Shown here: in pieces, positions 1 to 64,000 of the stretch
Layout of the letters: each line of letters begins with the position of its first letter
Numbering within the stretch: position 1 is the stretch's first letter
Source of the DNA: an uncultured bacterium
Lineage (GTDB): Bacteria; Krumholzibacteriota; Krumholzibacteriia; Krumholzibacteriales; Krumholzibacteriaceae
Length of the DNA stretch: 64,000 bases
Reading direction: 5' to 3'
NCBI GenBank assembly: GCA_963813815.1
Contig: CAWFAD010000011.1
Coordinates: forward strand, 96,001 to 160,000
The notes under the pieces: model-generated
What the model was told of the DNA's origin: nothing
Database searches by the model: none
The model's input: only the letters and a program-made list of their open reading frames with translations
Made by a program: the position numbers and the translations under genes

Positions 1-1
1 G

Positions 2-193
2 CACTGGATATATTACATCCGGGACCGCGAGGCCCTCTTGATGCTCATTTATACCCTCACCTTCGAGGACGATACGTTGCGCGTCTGGGATATCGACCAG
101 AAGCGCTTCACGAGCCAGGGCATCGCCACCTACGTCGAGGAGCGTCCGTCGACGCTGCCGACCGGAGCGATCCTACCGGACAAGAAACGCTGA
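2..193 (+). CDS. 3' end of a hypothetical protein (5'-truncated by window), weakly BamE/SmpA-like
   Basis: Open frame from the window edge: HWIYYIRDREALLMLIYTLTFEDDTLRVWDIDQKRF...DKKR*, TGA at 191-193; codon style matches neighbouring genes. Family resemblance is tentative. Confidence 0.55.
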   Translation, partial: HWIYYIRDREALLMLIYTLTFEDDTLRVWDIDQKRFTSQGIATYVEERPSTLPTGAILPDKKR

Positions 194-296
194 CCGAAAC
201 GGGGGCGCAGGCACTCAAGACCCATCGGCGTTCGAGGATATTTCCCAGGCGAACGCCGAGCGCGCCCCCGATCGTCAATTCCCTCCCTTTTTCAGT

Positions 297-326
297 TTGA
301 CATCCCGGCGGGGGCGAACGTATTCT
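297..326 (+). promoter_or_regulatory. sigma70-like promoter for hsp20-lon
   Basis: TTGACA (297-302), 18-nt spacer, TATTCT (321-326). Confidence 0.5.
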
Positions 327-380
327 CTCGACTAATCTTACTCGTGCGGCGCGGGGAGCATCTGCGAAAGGACAGGGCAC

Positions 381-827
381 GTGTCAACTGATCATCGTCT
401 ACTCGCCGCGGGGGACGAGCGCGATCCGATGCGGGAGCTGCACGACCTCCTGAGGGGCGATTCGCCGTCGAAGGGGCGTCTCAGGATGCCGTCCGAGCTC
501 ACCTGGGAGCCGCCGACCGACGTCGTCGAGACGGACGACGAGATCGTCGTCACGGTCGACATCGCGGGGATGGATGGCAAGGATATGAGCGTCGTCACGG
601 ACGGGGCCACGCTCCGCGTGCGCGGCACGCGAAGGGCGTCGACGACGCCGGGGGTCAAGCATTTTCACCAGCTCGAAATCCGTTCCGGTCCGTTCGAGCG
701 CGCGATTGTGCTCCCGTCCCGCGTCGATCCCGGGAAGGTGTCGGCGCAATATACGAGGGGCTTGCTCGAGGTGCGCATACGCAAACTCGCCCCGTCGGAG
801 TACGTGAAGCGCGTAAAGATCGATTGA
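381..827 (+). CDS. Hsp20/alpha-crystallin family small heat shock protein
   Basis: WEPPTDVVETDDEIVVTVDIAGM...GPFERAIVLP...AQYTRGLLEVRI; start GTG 381 or ATG 429. Confidence 0.9.
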   Translation: MSTDHRLLAAGDERDPMRELHDLLRGDSPSKGRLRMPSELTWEPPTDVVETDDEIVVTVDIAGMDGKDMSVVTDGATLRVRGTRRASTTPGVKHFHQLEIRSGPFERAIVLPSRVDPGKVSAQYTRGLLEVRIRKLAPSEYVKRVKID

Positions 828-852
828 GGAGTCCGCCGAGGCGCGTTCGCAC

Positions 853-3234
853 ATGGGTAGCGATATCGACAAGATTGCCGAAGGAAGCGACCTGCTGCGC
901 GAGATTCCGAACGAGCTCGCGATCGTTCCGATCAACGACGCCGTCGTGTTTCCGTACATGCTCATCCCGCTCATCCTCACCGACGCGAGCCTGATCCGGA
1001 TCGTCGACGAGGCGCTCGCGGGATCGAAGATCGTCGGCGTCTTTACCCAGATCAACAAGGAGCTGCAGAATCCGGGCCCCGCGGACATTTACCGCAAGGG
1101 GAGCGCGCTCCTCATCCAGAAGATGGCGCGTTTTCCCGACGGGCACGTTCGGATCATAGGGCAGGGGCTCGCGCGGATAGAGATCAAGCGGTTCACCGAC
1201 GAAACGCCGTTCATGCGGGCCCGCGTCGCGATCGCGTCCGAGCCCGATCGCCGCGACGACCGCGCCAAGGCGCTCATGCGGACCGCCGTCTCGACGTTCT
1301 TCTCGATCGTCGACGCGGCGGAGAGCTATCCGGAGGAGATCAAGAGCATCGTGGCGGGCATCAGAAGCCCCGGCAGGCTCGCCGATCTGCTCGCCGCGAA
1401 TCTGCCGATGGAGATTCCCGACAAGCAGAAGGTTCTCGAGATCATCGATCCCGTGAAGCGCCTCGCCTTCGTGTACGGGTTCATCTCGAACGAGCTCGAG
1501 ATCGTCAAGATCGGCGAGAAGATCAAGCACGACGTCCGCAAGGAGCTCGATCGGGAGCAGCGCGAATACTACCTGCGCCAGCAGATGCGGGCGATCCAGA
1601 AGGAGCTCGGGGAGGAGGACAGCGGGGTGGAGTCGGACGAGCTGCGGGAGCGCATCGACCGCGCGGAGATGCCGGCGGCGGCGCGCGAAACGGCGCGCAA
1701 GGAGTGGGGGCGACTGCGGAAGATGTCGCCGAGTTCGGCGGAGTACGTCGTCGCGCGCACCTATCTCGACTGGCTCCTCGAGATTCCCTGGGAGCGGACG
1801 ACCGAGGACAAGCTCGACATCGCCCGGGCGCGGCGCATCCTCGACGCCGATCATTACGACCTCGATCAGGTCAAGGAGCGAATTCTCGAGTTTCTCTCCG
1901 TCAAGCGTCTCCGGCGCAGCTCCAAGGGATCGATCCTCTGCTTCGTGGGTCCGCCCGGAGTCGGCAAAACCTCCCTCGGCAAGAGTGTGGCGCGCTCTCT
2001 CGGACGGCGCTTCGTGCGCATGTCGCTCGGCGGCATACGAGACGAGGCCGAGATTCGCGGCCACCGGCGCACGTACATCGGCGCGCTGCCGGGCAGAATC
2101 ATTCAGGGGATCCGGACGGCGGGGTGCTGCAACCCCGTGTTCATGCTCGACGAGATCGACAAGCTCGGCGCCGATTTCCGCGGCGATCCGGCCGCGGCGC
2201 TCCTCGAGGTGCTCGACCCGGAGCAGAACGTCTCGTTCGAGGATCATTACATCAATATCCCCTTCGATCTCTCGCGCGTCATGTTCATCACGACTGCCAA
2301 TGTCCGCGACTCCATCCCGGCGCCGCTCCTCGATCGCATGGAGGTGCTCGAACTCCCCGGGTACATCACGCACGAGAAGATACGGATCGCCAAACGCTTC
2401 CTTGTGCCCCGGCAGCTCGAGGAGAGCGGTCTGCCGGCCCGCTCGCTCGTCTTCGAAACGGAGGCGCTCGCGCGCATCGTCGAGCGCTATACGCGCGAGG
2501 CGGGGGTGCGCGCCCTCGAGCGCTCGATCGCCTCGATCGCCCGGAAAACGGCGCGCCGCATCGTGGGCCGAAGCCGTGGTCCGTTCCGCGTGACGGGCGC
2601 CAACCTCAAGCGCTGGCTCGGTCCGGAGGAGTTCCCCGAGGAGGAGATGCTCGGCGCTCCCGCGGTGGGGGTCTCGACGGGGATGGCGCGGACGGCCGCC
2701 GGCGGAACGATCCTCTTCATCGAGGCGCTTCCCGTATCGGGCGGAGGGAAGCTCAAGCTCACCGGGAATCTCGGCGAGGTCATGAAGGAGTCGGCCGAGG
2801 CGGCGCTCAGCTACGTGAAGTCGCGGTACGCCTCCGCCGAAGCGACGGTCTTCGCGACGCACGACATTCATCTCCACGTGCCGGCCGGCGCCGTGCCGAA
2901 GGACGGCCCGAGCGCGGGAGTGGCGATCGCGGCGGCGCTGGCGTCTCTCGCGCTCGACCGGCCCGTGCGGAACGACGTGGCCCTCACCGGCGAGGTCACG
3001 CTCACGGGAAAGGTGCTGCCCGTCGGCGGCATCAGGGAAAAAGTGATCGCGGCGCATCGCGCCGGCATACGCGAAATCGTGCTCCCGCGCGTCAACGCGA
3101 AGGATCTCGAGGAGATTCCCGCGCGCATAAAACGGGGGCTCCGGTTCAGGTACGTCGACCGCGTCGACGAGGCGGTATCGCGGGCGCTCGCGTCGAAAGA
3201 GCGGCGCCCGGCGCGCCGCGCGGGAAGAAGGTGA
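853..3234 (+). CDS. lon: ATP-dependent Lon protease (endopeptidase La)
   Basis: N-domain, Walker [20 protein letters not shown], Walker B MLDEIDK, catalytic PKDGPSAG. Confidence 0.98.
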
Positions 3235-3238
3235 CCGC

Positions 3239-4336
3239 ATGGAGGATGAGACCGGCGGCAGAAATCTCGTTCCGCGCCTCGTGTCGCGGTTCGTGAAGAG
3301 CTGGGGGAAGGCGCACACGTTCGAGCTTCCCGGCGGCATCGCGAACGCAACGTCGCTCCTCTTCATCGACTCGGGGGACGTGGTCGATCTCCTCTTCGCA
3401 GCCCCCGTCGTCAACTGCTTCGCGGTGCGGTTTCCGCACATCAGGACGACGATGCTCGTGCAGGGCGCCGATAGCGAGCTCGTCAAGGGGCTCATGCGGG
3501 TCAGCGCCATCATTTCGTACGAGAGCAAGCAGCTCAAGATTCATTCGACCGATTACCTCACCCTCGCGAGGAAGCTGCGCGGGAAAGGGATCGACGCCGT
3601 CATGCTCCTCGATCGCCGCTTTTCGCTCGAGCGGCATCTGCTGGCGTTCGCGACGGGGGCGCCGGTGCGCATCGGTTTCGCGCATCCGCTCGCGTATCCG
3701 TTCGTGAACTGCGAGATCCGCGTGGCCGACGGCGGATACGAGGGAAAGAAACTGCCGCGCATCCTTCAGACGCTCGGCCTCGGGCTCGAGCCGGGATGGG
3801 ACGAGGTGTCGCTCGTGCCGCGCGAGATCCAGCACGCCCGCCAGCTCAAACATTTCTGGAAGCCGGAGCGGGATCTGCTCATGGTCGGTCTCGATCCGTC
3901 CGTCGGCAAGACGAAGCATCACGTGATTCCGGAGATCATCGCCTACCTCGCGAACAACCTCGCGAGTCGCCGCCGGGCCAAGTTCGTGCTCTTCGGAAAC
4001 CCCTGGGACGAAAAGCTCATGCGCTCGCTATCGCAGGATCTGCGGGGGGAGATCCTCGACCTGCGGCCGTCGAACCTCACGGAGACGGTCGCGCTCCTGT
4101 CGCAGTGCGACCTCTTCCTTTCCGGCAACACGAACCTCTTCCATTTCGCGGCGGCGCTCGGGGTCCCGACGATAGGGCTCTTCACGAGGTACGACCGGCA
4201 GGGCTGGGTGCCGGAGGGCGCTCCCCGCGTGCGGATCCTGCAGGGAGTCCGCGGGGAGAAGCTCTCGCTCAAGGAATTCTTCTCGAATGTCGAAGAGGTG
4301 CTCGAAGCCCGGGCGGAAACCGCTCCGCAGGCCTGA
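3239..4336 (+). CDS. GT9 (heptosyltransferase-like) glycosyltransferase, divergent
   Basis: [37 protein letters not shown] resemble GT9 motifs; LPS context. Confidence 0.75.
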
Positions 4337-4351
4337 GCGAGGTGCGAGACG

Positions 4352-6208
4352 GTGTCCGATTCGCGGTTTTCCAATACGTACACGAGGCTCCTCGCCTACT
4401 TGTTGCCGCACTGGCGGCTCGCCGTCCCGCTCTTCGCCGCGAGCGCGGTCTTCGCCGTCCTCGGCGGCGTGCAGCTCGCGCTCATACCGCCCTTCCTGCA
4501 CATCCTTTTCGGCGGGGGCTCGCCGCCCGCCGGGGCGGCGGGCGGGGGAGCGATGCACGGCGTTCCGCTCCCGGCGGCGGTGTCGGCCGCCAAGGACGCG
4601 ATCGTCGCGGCGGGGAAGGGCATCATCTACGTCGGCTCGCCGATCGAGCGCCTCGCGCGCTTCTGCACCATTCTCCTCGTTCTCATGATCGCGAAGAACC
4701 TGTTCGGTTACCTCAGCACGTACCTCACGATCAGCCTCGAGCAATCGGTTCTCTACCGCATCCGCCGCGACCTCTACTGCAAGATGCAGTCGCTGCCGCT
4801 TTCGTACTTCGACCGGCAAAAGACGGGGCACCTCATCTCGCGCATCACGAACGACGTGACGAACCTGCGGGGCGTGATCGTGGGATCGCTCGCGAGCATC
4901 GTTCAGAACGGCCTCATGGCGGCGATCGCGATCGTCATCGTGTTTCTCACCTCATGGAAGCTCTCGCTGCTGACCCTCGTGCTCATGCCGCTCAACATCC
5001 TGCTCATTGGCGTCATCAGCCGCAAGCTGCGTAAGGGCTCCCTGCGGGCGCAGGAGCGGATGGCGGATATGACGGCGGTGCTGCAGGAGACGATCTCGGG
5101 CGTCCGGGTCGTGAAGGCGTTCGGCATGGAGGAGTTCGAGAGACGGAAGTTCGATTTCTTTAACCGGAAATATTTCCGGGACTATCTCAAGATGCGCCGC
5201 TACGCCGAGCTCGCCTCGCCGACGAGCGAGACGCTCGGCACGCTCGCGAGCGTCGTCATTCTCTGGTACGGCGGCCAGCTCGTGATCCGCGAGAGCCTCG
5301 ATCCGGCGAACCTCATACTCTTCGTCGGGGCGATGCTCTGGGTCATCAATCCGGTGAAGAACCTCAGCAAGCTCAACAGCGTCGTCCAGGAGGGGCTCGC
5401 GTCGGGGGACCGCATTTTCGAGATACTCGATCTCGAGGCGGAGCACGACGTCGAAGACGGCGCCTCGATCGAGGGGCTGCGCGACCGGATCGAATACGAG
5501 GGGGTCACGTTCGGATACGGCGGGGGCGTGGAGGTCCTGAGCGGCGTGAGCTTCACGATCCGTCGCGGGCAGGTCGCGGCGCTCGTCGGGGCGAGCGGCG
5601 CGGGGAAGTCGACGATCGCCGATCTGCTCCCGCGATTCTACCGCCCGACCGCGGGCCGGATCCTCATCGACGGGGTCGACGTCGCCGGCATAAGGCTTCC
5701 GTCGCTCCGCGCGCTCATGGGCATCGTCACGCAAGAGACGATTCTCTTCAACGACACGATTCGCAACAACATCGCGTACGGAATGGCCGATTGCCCCGCG
5801 GAGGCGATCGAGCGGGCGGCCGAGGCGGCCAACGCGCACGAGTTCATCGCGGCCATGCCGAAGGGATACGACACGGTCATCGGCGACCGCGGCGCGCAGC
5901 TCTCGGGTGGCCAGCGGCAGCGCATCGCGATCGCGAGGGCGCTCCTCAAGAATCCTCAGATACTCATCCTCGACGAGGCGACGAGCTCGCTCGACATCGA
6001 GAGCGAGGCCCTCGTGCAGGAAGCGATCGAACGGCTCATGAAAGGACGCACCAACCTCGTCATCGCCCACCGTCTCTCCACGATCCGAAACGCCGACGTC
6101 ATCATCGTCGTGGACGAGGGCCGCATCCGGCAGATCGGCAGCCACGAGGAGTTGATCCGTGAAGAGGGGATCTACCGGAAGCTCTACCAGATGCAGACGA
6201 GAGCCTAG
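4352..6208 (+). CDS. msbA: MsbA-like lipid A-core ABC exporter (TMD+NBD)
   Basis: N-terminal TM domain, GASGAGKST, LSGGQRQR, ILDEATS, IAHRLSTI; inside LPS operon. Confidence 0.85.
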   Translation: MSDSRFSNTYTRLLAYLLPHWRLAVPLFAASAVFAVLGGVQLALIPPFLHILFGGGSPPAGAAGGGAMHGVPLPAAVSAAKDAIVAAGKGIIYVGSPIERLARFCTILLVLMIAKNLFGYLSTYLTISLEQSVLYRIRRDLYCKMQSLPLSYFDRQKTGHLISRITNDVTNLRGVIVGSLASIVQNGLMAAIAIVIVFLTSWKLSLLTLVLMPLNILLIGVISRKLRKGSLRAQERMADMTAVLQETISGVRVVKAFGMEEFERRKFDFFNRKYFRDYLKMRRYAELASPTSETLGTLASVVILWYGGQLVIRESLDPANLILFVGAMLWVINPVKNLSKLNSVVQEGLASGDRIFEILDLEAEHDVEDGASIEGLRDRIEYEGVTFGYGGGVEVLSGVSFTIRRGQVAALVGASGAGKSTIADLLPRFYRPTAGRILIDGVDVAGIRLPSLRALMGIVTQETILFNDTIRNNIAYGMADCPAEAIERAAEAANAHEFIAAMPKGYDTVIGDRGAQLSGGQRQRIAIARALLKNPQILILDEATSSLDIESEALVQEAIERLMKGRTNLVIAHRLSTIRNADVIIVVDEGRIRQIGSHEELIREEGIYRKLYQMQTRA

Positions 6209-7205
6209 CGAGCTGCTCTTCATCGCGCCGAACTGGATCGGCGACGCGGTCATGGCGACGCCGCTCGTGCGCTCCCTCGCGGAGCGGTATCCCGAGGCGT
6301 CGGTGACGATCGCCGCGAGAAGGTACGTGGCCGCGATCTTCGAAGGGGGAGGGGCGCGCCGCCGGACGCTCTTGTTCCCCGGCGACGGAGCTCTCGCGCG
6401 CGCCGAGGCCGCGAGAAGCGCGCGCCCCGCCGGGGGTTTCGACGCGTGTCTCGTCGGGCCGCCCTCGTTCGCCGCCGCGCTCGTCGCCTTCGCCTCGGGA
6501 TCGCGGCGGCGGATCGGCTACGCGGGGCAGTGGCGCTCGCCGCTCCTCACCGAGGCGCTTCCGGAGGCCCTCTATCGCCGTGGGCACCTGTCGGGCGCCT
6601 ATGTGCGGCTTCTCGGGCGACTCGCGGGCGAAACGCCGGGGGAGCTTCCCCCGCCCGTCGTCGAGCCTCCGGCTCTCTGGCGCGAGACGGCGGCGCGGAT
6701 CTGCGGGGAGCGGGCGTATTGCGTTCTCGCGCCCGGGGCGACCTACGGATCGGCCAAGGCGTGGCCGCGCGCGCGGTACGCGGAGCTCGCGCGGAGGATC
6801 GCGGCGGAGCTCGGGCTATCCATATTCGTGGCGGGCGGTGGGGGAGAGCGCGGGGCGGCCGAGCTCCTCGCCTCGGAAGTCGGGGCGGGGGCGCGGAGTC
6901 TCGCCGGAGAGCTCTCGCTCGCGGATCTCATAGCCGTTCTGCGGGGAGCTTCGGTCGTCGTCGGGAACGACAGCGGCCCCGTGCACGTCGCGGCCGCGCT
7001 CGGGAGACCCACTGTGGCCATTTTCGGCCCGACGAGCGTCGAATGGACTGCCCCGAGGGGTCACGCCGTGCGGATCGTGCGGGCGGATATCTCGTGCGCT
7101 CCCTGCTTTCGCCGGGAATGTCCGCTCGGGACGGTCGAATGTCTCGAGCGCGTGAACGTGGACGACGTGCGGCGCGCCGCGATGGCGCTCGTGGAAGGAG
7201 AATAG
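6159..7205 (+). CDS. waaF: LPS heptosyltransferase II (GT9)
   Basis: APNWIGDAVMATP, APGATYGSAKAWP, GNDSGPVHVAAALG, FGPT, CAPCFRRECP; start uncertain (GTG overlapping msbA by 50 nt). Confidence 0.85.
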   Translation: MKRGSTGSSTRCRREPSELLFIAPNWIGDAVMATPLVRSLAERYPEASVTIAARRYVAAIFEGGGARRRTLLFPGDGALARAEAARSARPAGGFDACLVGPPSFAAALVAFASGSRRRIGYAGQWRSPLLTEALPEALYRRGHLSGAYVRLLGRLAGETPGELPPPVVEPPALWRETAARICGERAYCVLAPGATYGSAKAWPRARYAELARRIAAELGLSIFVAGGGGERGAAELLASEVGAGARSLAGELSLADLIAVLRGASVVVGNDSGPVHVAAALGRPTVAIFGPTSVEWTAPRGHAVRIVRADISCAPCFRRECPLGTVECLERVNVDDVRRAAMALVEGE

Positions 7206-7206
7206 C

Positions 7207-8244
7207 GTGAAGGGCAAGCATCCGGCGTACGACGACCTGAGGCTCGCCGCGTGCGCCTGGCTCGGGAAGAGGGTGGCCGTCCTCGGGGACATGATCCTCG
7301 ACGAGTTCGTCTACGGACGGACCGGGCGCGTGTCGCGGGAGGCGCCGGTCGTGATCGTGCAGTACGACGGCTCCGAATGGATGCCGGGAGGGGCGGCGAA
7401 CGCGGCGCAGAACGTCGTCGCGCTCGGGGGCGACGCGATTCCCGTGAGCATCATCGGCGACGACGAGGCGGGAGGGCGGCTTCGGGACATTTTGGGCTCG
7501 CGCGGGATGACGCTCCGCGGCCTCGTCGCGGGCCGGGGGATCCCCACGACGACGAAGACCCGCGTCATGGCGGGCGACTACCACGCGCAGCGCCAGCAGG
7601 TCGTGCGCATCGACCGCGAGGGGAGCGCTCCGGCCGATCGCCGCCTCGAGGATCGACTTCTCGCGGCGTTCGCCGCGGCGATCGGCAAGGCCGACGCGGC
7701 GCTCTTGAGCGATTACCATCAGCATCTTTTTACCGATCGCGTCGCGGCCGAATCGATCCGTCTGTGCCGGGCGAAGGGGATTCCGGTCGTCGTGGATTCG
7801 CGGCGCAGGCTCCATCTCTTTCGCGGAGCGACCTCGGCCACCCCGAACGAGGTCGAGGCGGCGCGCGCGGCGCTCGTCGAGCCGGGGGACGAGGGCTCGC
7901 TCGAGCGGATCGGCCGGAAGCTTCTGCGGACGCTGCGCGCGAAATCCGTGCTCGTGACGCGTGGCAGGTTCGGAATGGCGCTCTTCGAGCCGGGGAGGCG
8001 CATCCGCTCGATCGACGTCGTCGGCAGCCGCGCCGCGACCGACGTCACGGGCGCGGGGGACACGGTCGCCGCGGCGACCGCTCTCACGCTGGCCGCGGGA
8101 TATGATATGACGATCGCGATGCATCTCGCCAATATCGCCGCGTCCATAGTCGTGATGAAACGGGGCACCGCCGTCGCGTCGACCTCCGAGGTGCTCGCGA
8201 CGATCGACGGCCTCGAACGCGGCGAAAGGAGCCCCGCGGAGTGA
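7207..8244 (+). CDS. hldA: D-glycero-D-manno-heptose-7-phosphate kinase (RfaE domain I, PfkB family)
   Basis: GDMILDEF, RVSREAPV, PGGAANAA, LSDY, TPNEVE, DVTGAGDT. Confidence 0.9.
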   Translation: MKGKHPAYDDLRLAACAWLGKRVAVLGDMILDEFVYGRTGRVSREAPVVIVQYDGSEWMPGGAANAAQNVVALGGDAIPVSIIGDDEAGGRLRDILGSRGMTLRGLVAGRGIPTTTKTRVMAGDYHAQRQQVVRIDREGSAPADRRLEDRLLAAFAAAIGKADAALLSDYHQHLFTDRVAAESIRLCRAKGIPVVVDSRRRLHLFRGATSATPNEVEAARAALVEPGDEGSLERIGRKLLRTLRAKSVLVTRGRFGMALFEPGRRIRSIDVVGSRAATDVTGAGDTVAAATALTLAAGYDMTIAMHLANIAASIVVMKRGTAVASTSEVLATIDGLERGERSPAE

Positions 8245-9221
8245 GGATCGGAGCGATTCTGCCGCACCTTCTCGTCTTCGGCGGCGTGCGCCGCTACCTC
8301 GAGCTCGGCAACGTGTTCGTCGCTCGCGGGCACGAATTCTCGATATACACGCCCGATGGGATCGCTCCTTCGTGGATCGCTTTTCGTGGCGAGGTGAGAC
8401 GGCTCGATGATCTGGCGGGGCGCGAGCACGACGTCCTCATGACGGGCTCGCCCGAGCTCGCCGGCCGTCTCGACGCGGGACGCTCCCGGCTACGCGTGTT
8501 CTATCTCCAGATCGAGGGTGTGGCGGACGAACATGAGATCGTGCGCTCGGGCTCCCACCGCGTCATGGTCGTCTCATCGGCCCTCGCCCGGCGGGTGCGG
8601 CGCCTCGGCGTGGAGCCCCTCGACGGCATCGGCGGCCTCAATCCGGATCTCTTTCATCCTCCGGCGCGGGAGCCGGGCGCTCCTTTTCGCGTGATCTGCT
8701 ACGGGAGGCTTTCAAAGCCGCGCAAGGGCGCGCGTTTCGTCATCGCCGCGGTTCGGCTGCTCCGGCGCCGGGGGCTCGACGTGGAGCTCGATCTTTTCGA
8801 CACGCCGAATCCCGGCGAAGCCGATCCGCGCCTCGGTTTCGATCCGGGCGTGCCGTACCGGTACTACGTCGATCTGCCTCAGGAGCGGATGGCGGCTATG
8901 TACGGCGCCGCCCACGCGTTCGCTTCGGCCGAGCGCCGCGCCGGCTGGAGCAACACGGCCGCCGAGGCGGCGGCCTGCGGCCTGCCGCTCGTGTGTACGA
9001 GAAGCGGCACGGAGGATTTCGCGCGCGACGGGGAAACGGCTCTCGTCTTGAAGGCGCGGCTCGCGCCGTTCATGGCGCGGGCGATCGAGCGGCTCTACCG
9101 GGAACCGGAGCTCCGGCGCCGGCTCGGGGAGGCGGCCCGGAAGCGCGTCCTCGAGTTCACCTGGGAGCGGCTTTGTGATAGGATGGAGCGGCAGTTCTCC
9201 GAGCTCGTCGCGCGGGCGTGA
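8241..9221 (+). CDS. GT4 family glycosyltransferase
   Basis: FGGVRR N-terminus, GWSNTAAEAAACGLPLV, FTWERL. Confidence 0.85.
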   Translation: MRIGAILPHLLVFGGVRRYLELGNVFVARGHEFSIYTPDGIAPSWIAFRGEVRRLDDLAGREHDVLMTGSPELAGRLDAGRSRLRVFYLQIEGVADEHEIVRSGSHRVMVVSSALARRVRRLGVEPLDGIGGLNPDLFHPPAREPGAPFRVICYGRLSKPRKGARFVIAAVRLLRRRGLDVELDLFDTPNPGEADPRLGFDPGVPYRYYVDLPQERMAAMYGAAHAFASAERRAGWSNTAAEAAACGLPLVCTRSGTEDFARDGETALVLKARLAPFMARAIERLYREPELRRRLGEAARKRVLEFTWERLCDRMERQFSELVARA

Positions 9222-9274
9222 GAGGCGCTCGGCGGCGCGGGAGTTGTTTCGGGCTCCGCTGGAAACGGACGGTC

Positions 9275-9769
9275 ATGAAGGATAATAAAATGTGGAGCGA
9301 CGCCGGCGCCCTCGCTCGCTCGATCGAGGGGCAGGGAGCCTCGGGACGCCCGGTCGTTCTCGCCAACGGATGCTTCGACATCCTTCATGTGGGGCACGTT
9401 CGCTACCTCGAGGCGGCCGCTTTTCTCGGCGGCACGCTCGTCGTCGCCCTGAACGACGACGAGTCGACTCGAGCGCTGAAGGGCCCCGGGAGGCCCGTCA
9501 TGCCGGCGGGGGAGCGTGCGGAGATGCTGCTCGCCCTACGCTGCGTCGATTACGTGCTCGTGTTCGGCGGGGCGACGGTCGACGGGGTCATCCGCGCGCT
9601 CAGGCCCGACTTTCACGCGAAGGGCACCGACTACACCGAGGAGAGCGTTCCCGAGCGCGAGACGGCCCGGGAGGTCGGCTGCCGCACGGTGATCGTCGGC
9701 GATCCGAAGGACCACTCGAGCCGCGCGATACTGCGGAGCATACGGGAGGCTGACGGGCGTGGATCTTGA
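9275..9769 (+). CDS. hldC: D-glycero-beta-D-manno-heptose-1-phosphate adenylyltransferase (RfaE domain II)
   Basis: ANGCFDILHVGHVRYL, LNDDES, LKGPGRPV, KGTDY. Confidence 0.9.
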   Translation: MKDNKMWSDAGALARSIEGQGASGRPVVLANGCFDILHVGHVRYLEAAAFLGGTLVVALNDDESTRALKGPGRPVMPAGERAEMLLALRCVDYVLVFGGATVDGVIRALRPDFHAKGTDYTEESVPERETAREVGCRTVIVGDPKDHSSRAILRSIREADGRGS

Positions 9770-10799
9770 GACCGCGGCCCGCCGCGCCGGCATACCGCTC
9801 AGGATCCTCGTCACGAGGCTCCGGTATCTCGGCGACGTCGTTTTGTCGACCCCGGCCCTCGCGGCGCTCGCGAAGCGCTATCCTTCGGCCGAGGTGTATT
9901 TCCTCGGCGAGGAGCCCCACGTCTCCGTCCTCGGCGGCAACCCGAACCTCGCGGGGGTCATCGCGCTGCGAAAGGGGTTCGGCGGCACGCTCCGCGCCGC
10001 GGCGGCGCTGAGGAGACTTCGTTTCTCGGCGGCGGTCGATCTCTTCTACAACCCGCGAAGCGCGCTGCTGCTCTATCTCTCCGGTATTCCCGTCAGGATC
10101 GGTGGCTCGCGGCGGTTGCGGCGTAGGCTCTACACGCACGCGGCCGTTGCGCCCGCCGGCATGCGGAGCGCCGTCGCGCATCATCTCGCGGCCCTGCGCG
10201 CGATCGACGTCGAGGGAGAGGAAACGCTTCCGCGAGTCTATCTCTCGCGCGGCGAGATCGAGAGGGGGCGATCCCTGCTCGAGGGCGTCCTTGGTGGGAC
10301 GCGGGGGCGGATGAGGATCGCTTTCCATCCCGGAGGAACCTGGGCCGCGAAGCGCTGGCCTGGCGAGCGCTTCGCGGCGCTCGCCGAGGCGATCCGGGAG
10401 GAGCTCGGCGCCGAGGCGGTGGCCCTCGCGGGTCCGGGGGAGGAGGAGATCGTGAGCTCGATCGCGCGAGCCTCGCGCGGCGCGCTGACGCCGCTCCCTC
10501 CGATGCCGGTGCGGGAGGCGGCGTCCGTTCTCGCCGCCTGCGACGCGGTCGTGGCGAACGACGGCGGCGTCATGCACCTCGCCGTCGCTCTCGGCAGACC
10601 GACGGTCGCCGTGTTCGGACCGACGGAGCCCGACATATGGTTCCCGTACGAGGGAAAGGGGCCCTTCGCCGTCGTGACGCGGGCGATGCCGTGCTCCCCG
10701 TGCCACCTGCATGTCTGCGAGAGCGGCGAATGCCTGAAATCGATCGCGCCCGAGGATGTTCTCGCGCGTCTCGGCGAGGTGCTCGCATGGAAAGCCTGA
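9759..10799 (+). CDS. GT9 family glycosyltransferase
   Basis: RLRYLGDVVLSTP, HPGGTWAAKRWP, ANDGGVMHLAVALG, FGPT, CSPC. Confidence 0.9.
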   Translation: MDLETAARRAGIPLRILVTRLRYLGDVVLSTPALAALAKRYPSAEVYFLGEEPHVSVLGGNPNLAGVIALRKGFGGTLRAAAALRRLRFSAAVDLFYNPRSALLLYLSGIPVRIGGSRRLRRRLYTHAAVAPAGMRSAVAHHLAALRAIDVEGEETLPRVYLSRGEIERGRSLLEGVLGGTRGRMRIAFHPGGTWAAKRWPGERFAALAEAIREELGAEAVALAGPGEEEIVSSIARASRGALTPLPPMPVREAASVLAACDAVVANDGGVMHLAVALGRPTVAVFGPTEPDIWFPYEGKGPFAVVTRAMPCSPCHLHVCESGECLKSIAPEDVLARLGEVLAWKA

Positions 10800-11935
10800 A
10801 TCTTTCGGAGCTCGTCGCTGGGTCGAGCGGGCGGGGCGGACCGCCGTCGATCCTCGTCGTGAGGCTCAAGGCGCTCGGCGACATCGTGCTTTCGATCCCC
10901 GTCGTGCGGGCGCTCCGCGCGGGTTTTCCGGAGGCGCGGATCCGATACCTCTGCCGGGAGCGCTACGCTGACGCGCTCGCGGGCGTGACCGAGCTCGACG
11001 GGGTGCTGCGGCTGCCGGAAGGGGCGGCGGCGCAGCTGAGCTTGGCGCTCGGGCTGCGCCGGGATCGCACCGACTGCGTGATCGATCTTCTCGGGTCGCC
11101 GCGGTCCGCGGCTCTCGCGCGGCTCACCGGCGCCGCGATCAGGATCGGCATGGATACGGGACGCCGCAACTGGGCGTACCACTGGGTCCTTCCCCGCGCG
11201 ATCGAGCGGGAGGGAGCGCGGGCGAGGTGCTATACGCTCGATTCGAACGAGGAGCTCGTCCGGATGCTCGGTCTTCCTGCGGACGGGCGGAGGGGATGCG
11301 GAGTCGCCGGGTCGCGCGATGCGGGCCGGGCATGGGACGAGCGGTACGCGATCGGATTTCCAGCGGCGGAGAGCGAGCGCGGATGGGGCCGGGATCGCGC
11401 GGATGCGATTGCCGGCAAGGGAAGGCGGATCGTCGGGATCGCGCCGGGCGCTCTCTATCAAGCGAAATCGTGGCGCGAGGAATATTTCATCGAAGTCGCG
11501 CGGCGGGTGTGTGATACGATGAACGCCGCCGTTGTCGTCCTCTGGGGGCCGGGGGAGCGCCCGCTCGCGGAGCGGATCGCCGCCGGAGCGGCGGGATCGG
11601 CCGTCGCCCCCGAGACGGGAATCGCGCGTCTCGGGGGGCTCGTCGGGGCGCTCGATCTCCTCGTGGGGATCGATTCGGGCCCGAAGCATCTCGCCGTCAT
11701 CCAAGGGGTGCCGACGGTGACGCTGTTCGGGCCGACCGATCCGCGGGTCTGGGATCCGATGACGGGGCGCCATCGCGCGATCCATCTGGCCCCGGATTGC
11801 TTTCCCTGCCGGAAGCGGGAGTGCGTTCCGAACCGCTGTCTCGACGGCATCACGCCCGACGCCGTCATGACGGAGATCGCGCTGGCGATGCCGCCCTCAT
11901 CGGGTGCCCGGCGCGACGGATACACGGGAGTGTGA
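10787..11935 (+). CDS. GT9 family glycosyltransferase
   Basis: RLKALGDIVLSIP, APGALYQAKSW, GIDSGPKHLA, FGPTDP, CFPC. Confidence 0.9.
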   Translation: MESLNLSELVAGSSGRGGPPSILVVRLKALGDIVLSIPVVRALRAGFPEARIRYLCRERYADALAGVTELDGVLRLPEGAAAQLSLALGLRRDRTDCVIDLLGSPRSAALARLTGAAIRIGMDTGRRNWAYHWVLPRAIEREGARARCYTLDSNEELVRMLGLPADGRRGCGVAGSRDAGRAWDERYAIGFPAAESERGWGRDRADAIAGKGRRIVGIAPGALYQAKSWREEYFIEVARRVCDTMNAAVVVLWGPGERPLAERIAAGAAGSAVAPETGIARLGGLVGALDLLVGIDSGPKHLAVIQGVPTVTLFGPTDPRVWDPMTGRHRAIHLAPDCFPCRKRECVPNRCLDGITPDAVMTEIALAMPPSSGARRDGYTGV

Positions 11936-11939
11936 AGCG

Positions 11940-12710
11940 ATGGCCGGTCCCCTGACGAATCTATCGCTCGTCGTCATAACGCGCGACGAGGAGGACAACC
12001 TGCCCCGCTGCATCGGGAGCGTTCCGGGAGCGGGAGAGGTGATCGTCGTCGATTCCATGAGCGGCGATCGCACGGTCGAGACCGCGCGCGGACTCGGGGC
12101 GATCGTCTACGAGCGCCCCTTCGTTTCCGCCGCGGACCAAAAAAACTGGGCGATGGGAAAGGCGAGCCGCGATTGGATTCTCGTGCTCGACGCCGACGAG
12201 TCCGCGAGCCCCGGGCTCGCGCGGGCGATCGGCGAAATGATCGCCCATCCGCGCGCGGACGGATACTGGATCCTCCGCCGGAGCGAGTTTCTCGGACGGA
12301 CGATCCGCTTCTGCGGGTGGCGGAACGAACGCCTCCTGCGGCTCTTCCGGCGAGGCGCGGGGAGATATCCCGAGCGCGCGGTGCACGAGAGGCTCGGGCT
12401 CACGGGAACGGCGGCGGGTATCGCGGGGCTCATCGAGCACCGGCCCTATCGCGATCTCGCTGATTATCTCGATCGAATGAAGAGCTACAGCCGCCGCGGA
12501 GCTGAGGAGCTCCACCGGCGCGGAGCGCGCTGGTTCCCCGGCATTCTGCTCCGTCCACCCGCGCGGTTCATTCGCATGTACGCGCTCCAACTCGGGTTTC
12601 TCGACGGAGCGGCGGGCTTTCTCCTCTGCGCCCTCGCGGCGGCGGGCGTGTTGCTCAAGTACGCTTTTCTGCGCGAGATGACCCTTCGCGACGGCGGGGA
12701 GAAGGCATGA
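11940..12710 (+). CDS. GT2 LPS core glycosyltransferase (WaaE/KdtX-like)
   Basis: VITRDEEDNL, VVDSMSGDRT, WILVLDADE, VHE, GFLDGAAG. Confidence 0.85.
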   Translation: MAGPLTNLSLVVITRDEEDNLPRCIGSVPGAGEVIVVDSMSGDRTVETARGLGAIVYERPFVSAADQKNWAMGKASRDWILVLDADESASPGLARAIGEMIAHPRADGYWILRRSEFLGRTIRFCGWRNERLLRLFRRGAGRYPERAVHERLGLTGTAAGIAGLIEHRPYRDLADYLDRMKSYSRRGAEELHRRGARWFPGILLRPPARFIRMYALQLGFLDGAAGFLLCALAAAGVLLKYAFLREMTLRDGGEKA

Positions 12711-13792
12711 ATCAGCCTCGGGGCGGCGTTCTGTTCTTCGGAGCGTACGATCCGAGCTACCCGCGCAACGCGATTCTCCGCGCGGGGCTCGCGCGGAGCG
12801 GCGTGCCGGTGGCGGAGTGCCGCGTCGACGAGCGGCTCAAGGTGCACGCCCGCTATCCCGCGTTGATCGCGCGCTTTCTGGGCGCGAGGGGGCGGGGCCG
12901 CGTCATCCTCGTGCCGGATTTCCGGCACAAGGACGTGCCGCTCGCTTGGGCGCTCGCGCGGTGCACGGGGAAGCGGCTCGTCTTCGACCCGCTCGTCTCG
13001 CGATACGAAACGCGCGTGCTCGACCGCGCGGACGCGGCCCTCGGTTCGGCCCAGGCGCGGCACAATTGGAACATCGACGCGATCTCGATGCGGCTGCCGG
13101 ATCTCCTGCTCGCCGACACCGCGGCGCACGCTGAGTTCTACTCGCGCGAGTTCTCGGTTCCGCGCGGAAAGATCAGCGTCGTTCCGGTCGGATTCGACGA
13201 CGGCCTGTTCCGCGAGGCGGCTCCGCCGCCGCGCCGGCCGGAGATCACCGTTCTTTTCTACGGATCGTTTCTTCCGTTGCACGGCGCTGATACGATCGTC
13301 GAGGCTGCGCACCTTCTGCGCGACGCGCCGGTCCGCTTCCTTTTCGTGGGAGCGGGGCAGACGCACGATGCTTTCGAACGGCGCGCGCGGGATTTGCCGC
13401 CGGGGAAGGCGGAACTCCGGCCGCCCGTCCCGGCGGGCGAGCTTCCGGGGATCATCGCCTCCGCCGACGTCGTTCTCGGCATATTCGGCGCGGGCCCCAA
13501 GGCGGGAATGGTCGTTCCGAACAAGGTGTTCCAATCGCTGGCGGTCGGGAGACCCGTCATAACGGGCGATACGCCGGCCATCCGCGAGATCTTTCGCGAC
13601 GGCGCGCACCTGCTGACGGTGCCGCCCGGGGACGCCGCTTCTCTCGCGGGCGCGATCGCGCGCCTCGCGGGCGACGCGGCGTTGCGGGAGTCGCTCGGCC
13701 GGGCGGGCGGCACATATGCGAGATCGACGTTCGGCACGGCACGGATCGGCGAGCGATGCGCCGCGTCGCTCCGCGAGGCGGGATTGCTGTGA
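12707..13792 (+). CDS. GT4 family glycosyltransferase
   Basis: YGSFLPLHG, VPNKVFQSLAVGRPVITGD. Confidence 0.85.
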   Translation: MNQPRGGVLFFGAYDPSYPRNAILRAGLARSGVPVAECRVDERLKVHARYPALIARFLGARGRGRVILVPDFRHKDVPLAWALARCTGKRLVFDPLVSRYETRVLDRADAALGSAQARHNWNIDAISMRLPDLLLADTAAHAEFYSREFSVPRGKISVVPVGFDDGLFREAAPPPRRPEITVLFYGSFLPLHGADTIVEAAHLLRDAPVRFLFVGAGQTHDAFERRARDLPPGKAELRPPVPAGELPGIIASADVVLGIFGAGPKAGMVVPNKVFQSLAVGRPVITGDTPAIREIFRDGAHLLTVPPGDAASLAGAIARLAGDAALRESLGRAGGTYARSTFGTARIGERCAASLREAGLL

Positions 13793-14892
13793 GGGTGCTG
13801 CTCGGGAACAGCGAAGCCGGATTCCGGGGAGGGGAGCACCAGACGTTGGCGCTCGCGCGGGGCCTCGCCTCGCGCGGCTGCGAGGTCGCGATCGCCGCGA
13901 GGGGCGGCTCTGCGCTCGCGCACCGCGCCGCGGCGGAGAAGATCGACTGCCGGGAGCTCGCGTACGAGAAGCTTCCCGTATCGACGCCCGCCGCACTCGC
14001 CCGCTTTATCGCGTCGTGGCGTCCGGCGGTCTGCCATGCGCAGACCGCCGACGCGCACACCCATTTGTGGATAGCGTTGGCGCTCGCCCGGCGGCGAGCC
14101 GCGCTCGTGGTCTCGCGGCGGGTCGCGTTCGAAATCATTCGCACGCCCCTGTCCCTCATGAAGTACCGGTGGGGGGTCTCGCATTTCATTCCCATATCGC
14201 GGGCGGCGGCGGAGAGCCTCTCGCGCGCCGGCGTGCCCCCGGAAAAGATGACGATCGTCCCGAGCGGCATCGACGCGGCCCGCTTCGCGAGGGCCGGGGG
14301 CGCCGAGCTGCGCGGCCGGTGGGGGATCGGCGCGGACGAGCTCGTCGTCGGCGCCGTCTCGGCGTTCGAGGCGGAGAAGGGCCTCTCGATCCTCATCGAC
14401 GCGGCGGCGGCGACGGCGGAGAGCGGAAAGCGCGCGCGTTTCGTGCTCGTCGGAGAGGGGAGCCTCGAGAATCGCCTCGCCGGGCAGGCCGGACGCCTGG
14501 GGCTCGGGGAATCGGTGATCCTCATGCCGCAGGACCGGCCTCTCGAGGAGACGCTCGGCGCTTTCGACCTCTTCGTTCTTCCGTCGCTCGCCGAGGGGCT
14601 CTCGACGGCGTTGCTCGCGGCCATGGCGTCGGGGCTCGCGGTCGTCGCGAGCGACACGGGCGGGATTCCCGAGGCGGTCTCGCCCGATTGCGGCGTTCTC
14701 GTGCCGCCGGGGGATGCCGGCGCCCTCGCCGGAGCCCTGGGGCGACTCATTGAGGACCGGGGGCTGCGAAAGAAGATGGGGGAGGCGGGACGCTCGCGCG
14801 CGGCTCTTTTCGACATCTCCTACACGGTCGAGAGGACGCTCGAGATTTACGAAATGGTCTCGGGCGCGAAGGCGGAGCCGAAGAGTCGCTAA
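13789..14892 (+). CDS. GT4 family glycosyltransferase
   Basis: FRGGEHQT, PSLAEGLSTALLAAMASG, DTGGIPE; GTGA start/stop overlap with upstream gene. Confidence 0.88.
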   Translation: MRVLLGNSEAGFRGGEHQTLALARGLASRGCEVAIAARGGSALAHRAAAEKIDCRELAYEKLPVSTPAALARFIASWRPAVCHAQTADAHTHLWIALALARRRAALVVSRRVAFEIIRTPLSLMKYRWGVSHFIPISRAAAESLSRAGVPPEKMTIVPSGIDAARFARAGGAELRGRWGIGADELVVGAVSAFEAEKGLSILIDAAAATAESGKRARFVLVGEGSLENRLAGQAGRLGLGESVILMPQDRPLEETLGAFDLFVLPSLAEGLSTALLAAMASGLAVVASDTGGIPEAVSPDCGVLVPPGDAGALAGALGRLIEDRGLRKKMGEAGRSRAALFDISYTVERTLEIYEMVSGAKAEPKSR

Positions 14893-15012
14893 ATTTGCTT
14901 CGGGGGCGGCTCGTGCACGGCAATTGCAAGGTATATTGAATTGGAGGACGGCTGGCGGAGGCGAATTTGCCTAGGCTATGATTATCGTAAATAACGAGAA
15001 TGGATTAATGAA

Positions 15013-15909
15013 ATGAATGAACGTTATGTATTAAGCGGAAAATATCTCTTGATCGCGGCACTGGCCTCATTATGTGTCCTCGTATCGGTTCAATCCGGCC
15101 TTGCCGGGGAGGCTGAGAGCGCGCCGCCGCAGGAGCAGGGGGGCTACTCGCTCGACCGCGAGCTCGAGGGGATGGAGATCGTCCACCGGTTCCCGGAGCT
15201 CGTCCCCTACGGCGAGGGAGAGCTTCTCACCTTCGCCATACAGTACGGCCTCATTTACGCCGGGGACGCGACGCTCGAGATCAGGAACATAGCCGAGTTC
15301 GACAGCACGCGAGCGTACCATATCATCTCGACCGCGAAAACGAACGGCGCCTTCGACCGCATTTTCAAGGTCCGCGATCGCCACGATTCCTTCATGGATT
15401 TCGACAACCTCTACAGCCTGAGCTTCGAAAAGCATCTTCGGGAGGGCAAATTCAAGCGGGACGTCAAGGTCGTGTTCGACCAGAAGGAGCACATCGCCGT
15501 CTATCCGGACAAGCGCGTTCCGATCCCTCCGAACACGCAGGATTTTCTGAGCGCCCTCTACTACGCGAGAACGTTGAATCTCGGCGTCGGACAGGCGATC
15601 GCCATGGCGAACCACACGGACGGAAAGAACTATCCGATCTTCATCAAGGTGATCCGCCGCGAGCGCGTCAAGGTGCCCGCCGGCGAGTTCGATTGTCTCG
15701 TCGTCGAGCCGGTCCTCCAGACCTCGGCCATCTTCGAAAACAAGGGCAAATTGACAATCTGGGTGACCGATGATACGGTCAAAATGCCGGTGCTGCTCCG
15801 CTCGAAGGTCGTCGTCGGCGCTTTCGAGGCGGTGCTCAAGGACTACCGGCTGAGCCGCGACGAACACCGTGTGATCGATCGAAAGGATTCGAACCCCGGT
15901 GGCGAGTGA
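15013..15909 (+). CDS. Secreted DUF3108-like protein
   Basis: Signal peptide; GELLTF, FKVRD, QDFLSALYYAR, VKVPAGEFDC, IWVTDD...PV pattern. Confidence 0.7.
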   Translation: MNERYVLSGKYLLIAALASLCVLVSVQSGLAGEAESAPPQEQGGYSLDRELEGMEIVHRFPELVPYGEGELLTFAIQYGLIYAGDATLEIRNIAEFDSTRAYHIISTAKTNGAFDRIFKVRDRHDSFMDFDNLYSLSFEKHLREGKFKRDVKVVFDQKEHIAVYPDKRVPIPPNTQDFLSALYYARTLNLGVGQAIAMANHTDGKNYPIFIKVIRRERVKVPAGEFDCLVVEPVLQTSAIFENKGKLTIWVTDDTVKMPVLLRSKVVVGAFEAVLKDYRLSRDEHRVIDRKDSNPGGE

Positions 15910-16846
15910 TTTCGAGGAAATGGATCTCTCCCGGGTCCGGACGAATTCCATTCGCGAGCGGGGGAGCGTCGTGACGATCCGCGATTTCGCCGATCCTTCC
16001 GCGGGCGTTCCGGCCCGCGCCCGGAGGACGGAGGAACCCGCGGAAGCGCTCGACGAGCGCGGGATACGCAACCTCGCGGAGGCGATGCGCGCGATCGCGG
16101 CCGATCGCGGCCGCGAGATCGTCTGGATGATGGGCGCACACCTCGTCAAGTGCGGGCTCTCGCGCTACGTCATCGAGCTCATGCGCGGCGGATTCATCAC
16201 GGCGGTCGCCATGAACGGGGCCGCCGCGATTCACGACTTCGAGATCAGTTTCTTCGGAGAGACTTCCGAGGACGTCGCGCGGAACCTCGGGCGTGGCATC
16301 TTCGGCTTCGCGCGAGAAACGGCGGACGGGTGTTTCGCCGCGGTGGAGAAGGGACGCCGGGAAGGGCGGGGGCTCGGCGAGTCGCTCGGACGATACCTTG
16401 TGGCGAACGATGCGCCGCACGGGGAGTACGGCATCCTCGCCGCGGCGAGCCGTCTCGGCATACCGGCGACGGTGCACGTCGCCATCGGCACCGATATCCT
16501 GCATCAGCACCGAGGATTCGACGGCGCGGCATGGGGCGAGCTCTCGGCGCGGGATTTCAGGATTCTCGCTTCGCGCGTCGAGCGCCTCGGACGCGCGGGG
16601 GGGGTGGCCGTGAACGTCGGTTCGGCCGTCATCTGCCCCGAGGTGTTTCTCAAGGCCTTGAGCGTGGCGCGCAACCTCGGAGCGCCGTTCGACCGGCTCG
16701 TGACGGCGAACATCGACATGACTCAGCATTACCGGCCCCGCATGAACGTGCTCGCGCGACCGTCCGGATTCGGCGGCGACGCGATCGCGATCACGGGGCG
16801 CCATGAAACCGTGATTCCGCTGCTCTATTCGCTCGTTGTCTCCTGA
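15899..16846 (+). CDS. Conserved hypothetical protein, deoxyhypusine-synthase-like fold
   Basis: MMGAHLVKCG, MNGAAAIHDFE, VHVAIGTDILH, NVGSAVICPEVFLKA; fold call from motif resemblance. Confidence 0.6.
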   Translation: MASDFEEMDLSRVRTNSIRERGSVVTIRDFADPSAGVPARARRTEEPAEALDERGIRNLAEAMRAIAADRGREIVWMMGAHLVKCGLSRYVIELMRGGFITAVAMNGAAAIHDFEISFFGETSEDVARNLGRGIFGFARETADGCFAAVEKGRREGRGLGESLGRYLVANDAPHGEYGILAAASRLGIPATVHVAIGTDILHQHRGFDGAAWGELSARDFRILASRVERLGRAGGVAVNVGSAVICPEVFLKALSVARNLGAPFDRLVTANIDMTQHYRPRMNVLARPSGFGGDAIAITGRHETVIPLLYSLVVS

Positions 16847-16891
16847 GCGCGCCGGGCGGGCGCGCCGGGCCTGCGGGAGATCCGCCCCGCC

Positions 16892-18214
16892 ATGCACACG
16901 ACACTCGATCGCCCCGGCGGGCGCCGTTCGGCGATGCTCCTCCTCGGGGCGGCCGTGCTCCTCGCGGCTGCGGCGCGGCTCGTCTTCTGTCTCGAAATAG
17001 TCGGGTTCCACGCGCCGCTTCGCGGGGACGAGATCGATTATCACGCGCTCGCTTCCTCCATCGCGGCGGGAGACGGATTCGCCGGCGCGGGGGGGGAAGC
17101 GACGGCGGCCCGGCCGCCTTTGTGGCCGCTCGTTCTCGCGGGGGTCTACCGCCTCGCAGGGCCGAGTCCCGAGGCGGGGAGGGCGCTCGCGATCATCATC
17201 GGAACGCTCGTGGTGCCGCTCGTGTACGCGGCGGCGAAGGGCGCCTTTCCGAAGCGTCCCGCCGTGCCGGCCGTCGCGGCGCTGCTCGCCGCGGTGAACC
17301 CGACGCTCATTTTCATGAGCTCGTACCTCCTCGCCGAGAATCTTTCGATCGTCCTCATGCTGCTCGCCGTGACGGTCGTATCGGCCGGTGTGAGCGGGGA
17401 GCGAGGACTGCGCTCGTATCTCGCGGCGGGAGCTCTTCTCGGGCTCGGAAGCCTCGCGCGTCCGCCGCTCTTTCCGGTCGCGCTCTTCATGGCGGCGTGG
17501 GCAGTGATTGCCGGCGCCGGGGTCTTCCGGCGGCGCCTCGCGAGGGCGGCGGTCCTCGGCGCGGGTCTCGCGGCGGCGCTCGCCCCGTGGGCGGTCCGAA
17601 ACGAGGCTCGTCTCGGCTCGCCCGTGCTCTTCACGACGCACGGAGGCATGACGTTCTATCAGGGGAACAACCCGTCCGTGCGGGACGAGCCCTCTTACCG
17701 TGGTGGAGTCGCGCCCCTCGAGGCGCTTCCCGGCTGGAAGGGCGTTCTGGCGAAGGAGGGAGAGGTCGAGCGCGACAGGGAAGCGTGGCGCCTCGCGAGG
17801 GAGTTCGTCGCCGGCAATCTCTCGAGCGTTCCGCGGATGGCGCTCTGGAAGTTCGTTCGTTTCTGGCGGTTCGGGGGGGACATGGGGCTCTCCGGCGTCC
17901 GGAGCGGGTGGTGGTGGGACAAAGGATCGCGGCTCGGCGCGCTGGCGAGCTCCCTCGACGTTTTTTTCCTCCATTCGATCGTCGTTATCCCGCTCTTCAT
18001 CGCCGGGCTCGCTTTTGCCCTTCGAGAGACGCGCCGGCTCGCGAACCTCCACGCGATCGTCATCGTTCACACGGCGACCGCGCTTTTCTTCTACGGATCG
18101 CTTCGTTCGCGCGCTCCCGTGGAGCCGGTGATAGCGATTTTCGCAGCGTACGCGATAGTGCGGCTCCTCGCGCTCGCCGCCCGGAGGCGGGTCGCCGGCG
18201 ATTTTGCCCGTTGA
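16892..18214 (+). CDS. ArnT/PMT-like (GT-C) membrane glycosyltransferase
   Basis: GDEIDYH first-loop motif, RPPLWP, LLAENL, LARP, PWAVRN; many TM helices. Confidence 0.75.
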   Translation: MHTTLDRPGGRRSAMLLLGAAVLLAAAARLVFCLEIVGFHAPLRGDEIDYHALASSIAAGDGFAGAGGEATAARPPLWPLVLAGVYRLAGPSPEAGRALAIIIGTLVVPLVYAAAKGAFPKRPAVPAVAALLAAVNPTLIFMSSYLLAENLSIVLMLLAVTVVSAGVSGERGLRSYLAAGALLGLGSLARPPLFPVALFMAAWAVIAGAGVFRRRLARAAVLGAGLAAALAPWAVRNEARLGSPVLFTTHGGMTFYQGNNPSVRDEPSYRGGVAPLEALPGWKGVLAKEGEVERDREAWRLAREFVAGNLSSVPRMALWKFVRFWRFGGDMGLSGVRSGWWWDKGSRLGALASSLDVFFLHSIVVIPLFIAGLAFALRETRRLANLHAIVIVHTATALFFYGSLRSRAPVEPVIAIFAAYAIVRLLALAARRRVAGDFAR

Positions 18215-18240
18215 CAAAAGCCCCTGATTTGTGCTAACAT
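18211..18240 (+). promoter_or_regulatory. sigma70-like promoter of polysaccharide cluster leader
   Basis: TTGACA (18211-18216), 18-nt spacer, extended -10 TGcTAACAT (18232-18240). Confidence 0.65.
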
Positions 18241-18262
18241 TCGAGTTGCAATAGGAGGAACC

Positions 18263-18357
18263 ATAAAGAGCGTTTGCTATAGGAATTCGCTTTGAAGCTT
18301 TTGTGAGGCACTCCGCCCGCTTTAAAGTGGCGTTTCTATGGCAAACGTTCTCTTTAT
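18263..18357 (+). ncRNA. Long imperfect hairpin in 5' leader (candidate cis-regulatory RNA)
   Basis: ATAAAGAG/CTCTTTAT, CGTTTGCTATAGGA/TTCTATGGCAAACG and GCTTTGAAGC/GCTTTAAAGT pair (with G-U) around a ~20-nt loop. Confidence 0.6.
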
Positions 18358-18390
18358 ACCCGGGCGGAGGACTCCGCCCGGGTTTTTCTT
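18358..18390 (+). terminator. Intrinsic terminator inside the leader, upstream of sugar transferase
   Basis: ACCCGGGCGGA-GGAC-TCCGCCCGGGT perfect 11-bp stem followed by TTTTCTT. Confidence 0.8.
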
Positions 18391-18406
18391 CGTGGAGGCG
18401 CGCATC

Positions 18407-19096
18407 ATGGCTGGGTCGCCGGAACTTCAGGGAGCGGTCTGCGAAAAAGAGCGGATTGCGAGCATCATACGGCTCAAGGCGGATAGGCAGGACAGGGTGT
18501 ATGCGTCCATGAAGCGCCTGACGGACATCATCGTCGCCACTTTTCTGCTCGTCCTCTTCCTGCCGATCATTCCTGTCGTTGCCATTCTGATACGCTTCGA
18601 TTCTCCGGGCCCCATCTTCTTCAAGCAGAGGAGAATCGGAAAGGACGGGAAAGCGTTCGATTTTTACAAGTTTCGGTCGATGGTCTCGGGCGCCGAGAAC
18701 GTCATCGACGCGCTTCGTCCCTTGAGCGGCGTCGACGGCCCCGTTTTCAAGATAAAGGAAGATCCGCGGGTCACGCGTGTGGGTAGATTCCTTCGCCGTT
18801 CCAGCCTCGACGAACTCCCGCAGCTCATCAACGTGCTTCGAGGCGAGATGAGCATCGTCGGCCCGCGTCCCAACCTTCCCTCCGAGGTGTCCCAATACCT
18901 TCCCTGGCAGCGCAAGCGCCTCGATGTCACGCCGGGCATCACCTGTTTCTGGCAGATCGCGGGCAGAAGCCACATTGGGTTCCAGGAATGGATGCGCCTC
19001 GATCTCGAGTATGTCCGCAAGAGAAGCTATGTTACGGACCTCAAGATCATGATGAAGACCGTCCCGGCGGTCATCGCCAGGAAGGGGGCCTACTAG
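18407..19096 (+). CDS. Priming sugar transferase (bacterial sugar transferase / phosphoglycosyl transferase)
   Basis: KRLTDI, FFKQRRIG, KFRSM, DPRVTRVGRFLRRSSLDELPQLINVLRGEMSIVGPRP; GGAGG RBS before ATG 18407. Confidence 0.92.
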   Translation: MAGSPELQGAVCEKERIASIIRLKADRQDRVYASMKRLTDIIVATFLLVLFLPIIPVVAILIRFDSPGPIFFKQRRIGKDGKAFDFYKFRSMVSGAENVIDALRPLSGVDGPVFKIKEDPRVTRVGRFLRRSSLDELPQLINVLRGEMSIVGPRPNLPSEVSQYLPWQRKRLDVTPGITCFWQIAGRSHIGFQEWMRLDLEYVRKRSYVTDLKIMMKTVPAVIARKGAY

Positions 19097-19130
19097 GCTT
19101 CCGCGGCACGCATCTTGCAATCGAGAAAAA

Positions 19131-19159
19131 TTGACATAGTGTGCGCATTTTCTTAAATT
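19131..19159 (+). promoter_or_regulatory. sigma70-like promoter for wza operon
   Basis: TTGACA (19131-19136), 17-nt spacer, TAAATT (19154-19159). Confidence 0.6.
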
Positions 19160-19211
19160 CGCTTCAAGCGTATGTATTTGCATGGCGTTCTTACCGTTGA
19201 AAGGGTTCTCG

Positions 19212-20006
19212 ATGAGGCCGACGGGTCTTAGCCGCGCGGTGTATCTCGGCGTCGCGTGCGCGGTCTCCCTCTCGATCGCCGGATGCGGGGGAGGAAACAA
19301 GCTCATCGCGAGCCGGAACGGGCTCGTGGAGAGCGGCACGCTCGAGCTCGACAGCATTCCCGTCTCCCCCGCCGAAGGCGAGTACGTCATCGGGCAGGGA
19401 GACCGTGTCGACATTCGCTTCCCCTTCAACTCGGAGCTCGATGAGATCGGAGTGCCGGTGAGGCCGGACGGCAGGATCACGCTGTCGCTCATAGGCGACG
19501 TGGTCGCCGCGGGGATGACGCCCTCGGCGCTCGACTCCGTTATCACGAGCCGCTACGCCGAGTTCGTCGTCGATCCGAACGTCGCCGTCATCGTGAAGGA
19601 CTTCGCGGCGCAGGTCGTCTACGTGCTCGGCGAGGTGGGGACGGCGGGCGGATTCCCCTACGAGCGCGGAATGACGCTCCTCGGCGCGCTCGCGCTGGGC
19701 CGCGGTCCGACGCCGAAGGGGGCTTCGAACGGCGTGCTCATCATCCGGAAGATCGGCCCCGCGCACGTCATCGGCATACAGATCGATTACGGGGACGTCG
19801 CGGGCGGAAAGCGGTTCGATCTCAACGTGCCCCTGCAGGCGGGCGACATCGTGCTCGTTCCGAAATCGCGCATCGGCAAGACGCAGGACTTCGTCCTCAT
19901 GCTCCATGACATTCTCAGCAGGCCGTTAGACCTCTATCTCAAGGGTTGGAATGTGGCGAACGCGAAGATCATGTTCGATTACTACCAGCGGGTGGGACAG
20001 TTCTAA
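19212..20006 (+). CDS. wza: Polysaccharide export lipoprotein (Wza/OPX family)
   Basis: Lipobox LSIAGC; YVIGQGD, VRPDGRITL, VYVLGEV, LQAGDIVLVP; start could be 19182. Confidence 0.85.
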   Translation: MRPTGLSRAVYLGVACAVSLSIAGCGGGNKLIASRNGLVESGTLELDSIPVSPAEGEYVIGQGDRVDIRFPFNSELDEIGVPVRPDGRITLSLIGDVVAAGMTPSALDSVITSRYAEFVVDPNVAVIVKDFAAQVVYVLGEVGTAGGFPYERGMTLLGALALGRGPTPKGASNGVLIIRKIGPAHVIGIQIDYGDVAGGKRFDLNVPLQAGDIVLVPKSRIGKTQDFVLMLHDILSRPLDLYLKGWNVANAKIMFDYYQRVGQF

Positions 20007-21385
20007 TGGCGGGAATCGCAGAAGGCACCGGCGAGCTGCGGCGCGAATCGACCGTCAAGGATTTCCTCGAGGTCGTCTTCCGGCGCAAGTGGGTCATTCT
20101 GGGGATCGTCGCCGTGGCGGTCGTCGTCACGACGATCATGATGCTCCGCCAGCCCGCCATGTACGAGTCGTCGGCGAAGATTCTCGCGCGGCGGGGCGAG
20201 GCGCCCGGGGTCTACGATCCGAGCATACGCACGCTCACGTGGGAAGAGGAAATCTCCTCGCAGATCGAAATGATCAAATCGCAGGTCGTCACGAGCGCCG
20301 CCCAGAGCCTTCTGCCGCGGTTCCTGCCCGAGGGAAAGCGGACCTCGGAGACGATCATACTCGAGCGCGTGAACGCGGGGGTCGTCTCGACGTCGAACGT
20401 CATTTGGGTCACCTACAACTCCCGCAGCGCCGTGTTCTGCAAGGCGGCGGTCGACGCGGTCGTGACCGCGTACCAGGAATATTACGCGAGCATGCGGACG
20501 CCTCCCGTTATGGAGGACTTCTTCGCGCAGGAGATCGGGCGTCTTCAAGAGGAGCTCGAGTTCTGGAGAGCGCGCAAGGAAGACGTCCTGAAGAGCTGGG
20601 ACATCGTCGACATGGAAACCCAGCGCCGGAGCCTCATCGAGCGGCTCGCCGCGTACGAGGGGGATCTGAACGAGGCGATGCTCGACCGCACGCGGCTCGA
20701 AACGATCGTCGCGAATCTCGAGAGCCTGCGCTCGAGCACCTTCGAGTCTCTCGTAGCGGCCTCGACCGGTCTCACCGATTCGGCGATCGAGGGAACGGTC
20801 ATCGCGGATCTCCGCGTCAAGATCCATGCGCTGGCCCTGCAGGAATCGGAGCTCGCGGCCAAGCTCACCGATGAGAATCCCGAGCTCGTTCGGATCCGCG
20901 CCCAGATCAAAGACGCGCGCGCCATGCTCGCGAAGGAAGTGGACACGCAAGTCCTCATGGCCCGCATGCAGCTCGACGTGATCGAGAATCGCGAGGCGAT
21001 GATTCGGGGCATACTCGACGGTCTCGCCGCTCGAAAGGCCGCCTATCCGCAGAAGGAAGTGGAGTTCGAGAGGGTCGAGGTGACGCTCGCCAAGCTGCAG
21101 TCGACGTACGAGGACGTGGTCGACCAGCACATGGCTGCGAAGATCAAGGTCGCGAGCAATCCCGAGTGGACCGTGACCATTCTCAACGCTGCGAGCGAGG
21201 CGTATCGCAAGAAGACGCTCGATTACGTCCGCATGGCGCTCGGGCCGCTCTTCAGCCTCATCGTGGCGCTCGGTCTCGCCTTCTTCGTGGACAATCTCGA
21301 TCATTCGATCAAGAGTATCACGGAGGCCGAGGAGAGCCTGGGGCTTTCGGTGCTGGCCAATTTCCCCGAGACGAGCAGGAAATAA
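20006..21385 (+). CDS. Polysaccharide co-polymerase / chain-length determinant (Wzz/GumC-like)
   Basis: DFLEVVFRRKWVI TM1, YESSAKIL, long coiled coil, C-terminal TM, LDHSIKS...EESLGLSVL. Confidence 0.85.
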   Translation: MAGIAEGTGELRRESTVKDFLEVVFRRKWVILGIVAVAVVVTTIMMLRQPAMYESSAKILARRGEAPGVYDPSIRTLTWEEEISSQIEMIKSQVVTSAAQSLLPRFLPEGKRTSETIILERVNAGVVSTSNVIWVTYNSRSAVFCKAAVDAVVTAYQEYYASMRTPPVMEDFFAQEIGRLQEELEFWRARKEDVLKSWDIVDMETQRRSLIERLAAYEGDLNEAMLDRTRLETIVANLESLRSSTFESLVAASTGLTDSAIEGTVIADLRVKIHALALQESELAAKLTDENPELVRIRAQIKDARAMLAKEVDTQVLMARMQLDVIENREAMIRGILDGLAARKAAYPQKEVEFERVEVTLAKLQSTYEDVVDQHMAAKIKVASNPEWTVTILNAASEAYRKKTLDYVRMALGPLFSLIVALGLAFFVDNLDHSIKSITEAEESLGLSVLANFPETSRK

Positions 21386-21391
21386 GATTCT

Positions 21392-22243
21392 ATGTACGAG
21401 GAATTCTTCGGGTTCAAAGAGCTACCGTTCAACGTGACGCCCGATCCTCATTTCCTGTACCGGAGCAGGAGTCACCGGGACGCGCTCGCGTACATCACGT
21501 ACGGCGTGTTCCAGCGCAAGGGATTCATCGCGGTGACGGGAGAGGTAGGGGTCGGCAAGACGACGGTCGTCAGCGCCTTCATGGATCTCTTCGAGCCCTC
21601 CCTCGAGGTCGCCTTTATTTTTTCGACGAAGTTCCCCTTCGATCAGCTCCTCTACCTCATCTGCAAGGATTTCGGGCTGCAGGCGGACGGGCTCAACAAG
21701 GCGCAGATGCTGCTCCTCCTGAACGAGTTCCTCATCGGGCAGAACGAAAATAACCGCAACGCCGTTCTCATCATAGACGAGGCGCACAACCTGAGCCCCG
21801 ACGTGCTCGAAGAGCTTCGGATGCTCTCGAACCTCGAGACGCGCGACCGCAAGCTTCTCCAGATCATGCTCGTCGGACAGCCCGAGCTCGAGATCGTGCT
21901 CAACATGAACGAGCTGAGGCAGCTTCGCCAGCGCATACCGGGCATCTGCCGCATTTCGGTCCTCGGCCGCGAAGACGTGGAGAACTACATCAGCTATCGT
22001 CTCGAGGTGGCGGGCGGGGGCCGGGGCCTCGTCCAGTTCACTTCCGATTCGTTCGACGAAATATTTCACTATTCGGGAGGCATTCCGCGGCTTATAAACA
22101 TACTGTGCGACCGCGTGCTGCTCGTCGCGTACGTGTCGAGCACGCGGGTCGTCGACGGCCGGATCGTGCGGGAGGGGATCAGGGATCTGGAATCGCCCGG
22201 GTTCGACGCCGGCAAGCGCCGCGTCGTGAAGCCGCGCGTCTAG
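21392..22243 (+). CDS. ExeA/PrsA-like AAA ATPase
   Basis: MYEEFFGFKELPFNVTPDP, GEVGVGKTT, IIDEAHNL, LVGQPEL, SGGIPRLINILCD. Confidence 0.88.
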   Translation: MYEEFFGFKELPFNVTPDPHFLYRSRSHRDALAYITYGVFQRKGFIAVTGEVGVGKTTVVSAFMDLFEPSLEVAFIFSTKFPFDQLLYLICKDFGLQADGLNKAQMLLLLNEFLIGQNENNRNAVLIIDEAHNLSPDVLEELRMLSNLETRDRKLLQIMLVGQPELEIVLNMNELRQLRQRIPGICRISVLGREDVENYISYRLEVAGGGRGLVQFTSDSFDEIFHYSGGIPRLINILCDRVLLVAYVSSTRVVDGRIVREGIRDLESPGFDAGKRRVVKPRV

Positions 22244-22271
22244 CGGCGCGGGGGCGAACGGAGAGCCGGAG

Positions 22272-23036
22272 ATGAGCAAGATATACGACGCGCTGCGGAA
22301 GGCGGAAAAGGGCCGCGATCGGCCGATCGAGCGCGGGCCCGACGAGCGGCCGCGCGTCACCGTCCGCCCGCTCGAGGAATCCCGCGTGCTCACCGGCATG
22401 AACGAGAGGTTCCGCCGGTCGCTCCTCAATCTCAAGAACGCGATCGATTCGGAGATGAAGACGAAGGCGTCCCGCGTCGTGCTCTTCACGAGCGCGGTCC
22501 GGGGGGAGGGCAAGACGACGATCGTCGCCTCTCTCGCCCGGATACTCTCGCTCCACGATTCGCAGAAGCTGCTGCTCGTCGACTGCGCGGTTCGCGATCC
22601 GAAGCTCCACGGCCTCTTCGGCATGAGGAACGAAAAGGGCGTCGTGGAGTATCTCTCGGGACGGGCATCCTTCGCCGACATCGTGCGGCCGGTCGACGAG
22701 GGGGCGCTCGATCTCGTGACGGCGGGCCTCTGCGAGGAAGTCGATGCTCTGCAGCCGCTTTTCAACTCGGAGGCCCTGAGCCTGTTCTTCAAGGAAGCGG
22801 CCTCGCGTTACGACTACGTGCTCGTCGATTCGTCGGCCGTGCTCGAGTCGCCGGAGACGCCGCTCATCGGCTCGCGCGTCGACGGCATCGTGCTCGTGGT
22901 TCACGCGGCCAAAACGCGGCGCGAGGTCATCAAGCGGGCCATGCTCATGGTGCAGAAGCTCGATGGAAGATTCATCGGCACCGTCCTCAATAGAAAACAG
23001 TACTATATCCCCGAGGGCATCTACCGACGGGTGTGA
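22272..23036 (+). CDS. CpsD/CapB-family bacterial tyrosine kinase
   Basis: MSKIYDALRKAE, TSAVRGEGKTT, LLVDC, VLVDS, Tyr-containing tail YYIPEGIY. Confidence 0.85.
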   Translation: MSKIYDALRKAEKGRDRPIERGPDERPRVTVRPLEESRVLTGMNERFRRSLLNLKNAIDSEMKTKASRVVLFTSAVRGEGKTTIVASLARILSLHDSQKLLLVDCAVRDPKLHGLFGMRNEKGVVEYLSGRASFADIVRPVDEGALDLVTAGLCEEVDALQPLFNSEALSLFFKEAASRYDYVLVDSSAVLESPETPLIGSRVDGIVLVVHAAKTRREVIKRAMLMVQKLDGRFIGTVLNRKQYYIPEGIYRRV

Positions 23037-24253
23037 CACGCGCCGTGACTCGATCCCGCGAGTGGTGGCAGCATCGTTCCCCGGCATTCCTTGCCGCTTG
23101 TGCGCGTCTCATCGAGGAGCGCATCGGGCGCGGGAAGGCGCGGGCCGTCGTCATATGCGGCAGCTTCGCGACGGGAGACGAATCGATCGTTCTCGAGACG
23201 GAGCCGCCCATCCTGCTTTCCGACGTCGACACGGTGGTCGTCGTACCTTCCCTCGCCGATCTCCAACGCTGGGGTGCGCGGCGCGTCGAGCTCGGGGCGG
23301 CCTGCGAGGCCCTTCTGCCCGAGGTTCGTTTCGCCGGCCGCGTGGACGTTGGTTTCATGCTGGAGCGGGATCTCGGCGCCCTTCCCGCGCGCCCGGGCGT
23401 TCTCGACATGCGAAGCGCGGGGCGGGTGCTGGCGGGCGAGCCCCGGGTAATCGAGGCGGTTCCGGACTACCGGCCTTCGGACATTCAAGCGCGCGAGGCG
23501 GTGATACTCATCGAGAACCGCATCGTGTCCCTGCTCGGATGGGTGTCAGGAGGAGCGGGGAGCGGGGAGGAGGGGTGGTATCGCTTCCGCTATGAAATGG
23601 CGAAGGCGTATACGGACATGGCGGCCGCGGCCCTCTCGATCGCGGGCTCGTATCGCGCGGGATACGCCGCGCGCGCCGGAGAGGTCGCCGATGTCCCGCC
23701 CGAGGGGAGATCCGTGGTCGGACGGCTCATCGACGCCCCGCTCGGGCGGAGGATAGCGGCCTGGACCGATTTCAAGATCGCGCCGTCGCGCGGCTCGGCT
23801 CCTCCCGGTTCGGAAGGCGCGGACGCCGCTCTCTGGGAGGAGACGGCGAGCGATCTGGAGGGTTTCTGGCGGCGGACGGCCGCCTTCGCGTTCTCCGGCG
23901 CTCAGGGCCTCATTCGGGAGCCGCGGGACGAGGATCTCGTCGAAGCGGGGAGACGGGCCGCGGGAGCGCGCGACCGGTGGAGGAGCTGGCGGGGATACCT
24001 CCCCCGTCTCGGCGCGGCGCGGGCCGCCATGATCCTCGCGGGTCGCGGCGCGGGTCTCCTCGGCGCCTTCCCCGACGATCTGATTCGGGAGCACGGGGCG
24101 AGGCTTCTCGTTCACCGCGTGAGCCGCGGAGCGGCGGCGCCCGTAAAGAGGCCGGCCGGCGGATGGCCGTATCGATCGACCGAGTGGCCGGAAGCCGCCG
24201 AAGAGCTCTCGCGCGTCTGGCGCGAATTGGTGTTCGGACGGAAGGAAGCGTAG
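23033..24253 (+). CDS. Hypothetical protein with Pol-beta-type nucleotidyltransferase motif
   Basis: VICGSFATGDE...LSDVDTVVV (GS...DxD), third acidic residue in VDVG, helical C-terminal part. Confidence 0.6.
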   Translation: MTRAVTRSREWWQHRSPAFLAACARLIEERIGRGKARAVVICGSFATGDESIVLETEPPILLSDVDTVVVVPSLADLQRWGARRVELGAACEALLPEVRFAGRVDVGFMLERDLGALPARPGVLDMRSAGRVLAGEPRVIEAVPDYRPSDIQAREAVILIENRIVSLLGWVSGGAGSGEEGWYRFRYEMAKAYTDMAAAALSIAGSYRAGYAARAGEVADVPPEGRSVVGRLIDAPLGRRIAAWTDFKIAPSRGSAPPGSEGADAALWEETASDLEGFWRRTAAFAFSGAQGLIREPRDEDLVEAGRRAAGARDRWRSWRGYLPRLGAARAAMILAGRGAGLLGAFPDDLIREHGARLLVHRVSRGAAAPVKRPAGGWPYRSTEWPEAAEELSRVWRELVFGRKEA

Positions 24254-24256
24254 GCG

Positions 24257-25405
24257 ATGATCGAGCGAACGATCGTCATCCTGATCGACGCCCTCGGGTT
24301 CACGCTCGCGGGAGCACGGGGATTCGCGCCGGCCGGGCTCGCGCATCGCGCCCGCGTGCGGACGGTGCTCGGCTTCAGCCAGGCGGCGATCGCGACGATC
24401 CTGACCGGTCTCGCGCCGTCGGAGCATGGGTTGTGGATGATGTACGCGTTCAGCGAGCGCGGAGGACCGCTCCGCTGGCTCCGGGGCCTCCCGCCATTCG
24501 TGTCGACGCGGCGCCGATGGCTGAGAAGGCTCATGGCCTGGGACCTGCGCGTCGCGCACGGCGTGCGGGGGTATTTCAGCCTCTATGACGTGCCGCGAGA
24601 GGTGCTGCCGTATCTCGATCTCCCCGCTCGGGGGAATATCTTTGCGCCGGGCGGGGCCGCCCCGGCGCGCACGATTCTCGACGATCTCGTGGGGGGCGGC
24701 GAGCCGTTTCGCGTCTGGGATTACCGCACGGACGAGGAGCGATCTTTCGCCGAGCTCGAGGAAGCGGCGGCCGCGGGGAGGCAGAGCTTTCTTCTTCTCT
24801 ATGCGGCGGGGCTCGATTCCGATCTGCACCGCTTCGGCCGCGGCGACGGGCGGATCGCCGCGCGCCTCGAGTGGTATCGCGGCAGGATCGATCGGATCGT
24901 GGAGGCGGCGGGCGCATCAGGCGGGGCGAGGGTGTTCGTGCTCGGCGACCATGGCATGTGCGACGTTCGTTCGCGGATCGACGTCATGGCGCGCGTCGGC
25001 GCTCTCGGCCTCGGAATCCCGGGCGATTACATCCCGTTCTATGATTCGACGATGGCACGCTTCAAGGTGTTCTCCGGCTCCGCCCGGTCGCGGCTCGAGA
25101 TCTGTCTCGGCGACCTTCCGGGCGGGCGCATGCTCGGGGCGGAGGATCTGCGGGCGCTCGGTGCGGGAGGTGGTGGGGGACGATACGGCGATATGGTGTA
25201 CCTCGCCGATCCGGGCGTCGTCATAGCCCCGAGCCACATGGGAGAGGGGAGGGTCGCGGCTATGCACGGTTACCATCCGGACGCGGAGGACATGTACAGC
25301 GTTATGCTGTCGAACGTTCCCCTTCCGTCGGGTGAGCTTGAGCTCGCCTCCGTGGCCCGCGTGCTCCGGCCTCGCTTCGTTCCCGGCGGAGGTGGAGCCC
25401 CGTGA
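24257..25405 (+). CDS. Alkaline phosphatase superfamily (phosphodiesterase/NPP-like) protein
   Basis: LIDALG, FSQAAIATILTG, DSDLH, GDHGM, MHGY metal-ligand motifs. Confidence 0.8.
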   Translation: MIERTIVILIDALGFTLAGARGFAPAGLAHRARVRTVLGFSQAAIATILTGLAPSEHGLWMMYAFSERGGPLRWLRGLPPFVSTRRRWLRRLMAWDLRVAHGVRGYFSLYDVPREVLPYLDLPARGNIFAPGGAAPARTILDDLVGGGEPFRVWDYRTDEERSFAELEEAAAAGRQSFLLLYAAGLDSDLHRFGRGDGRIAARLEWYRGRIDRIVEAAGASGGARVFVLGDHGMCDVRSRIDVMARVGALGLGIPGDYIPFYDSTMARFKVFSGSARSRLEICLGDLPGGRMLGAEDLRALGAGGGGGRYGDMVYLADPGVVIAPSHMGEGRVAAMHGYHPDAEDMYSVMLSNVPLPSGELELASVARVLRPRFVPGGGGAP

Positions 25406-26898
25406 CGATCGAAAAGGTCGCCCGCGCGATGCCATGGAGCCTCGCGGCGAGAGCGCTCGCCTTCGCGGCCGGCATCGTGGGAAACATCCTCATCGTTCGC
25501 TCGCTCGGCGCGCTGGGGTGGGGAATGCTGAGCGAGCTGCGGACGATCGTCGGCTTCGCGTTCGTTCTCGTTATGCTCGGCCTCGATGCCGCTCTCGTGA
25601 AATACATCCCCCTGCTCGGCGTGCGCGGCGGGCTTCGGGGATTCTTCAGAACGTTCCGTGGGCTCGTTCTCCTGCAGATCTCGGTATGGCTCGCCCTCAT
25701 CCTCGCGGCGTATTTCGGCGAGGGCTCTTTCGCGCGTCTCTTCGAGGGCCATCCCCCGCGGTTCGGGTTCTACCTCCAGATAGCCGTCGTCTTCGTGATC
25801 TTCGAGATATTTCTGCAGCTCCTCTCGAGCGCGCTGCAGTCGTTCTACGAGACGAAGCGTCTCGCGGCGGCGGTCGCCTGCGGGAACGTGCTCTACATCG
25901 CGATCCTCATCGCTGTTCTGAGCGCGGGGCACGGGGTCGTGGGCGTGCTCGCGGCGTCCGCGGCCGCCAATCTCTGCATCGCCGCCATTCTTGCTCCCCG
26001 CGCGGCGGCTCTCGCCGAGCGCGCGCCGGAGGGAGCCGGACCGGCGATGGGGGAGCTGCTGCGCTTCTCGCTCCCCTTCGTCATAACGGGGATACTCAAC
26101 CAGATCGTGTGGCGCCAATCGGAGGTGCTTTTTCTCGGACACTTCCGGGGGGCGGCGGAGGCCGGATTCTTCAGCCTCGCTTACCGGACGCCCCAGCTGC
26201 TTCTCGAGTTCGTTCCGCTTACCGTCTATCCGCTCATTATGGCCGGGTCGTCGGAGGTATTCGCGCGCGACGCGCGCAACCTCGCGGGGGCGGTCGATCT
26301 CTATTACCGCCTGCTCTACCTGCTCGTCGTCCCGGTCGCCGCGTTCGGCTTCGCGTTCGCGCGGCCCCTCGTGCCTCTGCTGTATGGAGCGGAAATGCTT
26401 CCGGCTGCATCACTTACACAGCTCTTTTTCGTTGTGTTTTCGTACTCCTTTCTCTATACTCCGCTCAGCATGGCCCTCTACGTCATGGGCAAGAGCTGGA
26501 TCAACATGTCGATATTTCTGACGCTCGCCGTCGTGAACGTGGGCCTCGATCTCTTGCTCATTCCGCGTTACGGGATGTGGGGCGCGATGATTCCGGTTCC
26601 CATCGTGCTCACCTCGGCGGTCGTGCTGTTCCATGCGGCCATGAGGCGCGAGCGCCCGGACGTGAGGATTCCCTGGCGCTTCATCGGGCGGTGCTGTCTC
26701 GGCGCGCTGCCGCTCGCCGCTCTCGCGATCCCGTCCTCGCGGTGGACCGGAGCGTGGGCGATCGCGATCATGGCTCCCGCGGGGATCGCTCTTCTCTACG
26801 CGGGATTCCGGCTGTTCCGGGTCATCGGCGATGAGGAGAAAAATCTCATCCGGAAGCTGCCGATTCCTATGAAGGAGCGTCTGCTCAGTCTCTTCTGA
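25402..26898 (+). CDS. wzx: Wzx/MOP-family polysaccharide flippase
   Basis: 498 aa, ~12-14 TM; ELLRFSLP, AGFFSLAY, LLIPRYGMWGA. Confidence 0.85.
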   Translation: MTIEKVARAMPWSLAARALAFAAGIVGNILIVRSLGALGWGMLSELRTIVGFAFVLVMLGLDAALVKYIPLLGVRGGLRGFFRTFRGLVLLQISVWLALILAAYFGEGSFARLFEGHPPRFGFYLQIAVVFVIFEIFLQLLSSALQSFYETKRLAAAVACGNVLYIAILIAVLSAGHGVVGVLAASAAANLCIAAILAPRAAALAERAPEGAGPAMGELLRFSLPFVITGILNQIVWRQSEVLFLGHFRGAAEAGFFSLAYRTPQLLLEFVPLTVYPLIMAGSSEVFARDARNLAGAVDLYYRLLYLLVVPVAAFGFAFARPLVPLLYGAEMLPAASLTQLFFVVFSYSFLYTPLSMALYVMGKSWINMSIFLTLAVVNVGLDLLLIPRYGMWGAMIPVPIVLTSAVVLFHAAMRRERPDVRIPWRFIGRCCLGALPLAALAIPSSRWTGAWAIAIMAPAGIALLYAGFRLFRVIGDEEKNLIRKLPIPMKERLLSLF

Positions 26899-26910
26899 GG
26901 GAGATTCAGG

Positions 26911-27591
26911 ATGTTTCGAGGGAAACGGATATCGGTCGTCATCCCGTGCTTCAACGAGGAGGGGGGGATCGCGCGCGTCATCCCATCGCTTCCTCCCTCC
27001 GTCGATGAAATCGTCGTCGTCGACAACAACTCGACCGATCGCACGGGGGATGTGGCCCGCGGCCTCGGCGCGCGCGTCGTGCTCGAGCGGCGCAAGGGAT
27101 ACGGTGCGGCGTACCAGGCAGGTCTCGCCGCCGTGACGGGGGACATTACCGTCACGATGGACGGCGACGGCACGTACCCGGCCGACGAGATAGAGGAATG
27201 CGTCGCCCACCTTCTCGACCACGATCTCGATTTCGTCTCCGCCTCGCGTTTTCCGCTGCTGGAAGCCGGGGCTATGAACGTGTCGAACCGCATCGGAAAC
27301 TGGGTTCTCACGGCGGCGACGTTCGTGCTCTTCCGACGGGGGATCAAGGATTCGCAATCGGGCATGTGGATCTTCCGCAGCGGCCTCTACCGCGAGCTCG
27401 CGCCCCGGAGCGACGGAATGCCGTTCAGCGAGGAGATCAAGATCAAGGCGATCCTGCATCCCGGAGTCAGGTTCGGCGAATGCCACATCCGCTACCGTCC
27501 CCGCATCGGAGAGGTGAAGCTCCAGAAATGGCGCGACGGCGTGCGGAATCTCTGGTTTCTCGTCCGTCTGCGTTTCCGCTCGCGCGCGTGA
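26911..27591 (+). CDS. GT2 glycosyltransferase (polyprenyl-phosphate sugar synthase-like)
   Basis: VIPCFNEE, VDNNSTDRT, GYGAA, MDGDGTY, DSQSG, RIGEVKL...DG. Confidence 0.88.
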   Translation: MFRGKRISVVIPCFNEEGGIARVIPSLPPSVDEIVVVDNNSTDRTGDVARGLGARVVLERRKGYGAAYQAGLAAVTGDITVTMDGDGTYPADEIEECVAHLLDHDLDFVSASRFPLLEAGAMNVSNRIGNWVLTAATFVLFRRGIKDSQSGMWIFRSGLYRELAPRSDGMPFSEEIKIKAILHPGVRFGECHIRYRPRIGEVKLQKWRDGVRNLWFLVRLRFRSRA

Positions 27592-27633
27592 GGGATGAAC
27601 GGGCGCGGCGGCGGTCCCGGGAAGGAGTCGACA

Positions 27634-27996
27634 ATGCTGAAGAGCCTCGTGCTCATCGTTTTCACGGTCGTCATCAACACGGTCGGTCAGTTCATGGTCA
27701 AGGCGGGGGTGAACCGGACCGGCCACGTGAGCCTCTTCGACGTCGGCAGCATAGCGCGCGCACTGTTCTCATGGCTCGTGATAGGGGGCTTCGCGGTCTA
27801 TTTCTTGAGCGGCATCATCTGGATCAGCATCCTGTCGAGAGCCGAGCTCAGCTGGGCGTTTCCGATTCTCAGTCTTTCGTACGTGCTCACGGCGATTCTA
27901 TCGCCGTTCATCCTGCACGAGAGCTTCTCCGCCCAGCGGCTCGCCGGCATTCTCGTCATCTGCTTCGGCGTGTATCTCGTGAGCAGAACGTACTGA
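27634..27996 (+). CDS. Small DMT/EamA (ArnE/ArnF-like) membrane transporter
   Basis: 120 aa, 4 TM; GQFMVKAG, WISILSRAELSWAFP, LHE...GILVI; AAGGAG RBS. Confidence 0.8.
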   Translation: MLKSLVLIVFTVVINTVGQFMVKAGVNRTGHVSLFDVGSIARALFSWLVIGGFAVYFLSGIIWISILSRAELSWAFPILSLSYVLTAILSPFILHESFSAQRLAGILVICFGVYLVSRTY

Positions 27997-28060
27997 GGTC
28001 CGGCGGACGGCGGGCGCCGGGCCGGAGCGGCGCGGCCGCGCGCCGAAATCCCGGCGAGGG

Positions 28061-30664
28061 ATGATGGTCGTTCTTCGCATATTCGACACCGCCGCCGCGG
28101 CGCTCGCCGTTCTCGCGGGCTTCGGTCTCGCGGGCATTCCCGCGGAGCTCCGAATCGTGCTCGCGTTCTACGCGCTCTTCATCGTCCCCGGAAAGGCCCT
28201 GCGCAGACGTTTCTTCGACGCTCCCGCCGGCGCGTTCGAGACGGCCGGAGAGGTGTTCGTTCTCGGGGTCGTATTCGCTTCGCTCGCGGTCTGCGTCGGA
28301 TTCATTCCCGGAGCCTCCTATGGCGCCGTATGGATCGCGGCGCTCGGCGCCGCGATCGCGCTCATCTGGATGCCCGGGAGCGGCGGTGCTGGCTCGAGCG
28401 GGACGGCCGGCGCTGGAGCGGAGCCGGCGGAGGGCCGCGGGAACCCGCGCGCTCGGCGCCTCGCCTCCCGGATTCTCATGGCGTGTCTCCTTGCCGCGTG
28501 CTTCCTCGCGCTGCGAGGCAAGGGGGAGCTCGCCCCCGCGACCGATGCGCCCGATCACGTGAGCTTCGTCCGCAGGAGCGTCGAGAGCGGCGCGCTCTTT
28601 CCGCGCGACTCGTACTACCGCGAGGGGGACGGTGCGTCCCTCGATCCGCGCAAAGGGCTCTGGCACCCGGTGCTTTCGCTCTGGGTGCGCGGGGCGAACG
28701 CCCCGGCGGACGCCGTATGGCGAATGGCGCCCGCTTGCGCGGCATTCTTCGCCCTCTGCGTTCTGTACGCCTTCGCCGCCTCGATCGCGGGGGCGGGTAT
28801 GGCGGCGTTGCTTTCCGTCGCGCTCTTTCTCGTGTTCGGAGCGGGGGAGGGTGCCCTCTGGCTCGCGAAGCTCGCCTTCAGCCGCAATATGGCGCTCGTT
28901 CTCCTCTGGGCGGATTTGCATTTCATCGTCCGATATTGCCGGCACGGGCGCCGGAGCGACCTCGCGGCGGCTGCCCTCGCGGCGGCGGCGGGATCGGCGT
29001 TTCACGCGGCCTTCGTCCTGCAGGCCCTCTCGGCGCTTCTCGGCGCGCTCTGCTTCGTTCTCCTCGCCGCGGATGGAAAGTGCTGGCGGGCCCCCTTCGC
29101 TCGCGCGGCGGCCGCCGCGCTCGGCGCGATGATCCTTCCCGTCGCCCTGCGGTCGGCGGAGATCGCGGTCGCCCACAACCTTCTCCATACGCACCGGCAG
29201 GGCATGCTCGTGCTCTCGAAGACGCTCGCCGTCGTCGATCCGGCCGAGATTGCCGTGAGGCTCGGTCCCGGCTTTTTCTTCGCGCTCGCGGCCGCGCCTT
29301 TCTATTTCTTGATCAGCCGCGCTCGCGAGCGGCGCTCGCTCGTGTTTTTTCTATTCGCCGCGCCCGTCGCGATCGTGTTCGCGCCTCCCGCGGCGGTGGT
29401 CATGGAGCGGGCGATGGGATATCTGCACTACCGCATCCTCGACGCGGCGCCGGTCGCCGTCATGCTCGCCGTCGTGCTCATCGGGCTCGCGCGTACCGCT
29501 GCGCGGAGTAATTTCACCATTTCGTCGATCCCCGCGCGCATCGTCGCGCTCGCCGCGCTGGCGATCTTTGCGTGGTACCCGCTCCGCATCGGCTTGCGGA
29601 CCGCGTCCGCCGGAGTCGAGCTCGCGTTGCGGCGGCCCTCGTCGATCGAGGATCGGTACGCCGCGTTCTTCAGGACGCTCGAGGAGCGGGTTCCGCGGGG
29701 GAGCGTGATTGCCTCCGATCCCCGCACGAGCTACCTCGTTTCGGCGTTCAGCGACCAGTACATCGCCGCGACGCTCGATCAGCACGGCTCGCCCTCGGAT
29801 CCGCGGGCGCTCGAGCGGGTGCGCGGAATACGCGATCTCCTGAGCCCCGCGGTGGCGGCCTCCGCGAGCGCCGGATGGCTCGATTCGATGGGCGTGGAGT
29901 TCGTGCTCGTGAACGAGGATGCGAGGATCGACGACGACTTCTTCCGCAGCGTGCCTCCCGGGGGCGGGGCCGAGGCGAAACGGAAGATCGAGTCGTGTCC
30001 GGCGATGTTCAGGCGCGTCTTCGCGATTGAGGGGTTCGACCTCTACGAGGTGGAGCGACCTTTCGGGGCGGGGACCGATTCGGCTTGCGGGGAGCCGCTG
30101 GCGCCGCCGCTCGCGTGCGGGCGCGGCGAAGCGGGGGGATCAACCGGGGAAAGGGGCGACGGGGAACGGCTCGTCATCGATTACGCCGTCGACGCCGGAT
30201 GCGGAGTTGTTCTCTCCGGCGCCGTGATAGACCGCGCGATGCTTCGAACGATCGATACCCTCGCGGGATATTTCTGCTGGCGCGTGGATCGGGCCGTCCC
30301 GTACGGGCTGCCGCTCGAGATCGTCATCCGCCTCGACGGCTCGGGCGCGGCGGGAGCCGGGCACGACGGCTGGTATGGAAAACAATACCGGCGGTACGTC
30401 GAGCGAAAGCGGGGAGTTCTCTACCGCTCGACGTGGACCGAGAGGCTCAGGAGCGGCGCGGCGTATCCGGATCTCTGGCGCGGGGACGAGCCCGTGCGGC
30501 AGGACTTCGCGCTCGCGATCCCGAGGGGGATGGCGCCGGGGACGTACGAGCTGCGAGTGAAGGTTCGCCGCGTTCCGTATCTCCCGGTGCGGACCGTCGC
30601 CGACTATCTGGAGAACAAGGATTCCGCGCAGGGTACCGCGATCGCGCTCGTCTATCTGCAATAG
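28061..30664 (+). CDS. Large polytopic membrane protein, probable GT-C fold, with C-terminal soluble domain
   Basis: Many TM helices, TDAPDH loop motif, C-terminal VIASDP...VEFVLV and GTYELRV beta domain. Confidence 0.55.
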   Translation: MMVVLRIFDTAAAALAVLAGFGLAGIPAELRIVLAFYALFIVPGKALRRRFFDAPAGAFETAGEVFVLGVVFASLAVCVGFIPGASYGAVWIAALGAAIALIWMPGSGGAGSSGTAGAGAEPAEGRGNPRARRLASRILMACLLAACFLALRGKGELAPATDAPDHVSFVRRSVESGALFPRDSYYREGDGASLDPRKGLWHPVLSLWVRGANAPADAVWRMAPACAAFFALCVLYAFAASIAGAGMAALLSVALFLVFGAGEGALWLAKLAFSRNMALVLLWADLHFIVRYCRHGRRSDLAAAALAAAAGSAFHAAFVLQALSALLGALCFVLLAADGKCWRAPFARAAAAALGAMILPVALRSAEIAVAHNLLHTHRQGMLVLSKTLAVVDPAEIAVRLGPGFFFALAAAPFYFLISRARERRSLVFFLFAAPVAIVFAPPAAVVMERAMGYLHYRILDAAPVAVMLAVVLIGLARTAARSNFTISSIPARIVALAALAIFAWYPLRIGLRTASAGVELALRRPSSIEDRYAAFFRTLEERVPRGSVIASDPRTSYLVSAFSDQYIAATLDQHGSPSDPRALERVRGIRDLLSPAVAASASAGWLDSMGVEFVLVNEDARIDDDFFRSVPPGGGAEAKRKIESCPAMFRRVFAIEGFDLYEVERPFGAGTDSACGEPLAPPLACGRGEAGGSTGERGDGERLVIDYAVDAGCGVVLSGAVIDRAMLRTIDTLAGYFCWRVDRAVPYGLPLEIVIRLDGSGAAGAGHDGWYGKQYRRYVERKRGVLYRSTWTERLRSGAAYPDLWRGDEPVRQDFALAIPRGMAPGTYELRVKVRRVPYLPVRTVADYLENKDSAQGTAIALVYLQ

Positions 30665-30720
30665 AAGAGGGGGCCGATGCGGCGTGGGAGAGACCTCCCG
30701 CCCGCGGATCGATCGTCGCG

Positions 30721-31848
30721 ATGGGAGAAAACACGAAAAGGCCGGCGCGGGTCGCCTATTTCTCCGATGCCCCCTGGGTGGGCGGGGCGGAGCGGTACCT
30801 TCATCTTCTCGCCTCCGGCCTGCCGCGGGACGAGTTCGAGCCGTGTCTCATCGTGGATGACGCCGCGCGCCTCGAGACGCTCGTGTCGTGGATGCGAGGC
30901 TCCGGCGTGCCCGTGCACGAGGTTTCGCTTCCGGCGGGATTCGGGCCGGTGGACGCGGGCCGGTTCGCGCAAGCCATCCGCGCGCTCGACGTCGCGATAT
31001 TCCACTGCAACATGCCGGGGCCGTGGGGATCGAGATACGGCCTCGCGGCGCCGCTCGCGAGGCTCGGCGGCGCGAGGGCGGTGGTGTCCACCGAGCACTT
31101 GGCGATGGTGCCGTCCTTCGCGAAGGGCGCGCTCCTCAAACGCGCCGGGGGCGTCTTCATCGATCGCGTCATCACCGTGAGCGAGGACAACGTTCGCTGG
31201 TTGAGAGAGCTTCACCGGGTGCCCGCCGGGAAAATTCGCGTCGTTCGTCTCGGCGTTCCCGAGCCGCCGGCGGTGGACGGCGGGGCGGCGAGGCGCGAGC
31301 TCGGTCTCGGCGGCGACGATTTCGCGTGTCTCATCGTCGCGAGCATCGAGGAGCGAAAAGGTCATCGCTTCGCGCTCGAAGCGATCGCGCGTCTTCCGCG
31401 GGCGGTCAAGCTGCTGGTCGCGGGGAAGGGGGAAGGGGAGGAGGCGTGCCGCCGGCGCGCGGCGGAGCTCGGCGTTTCGGAAAGGGTTCGATTCCTCGGC
31501 TTCCGCCATGACGTTCCGGCGCTCATCGCCTCATGCGACGCGCTGCTCGTGCCGTCGCTCGTGGAGGCGACGCCTTACGTGATCCTCGAGGCGATGGCGC
31601 TCTCCCGCCCCGTCATCGCGAGCCGCATCTACGGCATACCGGAGCTCGTGACGGAGGGCTCGACGGGGACGCTCGTCGAGCCGGGGGACGTCGAGGCCCT
31701 CGTCCGCGCGATTCTCGCGTTGGAGCGCGACCGCGCCCTCGTCGAGCGCATGGGCGCCGGGGCGAGGGCGCGTTACGAGAGCGCCTTTCGCCTCGAGCGA
31801 TGCGTGGCCGAGACGGCCGCCGTTTACCGGGAGCTTCTCCAAAAATAG
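30721..31848 (+). CDS. GT4 family glycosyltransferase
   Basis: VGGAERY, RKGH, FLGFRHDV, EATPYVILEAMA, GIPE. Confidence 0.9.
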   Translation: MGENTKRPARVAYFSDAPWVGGAERYLHLLASGLPRDEFEPCLIVDDAARLETLVSWMRGSGVPVHEVSLPAGFGPVDAGRFAQAIRALDVAIFHCNMPGPWGSRYGLAAPLARLGGARAVVSTEHLAMVPSFAKGALLKRAGGVFIDRVITVSEDNVRWLRELHRVPAGKIRVVRLGVPEPPAVDGGAARRELGLGGDDFACLIVASIEERKGHRFALEAIARLPRAVKLLVAGKGEGEEACRRRAAELGVSERVRFLGFRHDVPALIASCDALLVPSLVEATPYVILEAMALSRPVIASRIYGIPELVTEGSTGTLVEPGDVEALVRAILALERDRALVERMGAGARARYESAFRLERCVAETAAVYRELLQK

Positions 31849-31891
31849 TTGAGACCGCGGATCGCCCGGGCCGGGTTGCGCGGCATCGCCT

Positions 31892-33040
31892 TCAGCGGGG
31901 CGCCCCCGGGTTGCGGCGCGCGGAGAGCGCCTCGAAGAGGCGGAGATAGTCGCCCGCTCGGTCGCTGACGTCGTGGTGCTCGCGGACGTAGGAGAGCGCG
32001 CGACTCGACATCTCGTTCCGGGACGCGGGATTCGCGAGGAGGGATCGCACGGCGCCGGCGAGACCGTCGATCGTTCCGCCGACGACGCCGAGACGGTTGC
32101 GGACGATCGTGTCGTCGGGATCGATCTCGAGGCTCAGAACGGGAACGCCGTGCCGCCAAGCGTGGAGGAAGGTGTTCGGAAAACCCTCGAGCGAGGATGT
32201 GTTGACGAGGGCGTAGGCGTCCCGGTAGTACGCGTCTATTTCATCCGGAGGAACGAAATCGATCTGGCGGACGTTCGGCGCCTCCCGCAGCCTTTCCATG
32301 ATCGAACGGTAGTACGCTTCGTTTCCGACCTTGCCTCCGATGAGAATGAAACGCGCCTCGGGGACGCGGCGCGCGAGCTCGACGAAGATCTCCGCGCGCT
32401 TCATCCAGCGAAGCCCGCCGACCCAGAGAAAGGCCGGCGGCGCCGCGGGGGGGGACGCCGGGCGGGCGGGAACGGATCCCTCGTCGGAAATAATGATGCC
32501 GTTTCGAATGAGGACGATCTCCCGCTTGAACTGCTCGCGCATGATCCGCTGCTGTTTTTCCGTCTGCGCGATGACCGCGTCGGCGCGCGCGATGCCCCAG
32601 CGATAGAGGGCCGCCATGGGAGGCGGAAGGTTGCCCTGACAGTCACGGTAGATGTTGTAGTCGCTTCCCACGGAAAAGGTGAAGGCGCGTCCCATGCAGC
32701 GCGCGAACCATGCGATCTGTCCCGTGAAAAAGGCGGTGGAGCGCTGGTTGTACACGTCGGCGTCGGCGAGGATCATGGCGCGGCGTATGGAGAGCATGTC
32801 GGGGAGAAAGCGCAGCTTGCGGTTTCCCTTGAAGGGGGTGAAGGATCTGATGAGCGTGATGCCCCCATCGTTCTCGATTTCGCGCTGTCCGTAATCGCCG
32901 ACGATGAACGAGACGGAAACGCCCCGCGAGGCGAGGTGGCGGCCGACGAGAACCTGCTGCGTTTCGGCGCCGCCGGCCCACGTCGTCGCGTCGGGCCGGA
33001 AGTAGGCGTAGGCCGTCGGTGAAAAGAAGCAAACCTTCAT
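31892..33040 (-). CDS. GT4 family glycosyltransferase
   Basis: GGAETQQ, WVGGLRWMKR, TSSLEGFPNTFLHAW. Confidence 0.88.
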   Translation of the reverse strand: MKVCFFSPTAYAYFRPDATTWAGGAETQQVLVGRHLASRGVSVSFIVGDYGQREIENDGGITLIRSFTPFKGNRKLRFLPDMLSIRRAMILADADVYNQRSTAFFTGQIAWFARCMGRAFTFSVGSDYNIYRDCQGNLPPPMAALYRWGIARADAVIAQTEKQQRIMREQFKREIVLIRNGIIISDEGSVPARPASPPAAPPAFLWVGGLRWMKRAEIFVELARRVPEARFILIGGKVGNEAYYRSIMERLREAPNVRQIDFVPPDEIDAYYRDAYALVNTSSLEGFPNTFLHAWRHGVPVLSLEIDPDDTIVRNRLGVVGGTIDGLAGAVRSLLANPASRNEMSSRALSYVREHHDVSDRAGDYLRLFEALSARRNPGAPR

Positions 33041-33103
33041 GCGCCACCTCTCCTGCGCGGCCGATTGGCGGACGCGGCGGCGCGCCGCGTCCGGATGGAG
33101 GGG

Positions 33104-33171
33104 ATACTAGCGTTCGATCCGGGCCGTTGCAACTGCATTCCATTGCATTTTCCGTTCCGCCCGCCTATACT
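33104..33171. promoter_or_regulatory. Back-to-back divergent sigma70-like promoters (GT4 / rmlA)
   Basis: Plus strand TTGCAT (33143-48), 17 nt, TATACT (33166-71); minus strand TTGCAA (33132-27), 17 nt, TAGTAT (33109-04). Confidence 0.6.
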
Positions 33172-33215
33172 CCCGTCAGGTCGTCGTTTTCCTGCCGAAC
33201 GAAGGAGAAAGCGGT

Positions 33216-33947
33216 ATGAAGGGTGTCATTCTCGCCGGCGGTCTCGGAACGAGGCTCTTTCCGCTCACCAAGGTGACGAACAAACACCTCCTGCCCGTGT
33301 ACGACAAGCCCATGATCTTTTACCCGATCCAGACCCTCATCAACGCGGGGATCAGGGACATACTCATCGTCACGGGAGGAGGGAACGCCGGCGATTTCCT
33401 GCGGCTCCTCGGGAACGGCGCCGACTTCGGGCTCGCGCACATCAACTACACCTATCAGCAGGGCGAGGGAGGGATCGCCGACGCTTTGAAGCTCGCCGAG
33501 TACTGGGCCGCCGGAGACCGGATCTGCGTCGTCCTCGGGGACAACATCATCGAGAAAAACATCGTTCGCGCCGTCGAATCGTACGGGCGTCAGAAGAGCG
33601 GCGCGAAGATCCTCCTCAAGGAGGTCCCCGACCCGGAGCGCTTCGGCGTGCCCGTGCTCGAGGGGAACCGGGTGGTCAAGATCGAGGAAAAGCCCTCGAA
33701 GCCCGCGTCCCGATACGCGGTGACGGGGATCTACCTCTTCGACGGCCGGGTGTTCGAGATCGCGCGGGATCTCCGTCCGTCGGCGAGGGGCGAGCTCGAG
33801 ATCACGGACGTGAACAACGCCTACATCGAGCGCGGAGAGCTCACGTGGGACGTTCTCGACGGGTGGTGGACGGACGCGGGGACGTTCGAGTCGCTCCGCC
33901 GGGCGACGAACCTCGTCGCCGAAACCGGCGCCAACAATCTCGATTGA
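33216..33947 (+). CDS. rmlA: Glucose-1-phosphate thymidylyltransferase (short form)
   Basis: MKGVILAGGLGTRLFPLT..NKHLLPVYDKPMI, LGDN, EEKP, SARGELEITD, WTDAGT. Confidence 0.9.
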   Translation: MKGVILAGGLGTRLFPLTKVTNKHLLPVYDKPMIFYPIQTLINAGIRDILIVTGGGNAGDFLRLLGNGADFGLAHINYTYQQGEGGIADALKLAEYWAAGDRICVVLGDNIIEKNIVRAVESYGRQKSGAKILLKEVPDPERFGVPVLEGNRVVKIEEKPSKPASRYAVTGIYLFDGRVFEIARDLRPSARGELEITDVNNAYIERGELTWDVLDGWWTDAGTFESLRRATNLVAETGANNLD

Positions 33948-33951
33948 AAAC

Positions 33952-34806
33952 TCAGCGGAAGGTCGCCCGCACGTACTCGTCGAGCGCCTCGCGCCAGCCG
34001 CGCATGGGGCAGAGCCCGAGCTGCTCGAAGCGCCAGTTGCGGAGGGCTTCCATCCGCGGGCGGGGTGCGGGCAGGGGAAAGGCGTCGGACGACACCGGAC
34101 GCAGGCGGCAACCCTTGATCCCGGCGGAGCGCACGATCTCCTCCGCCATGTCGAAACGGCTCACGCAGCCGACGTTCGCGCAATGATACGTTCCGTAACG
34201 CCCGCTCCCGATGAAGTCCCCGATCGCCCGGGCGAGGTCGATCGTGTAGGTCGGGGATCCGAACTTGTCGTTCACGATCGGGATCTCGCCCCCCCGGCGG
34301 GCCCGCTCGACGATCTTCGCGACGAATTTCTTGTCCTCCGCGCCGCCTCCGAAGAGCCAGCACGCGTAAAAAACGAAGTGCCGCGGCGCGATCTCGCGGA
34401 CGGCGAGCTCGCCGGCGTATTTCGAGCGTCCGTACTCGTTCGCCGGCGCGGGGGTGTCGGTTTCGATGTACGGCGTTTCCTTGCGGCCGTCGTAGACCAT
34501 TCCCGTCCCGATGTAGACCATGACGGCGCCGCAGTCGCGGGAGGCGAGGGCGACGTTGCGCGCGCCCTCCTCGTTCACGCTTCGCGCTGCGGCGGGATCG
34601 AGCTCGCAGGCGTCGACGTCCGTCATCGCCGCGAGGTGGAGCACATAGGCGGGCCGGGCGGCGCGGATCGCGCGCTCAATGAGGCCGGCGTCACGGATGT
34701 CGGGCTCGTCGAGGGATGCGGGGTGGATCTCGAAACGATCGCCGAGAACCTCGACCGCGGCTCGCCCCAGCATGCCGCGTACGCCGGTTATGAAGATGCG
34801 ATCCAC
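33952..34806 (-). CDS. rmlD: dTDP-4-dehydrorhamnose reductase
   Basis: ITGVRGMLG, AAMTDVDACE, YGRSKYAGE, GSPTY, APRP. Confidence 0.92.
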   Translation of the reverse strand: MDRIFITGVRGMLGRAAVEVLGDRFEIHPASLDEPDIRDAGLIERAIRAARPAYVLHLAAMTDVDACELDPAAARSVNEEGARNVALASRDCGAVMVYIGTGMVYDGRKETPYIETDTPAPANEYGRSKYAGELAVREIAPRHFVFYACWLFGGGAEDKKFVAKIVERARRGGEIPIVNDKFGSPTYTIDLARAIGDFIGSGRYGTYHCANVGCVSRFDMAEEIVRSAGIKGCRLRPVSSDAFPLPAPRPRMEALRNWRFEQLGLCPMRGWREALDEYVRATFR

Positions 34807-34827
34807 GAGATGCGCTCCGAGCCGCTT

Positions 34828-35284
34828 TCAGCGGTCTTTCCGGCGCCAATCGTACGGGATACTCCCCCGAGTGGGGATCGATCCGGAACTCGTCCGGATC
34901 GTCGTAGCGATAGAGCTCCGTGGGCACGTTGACGACGAGCGCCTCGCTCTCAGAAACGCACATGAAGCCATGGCACACGCCGGGCGGAATATGCACCCGA
35001 ACGGGATTGTGGATGCCGGCGAAGATCTCGACGATCTCGCCGTGCGTGGATGAGCCCGCCCGCCGGTCGTAGAGAACGATCTTCATCATGCCGCCGACGA
35101 CGACCATGTTGTCCGATTGCTTCGCGTGGTAGTGCCAGCCCTTGACGACGCCGGGGTACGCGGTGGTGAGGTACACCTGGCCGAATCGCGTGAAATCGCT
35201 CTCGTCGCTGCGGAGCATTTCCATGAGCCGTCCGCGCTCGTCGGGGATCACCCTGAGCTTCGTGATCGTGACGCCGTCGATCAT
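34828..35284 (-). CDS. rmlC: dTDP-4-dehydrorhamnose 3,5-epimerase family, apparent 1-nt frameshift near C-terminus
   Basis: DERGRLME, GVVKGWHYH, IPPGVCHGF; expected tail IPYDWRRKDR* lies one frame over, after a G5 run (C5 at 34864-34868). Confidence 0.85.
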
Positions 35285-35337
35285 CCGTGATTCCTCCGTT
35301 GATAGTGAACGCCAGCACCGAAAGGCCGCGCGGGTCG

Positions 35338-35366
35338 AATGTACCCGAGCCCCAGCCGCCTGTCAA
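35338..35366 (-). promoter_or_regulatory. sigma70-like promoter for rmlC-rmlD
   Basis: Minus strand TTGACA (35366-61), 17 nt, TACATT (35343-38). Confidence 0.6.
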
Positions 35367-36853
35367 CGCTTCTCGAGAAAGCTCTTGGCGGCCGTCCCGT
35401 CCGCTCCCGCCGCGCCGTCGCCGAGGACGTGAAGCACCGTGTCGGCGACCCCGAGCGGGGAGACGGCCTCGCGGCGGACGCGCCAGCCGTCGAGCGGTCC
35501 GACGAGGAGCACGCCTCCCGGGCGGTGTCCGCCGGAGATCTTTCGGTGGCGCGGGTTGAGCGTCACGAGCGGGCAATGAATCGACCAGCCCGTTCCGAAC
35601 TCCGGACGCATCTCGTAGAGAACGTCGGGGAAGCGGTCGAGGTGGGGACCGGCGTAGATCTCTTCGCGTCGCCGCGCCCAGAGAAATATTTCCTTTCCGG
35701 AGCGGTCGCGAACGCCGAGCAGGAGCGAGATGACCTCGTCGCGGAGCGTTTCGTACGAGCGCCCTTCCGCGGCGCACCGGTTCCTCGAGATCTCGACGCC
35801 TCCGAACGGATTGTTGCCGCCGAACTCCGAGGCGGTGGCGAGATTGTCGGCCCGCTCCGTCAAAAAATCCCCCTTCTTGAGCTTTCTCGTCCAGGGGAAA
35901 AGATGCGCCACGCGATAGGAGACGTCCTCGAGGTCGAGGCGGTGGAGCGTCTCGAGCGCGATTCTCTTGGCCCGGTCCACGTGATACCGGGGGCTCAGGA
36001 GGAGCGGACCCGAGACGCGGCTGCGTAGAAAGCCCGCGCGCATGAGGAGCTCGTTCACGTTGAAATGAAGTGTGGCGCGCCTCCCGTGGCCGTGATCGCT
36101 CAGCACGAGCGCGACGCAGCCGGGGCCCGCGGCGGCGACGAGCTCTCCGACGCAATCGTCGAGAACGCCGTGGAAGGCCCGGAGCGTATCGCCGTAGCGG
36201 CTCCGGCGCGGGTGCGTGGGATCGCCGGGATCCTGATAGCGCCAGAAGAAGTGGAACATCCGGTCGAGGGTCAGGAGCGTGACGAAGGCGAGATCCCACC
36301 GCTCGCTCCGCATGAGCCGCGCCGTATAATCGGTGACGCGGCGCGTCTCGGCGCCCGATTTCTCGGCGAACGCGGAGAGCTCGTGGCGCTCCGGGAAATC
36401 GACGATGCCGCCGAGGGGTGGGGTCTCGTGGCGATCCAGCGCGTCGGGAGGCTCGACGGCGGTGCGCCCGGAGATGAAAACGGGGCCGCTCGCCATGACG
36501 CCGCGGACGGGCCAGGGAGGATAGGCGAGGAGCGGATTCACGACGATGACCCGCTTGCCGGCGTCTCCGGCGCGATCCCAGAAGGTCTTTCCGCGAAAGG
36601 CAGCCGTGTCGACGGCGAATCGCTTCGCGTCCTTCTTGAAGTAGTCGATGCTTTCGAGAATGCCGTGCTCGCTCGGGTCGAGCCCCGTGAAGATGCTGAC
36701 CCACGAGGGAACGCTGTCGGGGGGGAAGATCGCCTCGAGCTCGCCGCCGTATCCCGACGAGGCGAGACGCGACAGGTGCGGGAGTCCGGGCAGAATGGGC
36801 TCGAGCACGCGCCAATCCATGCCGTCGATGCCGATGACGAGCATCCGGCTCAT
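35363..36853 (-). CDS. Alkaline phosphatase superfamily protein (predicted phosphohydrolase/phosphomutase type)
   Basis: VIGIDGMDW, PPDSVPSWVSIFTG, DRMFH, SDHG, SGGHRPGG. Confidence 0.82.
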   Translation of the reverse strand: MSRMLVIGIDGMDWRVLEPILPGLPHLSRLASSGYGGELEAIFPPDSVPSWVSIFTGLDPSEHGILESIDYFKKDAKRFAVDTAAFRGKTFWDRAGDAGKRVIVVNPLLAYPPWPVRGVMASGPVFISGRTAVEPPDALDRHETPPLGGIVDFPERHELSAFAEKSGAETRRVTDYTARLMRSERWDLAFVTLLTLDRMFHFFWRYQDPGDPTHPRRSRYGDTLRAFHGVLDDCVGELVAAAGPGCVALVLSDHGHGRRATLHFNVNELLMRAGFLRSRVSGPLLLSPRYHVDRAKRIALETLHRLDLEDVSYRVAHLFPWTRKLKKGDFLTERADNLATASEFGGNNPFGGVEISRNRCAAEGRSYETLRDEVISLLLGVRDRSGKEIFLWARRREEIYAGPHLDRFPDVLYEMRPEFGTGWSIHCPLVTLNPRHRKISGGHRPGGVLLVGPLDGWRVRREAVSPLGVADTVLHVLGDGAAGADGTAAKSFLEKR

Positions 36854-37569
36854 CGGGCGGCCACCTCCCGCGCGCGCGCGGCCCGCCAGACGGACGTCCC
36901 GGCCCACACGGCTTCGAAGACCCGTTCCACCTGCGGCGTCCCGTCGATGAGCGGCGCCGCGAGGATACGGGCCATTTCCCGGTAGTACTCTCTGCGGTCG
37001 GCGAGATAGGCGGCGGGGGTGCCGTCGGACTTTCGCGCGGCGCCGATCTCCGGATCGATATCGATGAACATGACGAGCGACGGCTTGGGGAAAAGAGCGA
37101 GCAGGGGATGATCCATGAGCTCCGTGATGCTTCCCGGGGGAATCGAGAAATTGACGGCGACGTCGATGAGCGTATCGTACACGTAGCGGTCGCAGATGAC
37201 GGCTTTGCCGCGGCGGCGCGGCCCGGAGAGACGGCTGCGCACCTGCCACGCGTATTCTCCCCAGACGAGCATTTGCCAGAGGTCTCGCTTGAGCCCGCGG
37301 CGCATGGTGCGGCGCTTCGCGTCGCGAAACGCGGCGTAGTCGTCACCGCCGAGGCGCTCGGTCGAGCGCAGGTACGTTTTCGCGAGACGGATGGCCGGCG
37401 CACTGAGACGGGGCTCCCATCGGTTCCAGACGGCTTCGGCCGGGATGCCGGCGTCGCCGAGCCTTTCGGCGAGGAGGGCGGCCTGCGTCGATTTTCCCGA
37501 GCCGTCGAGCCCGCTGACGACGATGATGTCTCTGCCGGGTCGCGCGCCCGCCTTGAAGGGCCCTTTCAT
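36850..37569 (-). CDS. Thymidylate-kinase-like P-loop kinase
   Basis: VSGLDGSGKSTQ, ICDRYVYD, FPKP...ARK. Confidence 0.8.
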   Translation of the reverse strand: MKGPFKAGARPGRDIIVVSGLDGSGKSTQAALLAERLGDAGIPAEAVWNRWEPRLSAPAIRLAKTYLRSTERLGGDDYAAFRDAKRRTMRRGLKRDLWQMLVWGEYAWQVRSRLSGPRRRGKAVICDRYVYDTLIDVAVNFSIPPGSITELMDHPLLALFPKPSLVMFIDIDPEIGAARKSDGTPAAYLADRREYYREMARILAAPLIDGTPQVERVFEAVWAGTSVWRAARAREVAAR

Positions 37570-38624
37570 CGCGAGGCCTCCGTGGATCGCTCGCGGGCGA
37601 GCGTGCGCAGGTGCGGCACGAGGTGCTTGCGGAACACCCTCTGCCACGAGAAATCCCCGACCTTCGCCGCCGTTGCCGGCTGCTCGAGCCGGATGGAGGC
37701 GATGCGGTCCGAAACCTGCGAGACGTGATCGTAGTAGAGAAAGCCGTCCCCCTCGCGGAGCATCGCGGGCAGCATGCCGAAACGCGTCGCGACGACGGGG
37801 AGATTGCAGGCGCACGCCTCGATCACGGAAAGGGGAAACTCGACGGCTCCCATCGGATTGCCGACGGGGAAGAAATAGGCGTCCGCGGCCTGGTACAGCT
37901 CGTGAACGGCGTGGATGTATTCGTCGATCACGATGACCCCGGCCATGCGGAGCCGATCGGCCCACGAGGGGTCGATCTCCCCGGCCTTGATAACGGGCTG
38001 AACGTCGTTGCCCCAGTCACGGTAGCGCAGAAAGGCCTCGAGGTTGCGGCTTTCCCGGACGTGCCCGACGTGGAGGAGGATGAATCGATCGGAGGGCAGG
38101 TCGTACTTGGCGCGGAGCCGCGCTTTGGCGTCCGCCGCGACGGGTCTAAAAACGCGGTCGTCGTAGCCGGGCATGATGAAATCGGTGTCGACGCCGGCCT
38201 TCTCGAGCGCCTCCCGCACCGCGGCGACGGGGGAGAGAACGAGATCGGGCGCGGCGACGCGCGCGACGAGCCTGTGGAGGGCCCCGACGGAGCGATCCTG
38301 AAGTCCGATCACGATGACGGGCCGTTTCGCCGCGATCCGCAGGAGGGAGCCGCGGGCGAGACCGGCCGCCGTGAGGCCGGATTGCGGCACGTACACCACG
38401 ATGTCGAAGGGCTCGCGCCGGAGAAGGCGCACGAGGCGCCTCGCGAGCAGTATCTTCAGCGCGGCGACGCGGAGGGCTCGGACGTCGGAAGGGCTCTCTC
38501 CCGTCGCGTAAGCGATGGTGAGATCCCCCTCTCGCTGCAGAAAGCGCCCGAGGTGCATGAGGAAGACGAGCGTCCCCTCGTTCGGGCGAACCGATATTTC
38601 CTCGGTGACGAGCAGTATCTTCAT
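37566..38624 (-). CDS. GT4-like glycosyltransferase
   Basis: LHVGHVRESRN, YQAADAYFFP, EFPLSVIEACACNLPVV. Confidence 0.82.
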   Translation of the reverse strand: MKILLVTEEISVRPNEGTLVFLMHLGRFLQREGDLTIAYATGESPSDVRALRVAALKILLARRLVRLLRREPFDIVVYVPQSGLTAAGLARGSLLRIAAKRPVIVIGLQDRSVGALHRLVARVAAPDLVLSPVAAVREALEKAGVDTDFIMPGYDDRVFRPVAADAKARLRAKYDLPSDRFILLHVGHVRESRNLEAFLRYRDWGNDVQPVIKAGEIDPSWADRLRMAGVIVIDEYIHAVHELYQAADAYFFPVGNPMGAVEFPLSVIEACACNLPVVATRFGMLPAMLREGDGFLYYDHVSQVSDRIASIRLEQPATAAKVGDFSWQRVFRKHLVPHLRTLARERSTEASR

Positions 38625-38677
38625 ACGACGCAAGCCGTGCCGGAAAGACCCTGAAAACGCGTATCCCTAAAGAATTG

Positions 38678-38803
38678 ATTATGATACCTTTTCGGCCCGG
38701 CGACAACGAAAATCGCCGGGAGACGGCGCGGCAGGGCGGAACAGGTGGGAGAAGCGGCCCCCAGAAATATACGGTGGAATCGATTTCCTGAAAATGGTAT
38801 AAT
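38678..38803. promoter_or_regulatory. Divergent promoter region (GT4 operon / aminotransferase operon)
   Basis: Minus strand TTGTCG (38706-01), 17 nt, CATAAT (38683-78); plus strand extended -10 TGgTATAAT (38795-38803). Confidence 0.5.
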
Positions 38804-38842
38804 TGCTACACTTGGGCAAAGGGGTGATACAAGGTTGGCAAC

Positions 38843-39955
38843 ATGAGCAGCAAAATCCCGTTCATTGATCTTCAGCAAGGCACCAGAAAAATAAGGAAAG
38901 AGATCGACGAAGCGGTCACCCGCGTGATCGACAATACCGCTTTCGTCCTCGGGCCCGAGCTCGAGGGGTTCGAATCCGATTTCGCGGCCTACTGCGGCGC
39001 GGGGCACTGCGCGGGGATCAACTCCGGCACGGCGGCCCTTCATCTCGCGCTGCTTTGCTTCGGCGTCGGACGGGGGGACGAAGTCATAACGGTGCCCAAC
39101 ACCTTCATCGCGACGGCGGAGGCGATTGCCATGGCCGGAGCGAAGCCGGTGCTGGTGGACGTTCGGGAGGATACCGCTCTCATAGACGTCGAGAAGATCG
39201 AGAGCGCGATCACGCCTCGGACGAAGGCGATCATTCCCGTGCATCTTTTCGGGCAACCGTGCGATATGGACCCCATAATGGATCTCGCGAAGAAACACGG
39301 GCTTGCGGTCATCGAGGACGCCTGTCAGGCGCACGGCGCCGAATATAAGGGAATAAGGACGGGGGCGCTTGGACATGCCGCCGGATTCTCTTTTTACCCG
39401 AGCAAGAACCTCGGCGCCTGCGGCGAAGGCGGCGCCATCACCTCCCGCGACCGCGAGGTCGTAGACCGCGCGAAGGGGCTGCGGCATCACGCGCAGTTCG
39501 AGCGGAACGTTCACAGCGAGATCGGTTACAACTACCGCCTCGAATCGCTCCAGGCAGCGATTCTGCGCGTGAAGCTGCGCCATCTCAACGGGTGGAACGA
39601 CATGCGCCGGGCCGTGGCCGAGCGGTATATCGGCAACCTGCAAGGAACGAGCTACTGGCTGCCGCGGGAAGCGCCCGGCCTCCGTCACGTTTATCATCTG
39701 TTTCCGATAGTCGCCTCGCGCAAGGAGCGCGTCACGAAAGCGCTCGGCGAGGCGGGGATCGGGTGGGGAGAGCATTATCCGACGCCGGTTCACCTCCATC
39801 CCGCGTTCGCGCATCTCGGAAAAGGCAAGGGGAGCTACCCCGTTGCCGAGAAGCTCATGAGCGGCCTTGTATCACTGCCCATGTTCCCCGAGCTTCCGCT
39901 CCGGGACGTCGATCGCGTATCGGAGGTTCTCAAGGAGGTCGACCGGACTTCATAA
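38843..39955 (+). CDS. DegT/DnrJ/EryC1/StrS PLP-dependent sugar aminotransferase
   Basis: NSGTAAL, IIPVHLFGQ, IEDACQAHG, SFYPSKNLG..GEGG, GYNYRL. Confidence 0.93.
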   Translation: MSSKIPFIDLQQGTRKIRKEIDEAVTRVIDNTAFVLGPELEGFESDFAAYCGAGHCAGINSGTAALHLALLCFGVGRGDEVITVPNTFIATAEAIAMAGAKPVLVDVREDTALIDVEKIESAITPRTKAIIPVHLFGQPCDMDPIMDLAKKHGLAVIEDACQAHGAEYKGIRTGALGHAAGFSFYPSKNLGACGEGGAITSRDREVVDRAKGLRHHAQFERNVHSEIGYNYRLESLQAAILRVKLRHLNGWNDMRRAVAERYIGNLQGTSYWLPREAPGLRHVYHLFPIVASRKERVTKALGEAGIGWGEHYPTPVHLHPAFAHLGKGKGSYPVAEKLMSGLVSLPMFPELPLRDVDRVSEVLKEVDRTS

Positions 39956-40043
39956 TTTAGTTTCAAAGGAGGGGATTATCGGCTAATAGATAAGGACATA
40001 GGCAAAAGGCCACAGGGCTGAACGCACACAGAGAAGGCAAACG

Positions 40044-40763
40044 ATGGCCCTTGAAAGCGCCGAAAAGGTCCAGCAGCTGACGGGACTTGCATACGGGGAC
40101 GATCTCCGAATCCGCGAGCGCATGTGGGCTGAGAGATTCGTCAAGCGTCTCCTCGACGTCATGGCGGCGTTGATCGTCATCGTCGTGGGTCTTCCATTTT
40201 TTCTCGCCATCGCGCTGCTGATAAAGCTGACCTCAAAGGGGCCCGTGTTCTTTTCCCAGGAACGCATCGGGAAGGATGGGGAGGAGTTTACCCTTTTCAA
40301 GTTCCGAACGATGCGGCTCAACTCCGACGACGGCATTCACCGCGAATTCACCCGCTGCTTCATCGAAGGGCGCCTCGCGAACTCCGCTGTTGACGAAAAA
40401 ACCTCCGCCGTTTATAAGCTCAAAGACGACCCGCGCGTCACGGCGGTCGGCTGCTTCCTGCGCAAGACGAGCCTCGACGAGTTTCCGCAGTTCCTGAACG
40501 TGCTCCGGGGCGAGATGACGATCGTGGGACCGCGCCCGCCGCTTTCGTATGAGATCGAGCACTATCAGGACTGGCACAAGCTCCGTCTCGCCGTGAAACC
40601 GGGTCTCACGGGGCTCTGGCAGGTGAGCGGCCGAAGCTCGGTTCCCTTCAACGAGATGGTGCTCCTTGATCTCTACTACATCGAGCACTGGTCGCTTCTC
40701 CTCGATTTCAAGATCATGCTGAGAACGATCCCCGTCATGTTCTTCGGTTCCGGCGGATTCTAA
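40044..40763 (+). CDS. Second priming sugar transferase
   Basis: [60 protein letters not shown]. Confidence 0.92.
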
Positions 40764-40776
40764 GAACGGAGGCAGA

Positions 40777-41814
40777 GTGGTTAAGGTAGGCGTCGTCGGC
40801 TGCGGCTACTGGGGTCCAAACCTCATCCGGAATTTTTCGAATCTCAAGTCGTCGAAGGTCGTCGCGTGCGCGGACGTGAAGGAGGACCGGCTGAACCACA
40901 TGCGCCAGCTCTATCCGACGCTTCGCACGACGACCGATTTCCGCGAGATCCTCCGCGATCCCGGGATAGACGCCGTCATCATCGCGACTCCGGTCGCGCA
41001 GCATTTTCCGGTGGCCAAGGAGGCCCTCGAAGCCGGAAAGCACGTCTTCGTCGAGAAGCCGCTCGCGCAATCGGTCGAGGAGGGAAAGGCGCTCGTCGAG
41101 CTCGCCGCCCGCATGCGTCTGACGCTCATGGTCGGGCACACCTTCGTTTTCACGGCCGCGGTCAACAAGATCAAGGATCTCATCTGGTCCGGGGAGCTCG
41201 GCGACATTTACTACATCGCGTCGTCGCGCGTGAACCTCGGCATTTTTCAGGAGGACATCAACGTGGTGTGGGATCTCGCCCCGCACGACGTTTCGATCAT
41301 GAATTACGTTCTCGACTCGCGGCCCGTTTCCGTGTCGGCGGTGGGCCGCTCGTACATTCGGCCCGGCATCGAGGACGTCGCGTTCCTGACCCTCAAGTAT
41401 CCGCAGGCCGCGCTCGCCAACATCCACGTTTCGTGGCTCGATCCGAACAAGATCCGCAGCACCACGGTCGTCGGCAGCAAGAAGATGCTCGTCTACGACG
41501 ACATCTCGAGCCTCGAGAAGATACGGATCTACGACAAGGGCGTCACCGTGACGCCGCACTACGACACCTTCGGCGAGTTCCACCTCTCGTATCGCTACGG
41601 GGATATCATGATCCCGCGCCTCGACGACGCCGAGCCGCTCAAGCTCGAATGCCAGCATTTCGTCGACGTCATCGAGAAGGGCGTTCCGGCGCGCAGCGAC
41701 GGCCGGCACGGTCTCGAGGTGCTGCTCGTTCTCGAGACGGCGGGCCGTTCCATGCGGGAGCAGGGCATGGAGATCGCGATCGAATACCCGGCCCAGATGG
41801 AATCGGCGCGATGA
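40777..41814 (+). CDS. Gfo/Idh/MocA NAD-dependent oxidoreductase (WbpB/WlbA-like)
   Basis: GVVGCGYWGPN, HVFVEKP, DLAPHD, EPLKLE. Confidence 0.9.
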   Translation: MVKVGVVGCGYWGPNLIRNFSNLKSSKVVACADVKEDRLNHMRQLYPTLRTTTDFREILRDPGIDAVIIATPVAQHFPVAKEALEAGKHVFVEKPLAQSVEEGKALVELAARMRLTLMVGHTFVFTAAVNKIKDLIWSGELGDIYYIASSRVNLGIFQEDINVVWDLAPHDVSIMNYVLDSRPVSVSAVGRSYIRPGIEDVAFLTLKYPQAALANIHVSWLDPNKIRSTTVVGSKKMLVYDDISSLEKIRIYDKGVTVTPHYDTFGEFHLSYRYGDIMIPRLDDAEPLKLECQHFVDVIEKGVPARSDGRHGLEVLLVLETAGRSMREQGMEIAIEYPAQMESAR

Positions 41815-42449
41815 TGGACGCATTCGCGGCGCCGCCGCTCGGCATCGTCCGGTTGGGCGAGGGGTCCGTCGTGGACGAGGGCGCCGTCCTCGGCTACCGC
41901 TCCCCCCGCCGGGGCGTGAGCGACGTTCTCTCGATCGGCGCGGGGGCGAGGATCAGGAGCGGCTGCGTGATCTACGCCGGTTCCACGATCGGGGAGCATT
42001 TCGAAACCGGGCACAACACCGTCATTCGCGAGGAGAACGAGATCGGGGACCATTTCTCGATTTGGAACAACTCGGTTATCGATTACGGCTGCCGCATCGG
42101 TTCGCGGGTCAAGCTGCACTGCAACATCTATATCGCCCAATTCACCGTCATCGAGGACGACGTTTTCTGCGCGCCCGGGGTGACGATCGCGAACGACTAT
42201 CATCCAGGGTGCCCCGATTCGCGCGACTGCATGCGCGGCCCCGTGCTGAAGAAGGGCTGCCGCATCGGAGTGGGCGCGATCATTCTTCCGTACGTCACGA
42301 TCGGCGAGGGAACTCTCGTCGGGAGCGGTTCCGTGGTCACAAAGGATCTTCCGGCCGGGGTCGTCGCCTACGGCAATCCGGCCCGGGTCCATGCATCGCT
42401 CGACGAAATGCGATGCAAGACGGGACGCCGGGAGGCCCCGTACCGCTGA
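41811..42449 (+). CDS. Hexapeptide-repeat N-acyltransferase (WbpD/WlbB-like)
   Basis: Left-handed beta-helix repeats, GSGSVVTKD, YGNPAR. Confidence 0.85.
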   Translation: MMDAFAAPPLGIVRLGEGSVVDEGAVLGYRSPRRGVSDVLSIGAGARIRSGCVIYAGSTIGEHFETGHNTVIREENEIGDHFSIWNNSVIDYGCRIGSRVKLHCNIYIAQFTVIEDDVFCAPGVTIANDYHPGCPDSRDCMRGPVLKKGCRIGVGAIILPYVTIGEGTLVGSGSVVTKDLPAGVVAYGNPARVHASLDEMRCKTGRREAPYR

Positions 42450-42460
42450 CGGTTCACGCG

Positions 42461-43606
42461 ATGGAGACGATCCGCGATCCCCGCGTAGCCTTTCTCGCTT
42501 CGACGCTGGCCACCGGCGGCGCCGAGCGAGTGGTCGAAAGCCTCGCCTGCGGGCTGCCGCGGCGGGGTATCGAAACGCGCGTGTTCTGCCTGCGACCCTC
42601 CGGAGAGATCGGAGACGCGATCGTGGCGGCGGGGGTTCGATTGACGCCGGGAATCGCCCGTTTCCGGCGCGATCCGCTCGCGGCCGCGAGGCTCGCGGCG
42701 CTTCTCAGGGGCTGGCGGCCGGACGTGCTCGTCTCCCTCGATCACCATGACGCGATTGTGGCGGGCGCCCTCGCCCGGGCGTTCGGCGGGTCGTTCCGTC
42801 TCGTGCTCATGGTGCATTCGACGGGCCTCTGGGGAAACCGCGCAACCTTCAGCTGGATCGACCGTCTCGCGCTTCCGTCGTTCGATCGCATCGTGGCGCT
42901 CGCGCGCTCCCATGAGCGCTATCTCGTGGAGCGGGAGGGAGTCGACCCGAAGCGGATCGCGATCGTCGCGAACGGCGTCGATACCGGGCGCTTCGTCCCG
43001 GCGGGCTCGCCCGCCGAGCGCATCGCGCTGCGCGGTTCTCTGGGCATCGGCGAAGGGGATTTCGCGGCGGCGATAGTAGCCGGGCTCCGGCCCGAGAAGA
43101 ACCACGCGATGTTTCTCCGGGCGGCCGCGCGGGTTCGCGGGGCCCATCCCCAGTCGACGTTTCTCATCGTCGGAGAGGGCGCGGAAGAGGGAAACCTGCG
43201 GGCGCTCGCCGCGGATCTCTTCCCCTCGGGCGGCGTGCGTTTCCTCGGGCGGCGCGAGGACGTTCCCTCGGTGCTCGCCGCCTGCGACGCCCTCGCGCTC
43301 GCATCGCACCCCGTGGTCGAGACCTTCCCCCTCGTCGTTCTCGAGGCGATGTCATGCGGGCTTCCCGTCGCCGTGACGGACGTGGGATCGGTGCGAGAGA
43401 TGCTCGTCGACGGGGAGGAGGGTTTTATCGTATCGTCGGGAGACGAGGCGGCTCTCGCCGAGAAGCTCCTCTTCCTCGCCTCGCGTCCCGATGAGGCGCG
43501 GCGCATGGGGGAGAGGGGACGCGAGCGCGTGAAACGCGATTTTACCGTGGGGGCAATGATCTCGGGGTACGAGACGCTCGTGAGGGGTCTCGCGCCGCGG
43601 GGATGA
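42461..43606 (+). CDS. GT4 family glycosyltransferase
   Basis: TGGAER, LRPEKNH, ETFPLVVLEAMSCG. Confidence 0.9.
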   Translation: METIRDPRVAFLASTLATGGAERVVESLACGLPRRGIETRVFCLRPSGEIGDAIVAAGVRLTPGIARFRRDPLAAARLAALLRGWRPDVLVSLDHHDAIVAGALARAFGGSFRLVLMVHSTGLWGNRATFSWIDRLALPSFDRIVALARSHERYLVEREGVDPKRIAIVANGVDTGRFVPAGSPAERIALRGSLGIGEGDFAAAIVAGLRPEKNHAMFLRAAARVRGAHPQSTFLIVGEGAEEGNLRALAADLFPSGGVRFLGRREDVPSVLAACDALALASHPVVETFPLVVLEAMSCGLPVAVTDVGSVREMLVDGEEGFIVSSGDEAALAEKLLFLASRPDEARRMGERGRERVKRDFTVGAMISGYETLVRGLAPRG

Positions 43607-44613
43607 GGGAGCGATACGCCATGGCTCTTCCCGTCGACGCCGTCATCGCGATCACCTACCGGTGCGATTCGCGCTGCAACATGTGCAACATCTGGCGTCT
43701 ACCCCCCGGCGAGGAGCTTTCGCCGGACGAGTACCGGCGGCTGCCGGCGACGCTTCGCGACGTGAATATATCGGGCGGGGAGCCTTTTCTCCGCGACGAC
43801 ATCGTGGAGATCGTCCGGACGGTGAACGAGCGCTGCGGCGGTCCGCGCATCGTCATCTCGACGAACGGATTTGAGCGGCGGCGGATCATGCACGCCGCGC
43901 CCGCGCTCATGAAGATCGGACGCCGCGTCGGCATCGCGGTGTCGCTCGACGGCATCGGCGAGATGCACGACGAGATACGGGGGGTCGCGGGAGGGTTCGA
44001 CCGGGTCGTCGAGACCCTGAAACAGCTCCGCACGATCGGATACCGGAACGTCCGGGTCGCGTTCACGGCCCAGCGGGCGAACGTCGAGCATCTCGGGGCC
44101 GTGTATGACCTTTCCCGGCAATTCGGATTTCAGTTCACCGCGTCCGTGGCGCAGAACTCCGAGCTCTATTTCTCCACCGACGACAATCAGAGGGTCGATC
44201 CCCTCGCGCTCGACGGGGAGCTGCGCTACGTGATGCGCAAAGAGCTTCTGAGCGCGAATCCCAAGCGGTGGCTGCGCGCCTATTTCTACGCGGGGGTGTT
44301 GCGATGGAACGCCGCCCGCGGGCGCATGCTCTCGTGCCGCGCGGGGAGCGATTCGTTTTTCATGGATCCCGCCGGAACGATCTATCCGTGTCTCACGCTC
44401 GGCCGGGCCATGGGGAATATCCGCGGGCGCGGCTTCGAGGAGATCTGGGAGAGCGCGGAAGCGGAGGCGGCGCGCGAGGCGGTGAGCCGTTGCGCGGAGC
44501 CATGCTGGATGATCTGCACGGTCCGCACGGCGATGCTGAGGCGGCCCCACGCGCCGGCCCGCTGGATACTGGCGAGCTGGCTCAGGCTCGCCGCGGGCAG
44601 GCGCGTCGACTGA
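43603..44613 (+). CDS. Radical SAM protein with C-terminal SPASM/twitch-like domain
   Basis: CDSRCNMC, SGGEP, STNG, SLDG; C-terminal CRAG..DPAGTIYPC..GNI..C..CWMIC. Confidence 0.9.
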   Translation: MRERYAMALPVDAVIAITYRCDSRCNMCNIWRLPPGEELSPDEYRRLPATLRDVNISGGEPFLRDDIVEIVRTVNERCGGPRIVISTNGFERRRIMHAAPALMKIGRRVGIAVSLDGIGEMHDEIRGVAGGFDRVVETLKQLRTIGYRNVRVAFTAQRANVEHLGAVYDLSRQFGFQFTASVAQNSELYFSTDDNQRVDPLALDGELRYVMRKELLSANPKRWLRAYFYAGVLRWNAARGRMLSCRAGSDSFFMDPAGTIYPCLTLGRAMGNIRGRGFEEIWESAEAEAAREAVSRCAEPCWMICTVRTAMLRRPHAPARWILASWLRLAAGRRVD

Positions 44614-44642
44614 CGGGGGCGCCGCGGAGGGGAGCGGGACGG

Positions 44643-45797
44643 ATGCCTCGACCGGAACGTCTCAGGATCGCGATGATCGGCTCGCGGGGAGTGCCGTGCG
44701 TCTACGGCGGCATCGAACGCCACGTCTCTGAAATCGGGCTTCGGCTCGCCGCGCGGGGCCACCAGGTGACGGTGTTCGGACGGCGGCCGTTTTGCGCGGC
44801 GGGGGAGCATCTCGGCATGCGGGTGCGCGTGCTCCCTGCGATTCCGACGAAACATCTCGAATCCGCCTCGAACGCGCTCGCGGCGACGCTGGCCGTCCTC
44901 CCCGGTTCGTACGACATCGTCCATTTCCACGGCGTCGGTCCTTCGCTCTTCTGCTGGATGACGGCGCTTCGGCGCGTGGCCACCGTCTGCACCATCCACG
45001 CGCTCGATTACCGGCAGAGCAAATGGGGATCGTTCCCCCGCGCGCTCCTGCGGCGCGGCGAGCGGACGGCCATGGAGCGAGCGGACGCCGTCGTCGCGGT
45101 CTCGCGCCTCATGGCGGACGACCTGCGTTCGAGGTACGGTCGCCCCGTGGACTACATTCCAAACGGGGCGACGTTTCGGGACCCGCCGCCCTTCGAGGAG
45201 GCGGGCCGCCTCGGCCTCGAACCGGGGCGCTTCGTTCTCGCCGTCGGGCGGTTCATCGTCGAGCGCGGGTTCCATACGCTCCTCGAGGCATGGCGGTCCG
45301 TCGAGACGGAGCACCGGCTCGTCATAGCGGGGGACGCGCACTTCGAGGAGCGCTACGCGCGCCGTCTCGCGGCGAGGGCGGACGATCGCGTCATTATGCC
45401 CGGCTACGTTTCGGGACGGCTCCTCGACGAGCTGTACGCGCACTGCGCCTGCTACGTTCTGCCCTCCCTCGTCGAGGGGCTTCCCATATCGCTCATCGAA
45501 GCCATGGCGTTCGGCCGTCCCGCCCTCGTGAGCGACATCCCGGAGAATCTGGAGGCCGCCGGGGGCGCGGCGGAGACCTTCGCCCGAGGGGACTGCGCCG
45601 CTCTCGCCCGGGGCCTCGCCCGCATGCTCGAGATGAGCGAGGATGAGCGCGGGCGGCTCGGAAAGCTCGGGCGCGAGCGCGTGGCGAGGGAATACACGTG
45701 GGATCGGGTGACGGACGAGCTCGAGGGCCTCTACGAGCGTCTCGTTGCCTCTTCCCCGCGGCGCGGCGCGGCCGCGGCGGGGCACGGAGAGGTCTAA
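44643..45797 (+). CDS. GT4 family glycosyltransferase
   Basis: IGSRGVPCVYGGIERH, VHFHGVG, EGLPISLIEAM, SDIPEN. Confidence 0.9.
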   Translation: MPRPERLRIAMIGSRGVPCVYGGIERHVSEIGLRLAARGHQVTVFGRRPFCAAGEHLGMRVRVLPAIPTKHLESASNALAATLAVLPGSYDIVHFHGVGPSLFCWMTALRRVATVCTIHALDYRQSKWGSFPRALLRRGERTAMERADAVVAVSRLMADDLRSRYGRPVDYIPNGATFRDPPPFEEAGRLGLEPGRFVLAVGRFIVERGFHTLLEAWRSVETEHRLVIAGDAHFEERYARRLAARADDRVIMPGYVSGRLLDELYAHCACYVLPSLVEGLPISLIEAMAFGRPALVSDIPENLEAAGGAAETFARGDCAALARGLARMLEMSEDERGRLGKLGRERVAREYTWDRVTDELEGLYERLVASSPRRGAAAAGHGEV

Positions 45798-45879
45798 TTC
45801 TATTGACAGCGGGGGCGCATTTTGGTACGTACGGGCGGAATCGAGCGTCCCGCCCAACGGCGCGGCGAAAGGTATTGTC

Positions 45880-46431
45880 ATGATGCGATTGCGATTCCTC
45901 GACCTCCTCGTTTATGGTGCGATTCTTGCTGCCGTTTCGCTCGCTCTGAGGTGCGCGCCGCTCCAGACGGCCGGAGGCGCGCCGCGTCCGGCGGCTGAAA
46001 CCGCCCCGACGCGGTCTCCGGCGGTTCCGAGGGACACCGCCGCCGTCGAGGCGGGGGCGTACCGGTTCGAGGACGAGCTGCCCGAAGAGACCCCGACGCG
46101 CGCGGCGCAGCTCGTCGAGCGGATCGAGCCGCTCGAGGCGGACACCTTTGCCGTGCAGGACATGGCCGTCGAGGAACCGCAGCGTCAACTCTACGTCATC
46201 GGCTATCGCGTCCAGGTGCTCGCCTCGAGCGACCGCGCGGCGGCCGAGGAGATGAAGCAGCGGGTTGTTGCGCAGGCGCGAATGAACGCATACATTGAGT
46301 ACGAGGACGGGCTGTACAAGGTGCGAGCGGGGGATTTTAACGAGCGAAAGGACGCCCTCCAGGCGAAGCTCGCGCTCGAAAAGACTTTCCCCGGCTGCTG
46401 GGTCGTGCGGACGACCATCCGCGGCGATTGA
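45880..46431 (+). CDS. SPOR-domain (peptidoglycan-binding) exported protein
   Basis: N-terminal signal/TM; GYRVQVLAS...YKVRAGDF...A. Confidence 0.8.
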   Translation: MMRLRFLDLLVYGAILAAVSLALRCAPLQTAGGAPRPAAETAPTRSPAVPRDTAAVEAGAYRFEDELPEETPTRAAQLVERIEPLEADTFAVQDMAVEEPQRQLYVIGYRVQVLASSDRAAAEEMKQRVVAQARMNAYIEYEDGLYKVRAGDFNERKDALQAKLALEKTFPGCWVVRTTIRGD

Positions 46432-46458
46432 CGATCACGAAAGGAGCCCCACAGCAAC

Positions 46459-47497
46459 ATGCCTGAGCTACGCAAGGACGTGATCACGGGACGATGGGTC
46501 ATCATCGCGACGGAACGAGGGAAGCGGCCGATCGATTTCAAGGTGGAGAAGTCGGCCCGTGCTCCACGGCGGCTTCTGCCCGTTCTGCGCCGGCAACGAG
46601 GACAAGACTCCACCCGAGATGCTCGCGGTACCGCGATCCGCGCTCGGCGCCGAACTCGCGCGGATGGAAGGTCCGCGTAGTGCCGAACAAATTTCCCGCG
46701 CTCCAGATCGAGGGCGATCTGACAGCGCCGGGGACGGGCATCTACGACGTCGTCGCGGCGTCGGCGCGCACGAGGTTCTCATCGAATCGCCGCAACACGA
46801 CACGCAGCTCGCCGATCTCCCGCGCGCGCACGTCGAGAGCATCGGTTCTGGGCGATCCAGATCCGCCGCATCGATCTCAATCGCGACTCACGCTTCAACT
46901 ACATTCTCGTGTTCAAGAATCACGGGGAGGAGGCCGGCGCTTCAGCTCGAGCATTCGCACATCCAGCTCATCGCCACGCCGATCATTCCGAAGCGCGGCG
47001 ATCGAGGAGCTCGAGGGCCCGGCGTCACTTACGAGCTCAAGGAACGCTGCATCTTCTGCGACATCATCGAGCAGGAGCTTCGACGGTCAGAAGCGCGTCA
47101 TCCTCGATGAACGGAGCTACTTCCTCGCCATCGCGCCTTTCGCGGCCCGGTTTCCCTTCGAAACGTGGGTCCTGCCCCGTCGCCACGAACCGCATTTCAT
47201 CGCGTGGGCGAAGACCAGCCCGCCTCGATCATGGCTCGCCGTCCTCAGCAGCTCGTGCTGCGCAAGCTGAACCTGGCCTTCGACCAGCCGGCCTACAACT
47301 ACGTCCTCCACACCGCGCCCATCAACACCGGTGCCGACTGGAATTTCCACTGGCATCTCGAGCTGATGCCGAAGCTGACCAAGGTCGCCGGCTTCGAGTG
47401 GGGCAGCGGCTTCTACATCAATCCGACGCCGCCCGAGGAGGCCGCTGAGGCGTTGAGAAACCACGGAGCGCATGCGGACAAGAACCCGAAAGCCTAA
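46459..47497 (+). pseudogene. galT: GalT-family (HxHxQ) uridylyl/adenylyltransferase broken by about 9 frameshifts (possibly assembly artefact)
   Basis: Successive frames give [88 protein letters not shown]. Confidence 0.85.
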
Positions 47498-47512
47498 GGA
47501 ACGCATCGACCG

Positions 47513-49021
47513 ATGAAAACGAAGAACGACCTCTCGCTGGTTCTCGTGACGACCGAGATCGTGCCCTTTTCCAAGGTCGGCGGGCTCGCCGACGTCATGG
47601 GGGCGCTCCCCGACGAGATCGAGAAGCTCGGGGTGCGGGTAGCGATCTTCACCCCGCTCTATTCGTCGATCGACCGGGCGGCCTTCGGCATCGCGCCGGT
47701 CGATCGGTGCGGTCCGCTCGCCGTCCCCGTCGCCGGATCGCCGGAGCGGTTTCGACTCTTTTCGTGCCTCAAGCCGGGCACGGGGGTCAAAACGTACTTC
47801 ATCGAGAGCGACCGGTTCTACGCCCGGCAGGGCATCTACACCGTTCCCGAGACGGGAAGGGCCTTTCCCGACGAGGACGAGCGCACGATCTTCTTCAACC
47901 GGGCCGTCATCGAGGCGATGAAAGCGCTCGATCTGCGTCCCGGCGTCGTTCACTGCAACGATTTTCACGCGGGTCTCATTCCAGCCTATCTCGCCCTCGA
48001 GGAGGCGGACGACGAGCGCTTCTCGGGAACGGCGACCGTGTTCAGCATTCACAATCTCGCCTATCAAGGGCTCTTCGGCCCCGAGTTTCTCGACAAGGCC
48101 GGGCTCGACCGAGCGCTCTTCGCGCCGATGGGTCCCTTCGAGTTCTGGGGCCGCGTGAACGTGATGAAGGCGGCGATTCACTACGCGGGCGTCGTCAGCA
48201 CTGTGAGCAGGACGTACGCCGAGGAGATCACGCGGAGCGAGGAGTACGGTTACGGTCTCGAGGGGGTGCTGCGGTCGCGCGGCGCGGACCTCGTCGGAAT
48301 CCTCAACGGCATCGACATGGACGCGTGGGATCCCTCGAAGGACGAGCTCATCCCGCAGCGCTTCACCCCGGAACAGCTCGCGGGAAAGGGAAAGTGCCGG
48401 ACGGAGCTCCTTCGCGCGTACGGCCTCCCGGACCGCTCGACGGGCCCCGTGATCGGTATGGTCTCGCGCCTCGTCGATCAGAAGGGGTTCGACATCCTCG
48501 CCGAGGCCTTCGACGGGATTATGGCGCTCGGCGTGCGGCTCGTCATACTCGGCACGGGACAGGAGCGCTACCACGAGCTCTACTGGGGCCTCGCCAAGAA
48601 GCACTCGAAGCAGCTCGGCCTCAAGCTCGAGTTCAACAATCGGATCGCCCACCTCATCGAGGCGGGGAGCGATTTCTTTCTCATGCCCTCGCGTTACGAG
48701 CCGTGCGGGTTGAACCAGATGTACAGCCTGCGCTACGGAACGATTCCGATCGTGCGCGCGACGGGAGGGCTGCTCGACACCATTTCCGAGATCGGGGGCG
48801 GTGGGGCAGAGGGGAACGGCTTCACGTTCGCGGAGTATTCGGCCGCGGCGCTCCTCGACGCCATCCGCCGCGCCGCTGCCTTTTACGGCGACAAGGCGGC
48901 GCTTCGCTCCGTCCGCCGGCGCATCATGGTCGAGGATCATTCGTGGCGGCGCTCCGCGGAGGAGTACCTCGCGATGTACGAGCGGGTGCGCTCCCTCGCG
49001 GGAATGGGGTTGACAAGGTAG
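47513..49021 (+). CDS. glgA: Glycogen synthase (GT5)
   Basis: PFSKVGGLADV, HCNDFH, IHNLAYQG, GILNGID, SRLVDQKG, PSRYEPCGLNQ, TGGL.DT. Confidence 0.95.
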   Translation: MKTKNDLSLVLVTTEIVPFSKVGGLADVMGALPDEIEKLGVRVAIFTPLYSSIDRAAFGIAPVDRCGPLAVPVAGSPERFRLFSCLKPGTGVKTYFIESDRFYARQGIYTVPETGRAFPDEDERTIFFNRAVIEAMKALDLRPGVVHCNDFHAGLIPAYLALEEADDERFSGTATVFSIHNLAYQGLFGPEFLDKAGLDRALFAPMGPFEFWGRVNVMKAAIHYAGVVSTVSRTYAEEITRSEEYGYGLEGVLRSRGADLVGILNGIDMDAWDPSKDELIPQRFTPEQLAGKGKCRTELLRAYGLPDRSTGPVIGMVSRLVDQKGFDILAEAFDGIMALGVRLVILGTGQERYHELYWGLAKKHSKQLGLKLEFNNRIAHLIEAGSDFFLMPSRYEPCGLNQMYSLRYGTIPIVRATGGLLDTISEIGGGGAEGNGFTFAEYSAAALLDAIRRAAAFYGDKAALRSVRRRIMVEDHSWRRSAEEYLAMYERVRSLAGMGLTR

Positions 49022-49039
49022 CGAAGACCTTTTTATACT
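49010..49039 (+). promoter_or_regulatory. sigma70-like promoter for tRNA-Gly/Cys
   Basis: TTGACA (49010-15), 18 nt, TATACT (49034-39). Confidence 0.65.
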
Positions 49040-49062
49040 AGGGGATTGAAAAGCTCATAGGG

Positions 49063-49138
<76 letters not shown>

Positions 49139-49148
49139 TTTTTTTTGA

Positions 49149-49223
49149 GGCGGCATAGCCAAGTGGTAAGGCGACGGTCTGCAAAACCGTTACTCACCGG
49201 TTCGAATCCGGTTGCCGCCTCCA
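49149..49223 (+). tRNA. tRNA-Cys (GCA)
   Basis: GGCGGCA acceptor, anticodon loop CTGCAAA, GGTTCGAATCC, encoded CCA. Confidence 0.97.
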
Positions 49224-49344
49224 ATCATTTCCGGCCGCGGCGTGCCTGCCGGCGCCGCCTCTCGTGATTTCCGGACAAAGCGGCCAGATGGGCGGGGCGG
49301 GACCCGGGGCGCCGAGCGAGGCGCCTGAGCGGGGGCTATTTGCC

Positions 49345-49373
49345 TTGCCGCGCCTTTCGATTGGTCTTAGAAT
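49345..49373 (+). promoter_or_regulatory. sigma70-like promoter for tRNA-Leu
   Basis: TTGCCG (49345-50), 17 nt, TAGAAT (49368-73). Confidence 0.55.
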
Positions 49374-49382
49374 CGCCGACGT

Positions 49383-49468
49383 GCCGGGGTGGCGGAATTG
49401 GGAGACGCAGCGGACTTAAAATCCGCTGGAGCGCGAGCTCCATACCGGTTCGATTCCGGTCCCCGGCA
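49383..49468 (+). tRNA. tRNA-Leu (TAA)
   Basis: GCCGGGG/CCCCGGC acceptor, anticodon loop CTTAAAA, long variable arm, GGTTCGATTCC; no encoded CCA. Confidence 0.95.
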
Positions 49469-49490
49469 TTCCTGAATGAAAGGAATCGCG

Positions 49491-50359
49491 ATGTCGCAGG
49501 GCTCGGCGGGCGGCGTGACGATCATCATACCCGCGTACAACGAGGAAAAGGGGTTCGGGGAGCCTTTCGGGGCGCTCATGGCCTCCGCGCGGGAGAGGGG
49601 TTGGGAGGTCATCGTCGTCGACGACGGCTCGACGGACGCGACCGCCGCCCTTGCGGGATCGGGGGGGCGCGCGTCCTGCGCCATCCCGAAAACAAGGGAT
49701 ACGGCGCGGCGATCAAGACGGGGATCAGGAATGCTTCGAACGATCTCATCGTCATGATGGACTCCGACGGCCAGCACGATTCGCCGCGCATCGACGAGAT
49801 TCTCTCTCATATGGACCGCTACGACATGGTGGTCGGAGCGAGGCGGCGCATGACGGGCATCCGGGCGCCGGGAAAGAGGCTCCTCTCGATCGTCGCGAAC
49901 TACCTCGCCGGCGTCGATATCCCGGATCTCAACTCGGGGCTCCGGGCTTTTAGAAGGAACACGATCAGAAGCTTTCTCCATTTCTGCCCGAACACCTTCT
50001 CCTTCACGACGACGATCACCCTCGCATATCTGCGGGAGGGGTACAGCGTCAAGTACGTGCCGATCGAGGTCGAGCGGCGCCTCGGTCGCGCGAGCAGCGT
50101 GAGTCTCTTCCGGGACGGTTACCGGACGTTCCTTCTCATCGTCCGCGTCATCGTGCTCTTCAACCCGCTCAAGGTCTTCGTGCCGGTCTCGCTCGGGCTC
50201 TTCGCGCTCGGACTGACATTCACGGTTTACGGCATCGTTACGTTCGGGCGCGCGCCGAACATGGGAGTGCTCACGATCCTCTCGAGCATCATTCTCTTTT
50301 TCATGGGGGTTCTCGCCGACCAGATCTCGTCGATCCGGCGCGAGCGGCGGTACGACTAA
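49491..50359 (+). CDS. GT2 glycosyltransferase with two C-terminal TM helices (ArnC/GtrB-like), frameshifted at a G7 run
   Basis: IIPAYNEE..VVDDGSTDAT in one frame; NKGYGAAIK, MDSDGQH, DLNSG in another; junction at G7 49661-49667. Confidence 0.85.
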
Positions 50360-50374
50360 GAGCCCCGGAGCGGC

Positions 50375-51364
50375 ATGTCCTTCCGTTCGCGATGGATGCG
50401 GACCCTTTTCCAGGCGCTCGGCGTCGCGCTTTTCGTCGTGATCCTCTCGCGCGTCGATCTCGGCGAGGTCGCGCGCGCCTACCGGAGGATCCGCCCGGTT
50501 CCCGCGGCGGCGGGGATCGCGCTGCTCTTCGTTCTCACGCTCCTCAAGGCGCAGCGCTGGCGAACGATCGTGGCGGGGCAGGGTGTGGCGATGGGGCTCG
50601 GGCGGGCGTTCCGCATTTATGCCGCATCTCTCTACCTGGGGGTCGTGACGCCGGGGCACGTCGGGGACTTCGCGAAGAGCCTCTACCTCACGAACCGCGG
50701 CCTCTCGCCGGGAAGGGCGATCATGAGCTCGGTCGCGGACAGGCTATTCGATATCATACTGCTCTTCGTGATATCGTTTCTGAGCCTCATGCTCTTTCCG
50801 GGAATCGTGCGGAATCAGATGGTTCTCGGCGCTCTCTTTCTGGCCGCTGCGGGCGCGGCGGTCGCCGCGTTCTTTTTCCGCCGCGACATCCTCGCACGCC
50901 TCATGAAACGATTCGTGGCCGCGCTGCCGGGGGAAAGGATGCGGGGCGGTCTCGACCGGGCGATCACGGAAGGGCTCGACGAGTTTCCCGCGGCCGCCGG
51001 GAAAAGGCTGCCGGCGATCGCCGCGCTCACACTCGCGGCGTGGACGGCGCACTACGCCTACTTCGTCATCTTCGCGGCGGCTCTCGGCGTCGGCGCGTCC
51101 GTATCGGTCATCATGGTCTGCGTTTCGGCGGCGATCATCGCTTCCCTCGTTCCCGTGTCGATATCGGGCCTCGGCACGCGCGATCTCGTTCTCATTCTCA
51201 TCTTCGCCCGCTCGGGACTCGGGCGGGAGGCGGCGGTGACGTTTTCGTTCAGCTTTATCCTTTCGTATCTCGTGCTGGGAACGACGGGCTTCATCTGCTG
51301 GCTCACGGCTCCCTTCGACGCTCCGCGGGCGATGAGCGCCGAGCCGGAGGAGGGGAAAGGGTGA
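50375..51364 (+). CDS. Lysylphosphatidylglycerol-synthase-TM (UPF0104) flippase-like membrane protein
   Basis: KAQRW, VTPGHVGDFAK, ADRLFD, PVSISGLGTRD. Confidence 0.85.
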   Translation: MSFRSRWMRTLFQALGVALFVVILSRVDLGEVARAYRRIRPVPAAAGIALLFVLTLLKAQRWRTIVAGQGVAMGLGRAFRIYAASLYLGVVTPGHVGDFAKSLYLTNRGLSPGRAIMSSVADRLFDIILLFVISFLSLMLFPGIVRNQMVLGALFLAAAGAAVAAFFFRRDILARLMKRFVAALPGERMRGGLDRAITEGLDEFPAAAGKRLPAIAALTLAAWTAHYAYFVIFAAALGVGASVSVIMVCVSAAIIASLVPVSISGLGTRDLVLILIFARSGLGREAAVTFSFSFILSYLVLGTTGFICWLTAPFDAPRAMSAEPEEGKG

Positions 51365-51368
51365 CGGC

Positions 51369-51854
51369 GTGAGGGAACGCCATCACAACTCGTTCACGGG
51401 ATTCTGGAAGAGCGCGATCGGCCTCTTGGCGTATCACGCCGATTGGCCCCGGACGCTCGCCTCGACGCTCCACAAGATGCGCGGCGTGAGAATCGCCCAT
51501 CCGGGGCGCGTGCGGATCGCGGGAAACGTGCTGATCGACGCGCTCTATCCGGAGCTCGTCGAGATCGAGGACGACGTGTATATCGCGGCGGGCTCGGCGA
51601 TCGTGGCTCACATGACGCCGACTCCATACCTTCGCCGCTACATTCCGGAAGTGACGTTCGCGGCGGTGCGCATACGGCGCGGCGCCTACATCGGGGTTCA
51701 CTCGATCATCCTGCCCGGCGTCACAATCGGCGAGGGCGCGGTCGTCGGAGCCGGATCGGTCGTCACGAAGGACGTTCCCCCGCTCGCGGTGGCCGCGGGC
51801 AACCCGGCCCGCGTTCTGAGGAAGCTCGACGAGGGGAAGGAAAGCGGCGAATGA
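51369..51854 (+). CDS. Hexapeptide-repeat O-acyltransferase
   Basis: ILPGVTIGEGAVVGAGSVVTKDVP..AAGNPAR. Confidence 0.85.
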   Translation: MRERHHNSFTGFWKSAIGLLAYHADWPRTLASTLHKMRGVRIAHPGRVRIAGNVLIDALYPELVEIEDDVYIAAGSAIVAHMTPTPYLRRYIPEVTFAAVRIRRGAYIGVHSIILPGVTIGEGAVVGAGSVVTKDVPPLAVAAGNPARVLRKLDEGKESGE

Positions 51855-52573
51855 AACCGCGCGCGAATCGCTTCACGATGGAGGAGGTGCGCCGCTTCTG
51901 GGACGGCGTCGCAGGGGAATACGAGCGCGAGAACGAGATCGCCGGCTGGGTGCACGCGCAGCGGTTTCGCGAGGGAGTTCGCCGTCTTCGCCTGGGACCC
52001 GGCGCGCGGCTCCTGAACGTCTGGTGCCGCGCGGGGGGAGCCGTGCCGTTTCTTCGATCTGCCGCGCCCGGCGTGCGTCTCGTGAACGCGGAGCTCTCAT
52101 TCGGTCTCCTGCGGCGGGCTCGCGGAAAGTATCCCGGCGAGGGCTTCGTTCAGGTCTCGCTGCATGAGCTCCCCTTCGCGGACGGTTCTTTCGACGCGGT
52201 CCTTTCGCTCGAGACGCTCGAGCACGTTCCCGATCCGATCCGCTTCCTCTCCGAGCTTCGCCGGATCTTGCGCGGGGGAGGATCGCTCGTCATGAGCCTT
52301 CCTCCGTCCTCGGCGGAATGGACGAGCGATTTGGGGGATCTTCTGAAATTGCATCACGGCGAGGGACCGCATCGTTTCCTCGCTCCCCGCGAGGTAAAGC
52401 GGATGCTTGCCGAGTCGGGGCTCGAGCTGCTCGAGCACAGGGGGACGCTCTTCGTTCCGCTGCGAGGCGGTTTCTGCGAAAGGCTCGACGGACGTCTCTC
52501 GGCGCTTCTCGGCTCGGGGCCGTTCGCCCGGTTCGGGCTGAGGCAGTTCTATGTCGGCAGAGCGTCCGGTTGA
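51851..52573 (+). CDS. Class I SAM-dependent methyltransferase
   Basis: LPFADGSFDAV, ETLEHV, RILRGGG; motif I atypical (LNVWCRAG). Confidence 0.75.
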   Translation: MKPRANRFTMEEVRRFWDGVAGEYERENEIAGWVHAQRFREGVRRLRLGPGARLLNVWCRAGGAVPFLRSAAPGVRLVNAELSFGLLRRARGKYPGEGFVQVSLHELPFADGSFDAVLSLETLEHVPDPIRFLSELRRILRGGGSLVMSLPPSSAEWTSDLGDLLKLHHGEGPHRFLAPREVKRMLAESGLELLEHRGTLFVPLRGGFCERLDGRLSALLGSGPFARFGLRQFYVGRASG

Positions 52574-53867
52574 CGTTCTCCTGCGAACGGTCGTCGAGGC
52601 GGGTTTGTGCACGCGGTGCGGAACCTGCGCGGGCGCCTGTCCCGAACGCGTCATTTCATTCCCCGATCCCATCGGAGAGTGTCTTCCGGCGGCGGGCGAG
52701 GGGTGCGCTTCCTGCGGGCTCTGCCTCGCGGCTTGCCCCGGGCCGGAGCTCGCCTTCGCGCCGCTGGAGCGCGAGCTATTCGGGGAAACGCCAACGCGCG
52801 AGCTCGTCGGAGTCGTGCGGGGTGCGTGGATCGCCCATGCGACCGATCCGGGGATACGCCGCCGCGGCGCGAGCGGCGGCGTCGTGACCGCTCTTCTGCT
52901 CGATTCCCTGCGTAGGGGCGAAACGAGAGGCGCGGCGCTCTTCGCGCCGCACGCGAGCGAGCCGTGGCGCGGATGGGGAAGGATCGCCCGGACGCAGGAC
53001 GAGATCCGCGCCTCCGCCGAGAGCCGCTATCACCTGAGTCCCCTCAACGCCGTTTTGGGGGATGTCGCCCGATCCGACGGGCCGCTCGCCTACGTGGGGC
53101 TTCCGTGCCAGATCCATGGACTCCGGCGACTCGAGCGGGCGGGATGGGTGGGGCGGTCGCGCCTCGGCCCGGTGATAGGCCTCTATTGCGGGAACAATCT
53201 ATATTTCAAGGGAACGGCTGCCGTGATGCGAAAGCTCGGGATGAAGCGCATCGACGATGTGGAAAAGCTCGCGTACCGCGAGGGAACATGGCCCGGCTCG
53301 TTCTCCGTGAAAACGCGCGACGGCCGCGTTCGCTCGGTTCAGAAGCTCCATTTCAACCAGGCGATTCCGTTCTACGTCAACCGCCGGTGCCTCTTTTGCG
53401 TCGATCTCGCGGCCGAGCTCGCGGATATCTCGGTCGGGGACGGTTGGATGAGGGAAAAGCGCGATGAGGAAGGCTGGTCCGTCGTGCTCGTGCGGAGCGA
53501 GCGGGGGGAAGGCGCGTTTCGCGAGGCGCTCGCCTCCGGCGCCGTCGCGGCAAGGGAAATCTCTCTCGAAGAGGTATTCCGCATGCATGCCCACGCCTTC
53601 GATCTCAAGAAGCGCGGCGCATTCATCAGGCTCGGTCTCTGGCGGAGATTCGGATGCGCCGTGCCGCGCTACGATCGCCCGGTCCCTCGCGCGTCATTCG
53701 CGCGGCGACTCGCGGAGGTTGTCGTTTCGGCCCAGTTCGCGTTGGCCTCATCGAGGCCCGGACGGATTCTTTTCGCCGCGATGCCGCTCGGGGCGACGGG
53801 CGGGATATTCGCGCGGGCGCGAACGGTCTGGATGCGATCGGCCTCGCGATGGACGAGGGGCGCTTGA
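52551..53867 (+). CDS. FrhB/FdhB-family (F420 hydrogenase beta subunit-like) Fe-S flavoprotein
   Basis: CTRCGTCAGACP and CASCGLCLAACP ferredoxin motifs, GASGGVVT, SRY, VGLPCQ, GLYC, CLFC, DISVGDGW. Confidence 0.85.
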   Translation: MSAERPVDVLLRTVVEAGLCTRCGTCAGACPERVISFPDPIGECLPAAGEGCASCGLCLAACPGPELAFAPLERELFGETPTRELVGVVRGAWIAHATDPGIRRRGASGGVVTALLLDSLRRGETRGAALFAPHASEPWRGWGRIARTQDEIRASAESRYHLSPLNAVLGDVARSDGPLAYVGLPCQIHGLRRLERAGWVGRSRLGPVIGLYCGNNLYFKGTAAVMRKLGMKRIDDVEKLAYREGTWPGSFSVKTRDGRVRSVQKLHFNQAIPFYVNRRCLFCVDLAAELADISVGDGWMREKRDEEGWSVVLVRSERGEGAFREALASGAVAAREISLEEVFRMHAHAFDLKKRGAFIRLGLWRRFGCAVPRYDRPVPRASFARRLAEVVVSAQFALASSRPGRILFAAMPLGATGGIFARARTVWMRSASRWTRGA

Positions 53868-53919
53868 CCGGGAGGCCGCGCTTCGATAGAGTGGGGGCCG
53901 TATGGATGGCGACGGGGAA

Positions 53920-55272
53920 ATGACACTGCGCCGCGCCCTGCGCGACTGGGAGCGGGAGCTGCTCGAGGCGGGCGATCTCTACCTCGTGGGGGGAACCGTT
54001 CGCGACATGATCCGGGGCGCGGCGGTCGACTCGATCGACGAGGATTACGTCGTTTCCGGGATCGCGCTCGAGGATCTCACGCGGATTCTCGAGCGGTTCG
54101 GTTCGCTGAGCCTCGTGGGACGCTCCTTCGGCGTGATCAAGTTCTCCGCTGGATCCGAGAGGACGGTCGACATATCCCTTCCCCGCACGGAGTTCTCGAC
54201 GGGGCCGGGGCACCGGGATTTCAACGTCCGTTTCGACCCGTCTCTTCCGATCGAAAAGGATCTCGAGCGCCGGGATTTCACGATCAACTCGATGGCATTT
54301 CAGCTCGGCGAGGAAATCCTCGTCGATCCGCTCGGGGGGCGCGGCGATCTCGACCGCGCCCTGCTGCGCGTGAACCGTGACGACTCGTTCCGCGAGGATC
54401 CGCTGAGGATTCTCCGCGGGGCGCAGTTCATGGCGCGTTTCGGCCTCTCCGTCGAGGAAGGCACGCGCGAGTGCATGCGGCGGGACCGGGGCCTCGTGGC
54501 GACGATCTCCTCCGAGCGGGTGCGGGACGAGCTCACGAAGCTGCTGCTCCTCTCGCCGAGGCCCTCGACCGGTTTTCTCTTCATGCGCGAGGTGGGAGTG
54601 CTCGAGATCGTTCTTCCGGAGCTCGACCGAACGTGGGGGGAGAGCCAGAACGAGTACCACCCGGATGACGTCTTCATGCACAGCCTGCGAAGCTGCGACC
54701 TCGCGCGGGCAAATCTCACGCTGCGTTGGAGCGCCCTGCTGCACGACCTCGGCAAGAAGGACAGAAAGCAGGTCGTCGAGGGGAGAACCGTTTTCTATCG
54801 CCACGAGCAGGATGGGGCCCGCATGGCCGAGGAGATTCTCGACCGCCTGAGATACCCGCGCGAGCTTTCCTCAAGGGTCGTCGACCTCGTGAAGCACCAC
54901 ATGTTCCACATCACCGACGAATGGTCGGACGGCGCGGTGAGGAGATTCATATCGCGCGTGGGCAGGGGGAACGTCGACGGGCTTCTCGAGCTCCGCGAAG
55001 CGGACGGTCGGGCGCGCGGCGACGGGGCGGTAGAGGCGGAGAACCGGCGGATACGGGATCGCATACGGAGCATTACGGAGTCGGATGCGGCCTTCAAGAT
55101 TCAGGATCTCGCTATCGGGGGGCGTGAGGTTATGGATGCGCTCGGGCTCGGGCCCGGGCCCGAAGTCGGGGATGCGCTTCGGCGATTGCTCGACATCGTG
55201 CTCGAGGATCCCTCGCGGAACACGCGAGAGGAGCTGCTCGCCATTATCGGGGGGAGGGGGGAAAAAATATGA
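53920..55272 (+). CDS. cca: Class II tRNA nucleotidyltransferase (CCA-adding) with HD domain
   Basis: VGGTVRD, DED, DLERRDFTINSMA, FREDPLRILR, SSERVRDE, LLHDLGK. Confidence 0.88.
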   Translation: MTLRRALRDWERELLEAGDLYLVGGTVRDMIRGAAVDSIDEDYVVSGIALEDLTRILERFGSLSLVGRSFGVIKFSAGSERTVDISLPRTEFSTGPGHRDFNVRFDPSLPIEKDLERRDFTINSMAFQLGEEILVDPLGGRGDLDRALLRVNRDDSFREDPLRILRGAQFMARFGLSVEEGTRECMRRDRGLVATISSERVRDELTKLLLLSPRPSTGFLFMREVGVLEIVLPELDRTWGESQNEYHPDDVFMHSLRSCDLARANLTLRWSALLHDLGKKDRKQVVEGRTVFYRHEQDGARMAEEILDRLRYPRELSSRVVDLVKHHMFHITDEWSDGAVRRFISRVGRGNVDGLLELREADGRARGDGAVEAENRRIRDRIRSITESDAAFKIQDLAIGGREVMDALGLGPGPEVGDALRRLLDIVLEDPSRNTREELLAIIGGRGEKI

Positions 55273-55387
55273 GAGTTTCCGCAACGGGTGTCAGGGTGCA
55301 AGCCAGAGTGGGTTCGAGGGAAGGCCCCCGATGTCCAGCATGCTAAGCAACTTCGGTCTGGGCAAAGAGTTAATTGCGGAAACTCTC
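55271..55387. repeat. 117-bp element bounded by perfect 14-bp inverted repeats (MITE/IS-remnant-like)
   Basis: GAGAGTTTCCGCAA (55271-84) and TTGCGGAAACTCTC (55374-87) are exact reverse complements. Confidence 0.6.
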
Positions 55388-55472
55388 GTTGATAAATATA
55401 GGTAATGGAACCTATCCTTGTCAAATGGAAAAGTTCGGAAGTTGAAATTACTATGTGAGAGGCGAAACGCCG

Positions 55473-55787
55473 ATGATTGAAATGAGGCGAATCGAGAGGC
55501 TGGTCGCGGAAATAAAGAGGCAGCTTTTCCCATACAGCCATGCGAGCGACGTGGAGCGCAGCTGCGAAAGATGGGACGTGGACATTCGAGATTGCATGAC
55601 CTCATGGATGGTGGAGCAGATCAAGAACTGCCGGAAGAAAAACGGCTGCGACGGCCGTGAGCGCTGCTCGTACTACAGTCACGGAGACCTCGCGAAGAGG
55701 AATTACGAAATCTGCCGGGAGATGAGCATCCTGATGGAAAGCGGAGAGATTTCGTGCGTTCCTTCCGATAATGAATTGAAAGAATAG
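55473..55787 (+). CDS. Small Cys-rich hypothetical protein
   Basis: ~104 aa ORF filling the cca-dnaK gap, 7 Cys including C-x5-C-x5-C; start uncertain (55455, 55473 or 55482). Confidence 0.55.
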   Translation: MIEMRRIERLVAEIKRQLFPYSHASDVERSCERWDVDIRDCMTSWMVEQIKNCRKKNGCDGRERCSYYSHGDLAKRNYEICREMSILMESGEISCVPSDNELKE

Positions 55788-55789
55788 CC

Positions 55790-55942
55790 CTGCCAAATAT
55801 TGCCAATGTGGCATTGTATGGCAGAGTAAGCAGCCAGCATAGTTAGCAGCTCTTGCGCCAGCCCTTCAGTCGTTCGTCTATCTTGTTATATTACAACATA
55901 ATATAGTGCTGGCGTCGAGAGCCGACGTGGCATGATATTTGT
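55790..55942 (+). promoter_or_regulatory. Nested TGCCA/TGGCA palindrome, AT-rich spacer and sigma54-like site upstream of dnaK
   Basis: CTGCCAaatatTGCCAatgTGGCAttgtaTGGCAG (55790-55824); TGGCATG-N4-TTGT (55928-42). Confidence 0.5.
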
Positions 55943-55983
55943 TGTTGACTCAAGCGTGTTTTCTAAAAGCGAGGTGCAATACA

Positions 55984-57900
55984 ATGTCGAAGATTATTGG
56001 GATCGATCTCGGAACGACGAACTCATGCGTGGCGGTAATCGAGGGGAATGAGCCGTCCATCATACCGAATCCCGAGGGAGGGCGCACGACGCCTTCCGTG
56101 GTAGGGTTCAAGGATCATCAGCGTCTCGTCGGAGTGCTGGCTAAACGGCAAGCCGTCACGAATCCAAAAAACACGGTCTACTCGATCAAGCGCTTCATGG
56201 GCAGAAAGTTCGCCGAGGTGGCGAACGAGCGCTCCGAGGCGCCGTATGAGGTGTTTCAGGGACCGAACGGGGACGCGCGCGTGCGTCTCGACGGCAAGGA
56301 GTACACGCCGCCCGAGATCTCGGCGTTCGTGCTCCAGTATCTCAAGGAAGCGGCCGAGAAATACCTCGGCGAGAAGGTGACGCGCGCCGTCATCACCGTC
56401 CCGGCCTATTTCAACGACAGCCAGCGTCAGGCCACGAAGGACGCCGGGCGGATCGCTGGGCTCGAGGTCGAACGCATCATCAACGAGCCGACCGCCGCCG
56501 CGCTCGCCTACGGGCTCGACAAGCAGGGGGAGAAGACGATCGCCGTGTTCGATCTCGGCGGGGGAACGTTCGACATTTCCATACTCGAGATCGGAGACAG
56601 CGTTTTCGAGGTCAAAGCCACGAACGGCGACACGCATCTCGGCGGAGACGACTTCGATCAGCGCGTGATGGATTGGATCATCGCCGAGTTCAAGCGCGAG
56701 CAGGGCATCGACCTCTCGAACGACGCGATGGCCGTGCAGCGGCTGCGCGAGGCCGCCGAGAAGGCGAAGTGCGAGCTTTCGACCGTTCCGCAGGCGGAGA
56801 TCAATCTGCCCTTTATCACCGCGGACGCGAACGGCCCGAAGCATCTCGGGATGAAGCTCACCCGGGCGAAGCTCGAGTCCCTGACGGCCGATCTCATCGA
56901 ACGCACGGTGGGTCCCTGCCGGGCCTGCCTCCGCGACGCGGGATTCAAGCCCGAAGATCTCGGCGAGGTGATCCTCGTCGGCGGCGCCACCCGCATGCCC
57001 GCCGTTCAGGAGAAGGTGAAGGAGCTTTTCGGCAAGGAGCCGCACCGGGGCGTGAATCCGGACGAGGTCGTCGCTCTCGGGGCCGCGATTCAGGGAGGGG
57101 TTCTCGCCGGCGACGTGCACGACGTGCTGCTGCTCGACGTGACCCCGCTGTCACTCGGCATCGAAACGCTCGGCGGCGTCATGACGAAACTCATCAACCG
57201 CAACACGACCATTCCCACGCGCAAGAGCGAGGTCTTCTCCACCGCGGCGGACAACCAGACGACCGTGGAGATTCACGTGCTGCAGGGAGAGCGGGAGATG
57301 GCTCCCAACAACAAGTCGATCGGCCGGTTCCAGCTCGCCGGCATTCCGCCCGCGGGGCGCGGGATCCCGCAGATCGAGGTTACGTTCGATATCGACGCGA
57401 ACGGCATCCTGAACGTTTCGGCGAAGGACAAGGCGACCGGCCGGGAGCAGAAGATCATCATTCAGCCGTCGAGCGGGCTCAGCGAGAATGAGATCAAGAA
57501 AATGGTGAGCGAAGCCGAAGCGAACGCCGCCGAGGATCACGCGAAGCGCGAGGCGATCGATCTGCGAAATCAGGCGGATCAGCTCGCCTACCAGACGGAG
57601 AAGCAGCTTCTGGAGTACAAGGACAAGATTCCGGCCGAGGACGAGGCCGAGCTGCGGAGGGTCCTCGAGGAGCTCAAGGAAGCCGCGAAATCGGAGAGCG
57701 CGGAACGCATTCGCGCCGCGATCGACCGGCACAACGCGGTCTGGCAGCGCGCCTCGCAGAAAATGTATCAGGCCGCGGGGGCGGCTCAGGGCGCGGGACC
57801 GCAGGGGCCTGCCCCGGAGCCCGAGGCGCCCGCCGGAAACGCGCAGGAAGGAAAGGCGGTCGACGCGGACTACGAGATCCTCGACGACGACAAGAAATGA
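55984..57900 (+). CDS. dnaK: Chaperone DnaK (Hsp70)
   Basis: [50 protein letters not shown]. Confidence 0.99.
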
Positions 57901-58020
57901 TCGTGGGCAGCGGGGGCGAGGCCGCGCCGGGAGCGGGGCCCTCGCCCGGGGCCGCCGCGAGAGATTTTCATTGCCCGCCCTGCGTATTTTTATATAGTAT
58001 AGATGCTTCAGTGAGCGAAT

Positions 58021-58097
58021 GGGCGATTAGCTCAGATGGTTAGAGTACCTGCTTGACATGCAGGGGGTCACTGGTTCAATTCCAGTATCGCCCACCA
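58021..58097 (+). tRNA. tRNA-Val (GAC)
   Basis: GGGCGAT acceptor, anticodon loop TTGACAT, GGTTCAATTCC, encoded CCA. Confidence 0.96.
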
Positions 58098-58121
58098 TTT
58101 TTTTCATACGGAGATGATCCC

Positions 58122-60050
58122 ATGCCGGATCTCGTGCTGAAGGACGGTACGCGGCGGGCGTTCGCCGAGGGAACGCCTTTCGAGACGGTGAGCGAGGCCC
58201 TTTCGGGCAAGTCGCGCCGCGAGCTCGTCGCGTTCAAGGTCGACGGAGCGCTCTACGACGTGCGCCAGCGCGTGCCGGCGGCCGCCGAAATCCATCCCGT
58301 CACCGTAAAGGACGACGAGGCGCTGGAGGTGCTCCGCCACAGCGCGTCGCATCTCATGGCGCTCGCCGTGCAGACGCTCTTTCCTCAGGCCCGGTTCGGG
58401 ATCGGGCCGTCGATCGACGACGGGTTCTATTACGACGTTTTGCTCGACCGGAGCCTCGCGCCCGAGGATCTCGAGCGCATCGAGGCGGGCATGACCGCCG
58501 CCCTGGCGGACGGGCCGCTCGCCTTTACCCGGGAGGAGCTGCCGAGCGCCGAGGCGGTCGCGCTCTTCGAGGGGCTCGGCCAACCGTTCAAGGTCGAGCT
58601 CATCCGGGACCTCGGCGTCGAAACGGTGTCGGTGTACCGCCTCGGTTCGTTCGTCGATCTCTGCGCCGGCCCGCACCTGCCCGATATTGGGATGGTCAAG
58701 GCGTTCAAGCTCCTCTCGATCGCCGGGGCTTACTGGCGGGGGGACGAGCGCAACCAGATGATGCAGCGGATATACGCCACCGCCTTTTTCAGCGACGGCG
58801 ATCTCAAGAAGGAGCTCGTGCGGCGCGAGGAGGCGAAGCGGCGCGATCATCGCCGGCTCGGACCGCAGCTCGAGCTTTTCGACATCAAGGAAGAGGCGGG
58901 GGGCGGCCTCGTGTTCTGGTATCCGAAGGGGTACCGGCTGCGGGAAACGATCGAGAACTTCTGGAAGGAAGAGCATCGCCGGCGCGGCTACGAGATCATC
59001 ATGACGCCCCACATCGCGCGGAGCAGCCTCTGGCGCACCTCGGGGCACTACGATTACTACCGCGAGAACATGTTCATCGTTCCGTCCGAGGATCAGGAGT
59101 TCGTGCTCAAACCGATGAACTGTCCGGGGCATATTCTCGTGTACCAGACCAAGCTCCACAGCTACCGCGATCTTCCGCTGCGGCTCGCGGAGCTCGGAAC
59201 CGTATACCGCAACGAGCGATCGGGCACGCTCCACGGCCTGCTGCGGGTCCGGGGCTTCACCCAGGACGACGCGCACATCTTCTGCACGCCGTCGCAGCTC
59301 CGCGACGAGGTGGACGCGTGCTTCGAGTTCGCGCACGAGCTCCTCTCCGCCTTCGGCTTCGTCGACTACCGGGTCGAGCTCAGCGTGCACGATCCGGCGA
59401 ACATGGGAAAGTACGCGGGGACCGAGGAGGAGTGGGAGCGCGCCGAGGCGAGCCTGCTCGCGGCGATCGAAAAGCGCGGCATTCCGTACCACCGGATGAC
59501 GGGCGAGGCCGTGTTCTACGGACCGAAGATCGACCTCAAGCTCATCGACGCCATCGGGCGCGGCTGGCAGGCGACGACGATCCAGTTCGACTTCAACCTG
59601 CCGCGGCGCTTCGAGGTTCAGTACGTGAACGCCGAGGGGCAGCGCGAGTACGTCTACATGATCCATCGGGCTCTCTTCGGCTCGATCGAGCGCTTCATCG
59701 GGACGCTCACCGAGCACTACGCGGGGGAGTTTCCGCTCTGGCTCGCGCCCGAGCAGGTGCGCGTGTTTCCGATCGGGCCCGGGCAGCACGACTACGTTCG
59801 TTCCGTCGTCCGCCGCCTCGTCGACGGCGGGCTTCTGGCGGAGGCGGACATGCGCGAGGAGAAGATCGGCTACCGCATCCGCGACGCGGAGCTCCACAAG
59901 ATTCCGTACATGGCCGTCGCCGGGGAGCGCGAGATGTGCGACGGCACGCTCGATATCAGGTCCAAACGAAAGGGCAGAATCGGCGTAAAGAGCGTGGACG
60001 AATTCCTGGCGGAAAGCATTGACGAGATACGCCGGAAGACGTATCTTTAA
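58122..60050 (+). CDS. thrS: Threonine--tRNA ligase
   Basis: RHSASH, DLCAGPH, AGAYWRG, RDHRRLG, KPMNCPGH, RVRGFTQDDAH, FYGPKID. Confidence 0.99.
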   Translation: MPDLVLKDGTRRAFAEGTPFETVSEALSGKSRRELVAFKVDGALYDVRQRVPAAAEIHPVTVKDDEALEVLRHSASHLMALAVQTLFPQARFGIGPSIDDGFYYDVLLDRSLAPEDLERIEAGMTAALADGPLAFTREELPSAEAVALFEGLGQPFKVELIRDLGVETVSVYRLGSFVDLCAGPHLPDIGMVKAFKLLSIAGAYWRGDERNQMMQRIYATAFFSDGDLKKELVRREEAKRRDHRRLGPQLELFDIKEEAGGGLVFWYPKGYRLRETIENFWKEEHRRRGYEIIMTPHIARSSLWRTSGHYDYYRENMFIVPSEDQEFVLKPMNCPGHILVYQTKLHSYRDLPLRLAELGTVYRNERSGTLHGLLRVRGFTQDDAHIFCTPSQLRDEVDACFEFAHELLSAFGFVDYRVELSVHDPANMGKYAGTEEEWERAEASLLAAIEKRGIPYHRMTGEAVFYGPKIDLKLIDAIGRGWQATTIQFDFNLPRRFEVQYVNAEGQREYVYMIHRALFGSIERFIGTLTEHYAGEFPLWLAPEQVRVFPIGPGQHDYVRSVVRRLVDGGLLAEADMREEKIGYRIRDAELHKIPYMAVAGEREMCDGTLDIRSKRKGRIGVKSVDEFLAESIDEIRRKTYL

Positions 60051-60068
60051 AGTCGGAAAAAGACAGGG

Positions 60069-60178
60069 CAAGCGGGGGCGCCGGACGCCCTCCACCTTAC
60101 GATCTTTATTGTATCCGTAGGGTTTCATCGGCGACCGTTGCGAACGGGCGGGTGGAACGTCTACCCGCCCGTTTCATT
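60069..60178 (+). promoter_or_regulatory. L20-leader-like structured leader with terminator hairpin before infC
   Basis: Hairpins GGGGGCG/CGCCCTC and CCTTACG/CGTAGGG, then AACGGGCGGGTGGA-acg-TCTACCCGCCCGTT followed by TCATT; position upstream of infC-rpmI-rplT. Confidence 0.55.
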
Positions 60179-60199
60179 GTCGAGGCAGGAGGTGGCAAC

Positions 60200-60739
60200 A
60201 TTAAGGAACGGGAACGAGAGAAGCGGGTTCGAGTGAACGAGCAGATCCGGATTCCCGAGATCCGCGTCATCGACCCCGAGGGAAAGCAGCTCGGAGTGCT
60301 TCCCACGCCGGAGGCGCTCCGTATGGCGGAAGAGTTGGAGCTCGATCTCGTCGAGATCTCTCCGACCTCGCGCCCGCCCGTCTGCAAGATCATGGACTTC
60401 GGCAAGTTCAAATACGAGCAGAGCAAAAAGGCGCGGGATTCGAAACGCAAGCAGCACACGGCCCATCTGAAGGAGATAAAGATCCGGCCAAAGATCGAAG
60501 AGCACGATCTGCAGTTCAAGATGCGCAACGCCGAGAGGTTCTTGCTCGAGAAGGACAAGGTCAAGATCACCGTTGTGTTCCGCGGCCGAGAGATGGAGCA
60601 CCTCGATCTGGGGCGCAAGCTCCTCGATCGCGTCGTGAACACGTTCACCGACATCGCCATCATCGAAAAGGACGCGGTGCAGGTCGGGCGCATGCTGTCG
60701 CTCATCCTGGGCCCGCGGTCCGAGAGGAAAGGGAGCTGA
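60200..60739 (+). CDS. infC: Translation initiation factor IF-3 (ATT start)
   Basis: GGAGGT RBS then in-frame ATT at 60200; [31 protein letters not shown]. Confidence 0.97.
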
Positions 60740-60747
60740 AGAGAGGC

Positions 60748-60942
60748 ATGCCGAAACTGAAGACCAATCGCGCGGCCCGGAAACGCTTCCGCGTCACCGG
60801 GACCGGCAAGATAAAGCGGACGAAAGCGTACGCGAGCCACATTCTCACGAAGAAGACGAGCAAGCGCAAGCGGGGCCTGCGTCGTGGAACGACGGTGGCG
60901 GCGAGCGACGCTCGGCGCGTCAAACGAATGCTCGGGATGTAG
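60748..60942 (+). CDS. rpmI: 50S ribosomal protein L35
   Basis: [24 protein letters not shown]. Confidence 0.98.
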
Positions 60943-61002
60943 GACACTGGGACAAGGATTCATGAAGACGCGGCCGTGCGCGGCCGCAGGAGGAAGCGAC
61001 AG

Positions 61003-61359
61003 ATGCCGAGAACCAAGCACGGGGTGCCTTCCCACGGACGTACCAAGAAGATACTGAAGAAGGCAAAGGGCTACTTCGGTAGCCGCAGCAAGTTGCATCG
61101 CATCGCCCGCGAAGCCGTCAATCGGGCGCTCATCTATTCGTACCGCGACCGACGCGTGCGCAAGCGGGACTTCCGCAAGCTCTGGATCACGCGAATCAAC
61201 GCCGCGGCGCGCCTGAACGGTTTGAGCTACAGCCGCTTCATCGAAGGGCTGCGCAAGTCGAACATCGAGATCGATCGCAAGCTCCTCGCCGAGCTCGCCG
61301 TGAACGACGCGGCCGGTTTCGCGAAGCTCGCCGAGATCGCGAAGGAAAAGCGCTCATGA
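61003..61359 (+). CDS. rplT: 50S ribosomal protein L20
   Basis: [37 protein letters not shown]. Confidence 0.98.
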
Positions 61360-62414
61360 GCCCACGGGCCGATCGCGACGCGGTGCGCGAGGTCGCTGAA
61401 CGCGCGGCGTGCGCATTCGCGGAGGCTCGGGATCTCGAGAAGCTCGAGGAGGCGCGGGTGCGCTTCATCGGGCGCAAAGGAGAGATCACGACGCTCCTGC
61501 GTTCGATCGGCGAACTGCCGGCCGGCGATCGGCCGGCCTTCGGGGAGCTCATCAACGAGCTCAAGACGGAAATCGAAACGCTCTTCGAGAACCGGCGAAA
61601 CGCGCTCGGAGGCGACGCGGCGGAGGAGGACCATTTCGCGGGGGACGCGACTCTCCCCGGCAGGCGGCCGCTCGCCGGCGGGACGCACGTGCTGCATCGC
61701 GTCGTGAGCGAGATGAAGGCGATCTTCGCCGGCATGGGATACTCGATCGCCGAGGGTCCCGATGTGGAGCTCGATTACTACAACTTCGAGGCGCTCAATT
61801 TTCCCGTCGACCATCCGTCGCGGGATCTCCAGGACACCTTTTACGTGAACCGCGACATACTGCTGCGCACGCAGACGTCGCCGGTGCAGGTGCGCTACAT
61901 GGAAAAGCATCGGCCTCCGATCCGCATCATCGTCCCGGGCCGCGTGTACCGCAACGAAACGCCCGACCCGTCGCACGCGGCGGAGTTTCTCCAGATGGAG
62001 GGGCTCTACGTCGACCGGAACGTATCGCTCGCCGATCTGCGCAGCGACATCACCTTCTTCGCGCGCTCCTTCTTCGGCGCCGGGGCGAAAGTCCGGTTCC
62101 GCCCGCATTTCTTTCCCTTCACGGAGCCGAGCGCGGAGGTCGATATGTCCTGCTTCGCGTGCGGGGGCGCGGGGTGCGCGATCTGCGGCAAGACGGGTTG
62201 GATCGAGATCATGGGCGCGGGGATGGTGCACCCGCACGTATTTCGATACGCGGGGTACGATCCCGACGCCTACACCGGATTCGCCTTCGGCATCGGCATC
62301 GAGCGCACGGCCATGCTGAAGTACGGCATCGACGACATCAGGAGATTGCTCGCGAACGATCTCCGGTTCCTCTCCCAGTTTTGGGGCGAGGCGGCGCCGG
62401 AGGTGCAGCGATGA
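61356..62414 (+). CDS. pheS: Phenylalanine--tRNA ligase alpha subunit
   Basis: [41 protein letters not shown]; CxxC..CxxC insert. Confidence 0.98.
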
Positions 62415-64000
62415 ACGTCAGCCTGAGCTGGCTCAAGCGGTACGTCGACATCACGGAGAGCCCGGAGACCCTCGCGCATGACCTCACGATGTTCGGTCTG
62501 AACGTCGAGGGAGTCAAGGCGCTCGCGCCCTCGTATTCGGGTGTGGTATTCGGCAAGGTGCTCGAATGCGGTAAGCATCCCGGCGCGGATCGTTTGAGCC
62601 TCTGCACGGTGGAGGCCGGGGGGCAACGCCCTCTCTCGATCGTCTGCGGGGCGCCGAACGTGAGAGCCGGTCAGCGGGTGGCGGTCGCCGTCGAGGGAGC
62701 CACGCTCGCCGGCGGATTGCGCATCAAGCGATCGAAGATCCGCGGCCAGGTGTCCGAGGGGATGATCTGCTCGGTATCCGAGCTCGGCATCGGCGAGGAT
62801 CATTCGGGAATACTCGAGCTCGACTTCGACGACACGCCGGGGGCGAGCCTCGACGGCAGGCTCGGCCAGACGGATTACGTGTTCGAGATCGAAGTGACCC
62901 CCAATCGCCCCGACCTTCTTTGCCACTTCGGCGTGGCCCGCGAGATCGCGGCGCTGTACCGCCGCGAGCTGCGGGCGCCTGAGCTCGCGCCCCTCGAGGG
63001 GGACGAGGAGTTCCGGCTCGAGATCGAGAGCGGCTCGGACTGCCCGCGCTACACGGCGGCCTTCATAGAGGATATCGCCGTCGGACCGTCCCCGGCGTGG
63101 CTGCAGAGGTTGCTGCGCTCCGTCGGGCAAAGCCCCATCAACAATATCGTCGACGCCACGAACTTCGTTCTCATGGAGCTCGGGCAACCTCTCCACGCCT
63201 TCGACCGCGACACGCTCGGAGGCGACGCGATCGTCGTGCGCCGGGCCCGTAAGGGAGAGCGGATCGTCACGCTCGACGGGGTCGAGCGCGAGCTCGATAC
63301 GGGAATCCTCGTCATCGCCGACGCCGACCGGGCCGTCGGGGTGGCCGGAGTCATGGGGGGGAAGGAGACCGAGGTGCGTCCGGAGACGAAGCGCCTCGTC
63401 GTCGAGAGCGCGTGCTTCGAACCTCGCCTCATACGGCGCGCCCGGCAGCGCCTGCGCCTCGACACGGAAGCGAGCTACCGGTTCGAGCGCGGGGGAGACG
63501 TCGGCGTCACGCGCGACGCGGCGGCGAGGCTCTGCCGCCTCGTGGCCGAGATGAGCGTCGGCAAACCCTCTTTACGGACCGCAGAGCGCCTGAGCGATGC
63601 GGCGGCGCTCGACCGGGGCCCCGTCGCCCTGCGCGTCGCGCAGACGAACCGCGTCATGGGGACGCATCTCGCCTCCGACGACATCGCCGCTCTCCTCGAG
63701 CGCCTGGCCCTGCCGTCGCGGATCTCCGGGGATACCGTTCGCGTCTCCGTGCCCACTTTCCGGAGGGATCTCGTCGAGGAGATCGATCTCGTCGAGGAGG
63801 CGGCACGGGTGTACGGATACGACAACATCGGACGCGACGAATCGGTCCGCTGCGGGATATTTTCCGTGCCGGCTCCCGAGGAGCGGCGCGGCGAGCTCAT
63901 CGCCCAGCATCTCGTCTCTCGGGGTTTCGCCGAGGTGATAACGAGCTCCTTCATGGATCCGGCGTCGCCCGCCCGCATGCGCTGGGACGCCTCGGACGAA
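62411..64000 (+). CDS. pheT: Phenylalanine--tRNA ligase beta subunit (3'-truncated by window)
   Basis: [58 protein letters not shown]. Confidence 0.97.
   Translation, partial: MNVSLSWLKRYVDITESPETLAHDLTMFGLNVEGVKALAPSYSGVVFGKVLECGKHPGADRLSLCTVEAGGQRPLSIVCGAPNVRAGQRVAVAVEGATLAGGLRIKRSKIRGQVSEGMICSVSELGIGEDHSGILELDFDDTPGASLDGRLGQTDYVFEIEVTPNRPDLLCHFGVAREIAALYRRELRAPELAPLEGDEEFRLEIESGSDCPRYTAAFIEDIAVGPSPAWLQRLLRSVGQSPINNIVDATNFVLMELGQPLHAFDRDTLGGDAIVVRRARKGERIVTLDGVERELDTGILVIADADRAVGVAGVMGGKETEVRPETKRLVVESACFEPRLIRRARQRLRLDTEASYRFERGGDVGVTRDAAARLCRLVAEMSVGKPSLRTAERLSDAAALDRGPVALRVAQTNRVMGTHLASDDIAALLERLALPSRISGDTVRVSVPTFRRDLVEEIDLVEEAARVYGYDNIGRDESVRCGIFSVPAPEERRGELIAQHLVSRGFAEVITSSFMDPASPARMRWDASDE

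Follow-up and report, generated by a model that had tools for sequence, protein, structure and literature searches.

An apparently undescribed, putative attenuator RNA upstream of a priming glycosyltransferase gene in Ca. Krumholzibacteriota

The leader and its locus

The window, that is, the whole 64,000-nt stretch of DNA analysed here, carries on its forward strand a priming glycosyltransferase gene that is preceded by a structured leader and followed by two promoter-like sites and a set of polysaccharide export genes. The features referred to below are as follows.

18211..18240, + strand: sigma70-type promoter (-35 hexamer 18211-16, extended -10 18232-40)
near 18247, + strand: predicted transcription start
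18253..18258, + strand: Shine-Dalgarno-like AGGAGG without a start codon in the normal range (GGAGG, 18254-58, is the consensus of the 45-sequence alignment)
18263..18357, + strand: long hairpin P1 of the predicted OFF state
18263..18286, + strand: region 1, the 5′ strand of the lower stem (putative anti-antiterminator; masking up to the core flips the predicted fold)
18274-76, + strand: possible distal UUG, inside region 1
18275-79, + strand: core TGCTA, inside region 1
18311..18319, + strand: region 2, the putative antiterminator strand, pairing with 18361-18369 in the ON fold
18323..18356, + strand: inner hairpin into which the freed 3′ strand would close in the ON fold (constrained fold, prediction only)
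18358..18390, + strand: intrinsic terminator (11-bp stem 18358-18383 and interrupted U-run to 18390)
18394..18398, + strand: ribosome-binding site GGAGG of the glycosyltransferase gene, kept before the ATG
18407..19096, + strand: priming glycosyltransferase (Bac_transf, PF02397; 229 aa), the putatively regulated gene
19105..19118, + strand: sigma54-type -24/-12 motif, as we take it to be, directly after the stop codon
19131..19159, + strand: second sigma70-like promoter, before the export genes (loose pattern in 39/43 homologues)
19182..26898, + strand: Wzy-type export and chain-length genes (wza-like, wzz-like, ATPase, tyrosine kinase, flippase)

A sequence-only reading of this DNA had described several of these parts, and its coordinates were all correct on rechecking. 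The promoter that it placed at 18211-18240 has an extended TG and 10 of 12 consensus matches; two promoter-like sites were found against 0.3 expected from shuffles, and the sigma70-type promoter is kept at the same place in 45/45 aligned homologues. Its hairpin at 18263-18357 was borne out by the folding stability of 18241-18406 (z = -6.2, with 0/200 shuffles equally stable), its 11-bp terminator was found at 18358-18383 with an interruption in the U-run that follows, and the ribosome-binding site and the ATG (18407) lie where it had put them. The same is true of the relation between hairpin loop and terminator arm: ACTCCGCCCG at 18310-19 is identical to 18371-80, and CTCCGCCCG is complementary to 18361-69. 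Overlooked in that reading were the invariant GGAGG (18254-58) and TGCTA (18275-79), a second copy in the genome and the promoters after the gene. An in-frame ATG at 18338 was considered as a start and taken as incidental, because it lies inside the stem and the homologues share the start at 18407.

It had also been considered that the gene might have a promoter of its own; a pattern scan found none between the terminator and the ATG at 18407. Downstream, the sigma54-type motif (its -24/-12 assignment presumes the sigma54 consensus) is found after the glycosyltransferase stop codon in 43/43 homologues with enough sequence, and rpoN is present in the genome. This motif and the sigma70-like promoter stand back to back (19105-19159). 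Since the export genes have promoters of their own, control by the leader would fall mainly on the first committed step, that of the priming gene. The export genes resemble XrtA/PEP-CTERM-associated loci, with scores below the curated cut-offs of those models. By record titles, the closest named relatives of the glycosyltransferase come from Ca. Krumholzibacteriota and then from Ca. Eisenbacteria; its residues 1-10 (18407-18436) are conserved across the order and the next 25 vary. A GSU2086-family gene lies upstream of the locus (15899-16846), and in families f5 and f9 a similar C-terminal sequence immediately precedes the glycosyltransferase. The window also holds four tRNA genes (49063-49468 and 58021-58094), which were its only Rfam matches.

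Pairing, covariation and the two predicted folds

Pairing in P1 and the terminator is kept in 96% of cells over 17 sequences, a value reached by 1/500 shuffles (shuffle controls of pairing may be inflated by the kinship of the sequences), and falls to 36-50% in slid registers. The changes in P1 are mostly one-sided and involve G-U pairs, and over 45 sequences double changes occur in each helix, the long stem as well as the terminator. Several homologues (G011, G018, G042, G043 and G057) have a poor U-run. In the helix between loop and terminator, the eight aligned pairs are 91% paired over 17 homologues, 4/8 with double changes; slid registers reach 27-55%, and 0/500 shuffles attain the score, with the same caution as to kinship.

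The strands that form this second helix differ wholly between genera, both sequence and register having changed: in this genus, the partner of the terminator 5′ arm is the 3′ side of the loop, and other genera use either the loop or the upper-stem 5′ strand, which then pairs across the terminator apex. With one sequence from each of 19 genera, the cognate hairpin-terminator duplex has an energy of -14.9 kcal/mol, versus -11.7 +/- 0.6 kcal/mol when the partners are permuted across genera, and 0/20000 permutations matched the cognate energy. Taken singly, 32/45 duplexes beat their own shuffles at p <= 0.05, and 13/45 did not, partly because the segment analysed cut the terminator 3′ arm. The compensation between loop and terminator that the sequence-only reading had expected of orthologous leaders was thus found.

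The pseudoknot that it had derived from this complementarity was not supported. Counting inner pairs, the stem region comprises 25-44 pairs with a median of 34; stem and terminator are joined by a linker with a median length of 7 nt, and of 2 nt at this locus. An A-form helix rises by about 2.8 Å per pair and a linker nucleotide spans about 6-7 Å; by this inference such a linker would fall short of the apex unless the stem bends or opens, which speaks against a pseudoknot while the hairpin is intact. When the 5′ end is held unpaired up to TGCTA, the predicted fold becomes an antiterminator of 18311-19 with 18361-69, which is nested because the freed 3′ strand closes into an inner hairpin (18323..18356). 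Over the homologues, masking lifts the mean antiterminator pairing probability from 0.23 to 0.61, with a gain above 0.1 in 39/45; the rise starts when the mask reaches TGnTA and plateaus just beyond, and the masked antiterminator scores 0.62 with cognate terminators versus 0.36 with those of other genera. Judged from alignments and folding models, the hairpin-terminator complementarity is an alternative fold as in attenuators of the trp type, and not a pseudoknot on an intact hairpin.

The predicted ON-OFF gap at this locus is 21.7 kcal/mol at 37 °C and 14.5 kcal/mol at 60 °C; over the 45 sequences, the median is 17.6 kcal/mol (range 5.2-31.4) and, at 60 °C, 7.6 kcal/mol with a minimum of 0.1 kcal/mol. 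With so large a gap, a ligand or heat is unlikely to flip the finished RNA, and the choice would therefore have to fall during transcription or via a shorter transcript. This divides the earlier proposal of a two-state switch: an attenuator gating the priming glycosyltransferase, conserved and covarying, still stands, and a riboswitch or thermosensor has become unlikely. In such a reading, a small molecule or temperature would act on a loop-terminator pseudoknot or kissing pair, much as in guanidine-IV. The complementarity is real, the pseudoknot would be feasible in this genus once the lower stem is open, and a two-hairpin, terminator-containing ON switch has a precedent in the available part of PMC7736828. 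However, the loop is unconserved in sequence and register, no aptamer fold is common to the families, the element is tied to a single gene family and has no Rfam match, and the energy gap weighs against it at either temperature; we regard a switch of this kind as very improbable.

Distribution, conserved core and second copy

A DNA search found the element in 14/15 genomes of the same genus, and a covariance model built from 22 sequences found it in 39/43 genomes of the family. In a 151-genome sample of the phylum, the model matches 31/32 genomes of family f1, 1/1 of f2 and 5/6 of f3, and 0/111 genomes of the remaining families. Full matches come from 45 genomes of one order of Ca. Krumholzibacteriota, where the element is single-copy apart from one duplicate in the source genome, which answers the earlier concern that it might be a multicopy repeat. 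It precedes the orthologous priming glycosyltransferase gene in 44/45 cases, the exception (G041) having no ORF called under the ATG rule, and pattern matches in metagenomes lie before the same gene in 7/7 cases. These counts leave out a weak second match in G031, the deviant Eisenbacteria leader L232 and the hairpin's reverse-strand self-matches.

The suggestion that the leader belongs to no known family was upheld against the covariance models of Rfam 15 (riboswitches, T-box, JUMPstart, EAR and others): no model matched at gathering or E-value thresholds, the best local score at the leader was 20 bits where 70 were needed, and 17 related loci gave 0 matches. Literature searches combining Krumholzibacteriota with riboswitch, or Eisenbacteria with structured RNA, returned no publication, and no paper on the motif came up in a survey by title and abstract opening, largely of literature outside the subscription journals. 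In summary, alignments and predicted folds indicate that the leader is a real, conserved and apparently undescribed attenuator RNA before the priming glycosyltransferase gene.

In sequence comparison, the deepest-conserved part of the leader is a core of a Shine-Dalgarno-like GGAGG followed, after a spacer of mostly 13-19 nt, by TGnTA (110 leaders, two phyla). Within TGnTA, the G and the final A are invariant (each 110/110); the motif matches the TG motif of sigma70-type promoters and the first TA of the -10 hexamer, the last T of which is present in just 7/110. The distal position behind GGAGG is occupied by TTG, CTG or ATG in 103/110 leaders and by TCG or TGG in 7/110. A sigma54 reading of the core was rejected, the required spacing being found in 0/45.

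Thirty genomes of other families were inspected ahead of their best orthologue, and 14/30 have GGAGG, 13-16 nt and (T/C)G(C/T)TA after a promoter-like site (11 recognised by pattern and 3 by eye). In 11 genomes of family f4, the gene is coupled to an upstream ORF and no core motif was seen; the motif is also absent in three f8 genomes and in G071, and G077 ends at a contig edge. The downstream folds differ among the families that share the core (L233-L254; f5, f6, f7 and f9), some being of the terminator type and some covering the ribosome-binding site: most f5 and f7 leaders show predicted pairing of region 1 over or beside the gene's ribosome site, and in f9 a stem, U-run and terminator are formed again. 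A search in front of 55 more distant relatives of the glycosyltransferase did not detect the core motif, and among the matches listed from a regulon scan of the genome, which gave 165 loose and 5 strict ones, none was convincing besides the duplicate.

In Ca. Eisenbacteria, the corresponding leader is about 290 nt long, with the same core, a weaker GGAG and a terminator-like hairpin. A sequence-only model of it matched 60/151 genomes, 48 of them strongly (52 sequences); the core is present in 51 leaders with differing downstream folds, and the loci tried gave no Rfam match. As this model does not find the Krumholzibacteriota element, the kinship of the two phyla's leaders rests only on position, core motif and terminator. 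Nested folding showed no switch in this group (0.64 unmasked, 0.60 masked), and covariation suggests competing helices round one central segment. Among the several competing helices of these leaders (L043-L056, L160-L189 and L215-L232) is one of 8 pairs that extends beyond the terminator-like hairpin and ends shortly ahead of the ribosome site.

The second copy in the source genome (G000:C7:237080-237250, L002) is 69% identical, has the promoter, GGAGG, stem and terminator, and precedes the gene of a 1652-aa secreted Peptidase_C25 protein. Its loop motif is deleted, and the masked fold is predicted to be a 9-pair antiterminator drawn from the upper stem. The covariance model found no second copy in close relatives among the family genomes, and it therefore looks like a recent co-option, if not an assembly artefact.

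The short terminated RNA could itself be the product, as a small RNA or decoy, or the stem could be an RNase III substrate that sets expression, the complementarity then being secondary. The element does have its own promoter and terminator, RNase III is present in the genome, and about 85 nt separate the second copy from the start codon that follows; against this, the element is always in cis to the same gene, no promoter stands between the terminator and the ATG, and the f5 and f7 versions are without a terminator and do not have TGnTA in a long duplex. These points leave such a role for the short RNA or the stem, like the riboswitch, very improbable.

What might open region 1, and likeness to known systems

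No start codon stands where one would normally follow the leader's GGAGG: ATG, GTG or TTG occurs 3-10 nt behind it in 0/56 lineages (13 expected) and in 0/98 distinct spacers; two controls, the upstream sequence and the reverse strand, gave 13 and 18. Reading on from GGAGG, the conserved distal UUG/CUG is the first NUG reached. This candidate UUG lies at 13-18 nt, and the genome's real sites peak at 4-10 nt. No conserved leader ORF or peptide was found, frames and lengths being variable. Counted in favour of a ribosome are this lack of start codons in the normal range and the fact that GGAGG is extended towards the anti-Shine-Dalgarno more commonly than at ordinary sites, by a T in 17/19 and 10/14 leaders versus 31% of ordinary sites in this genome. 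The avoidance of start codons is expected under any model in which leader RNA is made, and recognition by sigma accounts for the TGnTA logo no less well than any feature of the ribosome does. Together, the conservation, the two exclusive predicted folds, the core and the start-codon avoidance make an attenuator architecture highly probable.

We propose that RNA from the sigma70 promoter would adopt the long hairpin (1:2) together with the terminator (3:4) as its default fold, so that transcription presumably stops near 18388 (OFF). If region 1 were covered to about 18283 during transcription, the lower stem would be unable to close, and the freed region 2 could pair with the terminator 5′ arm and apex (2:3), which would allow the glycosyltransferase to be transcribed (ON). 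The likeliest cover would be a small ribosomal subunit that the start-less GGAGG captures, perhaps with help from a sigma-type pause at TGnTA, and that may initiate inefficiently at the conserved UUG/CUG further on; binding of the 30S subunit at a start-less Shine-Dalgarno site has a precedent in STAB-SD, as described in the accessible part of PMC4113751. The output would then track free-ribosome supply or initiation stringency. Ribosome capture at the start-less site is our best guess for the trigger, a tentative one to which we would give somewhat less than an even chance; with the architecture granted, a ribosomal trigger comes close to an even chance. The fuller version is possible, if doubtful: a ribosome-sensing attenuator without a leader peptide, in which the start-less Shine-Dalgarno is spaced to a sigma-type pause so that the small subunit loads on the paused RNA polymerase, with the core kept in two phyla, the output rewired between termination and covering of the ribosome site, and the whole copied once before a peptidase gene.

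The same attenuator could be read by a protein or a trans-acting RNA that binds two single-stranded sites, GGAGG and UGCUA, joined by a flexible linker, and holds region 1 open. TGnTA is invariant on the 5′ strand, whereas wobbles and mismatches are tolerated in the strand opposite; spacer lengths range over 13-19 nt, and GGAGG often lies in the loop of a small hairpin. All of this would suit a binding factor, and no observation contradicts one, but no candidate was found among the proteins searched. CsrA occurs in 10/52 genomes of the order and in 0/15 of this genus (0/15 and 0/7 in the two largest genera), just one NusG was found in each of the 43/52 genomes with a match, and neither a CAT_RBD protein nor Hfq was found in this 91%-complete genome. 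The search for an ANTAR protein gave no match in the genome, and none in the control genomes either; in a pattern scan, no intergenic complementary RNA stood out. We consider such a factor unlikely.

Distinctly unlikely, in our view, is that GGAGG-N-TGnTA is a second promoter, used by an alternative sigma factor or as an activated extended -10, with a start near 18289, from which a short transcript without region 1 would fold ON; the upstream sigma70 promoter would then make the terminated RNA and may occlude the second one. The invariant G and A fit the extended -10 pattern TGcTATAAT as given in the available part of PMC3326312. The implied start has a pyrimidine-purine step in 29/45 and 35/51 leaders, the transcript from 18289 is predicted to fold ON, the terminator and ribosome-site-covering versions would both be explained, and the genome has two RpoS/RpoD-like paralogues. 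The promoter switch of spo0A reportedly has a translational part, and the switch itself is a precedent so far as the accessible part of PMC5540618 goes. Yet the hexamer's last T is nearly always missing (present in 7/110), a spacer spread of 13-19 nt is wide for sigma, the sigma54 spacing was found in none of 45, the strict motif (5 matches) has no other promoter-proximal copy beyond the duplicate, the core was not seen upstream of 13 sigma genes, and a near-consensus upstream promoter kept merely for silencing would be unparsimonious.

Two sigma genes of this genome deserve mention in their own right. A short RpoD/RpoS-like one (G000:C12 near 211400, L274) is preceded by what we take to be a half-CIRCE-like operator and an ECF-type promoter, which would suggest a heat-shock role. 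In the RpoS-like one (G000:C11 near 207600, L273), apparent substitutions were noted by eye in the regions presumed to read the extended -10 and the -35.

The conserved core, in an RNA motif family from two uncultured phyla that is absent from Rfam, fits none of the triggers tested (leader peptide, CsrA, NusG paralogue, RAT protein, ligand and heat), and its strong natural compensation makes the putative switch directly testable in a reporter or purified system. If ribosomes do act via the start-less site, the leader would be categorically new, a coupling of translation capacity to transcription in which free-ribosome supply or initiation stringency gates the step that starts polysaccharide synthesis. 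Should a protein or a second promoter be at work instead, the leader would still reveal an unknown regulator of this committed step.

Leader-peptide attenuators of the trp type have mutually exclusive 1:2, 2:3 and 3:4 folds and an intrinsic terminator. The leader shares these in its predicted folds and likewise has region 1 beside a Shine-Dalgarno, but it differs in having no conserved ORF or canonical start, a very long stem and a polysaccharide gene as its target. Antitermination also controls polysaccharide operons in the RfaH/ops, UpxY, LoaP and EAR systems, which the leader resembles in the process controlled; unlike them, it comes with no NusG paralogue or Rfam match and would be a local one-gene switch rather than a processive antiterminator. 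The lower stem loosely resembles the RAT hairpin of BglG/SacY antiterminators, but no CAT_RBD protein was found in this genome, and the leader's stem is apart from the terminator and would promote termination.

The STAB-SD of cry3A, according to the available part of PMC4113751, is likewise a start-less, Shine-Dalgarno-like site near the 5′ end, which binds 30S, starts no translation and blocks RNase J1; here the site is tied to a predicted folding switch, and RNase J gave no match in the 91%-complete genome. The guanidine-IV and Gd4v riboswitches, as far as the accessible parts of PMC7736828 and PMC9788692 describe them, are ON switches made of a hairpin and a terminator with mutual pairing, a plan that the leader shares, but their nucleotides are conserved across phyla before several gene classes, whereas the strands that pair in the leader vary freely, and a single gene is regulated. 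Finally, the leader is like the sigma-dependent promoter-proximal pause elements, as presented in the available parts of PMC3326312 and PMC5389655, in carrying a TG and a -10-like sequence in the early transcribed region; it differs from them in that the hexamer's last T is lacking and in that the motif is linked, at 13-19 nt, to GGAGG.
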